From assembly GCA_032718475.1 (NCBI GenBank), contig JAUCBJ010009044.1, positions 1-64,000 on the forward strand: a stretch of 64,000 nt of DNA, read 5' to 3'. The stretch is from Nemertoderma westbladi. Its lineage: Eukaryota; Animalia; Xenacoelomorpha. The notes beneath the pieces were generated by a model, which was not told the origin of the DNA, did no database searches, and saw nothing but the letters and a program-made list of their open reading frames with translations. The position numbers were made by a program, and so were the translations under genes. Shown here piece by piece: positions 1-64,000 of the stretch (its first letter is position 1; each line of letters begins with the position of its first letter).

Positions 1-3000
1 ACATTTCCATCACGATTTAAGAGCTGACATGACACTTTCATCACGATTTAAGAGCTGACTTGATACTTTCATCACGATTTAAGAGCTGACTTGATACTTT
101 CATCACGATTTAAGAGCTGACTTGATACTTTCATCACGATTTAAGAGCTGACTTGATACTTTCATCACGATTTAAGAGCTGACTTGATACTTTCATCACG
201 ATTTAAGAGCTGACTTGACACTTTCATCACGATTTAAGAGCTGACTTGATACTTTCATCACGATTTAAGAGCTGACTTGACACTTTCATCACGATTTAAG
301 AGCTGACTTGATACTTTCATCACGATTTAAGAGCTGACTTGACACTTTCATCACGATTTAAGAGCTGACTTGACACTTACATCACGATTTAAGAGCTGAC
401 TTGACACTTTCATCACGATTTAAGAGCTGACTTGATACTTTCATCACGATTTAAGAGCTGACTTGACACTTTCATCACGATTTAAGAGCTGACTTGATAC
501 TTTCATCACGATTTAAGAGCTGACTTGACACTTTCATCACGATTTAAGAGCTGACTTGACACTTTCATCACGATTTAAGAGCTGACTTGATACTTTCATC
601 ACGATTTAAGAGCTGACTTGATACTTTCATCACGATTTAAGAGCTGACTTGACACTTTCATCACGATTTAAGAGCTGACTTGACACTTTCATCACGATTT
701 AAGAGCTGACTTGATACTTTCATCACGATTTAAGAGCTGACTTGACACTTTCATCACGATTTAAGAGCTGACTTGACACTTTCATCACGATTTAAGAGCT
801 GACTTGATACTTTCATCACGATTTAAGAGCTGACTTGATACTTTCATCACGATTTAAGAGCTGACTTGACACTTTCATCACGATTTAAGAGCTGACTTGA
901 TACTTTCATCACGATTTAAGAGCTGACTTGACACTTTCATCACGATTTAAGAGCTGACTTGACACTTTCATCACGATTTAAGAGCTGACTTGACACTTTC
1001 ATCACGATTTAAGAGCTGACTTGACACTTTCATCACGATTTAAGAGCTGACTTGATACTTTCATCACGATTTAAGAGCTGACTTGATACTTTCATCACGA
1101 TTTAAGAGCTGACTTGACATTTTCATCACGATTTAAGAGCTGACTTGATACTTTCATCACGATTTAAGAGCTGACTTGACACTTTCATCACGATTTAAGA
1201 GCTGACTTGATACTTTCATCACGATTTAAGAGCTGACTTGACACTTTCATCACGATTTAAGAGCTGACTTGACACTTTCATCACGATTTAAGAGCTGACA
1301 TGACACTTTCATCACGATTTAAGAGCTGACTTGATACTTTCATCACGATTTAAGAGCTGACTTGATACTTTCATCACGATTTAAGAGCTGACTTGACACT
1401 TTCATCACGATTTAAGAGCTGACTTGATACTTTCATCACGATTTAAGAGCTGACTTGACACTTTCATCACGATTTAAGAGCTGACTTGATACTTTCATCA
1501 CGATTTAAGAGCTGACTTGACACTTTCATCACGATTTAAGAGCTGACTTGACACTTTCATCACGATTTAAGAGCTGACTTGACATTTTCATCACGATTTA
1601 TGAGCTGACTTGACATTTTCATCACGATTTAAGAGCTGACTTGACACTTTCATCACGATTTAAGAGCTGACTTGACATTTTCATCACGATTTAAGAGCTG
1701 ACTTGACACTTTCATCACGATTTAAGAGCTGACTTGACATTTTCATCACGATTTAAGAGCTGACTTGACACTTTCATCACGATTTAAGAGCTGACTTGAC
1801 ACTTTCATCACGATTTAAGAGGTGACTTGACACTTTCATAACGATTCAAGAGGTGACTTGACACTTTCATAACGATTTAAGAGCTGACTTGACACTTTCA
1901 TCACGATTTAAGAGCTGACTTGACACTTTCATCACGATTTAAGAGCTGACTTAACACTTTCATCACGATTTAAGAGCTGACTTGACACTTTCATCGCGAT
2001 TTATGAGCTGACTTGACATTTTCATCACGATTTAAGAGCTGACTTGACACTTTCATCACGATTTAAGAGCTGACTTGACATTTTCATCACGATTTAAGAG
2101 CTGACTTGACACTTTCATCACAATTTAAGAGGTGACTTGACACTTTCATAACGATTTAAGAGGTGACTTGACACTTTCATCACGATTTAAGAGCTGACTT
2201 GACATTTTCATCACGATTTAAGAGCTGACTTGACACTTTCATCACGATTTAAGAGCTGACTTGACACTTTCATCACGATTTAAGAGGTGACTTGACACTT
2301 TCATAACGATTTAAGAGGTGACTTGACACTTTCATAACGATTTAAGAGCTGACTTGACACTTTCATCACGATTTAAGAGCTGACTTGACACTTTCATCAC
2401 GATTTAAGAGGTGACTTGACACTTTCTTAACGATTTAAGAGGTGACTTGACACTTTCATAACGATTTAAGAGCTGACTTGACACTTTCATCACGATTTAA
2501 GAGCTGACTTGATACTTTCATCACGATTTAAGAGCTGACTTGACATTTTCATCACGATTTAAGAGCTGACTTGACACTTTCATCACGATTTAAGAGCTGA
2601 CTTGATACTTTCATCACGATTTAAGAGCTTACTTGACATTTTTATCACGATTTAAGAGCTGACTTGACACTTTCATCACGATTTAAGAGCTGACTTGACA
2701 CTTTCATAACGATTTAAGAGCTGACTTGATACTTTCATCACGATTAAGAGCTGACTTGACATTTTCATCACGATTTAAGAGCTGACTTGACACTTTCATC
2801 ACGATTTAAGAGCTGACTTGACACTTTCATCACGATTTAAGAGCTGACTTGACACTTTCATCACGATTTAAGAGCTTACTTGACACTTTCATAACGATTT
2901 AAGAGCTGACTTGACACTTTCATCACGATTTAAGAGCTGACTTGACATTTTCATCACGATTTAAGAGCTGACTTGACACTTTCATCACGATTTAAGAGCT

Positions 3001-3821
3001 GACTTGACAGTTTCATCACGATTTAAGAGCTGACTTGACAGTTTCATCACGATTTAAGAGCTGACTTGACACTTTCATCACGATTTATGAGCTGACATGA
3101 CACTTTCATCACGATTTAAGAGCTGACTTGATACTTTCATCACGATGTAAGAGCTGACTTGACATTTTCATCACGATTTAAGAGCTGACTTGACAGTTTC
3201 ATCACGATTTAAGAGCTGACTTGACACTTTCATCACGATTTAAGAGCTGACTTGATACTTTCATCACGATTTAAGAGCTGACTTGACACTTTCATCACGA
3301 TTTAAGAGCTGACTTGACACTTTCATCACGATTTAAGAGCTGACTTGACACTTTCATCACGATTTAAGAGCTGACTTGACACTTTCATCACGATTTAAGA
3401 GCTGACTTGACACTTTCATCACGATTTAAGAGCTGACTTGATACTTTCATCACGATTTAAGAGCTGACTTGACACTTTCATCACGATTTAAGAGCTGACT
3501 TGATACTTTCATCACGATTTAAGAGCTGACTTGACACTTTCATCACGATTTAAGAGCTGACTTGATACTTTCATCACGATTTAAGAGCTGACTTGACACT
3601 TTCATCACGATTTAAGAGCTGACTTGATACTTTCATCACGATTTAAGAGCTGACTTGACACTTTCATCACGATTTAAGAGCTGACTTGATACTTTCATCA
3701 CGATTTAAGAGCTGACTTGACACTTTCATCACGATTTAAGAGCTGACTTGATACTTTCATCACGATTTAAGAGCTGACTTGACACTTTCATCACGATTTA
3801 AGAGCTGACTTGATACTTTCA
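1..3821. repeat. 31-bp tandem satellite (CTTTCATCACGATTTAAGAGCTGACTTGAYA), ~123 copies, intronic, runs off the left edge
   Basis: Period of 31 read directly (CACGATTTAA at 11, 42, 73...). No spacers. Ends ~40 bp before the splice acceptor at 3861-3862. Confidence 0.97.
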
Positions 3822-3862
3822 TACGGCCGAACAACTGACTGACTAATCACACTTCTCCGCAG

Positions 3863-5668
3863 ATCTAAGACAGTTGTTGAATCCGCTGATGGTGAATGCG
3901 AAGGTTCCGACACAGAAACCACTGACTGCGATCCCGAACAATGTCCCAACGCTTGCATCATTGATGGTATCACATATCTCCCCGGAGAAACATGGCCTAT
4001 TGATGAATGTAACTACTGTGAATGTGTTGAAGGCTCGTCTGTCTGTGAGAATGAAGAATGCCCCGGTAGGTTAAATATATTTAAATTAATTAATTTGTTT
4101 TAATTTAATAATTCTATCATGTAATACTAAAGTGTTAATACTAAATTTACTAAATCTACTAACTGTTGCCTTGGTGATTTACTTGAGAATATTACCTCTT
4201 TGTATAAGAATAACAAATTATTTTAATTTCCTCGGCGAATTAATAATAATAATTATCAATAAAGGGAAAGGATCGAGTTACATTGGCACGCTTTTCTAAT
4301 CAAAACAATAAACGAAAGTCAATAGATCAAAGTCAATATTCTTATAATATATAGTATATTATATGATGTAATAATATAGACTATTGAATTTTTGCTTGTA
4401 CTTGTACAAATACTGTGATTTATTTATTTATTTATCGACAGACTGTATTGAATCCTTTGATCCCGATGTGTCCTACTGCCAGGGCTGCGCGCCGGCCGCT
4501 AACTGCTCTACAGACTGTAGCTGCTCCGACATCGGACTATCGATCAACTCCCAAGGACAATGCGTCAATCAGGAGGATTGCCAAGTGTGCGTGGACGCTG
4601 ACGGCCGAGTGTGGCAGGTGGGTTGCAGAATATGTTAATAGATACGATTTAAACATATTATGTAATTAATAAAAAGTAATTAATTAAGTACATTTTTCTT
4701 CTCGGTTTGTTTAATTAGTTTGACATTTGTAGCACCTGCACTAACACCAGCTGCTACATGATAGCACTAATTTACTAATATGTTTTACCAGCTGGGAGAG
4801 ACAGAATCTCGTGGATACCCTGAATGTGACGTCTGTGAGTGCCAGAACGACGGTAATGTTGTCTGCAGCGGCTCCACTTGCTCTCCTCTTGTCTGCGGTC
4901 CAGACGAAGTAGAACAGATGAACCCTGGTGAATGTTGTCCCGTCTGCGTTCCAGAAAGTGAGTAGATTTTGTTAACTTGTTTCTATTTTTTTTACAATTT
5001 CATGTAATAGTTTCTTATTGTACCTTTCTACACGCCTTCATCCATTTGTACTACACAGCCTCATAATTTGTATATTATTTTCAGCTCCCGAGGAATGCGC
5101 TCCTGTCATAACAGATGAAGTACTCACGGTTAATAACGGCGGAAATGTATGCATTGCAGATAGTGTTGAGATGACACAATGCCAAGGAACATGTCCATCA
5201 AGTCAAGTAAGGATGATCATTTTGTAAATATTTACAAATTAAATCTATAATTCCTGACTTCGTCACCCTAATCTAAGAAATAATATCCAAGTTTCTACTA
5301 AAGCAAGTGCAAGTTTAAATAACATCAAGTAGTATTCTGTCGTTTAAAATATATTGAAACAATTCCACCTGGAATAGTCGCCATATGCAACTTCAGGTTC
5401 AATAACAACTAAGGCAGTGGGTCATAAGTTATATTATAAATAACTCCATCGTTTCATTTACAAACTGACTTATTTTCTTTATTTGCAAATTTTGTAGTCA
5501 GTTGTGATGAATCTACTCAGCAATGTATTTGAACTTGCTACTGACTGCAAGTGCTGTACCGGTGTACCAGAAAACAGGATGATTACCTTCCAATGCCCGG
5601 GTGGCAGCACAATATCACTAAATGTACCCTCAATCTCTCAATGCCAATGCCGCCAGTGTACGCCCTAG
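3863..5668 (+). CDS. 3' end (last 5 coding exons) of a cysteine-rich secreted protein: TSP1 tail, VWC, TIL-like, VWC, C-terminal cystine knot (SCO-spondin / gel-forming mucin / VWF-like)
   Basis: Exons 3863-4065, 4442-4617, 4792-4957, 5085-5206 and 5498-5668 have GT-AG introns with compatible phases. Translation includes CIIDGITYLPGETWPIDECNYCECVEGSSVC (VWC), CDVCECQNDGNVVC...GECCPVC (VWC) and CQGTCPS...DCKCC...FQCPGG...CQCRQCTP* (CTCK). Exact orthology cannot be settled from this fragment. Confidence 0.88.
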
Positions 5669-7302
5669 AAGGTTAGTAAATGTTAGTGTACCCTCAATCT
5701 CTCAATGCCAATGCCGCCAGTGTACGCCCTAGAAGGTTAGTAAATGTTAGTGTACCCTCAATCTCTCAATGCCAATGCCGCCAGTGTACGCCCTAAAAGG
5801 TTAGTAAATGTTAGTGTACCCTCAATCTCTCAATGCCAATGCCGCCAGTGTACGCCCTAAAAGGTTAGTAAATGTTAGTGTACCCTCAATCTCTCAATGC
5901 CAATGCCGCCAGTGTACGCCCTAGAAGGTTAGTAAATGTTAGTGTACCCTCAATCTCTCAATGCCAATGCCGCCAGTGTACGCCCTAGAAGGTTAGTAAA
6001 TGTTAGTGTACCCTCAATCTCTCAATGCCAATGCCGCCAGTGTACGCCCTAGAAGGTTAGTAAATGTTAGTGTACCCTCAATCTCTCAATGCCAATGCCG
6101 CCAGTGTACGCCCTAGAAGGTTAGTAAATGTTAGTGTACCCTCAATCTCTCAATGCCAATGCCGCCAGTGTACGCCCTAGAAGGTTAGTAAATGTTAGTG
6201 TACCCTCAATCTCTCAATGCCAATGCCGCCAGTGTACGCCCTAGAAGGTTAGTAAATGTTAGTGTACCCTCAATCTCTCAATGCCAATGCCGCCAGTGTA
6301 CGCCCTAAAAGGTTAGTAAATGTTAGTGTACCCTCAATCTCTCAATGCCAATGCCGCCAGTGTACGCCCTAGAAGGTTAGTAAATGTTAGTGTACCCTCA
6401 ATCTCTCAATGCCAATGCCGCCAGTGTACGCCCTAGAAGGTTAGTAAATGTTAGTGTACCCTCAATCTCTCAATGCCAATGCCGCCAGTGTACGCCCTAG
6501 AAGGTTAGTAAATGTTAGTGTACCCTCAATCTCTCAATGCCAATGCCGCCAGTGTACGCCCTAGAAGGTTAGTAAATGTTAGTGTACCCTCAATCTCTCA
6601 ATGCCAATGCCGCCAGTGTACGCCCTAGAAGGTTAGTAAATGTTAGTGTACCCTCAATCTCTCAATGCCAATGCCGCCAGTGTACGCCCTAGAAGGTTAG
6701 TAAATGTTAGTGTACCCTCAATCTCTCAATGCCAATGCCGCCAGTGTACGCCCTAGAAGGTTAGTAAATGTTAGTGTACCCTCAATCTCTCAATGCCAAT
6801 GCCGCCAGTGTACGCCCTAAAAGGTTAGTAAATGTTAGTGTACCCTCAATCTCTCAATGCCAATGCCGCCAGTGTACGCCCTAAAAGGTTAGTAAATGTT
6901 AGTGTACCCTCAATCTCTCAATGCCAATGCCGCCAGTGTACGCCCTAGAAGGTTAGTAAATGTTAGTGTACCCTCAATCTCTCAATGCCAATGCCGCCAG
7001 TGTACGCCCTAGAAGGTTAGTAAATGTTAGTGTACCCTCAATCTCTCAATGCCAATGCCGCCAGTGTACGCCCTAGAAGGTTAGTAAATGTTAGTGTACC
7101 CTCAATCTCTCAATGCCAATGCCGCCAGTGTACGCCCTAGAAGGTTAGTAAATGTTAGTGTACCCTCAATCTCTCAATGCCAATGCCGCCAGTGTACGCC
7201 CTAGAAGGTTAGTAAATGTTAGTGTACCCTCAATCTCTCAATGCCAATGCCGCCAGTGTACGCCCTAGAAGGTTAGTAAATGTTAGTGTACCATCAATCT
7301 CT
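5623..7302 (+). repeat. 64-bp tandem array (26 copies) made of the last codons, stop codon and splice donor of the cystine-knot gene
   Basis: Unit TGTACCCTCAATCTCTCAATGCCAATGCCGCCAGTGTACGCCCTAGAAG|GTTAGTAAATGTTAG. The first copy is the real exon end (VPSISQCQCRQCTP*). Confidence 0.97.
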
Positions 7303-7543
7303 AACCGCTAACACCCTAAACATGCCTTCAATGTTGTAGCTTTAATATTTTAAAATGGGTTCATTTAAAATACTGAATTGCTTGTAACACCGTGATATAT
7401 GTGGTATACACCGTGGTACACCGTGGTATACACCGTGGTACACTTACTCTATATATATCGTAATAATTATTGTATAAGTAATTACTTACTATTATTATCT
7501 AGCGAATTGAGAATATTACACATTATTGTTATTATATTTTCAG

Positions 7544-7870
7544 ATAGGAGAACCGTAATATTTCTAACCCGACGTCGACTTTAAGGATATATCGATGGAT
7601 TCAGTTTCGACCGAACTGGTTCATTGATCGATAGTATAATATACTCTCATAGCGCCGCCCACATAGTTTACTATATTATAATAATATAAGTGTTCATTGA
7701 AAGGTTGACTAGTTTTATTTTGTGGAGGTGACTTGTGTAATAACTTGTGCTGTATAATATATAATTCTATTTAATGTGAGGGCGCCGCTTGTTAGTTAGA
7801 AATGCATTGAAAATTTTCCATTGTTTATGTAAGGTTGTGGGAACAATGGAATAAAAAAAAAGTAATACAC
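7544..7870 (+). other. Probable non-coding 3' UTR exon of the cystine-knot gene, with a poly(A) signal
   Basis: Acceptor TATATTTTCAG ends at 7543 and can pair with the donor 3 nt after the stop codon. AATAAA at 7850-7855. The 3' end is inferred. Confidence 0.5.
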
Positions 7871-8110
7871 ATTAAACTTTGCAAAGTTCTGAATCTCTCT
7901 TCTTCATTTTTTTAATTGGGGAAAAATAAACATATAAATAACTTTGATATCACAAAATAATAATTTAAAAATAAAATTAATGAACACTATATACACAAAT
8001 AAATAGAAATTTCGTAGTTCCAATAAATATACTACAAGGTAAAGTGTTTATGTTTTTGGAATTAATAAACTTAATGTAAACCGAGATTTGGGTTGCGATG
8101 GTTAATAATC

Positions 8111-49484
<41,374 letters not shown>

Positions 49485-49767
49485 CTGTTAATGTTAAAAA
49501 GTACAATTAACTCGATATTATTGACATAATTTAGTAGTAAATATATTGATATAGCTGAAGTGATATGTGAATGATCGTTGCCACCCCAGCCAACTTAGTA
49601 GTCTAATCCCCCGCAGCACCCCAGTTGGGGGGTGGTGGCTTTAAGATGCAATAAAAATTCACCCCTCTATGGGATAAAATCGACGGGGCAAATAACAGCC
49701 GATTACTCCCAAAAATAAAATAAAAACTGTAAGCCGTTCTATTGCCTTTAGTTTATTGTTTTGGTAT

Positions 49768-52700
49768 GCCCCCCCCCCCACTCACCTGTAACTCCAATCA
49801 CTCACCTGTAATTCCAACCATCAAGGCGGCTGTCTTCTCGTCCCCCTATGGGTCTGCCCCCCTCCCATTTACCTGTAACTCCAACCAACTTGGCGGCTGT
49901 CTTCTCGTCCTATGGGTCTGCCCCCCTCCCATTTACCTGTAACTCCAACCAACTAGGCGGTTGTAATCTCGTCCCCCTATGGGTCTGCCCCCCTCCCATT
50001 TACCTGTAACTCCAACCAACTTGGCGGCTGTCTTCTCGTCCCCTTATGGGTCTGCCCCCCTCCCATTTACCTGTAACTCCAACCAACTTGGCGGCTGTCT
50101 TCTCGTCCCCCTATGGGTCTGCCCCCCTCCCATTTACCTGTAACTCCAACCAACTTGGCGGCTGTCTTCTCGTCCCCTTATGGGTCTGCCCCCCTCCCAT
50201 TTACCTGTAACTCCAACCAACTTGGTGGCTGTCTTCTCGTCCCCCTATGGGTCTGCCCCCCTCCCATTTACCTGTAACTCCAACCAACTTGGCGGCTGTC
50301 TTCTCGTCCCCTTATGGGTCTGCCCCCCTCCCATTTACCTGTAACTCCAACCAACTTGGCGGCTGTCTTCTCGTCCCCCTATGGGTCTGCCCCCCTCCCA
50401 TTTACCTGTAACTCCAACCAACTAGGCGGTTGTAATCTCGTCCCCCTATGGGTCTGCCCCCCTCCCATTTACCTGTAACTCCAACCAACTTGGCGGCTGT
50501 CTTCTCGTCCCCTTATGGGTCTGCCCCCCTCCCATTTACCTGTAACTCCAACCAACTTGGCGGCTGTCTTCTCGTCCCCATATGGGTCTGCCCCCCTCCC
50601 ATTTACCTGTAACTCCAACCAACTAGGCGGTTGTAATCTCGTCCCCCTATGGGTGTGCCCCCCTCCCATTTACCTGTAACTCCAACCAACTAGGCGGCTG
50701 TCTTCTCGTCCCCCTATGGGTCTGCCCCCCTCCCATTTACCTGTAACTCCAACCAACTAGGCGGTTGTAATCTCGTCCCCCTATGGGTCTGCCCCCCTCC
50801 CATTTACCTGTAACTCCAACCAACTTGGCGGCTGTCTTCTCGTACCCTTATGGGTCTGCCCCCCTTCCATTTACCTGTAACTCCAACCAACTAGGCGGCT
50901 GTCTTCTCGTCCCCCAATGGGTCTGCCCCCCTCCCATTTACCTGTAACTCCAACCAACTAGGCGGCTGTAATCTCGTCCCCCCATGGGTCTGCCCCCCTC
51001 CCATTTACCTGTAACTCCAACCAACTAGGCGGTTGTAATCTCGTCCCCCTATGGGTCTGCCCCCCTCCCATTTACCTGTAACTCCAACCAACTTGGCGGC
51101 TGTCTTCTCGTCCCCTTATGGGTCTGCCCCCCTCCCATTTACCTGTAACTCCAACCAACTTGGCGGCTGTCTTCTCGTCCCCATATGGGTCTGCCCCCCT
51201 CCCATTTACCTGTAACTCCAACCAACTAGGCGGTTGTAATCTCGTCCCCCTATGGGTCTGCCCCCCTCCCATTTACCTGTAACTCCAACCAACTAGGCGG
51301 CTGTCTTCTCGTCCCCCTATGGGTCTGCCCCCCTCCCATTTACCTGTAACTCCAACCAACTAGGCGGTTGTAATCTCGTCCCCCTATGGGTCTGCCCCCC
51401 TCCCATTTACCTGTAACTCCAACCAACTTGGCGGCTGTCTTCTCGTACCCTTATGGGTCTGCCCCCCTTCCATTTACCTGTAACTCCAACCAACTAGGCG
51501 GCTGTCTTCTCGTCCCCCAATGGGTCTGCCCCCCTCCCATTTACCTGTAACTCCAACCAACTAGGCGGCTGTAATCTCGTCCCCCCATGGGTCTGCCCCC
51601 CTCCCCCACCCCACTCACCTGTAACTCCAACCAACTTGGCGGCTGTCTTCTCGTACCCTTATGGGTCTGCCCCCCTTCCATTTACCTGTAACTCCAACCA
51701 ACTTGGCGGCTGTCTTCTCGTCCCCATATGGGTCTGCCCCCCTCCCATTTACCTGTAACTCCAACCAACTAGGCGGCTGTAATCTCGTCCCCCCATGGGT
51801 CTGCCCCCCTCCCATTTACCTGTAACTCCAACCAACTAGGCGGTTGTAATCTCGTCCCCCTATTGGTCTGCCCCCCTCCCATTTACCTGTAACTCCAACC
51901 AACTTGGCGGCTGTCTTCTCGTCCCCTTATGGGTCTGCCCCCCTCCCATTTACCTGTAACTCCAACCAACTTGGCGGCTGTCTTCTCGTCCCCATATGGG
52001 TCTGCCCCCCTCCCATTTACCTGTAACTCCAACCAACTAGGCGGTTGTAATCTCGTCCCCCTATGGGTCTGCCCCCCTCCCATTTACCTGTAACTCCAAC
52101 CAACTAGGCGGCTGTCTTCTCGTCCCCCTATGGGTCTGACCCCTCCCATTTACCTGTAACTCCAACCAACTAGGCGGTTGTAATCTCGTCCCCCTATGGG
52201 TCTGCCCCCCTCCCATTTACCTGTAACTCCAACCAACTTGGCGGCTGTCTTCTCGTCCCCTTATGGGTCTGCCCCCCTCCCATTTACCTGTAACTCCAAC
52301 CAACTAGGCGGCTGTCTTCTCGTCCCCTTATGGGTCTGCCCCCCTCCCATTTACCTGTAACTCCAACCAACTAGGCGGCTGTCTTCTCGTCCCCCTATGG
52401 GTCTGCCCCCCTCCCATTTACCTGTAACTCCAACCAACTAGGCGGCTGTCTTCTCGTCCCCCTATGGGTCTGCCCCCCTCCCATTTACCTGTAACTCCAA
52501 CCAACTAGGCGGTTGTAATCTCGTCCCCCTATGGGTCTGCCCCCCTCCCATTTACCTGTAACTCCAACCAACTTGGCGGCTGTCTTCTCGTACCCTTATG
52601 GGTCTGCCCCCCTTCCATTTACCTGTAACTCCAACCAACTAGGCGGCTGTCTTCTCGTCCCCCAATGGGTCTGCCCCCCTCCCATTTACCTGTAACTCCA

Positions 52701-54579
52701 ACCAACTAGGCGGCTGTAATCTCGTCCCCCCATGGGTCTGCCCCCCTCCCCAACCCCACTCACCTGTAACTCCAACCAACTTGGCGGCTGTCTTCTCGTA
52801 CCCTTATGGGTCTGCCCCCCTTCCATTTACCTGTAACTCCAACCAACTTGGCGGCTGTCTTCTCGTCCCCATATGGGTCTGCCCCCCTCCCATTTACCTG
52901 TAACTCCAACCAACTAGGCGGTTGTAATCTCGTCCCCCTATGGGTCTGCCCCCCTCCCATTTACCTGTAACTCCAACCAACTAGGCGGCTGTCTTCTCGT
53001 CCCCCTATGGGTCTGCCCCCCTCCCATTTACCTGTAACTCCAACCAACGAGGCGGTTGTAATCTCGTCCCCCTATGGGTCTGCCCCCCTCCCATTTACCT
53101 GTAACTCCAACCAACTAGGCGGTTGTAATCTCGTCCCCCTATGGGTCTGCCCCCCTCCCATTTACCTGTAACTCCAACCAACTTGGCGGCTGTCTTCTCG
53201 TACCCTTATGGGTCTGCCCCCCTTCCATTTACCTGTAACTCCAACCAACTAGGCGGCTGTCTTCTAGTCCCCCAATGGGTCTGCCCCCCTCCCATTTACC
53301 TGTAACTCCAACCAACTAGGCGGTTGTAATCTCGTCCCCCTATGGGTCTGCCCCCCTCCCATTTACCTGTAACTCCAACCAACTAGGCGGCTGTCTTCTC
53401 GTCCCCCTATGGGTCTGCCCCCCTCCCCACTCACCTGTAACTCCAACCAACTAGGCGGTTGTAATCTCGTCCCCCTATGGGTCTGCCCCCCTCCCATTTA
53501 CCTGTAACTCCAACCAACTTGGCGGCTGTCTTCTCGTACCCTTATGGGTCTGCCCCCCTTCCATTTACCTGTAACTCCAACCAACTAGGCGGCTGTCTTC
53601 TCGTCCCCCAATGGGTCTGCCCCCCTCCCATTTACCTGTAACTCCAACCAACTAGGCGGCTGTCTTCTCGTCCCCTTATGGGTCTGCCCCCCTCCCATTT
53701 ACCTGTAACTCCAACCAACTTGGCGGCTGTCTTCTCGTCCCCTTATGGGTCTGCCCCCCTCCCATTTACCTGTAACTCCAACCAACTTGGCGGCTGTCTT
53801 CTCGTCCCCCTATGGGTCTGCCCCCCCTCCCATTTACCTGTAACTCCAACCAACTAGGCGGTTGTAATCTCGTCCCCCTATGGGTCTGCCCCCCTCCCAT
53901 TTACCTGTAACTCCAACCAACTAGGCGGCTGTCTTCTCGTCCCCCTATGGGTCTGCCCCCCTCCCATTTACCTGTAACTCCAACCAACTAGGCGGTTGTA
54001 ATCTCGTCCCCCTATGGGTCTGCCCCCCTCCCATTTACCTGTAACTCCAACCAACTTGGCGGCTGTCTTCTCGTCCCCTTATGGGTCTGCCCCCCTCCCA
54101 TTTACCTGTAACTCCAACCAACTTGGCGGCTGTCTTCTCGTCCCCTTATGGGTCTGCCCCCCTCCCATTTACCTGTAACTCCAACCAACTTGGCGGCTGT
54201 CTTCTCGTCCCCTTATGGGTCTGCCCCCCTCCCCCTCCCCACTCACCTGTAACTCCTACAAACTAGGCGGTTGTCTTCTCGTCCCCCAATGGGTCTGCCC
54301 CCCTCCCATTTACCTGTAACTCCAACCAACTAGGCGGCTGTCTTCTCGTCCCCCTATGGGTCTGCCCCCCTCCCATTTACCTGTAACTCCAACCAACTAG
54401 GCGGTTGTAATCTCGTCCCCCTATGGGTCTGCCCCCCTCCCATTTACCTGTAACTCCAACCAACTAGGCGGCTGTCTTCTCGTCCCCCTATGGGTCTGCC
54501 CCCCTCCCATTTACCTGTAACTCCAACCAACTAGGCGGCTGTAATCTCGTCCCCCTATGAGTCTGCTCCCCTCCCATTT
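49768..54579 (-). repeat. 67-bp tandem array (~71 copies) of a MYO7A exon 3' end (GTR[L/R]QPPSWLELQ) plus splice donor
   Basis: Minus-strand unit ...GGGACGAGATTACAGCCGCCTAGTTGGTTGGAGTTACAG|GTAAATGGGAGGGGGGCAGACCCATAG. QPPSWLELQ is the conserved end of MyTH4-1 and directly precedes exon 49484-49311 in myosin VII proteins. Confidence 0.96.
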
Positions 54580-56051
54580 TGTAAAGGCTTTTGCGGAATT
54601 AGCTGGTTATTTTCCCCGCAAAGTACTCTGTAGTTGTTTTAACGGACATAAAAAGCCGTTTCCTTACTGTACCGGTGTTTTAGTGGACATAAAAGCCATT
54701 TCTTCTGTATGTGTACTTTAGCGGACATAACTAGCGATTTTATGTCGCAATAAGCCAAATACTCTAAACATCGGAACTCCGATGACGACATCTATCAGCT
54801 GTGTCCACGTGTAACTTTTCTTTGTTCTTTGTTCGTTCTTTGTTCGGTCGACCAATCAGAGCGGTTTTGACTCTGTGTTGGAGATTGTATACAGAAACTC
54901 ATGCAATTCAGTCAGTGTGTGTATCTTTCTAAGCCCCGAACACCGGCTTAGGATTCTTCTGTACTTCTGTGGAAGTTTCAGACTTTAGCCAAACATTAGT
55001 AGGCTTTGGTCATAGAAACGTATAACTGTTATCGCACCACATATCCTAATTCTATCAATGCAAATCATATTGTCAACTACAAACACCGCATTTTTACTGC
55101 TATTTACTGTCGGTTATTAATTATATCAGTTGATGGAATATTGTTATATTTGGATAATATCGATAAATAATCATAAAACCCCCAATCTTCTTGATATACT
55201 GAAGGTAAGAGACCGGTTACATATAACAATTGCGACTTACATTAAAGTGGTTTTGGAGTGAATCTAATGCTATTTCATAGGCACTACATGAGTCGGTTGC
55301 TGTTCTCTTTATATGTGACTAAAATTAGTGAAGGTCGGCAGATCGGTGTGCAGCATTGTGCGGTAGTGTGCATGATTGTGACTGATAACAAAGCATCTCC
55401 TAAAGAATGCGCTTTATATGTGAATCAATAGCCATCCCGTTGCGTCTAGTGTAAGTCATAACTCTGTTTACATATTTAGAGCGCCACGTCCTAAAGGAAC
55501 TGTTAATATTTCCCGAAAGTGAATAATATTGGTCAGAGATTATATATTAACAATCAGTCGAATAATACAGTAGGCCTACACCGCAATAAGGTCAAAGCTT
55601 CCGAATCCAGTCTCCCGGGTATATCCAGCGGGTGAATGGTCGCGCATAGACTGGCTTCGGCTAATGTAGTGTATCAAATACTCGTCATAGGCTAAAGTCG
55701 ATTTATAATCTAGAAGACATCTAAATTTGGCAGGTTAAACTACTAAAGGTCTGAAAGCGCGAACAATAACAGTTATAGAGTTCTGATTGCAGTGTAGGCA
55801 ATAAATACAGTCTAAAGTACCGGTCGACCGGTAACTAGTAGGCCTGACTGCCTAACTACCCGAACCGGTACTTACAGCAGTACAGGTACAGCAGTATTAT
55901 TCGATTTTGATAATTATATACCGGTAGGTCTTAATAAGTAATCGGGGACGCCTGGTTTTTATTGGGATTTTACTTAGGCCTATTTCTGTCAGTTTTATTT
56001 ATTTGAAAGTTAATATTGAACAGAAGACGTGTAAGCCTGCTCAGATTGTAC

Positions 56052-56625
56052 AGATAATTTGTAGGCTGGACTGTTGTCTGACTGTTGTTAAGTCTGAAGA
56101 GATTGCGGTGTGTGTAGAGTGTATATCCGATAAAGTACTAGTTAGGAACGTAGGGGCTTCCAGTGCTGTGAGGTAAATCCCCCTGAAAGAATAAGTCGTA
56201 CTACTCGGTTAGAATGCATACTAACTAACCATTTCGGAGTCTGCATATACTGTAGTTTGTTTAGGCTTGATAGTAGTCTGCCAGCGTTTGGTCTGTATTT
56301 TTGTTTGTGTAGTCTGTACGGGTAGCGTAATATTTCTTATTTAGATAATTTGTAGGCTGGATTGTTGCCTGGCTGTTGTTAGGTCTGAAGAGATTGCGGT
56401 GTGTGTAGAGTGTATGTCCGATAAAGTACTAGTTAGGAACGTAGGGGCTTCCAGTGCTGTGAGGTAAATCCCCCTGATAGAATAAGTCGTACTACTCGGT
56501 TAGAACGCATACTAACTAACCATTTCGGAGTCTGCATATACTGTAGTTTGTTTGGGCTTGATAGTAGTCTGCCAGTGTTTGGTCTGTATTTTATTTGAGT
56601 AGTCTGTACGCGTAGCGTAATATTT
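56052..56625. repeat. Two direct copies of a ~291-bp unit in the retrotransposon leader
   Basis: AGATAATTTGTAGGCTGG... at 56052 and 56343, near-identical through GTAGCGTAATATTT. Confidence 0.9.
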
Positions 56626-57485
56626 ATTATTCAGAGTTTATGCGATTATTCGCAACATTCACAACCCCAAGTTTATTCCTACAGTAATTGTGCTTGTTAT
56701 ACATACCGTTATAGTTAAATTAACCCCGGTACTACATCAGGGCTGCTTGGCGTAGGTAAAGACTGGTGATTTTGTGCCCCGGTCACTCCAGCAGATACCA
56801 TGGTTCTTTTGGCTGTACAAGTATTTCTAACTGCTGATTATTTGTTGTATAAGTACTTGTACCTAATTTAGGGTTTAGTGTACAGTGCTTTCCGAAGGTA
56901 ATTAGTGTGTAGGCAGTATATTTGTGTTGTAAAGTGGTTAATAGGCACGTTGGCTCTGGTAGGCCGCGGTAATTAACTTCTAGGTAGGAACACTCCGTGA
57001 TACATAACGTAGTACTTATAGCGATACGGCTATAAGTCGTCAGACGGTGGTATTTTTCCTATCTGGACAACGCAGTATATTTACTACTGCTTTGTTATTT
57101 TCAAATACCGTAGAATCCTGTCTGTTTGTAATAACCAGATATTCTAACCCTTTGTTAGGCTGGTTTGTAGACTTCTTGTAAAATTACCCTAAAAATTCGT
57201 ACGTGTAAATTTCTGTGTTTATTTAGAGATTGTAATCTCACCCCGAATTGTACGTAATTTGTAGTATTAAGTAACTTAGGTAAATTAGAATTATTTGTTT
57301 TTAGTGTCCAACAAGTAGCACTTCACTGAGAGCGCACAGCTTCTGTGTAGTGACTCCTTCCCAGAAATAATAACATTTATTTCAAATATTGACAAAACCC
57401 ATTATACGGGTATATATATATATTATAAATCAACTCAAACCGATTTATAAATTAGTAGGCCTGTCATACAACAATTAGGTCTTAA

Positions 57486-58849
57486 CCCTATTACCACTGG
57501 GGCGGGGGGCCGAATCGGCCCCTTCCTAGTTTTTAGTTGCTGTAACTATGCAACCACATTACGTACCGGCCCAATTTTTTGTGAGAATTAGCCAAATTTA
57601 ATGCCGCATCTTTTGCAAATAACGCCGTTGCAATTGGATTTCTACTTTTCGATGTGGGTGCCACCTCAAAATTTGGTCTCCAGCACCAAATTTTTTGAAA
57701 TTTTCGAATTTTACAAAGTCATTCGTGATTTAGTAATTATTTATGTTTGGGCTATTTTTATTTATTTTTATTGGTTTGGATCACTCTAATGCTCTATACA
57801 AGTATGTAAGTGTAGTGGTACGTCATTTTTGGAGCACCAAATTTAGGGCGTGGCACTTTAAAATTTCAAAATTACTTTATTCGGAAAATTTACTAAAGTT
57901 CTGATTTCTAAGCATTTTTATTGGTTATCTGGAGCGCTGAATCGATTAAAAGTAGTATAGAAGCCTGAAGACTTAGTGGTTCGCCATTTTTGGTGCACCA
58001 AAATTAGGGCGTGGCACTTCAAATTTTGAAAAATACGAGATTCGGAAAATACACTAAAGTTTTGATTTGCAAAGCATTTTTATAGGTTTTCTGGAGCCTT
58101 GAATCGATTCAAAGCAATATAGAAGCCTGAAGACTTAGTGGTTCGCCATTTTTGGTGCACCAAAATTAAGGGCGTGGCACTTCAAATTTTGAAAAATACG
58201 AGATTCGGAAAATTCACTAAAGTTTTGATTTCAAATTAATTTTATAGGTTTTCTGGAGCGCTGAATCGATTGAAAGTAATATAGAAGCCTCAAATTTTTC
58301 AAAATTTTAAGTGCCACGCCCTAATTTTGGTGCACCAAAAATGGCGAACCACTCAGTCTTCAGGCTTCTAAATTACTTTCAATCGATTCAGCGGCCCAGA
58401 AAACCCATAAAGATGCGTTGAAATAAAAAAATTAGGGGCATTTTCTGAATATCTAATTTTTCAAAATTTGAAGTGCCACGCCCACTTCTTATAGGTGCAC
58501 GAAAAATAGCATCCACTTCAATTTTTGGAAGTGGAATATAATCACATTCGATTCAGCGTCTTGAAAAACCTACTAAATCTAGCCAACACTGCCACACTAT
58601 TAGTTTTTAGAAAACGAAAAATTTTGTAATTTTGTCCTGGGACTACTTTTATTTTTCATCAAAATTATGAGTCCCTGCTTATGAAATTTTAACTTTTTAA
58701 GGTTTGGTAGTGTTCATCTATAGTTGTTTCACCAACAGCCCAAATTTTGTAGCATTTCATTGGACGACTACAAAAATATAGTGGGTGGGCCGAATCGGCC
58801 CCCCCCCCCCAGTGGTGCTAATGGTCAAAACACCCCAGTGGTAATAGGG
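57486..58849. mobile_element. piggyBac-like MITE (1364 bp) with internal ~160-bp direct and inverted repeats
   Basis: TTAA|CCCTATTACCACTGGGG ... CCCCAGTGGTAATAGGG|TTAA. Subterminal GGGCCGAATCGGCCC at both ends. Confidence 0.88.
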
Positions 58850-59341
58850 TTAATATCAGTTGGACTACTGCTTAAATAACGGTAATAAAGTAAAGTAAAG
58901 TAACCAAGTAACCCCTAAAATTCAGAAATTCAATTATTCTAAAATAATTGATATACCGGTATTTACAATAGGCTTATTATATTTATATTTATATATTTGC
59001 GCTGAAATTATATACCGGTATTCTGTAATTAATTCTAGTCTATAATTATACTTATATATACTATAAGTGTAAGCTGTATACCGGTATTCACGATAGGCCT
59101 ATTATATATTTATATATATTTGCGCTGAAATTATATACCGGTATTCTGTGACAAACCTAGTCTGTAATAATACTTATATATATACTATAAGCATACCGGT
59201 ATTCTAATATATTATATATATATATCACGTTACACTGAGTAACAGTATCGGTAATTAATTACTAGGCTAACAGTTGATACTGAATTACTAGACTTGCTTT
59301 AACTGTAATATAGCAGTAGGCATTCAACTGTACAAACAAAC

Positions 59342-62300
59342 ATGTCTGACACAAAGCAAAACCTGTCAGACAGTCTCCTAGATACAACCATCTGTGACCC
59401 AGACAGGAGTGTGGAATGTGTGAGACCGAAGTTCAATTCACCTCCTACTGTAAGAAAGATCATCCCTCCAGTAGTAGTATCAGACCCTAGGCTAGTCCAA
59501 CACCGTAGGTCTATCATAGGCACTCGAGCTCAGGTCAAGTGGGACCAAGAAGCAGCAGAACAGCAGCAACACTCGAGCCGAGAACTTATTTCTCAGCGGC
59601 CCGACAGCTCCAGTAGTGCGGATACTGTAGAGCTGACACCCGAGCGCGGAGCAAAGATGACGGAGGCGGTTTATTCGGATCCCCTTCTCATCCTTCCTGC
59701 GGCCGTACTCACTAGGTTATTGATTGCGGTGGAAGAACACCAGATCGATTGGGCGAGAAGTAAGCGATCGACCAAGGATAGTTATGCGGGATACACAAGG
59801 GAAGAACTGAAGTCTATTGTCGAGTCGCAATGGAACTTCCCCGGAGCCGGAATCCCGTTTGACTTATCGGAGGCTGCCTGGGAAGACATACACAGAATGG
59901 GAGTGACAAAGGAAACCAGCAATCCAGCTGTGTGGAAGAGGTCAGCAGCAGGATACGTACATGGATTCTTCAGCTCTATGGAGCGATTAGAGGAACAACT
60001 GTTTCGACAACCCCAAGGACCTCAAGAGCAGGGAGAGCTGCTTTATCAAGTTAGAGAAAGAATTCTAAGAATCAGACTAATCTTATCGGCCTTTGAGGAG
60101 GCTTCGAAAAGAAGACAAGACACGTCGTTGCAAGTTGCCGTAAAGACTTGGTTTCAGCGGGTGAGTCTCAAAGTTCAAGGAACTGCCCCGTGGAAATCTC
60201 AGTTGGCTGAGCGCTCAACCCATGGAGAATCAACAGACGCTACCTTTTCCCAAGTGGAAAGTGAAGTGACAGCAGAAAAACCGCATAAGAGGGATGCTAT
60301 TGACATCTATCTGTCAGACTATCAACGATTTGTAGGTGACGAAGAGTTGAGGAGACGGCTGTCTGGACTTCGCCCTAATAGTGAAGGAGCCAAGCTTGTG
60401 TTGGACGCAATCGATGTGGAAATGTTAGCTGCGAACCAAGGTAAATTTGATGAAAGACTCCGCATCGCTAGGGTCCAAGAAGAACAAGTCAAGAAAAAAC
60501 GTATAGAAGACAGAAAGACAACAGCAGCGGCAGCGGCAGTGGCAGTGGCCGAAGCGGAAAGAAAAGCGGCAGTGGCAGCGGCCGAAGCGGAAAGAAAAGC
60601 GGCAGTGGCAGCGGCAGAGGCAGTGGCAGAAGCAGAACGAAGAGCATCTGAAGAGACCACCCAACTAGAGTTGGAAAATATTCAAGAGAATCAAGACTGC
60701 ATAAATAAACAGTTAACAGCTAGTCAAATGCAGATGATGAGTCGATCTACTCCCAAAAGACAGGGATATACATCATCTGAGGAAGGCGATACCACCGATC
60801 CTGAAGGCGGAGGAAATAGATCTCGTCTAAGCAGACGTAGAAGAATGTCCCACCGTCAGAAATTGCCTGATTTGCCCCCAGCTGTTAGAAGGCAACTAAC
60901 TAACACAGACTTAGGTAGTACAGAACCCACAGACCAAATAATTAAAATAGAAAGACTCCCTACTATAGTAGATGAGCCTGAAATAATTAGGCCTGTTCTT
61001 GAAACCACCCCTTCGGTGATAGAGACACCTGTGCTCCCAGAACCTACCTCTAAATTCCCTTTGCACAGCACTAAACTACCTGTGCCCCACAAAACAACCC
61101 CTGAGACAGTTCCTGTCCTGGACTCCGAGCGAAATATCAATGATTTGTCGCCCGTTGTCCCTCGTCTACCCGCTACTACGTTGGCGGCTCCCGCTTCGGC
61201 GGTCGAGTGGGTGGATGAGGGGCGGCGGGGGATGAATCTCCTGCTCGGGCAGATGCAGGAGACTGTTCATCAGTTTAAAGGAACAGTAAGGGAAAGTAGG
61301 TTAGAGTTGCAAAAAGTGCAGCAGAGTATCGCATTAGAACGCGATAAATTGGTAAATAGACAAAGGGGTATACCACCACCCCCTGTAACAATGTGTCAAC
61401 CTGTTAGGTCTGAAGTATTTCATGCGCAAGGTGTGGAGCCTACACGCATCTATACTGCTAGTGAAGGGGAAACTCCTATAGTAAACCCTATTAAGGGTAA
61501 TTATAAACCTGTTGACAATGATATTCCCTATAGACCTGATCATAATCCGAGAAATTTATATACCGATAACTCGATATTAAATAATACGATGGCCCAAGAA
61601 AGTTTTACGCATCAAATGGCTAGAACCGAAGCCCGTCAAGCGGTAAAGGTGGGAGAGATAGTCAAGTACAATGGAAATGAGATGAAATGGTTACCTTTTA
61701 ATGAATATTACAAAGATAACATACAGAACTCTGTGCTATCTAACGGAGAGAAACTTATATTCCTCATCGAGTGCTTGGAAGGATCTCCCAAGTTAATGGC
61801 GTTAAAGTTTATTGGACATCCAGATGGATTAAGACAAGTTTGGGATACCCTAAACATCAGGTATGGTAATAGGAATAACATAGCTAAGTATTTGTATGCA
61901 AAATTGGTAGCGCCCCGAAAGTTCATTAGCAGCGGGATTATAGAGTTTTCCGATGAGATTCAAGAGATCTGTAGACAATTAGATTGGCTAGGTAAGTCTC
62001 ATTAATATCAGAGTTCTATGGTTATTGGAGCCGTGGCCTCTACTTTACCTAAGGGTGGAGTAGGCACCATCTGGGATAAGAAAGTGTTATATATAATGGA
62101 ACAACAACGACGAGACCCTACCATGGTCGATCTCATGTCATTCTTAGATGGAGAAGTGAAATTACAGCTCCTAAAGCAGTCCAGAGAGAAGACACCGGAA
62201 AACAAGGTAAGTGAGAAACCCGTTTCTAGGAGAAAGGTAACACCAGTGTGTTATACCGACGACGGCGAAAGCCAGGCTTCTCAAGAAGAAGACAGCGGAA

Positions 62301-64000
62301 AAGACACTGAAAGATCTTATTATGTCAACAAAACGCCTAAAGACGTATGTAAATTCAAGTCTCGAACCAATGACAGGAGAGAACAGGTAAGAAAAACGCC
62401 TCCTACGTCTCCTAAGAGAATTCAGGTAAGAAAGCCCGAAGAAAGAACGAGTGTGCACAACGTTACTCAAAATAAGGTAAGTAATATCAAACCGAAATGT
62501 GCGCTGTGTGACGGGACCCACCGTTTGAATGTGTGTGATGAATTCCTAAAGAAATCATTAAAGGATAGACGGGAAGTCATGTGGGATAAGCGGTTGTGTT
62601 ATAATTGCCTCAGACAAGGACATCAACGGCGAACCTGTTACTCCGACGCAAGGTGTGCGAAGTGCGGCGCAAAACATCATCTCTTGTTGCATACTGAATT
62701 CGAACGAAACAGCCCGAGTCAGGTAAGTGATTCTGAACTACATGTCCAATTCAGTGATGTGAACGACACTGACCAAAGTTCTGAGATGGAAGGATTCTAT
62801 ACGGACGAATTCTCCGATGAAAACGAATCCTGTTACCTGATAAATACCGCAGTGTATCGAGCACTTATGTATGAAAAGGACACCGATAGCGAGCTCCCCC
62901 TAACTACTTCTGACCGACAACCATCTTGGAAAGCACCAACTTCCAATGTAGGAATCCGAGAATTTCCCGTAGTACAGTTGAGGGTCCATGGACCTAAAAG
63001 GAGTTATATAGTGAACGCCCTCCTTGACTCCGGTAGCACAGGAACATTCATCGACAAAGAACTAGCCGAAGACATCTTTGCTGGACAACCCAAGTTCCGA
63101 ACTAAGTTAAACATGTCAGGAATTATGCAGGTTTGGAAATCTACAGTAATAGCGGATTATTATGTAGGTGCGTTGTCCACCCCCCAGGATGAACTAGGAG
63201 AACACAGTATAAGGTCAGTAAAAATGGTGGCGATAAAGAACTTCGCTACCAGCCAAGTAGAACCTTATAACTGGGATGAGGACGATTCCACCCAGCAGCT
63301 TAATATACCTAGATTCAACACAGATTACCCTGGAGTGCAAATACTCATCGGCCATAATGCGCATGAGGCGCTTGAGACATTGGAGAAACGGCCTGCTCAA
63401 CCGCAACCACTACAAGCCTATGCGGGAAGAACTAGAGTGGGTTGGTACTTTACTGGCCCTTCCTATAGAACTCTCATGGAAAGATTACCAAAAGAACAGG
63501 TATATCAAGTAAAGGAATGGGAAGTAGAGAGCAGTGAGGTAGATGACCCAACTGAGGGAACACCATACTCATCAGATAATGACGATATCCACCAACTCTT
63601 CGACGAGGAGAATACCATCGATCTCCTTACGGAAAACGAGACTTGGCAAAACCAAGTGAACCTCTGTCAACTCATTCGTCCATCAGGACAAGTCGACTAT
63701 AACGACGAACTGAATGACGTAATCGAGCGCTATAATGCGAAGACTCGAGATGAACACGCCGTACGATTCTTTACTCAAGAGGCTGTAGAGCCCAATTCCT
63801 ACGATAAGGCCCTATCGGTAGAAGAAGAAAGAGCCAAGCAGATCCAGGAGACAACTACACGTTTTCTTAAAGATCAAGGTAGATATGAAATCGGTCTCCC
63901 ATTCCGAAAGCGAGAACCAAAATTCATAAACAACCGACCCTTGGCGGAGAAAAGAATTGCTCAACTACATCGACGCCTTACGGCAAATGCTTCAGATAAA
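59342..64000 (+). pseudogene. BEL/Pao gag-pol polyprotein (DUF1759-type gag, three Cys/His knuckles, aspartic protease), interrupted by one in-frame TAA at 62003-62005
   Basis: KYNGNEMKWLPFNEYY...LSNGEKLIFLIECLEG is the BEL gag core. The same frame continues after the TAA with CALCDGTHRLNVC...CYNCLRQGHQRRTC...CAKCGAKHHLLLH, then VNALLDSGSTGTFID (protease) and GRYEIGLPFR...NNRPLAEKR (pre-RT region). Confidence 0.9.

Follow-up and report, generated by a model that had tools for sequence, protein, structure and literature searches.

What is known about tandem repeats that carry splice sites? As far as the accessible parts of the sources go, the closest described system is the human F7 intron-7 37-bp VNTR, beside which stand the IFI6 (6-16), CBS, LMNB2 and PDGF minisatellites (PMC1557585). 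In these arrays the exon-intron boundary falls inside the first unit, further units carry identical donors into the intron, and splicing uses solely the first donor or first few; the cases listed there all repeat donors, in 5-25 copies, with one array per gene (PMC1557585). Perfect decoys are ignored in F7 and four other human genes, a documented, ordinary behaviour (PMC1557585). The human ABCA7 intron-18 25-bp VNTR has a donor at the start of its unit and up to ~427 units; retention of one unit causes a frameshift, and copy-number-linked mis-splicing occurs together with NMD (PMC5954066). More distantly, introns have been gained via tandem duplication of an AG/GT proto-splice site (PMC2891723), and vertebrate megasatellites with units of at least 90 bp that encode protein repeats overlap exon-intron junctions (bioRxiv 2021.07.19.452908). 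In the text available, spl-TRs (PMC10078293) are short repeats affecting splicing, not repeated sites, and PMC5941971 and PMC4039745 contain nothing on junction-spanning units. A search of mainly open-access literature, in its main texts, found no natural acceptor-side case and no description for animals of a genome-wide junction bias in repeat birth.

The window analysed here, a stretch of 64,000 nucleotides from Nemertoderma westbladi, contains parts of two adjacent genes. The minus strand encodes the 3' part of MYO7A (myosin VIIa), modelled from homology and GT-AG sites. The model is open over 927 aa with all junctions GT-AG, matches PDB 3pvl, aligns with an orthologue over 925 aa at 62% identity and with 7 gap positions, and agrees with a spliced contig at four junctions. 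Gene 1, on the plus strand, encodes VWC domains and a C-terminal cystine knot in a mucin/vWF-like arrangement, its final five coding exons forming an open frame with all junctions GT-AG; Pfam VWC passes its cut-off in two of these exons, and Pfam Cys_knot reaches 23.6 bits, narrowly below the cut-off of 24. The two models comprise 44 junctions, or 45 with the 67-bp donor described below, matching the roughly 45 counted in the initial annotation.

8111..49484, minus strand: MYO7A, 3' part, 17 exons
49484-49311, 48518-48403, 48304-48193, 47611-47441, 43670-43426, 42624-42449, minus strand: MYO7A exons, first set
42299-42090, 41670-41571, 40280-40025, 39687-39473, 37573-37353, 36903-36710, minus strand: MYO7A exons, second set
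36042-35857, 35384-35268, 33019-32924, 8877-8770, 8197 to a stop near 8111, minus strand: MYO7A exons, third set
3863-4065, 4442-4617, 4792-4957, 5085-5206, 5498-5671, plus strand: gene 1, final five coding exons
5666-5668, plus strand: gene 1 stop codon
5671/5672, plus strand: first donor of the 64-bp array, predicted to be the real one
5672-7543, plus strand: predicted 3'UTR intron of gene 1
7544..7860, plus strand: predicted non-coding last exon of gene 1, with AATAAA at 7850

Within the first 54,579 bases, arrays take up 36,736 (67%). From 39 TRF rows we kept 14 arrays, those within 1-54579 with a period of at least 17 and a score of at least 100; left out were overlapping duplicates, TA/TAA and AT-rich low-score rows, everything beyond 54579, a 23-bp doublet lying 12 nt away from an acceptor, and low-score 22-, 25- and 20-bp rows. 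Five of the 14 were counted as straddling a junction and nine lack a splice site; a laxer TRF run gave no further junction-straddling array. The five lie where the initial annotation had placed them, at the sizes that it had given, as do the 31-, 17-, 60- and 25-bp arrays near junctions; the 27-bp array is an addition.

5623..7302, plus strand: 64-bp array, 26.2 copies; unit of 49 nt of exon end including the stop, and 15 nt of intron
8867..23744, minus strand: 47-bp array, 316 copies; unit of 36 nt of intron end and 11 nt of exon start
42294..42368, minus strand: 29-bp array, 2.6 copies; acceptors at 42357, 42328 and 42299, the last used in the spliced contig
42890..43433, minus strand: 33-bp array, 16.5 copies; unit of 8 nt of exon end and 25 nt of intron
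49779..54579, minus strand: 67-bp array, 71 copies; unit of the last 13 codons of the preceding MYO7A exon and ~27 nt of intron head
1..3822: 31-bp array, 123 copies; intronic, ending 40 nt before the acceptor at 3863, no junction inside
24000..32878: 17-bp array, ~525 units; 45 nt from the donor at 32924, no junction inside
35184..35264: 27-bp array, 3 copies; 3 nt from the donor at 35268
39187..39427: 60-bp array, 4 copies; 45 nt from the donor at 39473
47370..47419: 25-bp doublet; 21 nt from the donor at 47441

Which of the five arrays straddle a working boundary? MYO7A homology demands the junctions within three of them, the 47-, 29- and 33-bp arrays (8877/8878, 42299/42300 and 43425/43426, respectively), and the spliced contig adds its weight at the 29-bp array. 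In the 47-bp array 314 acceptors were counted, and the real one, 8878/8877, closes a series of at least 314, with at least 313 decoys ahead of it across 14.9 kb. The length of this array is uncertain owing to a 100-N gap at 19005-19104. The real acceptor is the second weakest of 23 by leave-one-out score, and, judging from the reading frame alone, it would be used over 313 near-equal copies. Similarly, the frame needs the first of 17 donors in the 33-bp array, 43426/43425, which is thus the one predicted to be used, and the other 16 are decoys. The boundary at the 64-bp array is predicted from splice motifs, no transcript having been seen. The array holds 26 splice-like donors, the first of them putatively real and the remaining 25 decoys; since this donor falls 3 nt past the stop codon, the intron would lie in the 3'UTR. 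In leave-one-out scoring the donor reaches 11.2 (tied third of 21) and the acceptor of the predicted intron 10.7 (second of 23). We rejected a coding reading of the final exon of gene 1, as a stop precedes the donor in every 64-bp copy.

The 67-bp array is where the claim of five real boundaries gave way. Its unit encodes the conserved final 13 codons of an exon and then the start of an intron, and 72 splice-like donors were counted; when the 70 residues ahead of these codons were searched for as a profile, no corresponding exon body turned up in the window. The array is therefore junction-derived, and its straddling of a working junction only putative. We rejected the unit as a complete micro-exon: its internal AG scores -5.2 to -7.7 as an acceptor, below all 23 real ones, and the LxRTFxN motif, in which 19 of 19 distinct homologue segments have N ahead of GTR, is absent. 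As initially noted, the units are junction-derived and unrelated between arrays (93-100% match within each), and their decoys must be ignored. All five stem from a junction reading AG/GT.

How does this locus compare with the known systems? Like the F7 type, the units contain a splice site, working by homology in three of the five arrays. Unlike the F7 type, two arrays (29- and 47-bp) repeat acceptors, the 33-, 64- and 67-bp arrays repeating donors, which makes the former a variant of the junction-spanning minisatellite; moreover, one array alone holds at least 313 decoys, and four or five arrays are spread across two adjacent genes. The donor arrays resemble ABCA7 in having a donor in the unit, unit counts in the hundreds are shared as well, and modelled decoy use here likewise gives an early stop. 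In contrast, the ABCA7 unit begins at GT without an exon part, whereas the units here carry one, and length polymorphism and a splicing effect have been measured for ABCA7, whereas the present arrays are known from sequence and one spliced contig. As in proto-splice-site intron gain, all five units come from AG/GT junctions, but the duplications here lie on existing junctions, and with the array collapsed to one unit the host introns retain 103-353 bp of mostly unique sequence. As in megasatellites, an exon-intron segment has been duplicated and tandemly amplified, but the units are 29-67 bp and would break the frame if used. Single human cases are known, in F7 and four other genes (PMC1557585) and in ABCA7 (PMC5954066), as read from the accessible text. 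The present locus stands out by its acceptor arrays, by a scale of at least 313 decoys and by how densely the arrays occur.

We propose, with a probability of roughly 0.6, that the arrays are neutral, tolerated minisatellites and not a new splicing-control system. Where a region is prone to repeats, short duplications in tandem would sometimes take in a splice site, would survive since an intact copy of the exon with its site is left, and would expand, likely via slippage or unequal exchange. The spliceosome would pick the exon-adjacent copy, as seen for the 29-bp array and as we infer for the others. For donors the choice may follow from scanning in the 5'-to-3' direction, as at F7, and for acceptors from cross-exon pairing with the donor of their exon, decoy pieces having no donor at exon distance. 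Rare mis-splices would bear early stops and would probably be cleared.

The observation at the 29-bp array comes from X4 record 25, a spliced contig of a public run, in which exon 42449 is joined to 42299 with no decoy letters between. The initial annotation had asked which copy transcripts use; at this array, the one of five with transcript evidence, it is the exon-proximal acceptor, as read from one contig of a kind that loses rare isoforms. The farthest 29-bp decoy scores 11.3 and the used site 9.9, which argues for choice by position rather than strength. X4 is uninformative at the 33-bp array, as it does not cover the first unit and a decoy-using transcript would match just 28 nt there; X5 and X6 contain next to no sequence words of the locus.

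Could the arrays, or their lengths, be assembly artefacts? The gap in the 47-bp array, the identity of 265 of its 315 pieces, and the detachment of the 67-bp array from its exon body would fit such an origin. DNA contigs X1, X2 and X3, however, cross the 29-bp triplication without a gap and reach the second 33-bp unit; X2 and X3 belong to a second study, P2, and X1 is possibly the source sample. The triplication is identical in S1 and S2. Summed depth climbs from 12-27 to 85-103 at the second 33-bp unit. Short-read contigs collapse arrays, and the depth ratios at the 33-bp unit, about 8-18 times the flank, are not copy numbers. These checks reach the 29- and 33-bp arrays, the 47-, 64- and 67-bp arrays resting on the assembly, and the 67-bp array comprises 24 unit types among 71 units in a recurring order. 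We consider an artefact highly improbable.

What would follow from decoy use? All nine modelled decoy uses in MYO7A truncate the 927-aa frame. The extra copies do all lie on the intron side, as first observed, but this placement is thus a condition of survival and not a signal. Under the NMD rule a junction must lie more than 50-55 nt past the stop, and use of the first decoy in gene 1 would move it from 3 to 67 nt, beyond that distance. Together with the uniform early stops, this would suit the suggestion that the arrays are regulators tuned by copy number, in which more decoys yield more early-stop transcripts and lower gene output; ABCA7, where array length affects splicing, offers a precedent in the text available (PMC5954066). 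We found no evidence of such regulation: in the only contig that shows splicing, the real site is taken, the arrays are young and unrelated with no sign of conservation or of selection on copy number, and an effect on splicing alone would not amount to adaptation. This role is very unlikely, and tolerated minisatellites remain our preferred reading.

Do arrays arise preferentially at junctions? The tests point weakly to a modest, null-dependent clustering, and all of them concern one window picked for the pattern. Five of 14 arrays straddle a junction against 1.6 expected (P=0.013, uncapped introns), but with introns capped at 600, 400 and 250 bp the probability of at least five rises to 0.07, 0.13 and 0.32; unique intron sequence has a median of 408 bp. 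At 45 nt, a threshold adopted from the initial annotation after the fact, 10 of 14 arrays straddle or adjoin a junction against 3.35 expected (P=0.0002, or 0.009 when introns are capped at 600 bp and 0.03 when capped at 400 bp). Threshold-free proximity against a uniform null gives P=0.003 with the full set of 14 arrays, 0.017 once the 64- and 67-bp arrays are taken out, and 0.065 among the nine non-straddlers. The junction-seeking mutational process first envisaged thus loses significance at plausible intron target sizes, and its proposed nucleation by R-loops found no support, with G-skew on the transcribed sense strand in two of five units.

A broader version holds that array birth is biased to exon edges genome-wide in this lineage, by chromatin, recombination or splicing-coupled DNA damage. 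The proximity results favour it, as do the 16-17-nt partial copies that finish three of the five units and could be a common seed, and the rise in tandem-repeat density towards the ends of introns across 31 genomes of plants and algae, where, in the accessible text, the top motifs are microsatellites (PMC3887541). Against it, no common skew, structure or motif was found among the units, the non-straddlers show no significant proximity, and survival bias would give the same picture in a single selected window. On our preferred reading, clustering would appear because unique intron sequence is short, exon-internal arrays are purged and the window was selected, and perhaps because exon-abutting arrays are harder to delete. 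We regard biased birth as unlikely.

We also considered a more elaborate scheme, in which junctions throughout the genome of this lineage are hot spots where minisatellites arise or persist, and acceptor arrays are kept chiefly at AG/GT. There, splicing to a decoy would regenerate a donor, from which a second splice would reach the real acceptor; by this self-correcting ladder an essential gene could bear more than 300 perfect decoys. Both acceptor arrays lie at AG/GT, a class that accounts for 3 of the 23 acceptors in all (P=0.012, computed after the fact). Recursive-splicing (ratchet) sites have a usable donor immediately behind their AG; here the 47-bp decoys read AG/GT, and a donor re-formed by splicing to such a decoy would score 5.1, towards the bottom of the span seen in real donors (3.8-13.1), while the 29-bp decoys read AG/AT. 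We think this scheme quite doubtful.

If the arrays are indeed tolerated minisatellites, the mechanism would be ordinary, but nature would have set up a strong test here of how 3' splice sites are chosen, as a weak acceptor that follows at least 313 copies nearly identical to it lets plain RNA-seq tell first-AG scanning from exon definition and from re-splicing. Such arrays are also a warning for annotation, since they make false exon ends and break assemblies. Finally, were a genome-wide bias true, it would tie splicing architecture to the birthplace of repeats.

How do tandem arrays come to sit at splice junctions in this window? It holds two genes in tail-to-tail order. Myosin VIIa (MYO7A) is on the minus strand: one exon matches PDB 3pvl at 4.7e-19, and the 17-exon model that we built from tblastn has an open frame of 927 aa and only GT-AG introns, agreeing at 62% with an insect orthologue over 925 aa (7 gap positions) and at about 60% with vertebrate orthologues. 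The plus-strand gene, gene 1, terminates in VWC domains and a cystine knot; its AATAAA is at 7850, and the tail-to-tail ends fall within 7544-8197. The two models have 44 junctions, or 45 with the 67-bp donor counted. Two MYO7A introns (32924/8877 and 37353/36903) seem shifted by 12 nt and 1 nt, respectively, from what we take to be the human positions, and the former hosts both the 47-bp and the 17-bp arrays.

Tandem Repeats Finder recovered every array named in the initial annotation, and the 14 arrays with a period of at least 17 occupy 36,736 of the first 54,579 bases. Five of them, named by unit length, concern junctions directly:

5623-7302, gene 1, plus strand: 64-bp array; the unit copies the last 49 nt of the final coding exon, stop included
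8867-23744, MYO7A, minus strand: 47-bp array; the unit joins 36 nt from the end of the intron to 11 nt of exon; of the 314 acceptor-like sites counted, the final one is real
42294-42368, MYO7A, minus strand: 29-bp array; three acceptors, the real one last
42890-43433, MYO7A, minus strand: 33-bp array; 8 nt of exon in the unit; 17 donors, the real one first
49779-54579, MYO7A, minus strand: 67-bp array; the unit combines the final 13 codons of the preceding myosin exon with an intron head

The initial annotation held that each of the five straddles a real boundary. Homology demands the junctions of the 47-bp array (which a 100-N gap breaks), the 29-bp array and the 33-bp array, and motifs predict that of the 64-bp array. 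The 64-bp donor lies 3 nt past the gene 1 stop codon, and its predicted intron would therefore be a 3'UTR intron; the donor scores the same as a homology-backed myosin donor, and the predicted acceptor, 7544, ranks second of 23 acceptors by score. Variants of the 64-bp unit are of a single kind, in 5 of 25 units, exchanging one stop codon for another (5666-5668 and copies). The 67-bp array is junction-derived: at its 3' end lies an intron start that the unit's intron head resembles, but the rest of the exon is absent from the window, where a profile of 19 distinct homologue segments matches only the paralogous second MyTH4 exon. Since the exon body is missing and repeats and a DUF1759 retrotransposon frame lie between the array and the window end, the working first copy probably lies farther upstream. 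Three single-base variants are common among the 67-bp units (49804-54579; 7, 20 and 28 of 71 units). Read in the old frame, each of them is synonymous, and a common double change hits a codon variable among homologues (P = 0.009 for three of three; 0.06 with the double change counted as two). The working first position may seed these copies, or they may cycle through it. Partial terminal units measure 15-17 nt in the 64-, 29-, 33- and 17-bp arrays (the last at 24000-32878) and 0-7 nt in the other nine checked; a short direct repeat flanking filler DNA may have seeded the former.

The window also holds mobile elements and further repeats:

59309-64000, plus strand: a pair of long frames, with DUF1759 in the first; LTR retrotransposon of BEL/Pao type, antisense in a MYO7A intron
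56051-56635: 291-bp doublet preceding the retrotransposon
57813-58517: 162-bp palindromic element preceding the retrotransposon

Intronic elements at 40366-41535, 41770-41886, 48623-48914, 34633-34818 and 45540-47100 include one very high-copy element with inverted ends, two palindromic elements and a reverse-transcriptase fragment. An 18-bp motif family recurs in an array (33343-33583), inside a 186-bp palindrome (34705-34745) and in a 27-bp array (35184-35264), so mobile elements probably carry some arrays.

Part of the window is present in four public sequencing runs from three studies; one of these runs, X1, is possibly the source sample. Over 39430-42925, contigs of X1, X2 and X3 span the 29-bp triplication gap-free and end their match within the second 33-bp unit, at which summed depth climbs from 12-27 to 85-103; both arrays are thus present in one further study or more. 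Of the five arrays, these independent checks reach the 29- and 33-bp ones. That the arrays are artefacts we consider highly improbable. In X4, a run presumed to be DNA, five pieces of a 3363-nt contig cover exons only and abut in record coordinates just as the MYO7A model predicts; if it followed that model to the end, it would extend to about 7851. In this one contig, from which rare isoforms would be lost, 42449 is spliced to 42299, the final of the three 29-bp array acceptors, and the farthest 29-bp decoy (extra splice-site copy) outscores the acceptor used (11.3 vs 9.9).

All nine decoy choices modelled in MYO7A cut the 927-residue frame short, with stops at residue 273 for the 33-bp decoys (three tested), 343-355 for the 29-bp decoys (two tested) and 892-899 for the 47-bp decoys (four tested). 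Intronic placement of spare copies is therefore a condition of survival: the initial annotation rightly saw that the extra copies are intronic, but as a pattern this is uninformative on mechanism. For gene 1, decoy use is computed to leave the protein unchanged and to place the junction 67 nt past the stop instead of 3 nt. The vertebrate NMD rule sets its limit at 50-55 nt past the stop, and the predicted decoy junction would lie beyond it.

Do arrays favour junctions beyond chance? Under a null in which each array was collapsed to a single unit (18,380 bp) and wholly exonic placements left out, the expected number of straddlers is 1.57 of 14 arrays (P = 0.013 for five, 0.06 for four and 0.20 for three). 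Ten of the 14 straddle a junction or lie within 45 nt of one, against 3.35 expected (P = 0.0002), a threshold that we call fitted because three distances are 40, 45 and 45. A threshold-free rank test gives P = 0.003 (0.007 when the 67-bp array is left out; 0.017 when the 64-bp array is left out as well), and 0.065 when restricted to the nine non-straddlers. Transposon fill is much of the intron length (depth above 100,000 at 40366-40950; a reverse-transcriptase fragment), and the collapsed intron median is 408 bp. Capping introns at 600, 400 and 250 bp raises P to 0.07, 0.13 and 0.32 for five straddlers and to 0.009, 0.03 and 0.25 for ten near arrays; thus, the clustering, which comes from one window chosen for its pattern, is only suggestive and depends on the null. 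A birth of arrays biased to exon edges we regard as unlikely, and the proposed nucleation by R-loops finds no support, with sense-strand G-skew in two of five units.

We propose that a short duplication including a splice site would leave one intact exon and site and that, with the exon-proximal copy kept by the spliceosome, the duplication would be neutral and expand like any minisatellite. For donors, experiments on F7 demonstrate exon-proximal choice, by 5'-to-3' scanning (PMC1557585). Acceptor choice would work by pairing across the exon, because the exon pieces in decoys lack a donor at exon distance, and the 29-bp array result fits such pairing. Clustering near exons would reflect short unique introns, the purging of exonic arrays and protection from deletion beside an exon, a step that would also cover the five near arrays holding no splice site. 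A bias towards junctions across the genome, combined with self-correcting re-splicing at decoys, seems distinctly improbable: both acceptor arrays occur at AG|GT acceptors, of which there are 3 among 23 (post hoc P = 0.012), and splicing to a 47-bp decoy regenerates a donor that scores in the low range of real donors, but the GT is gone from the 29-bp decoys.

Five human minisatellites of 5-25 copies are listed as spanning donors (PMC1557585), and the ABCA7 VNTR, with a donor at the unit start and up to about 427 units, yields an early stop when one unit is retained, which anticipates the regulatory idea of the initial annotation (PMC5954066); that the arrays here are copy-number regulators is very doubtful. 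In 31 plant and algal genomes, repeat density is higher near the ends of introns (PMC3887541). Junction-overlapping megasatellites (bioRxiv 2021.07.19.452908) and proto-splice duplication (PMC2891723) are related, but the arrays here fall outside what defines either. In a literature search of incomplete coverage, neither a natural array on the acceptor side nor a genome-wide test of arrays across junctions in an animal came up. Overall, the initial observation is borne out in part, and so is its interpretation. The arrays depart from the known kind in their acceptor side, scale and density; the best explanation, with a probability of roughly 0.6, is that they are neutral minisatellites tolerated while the exon-proximal site is used.
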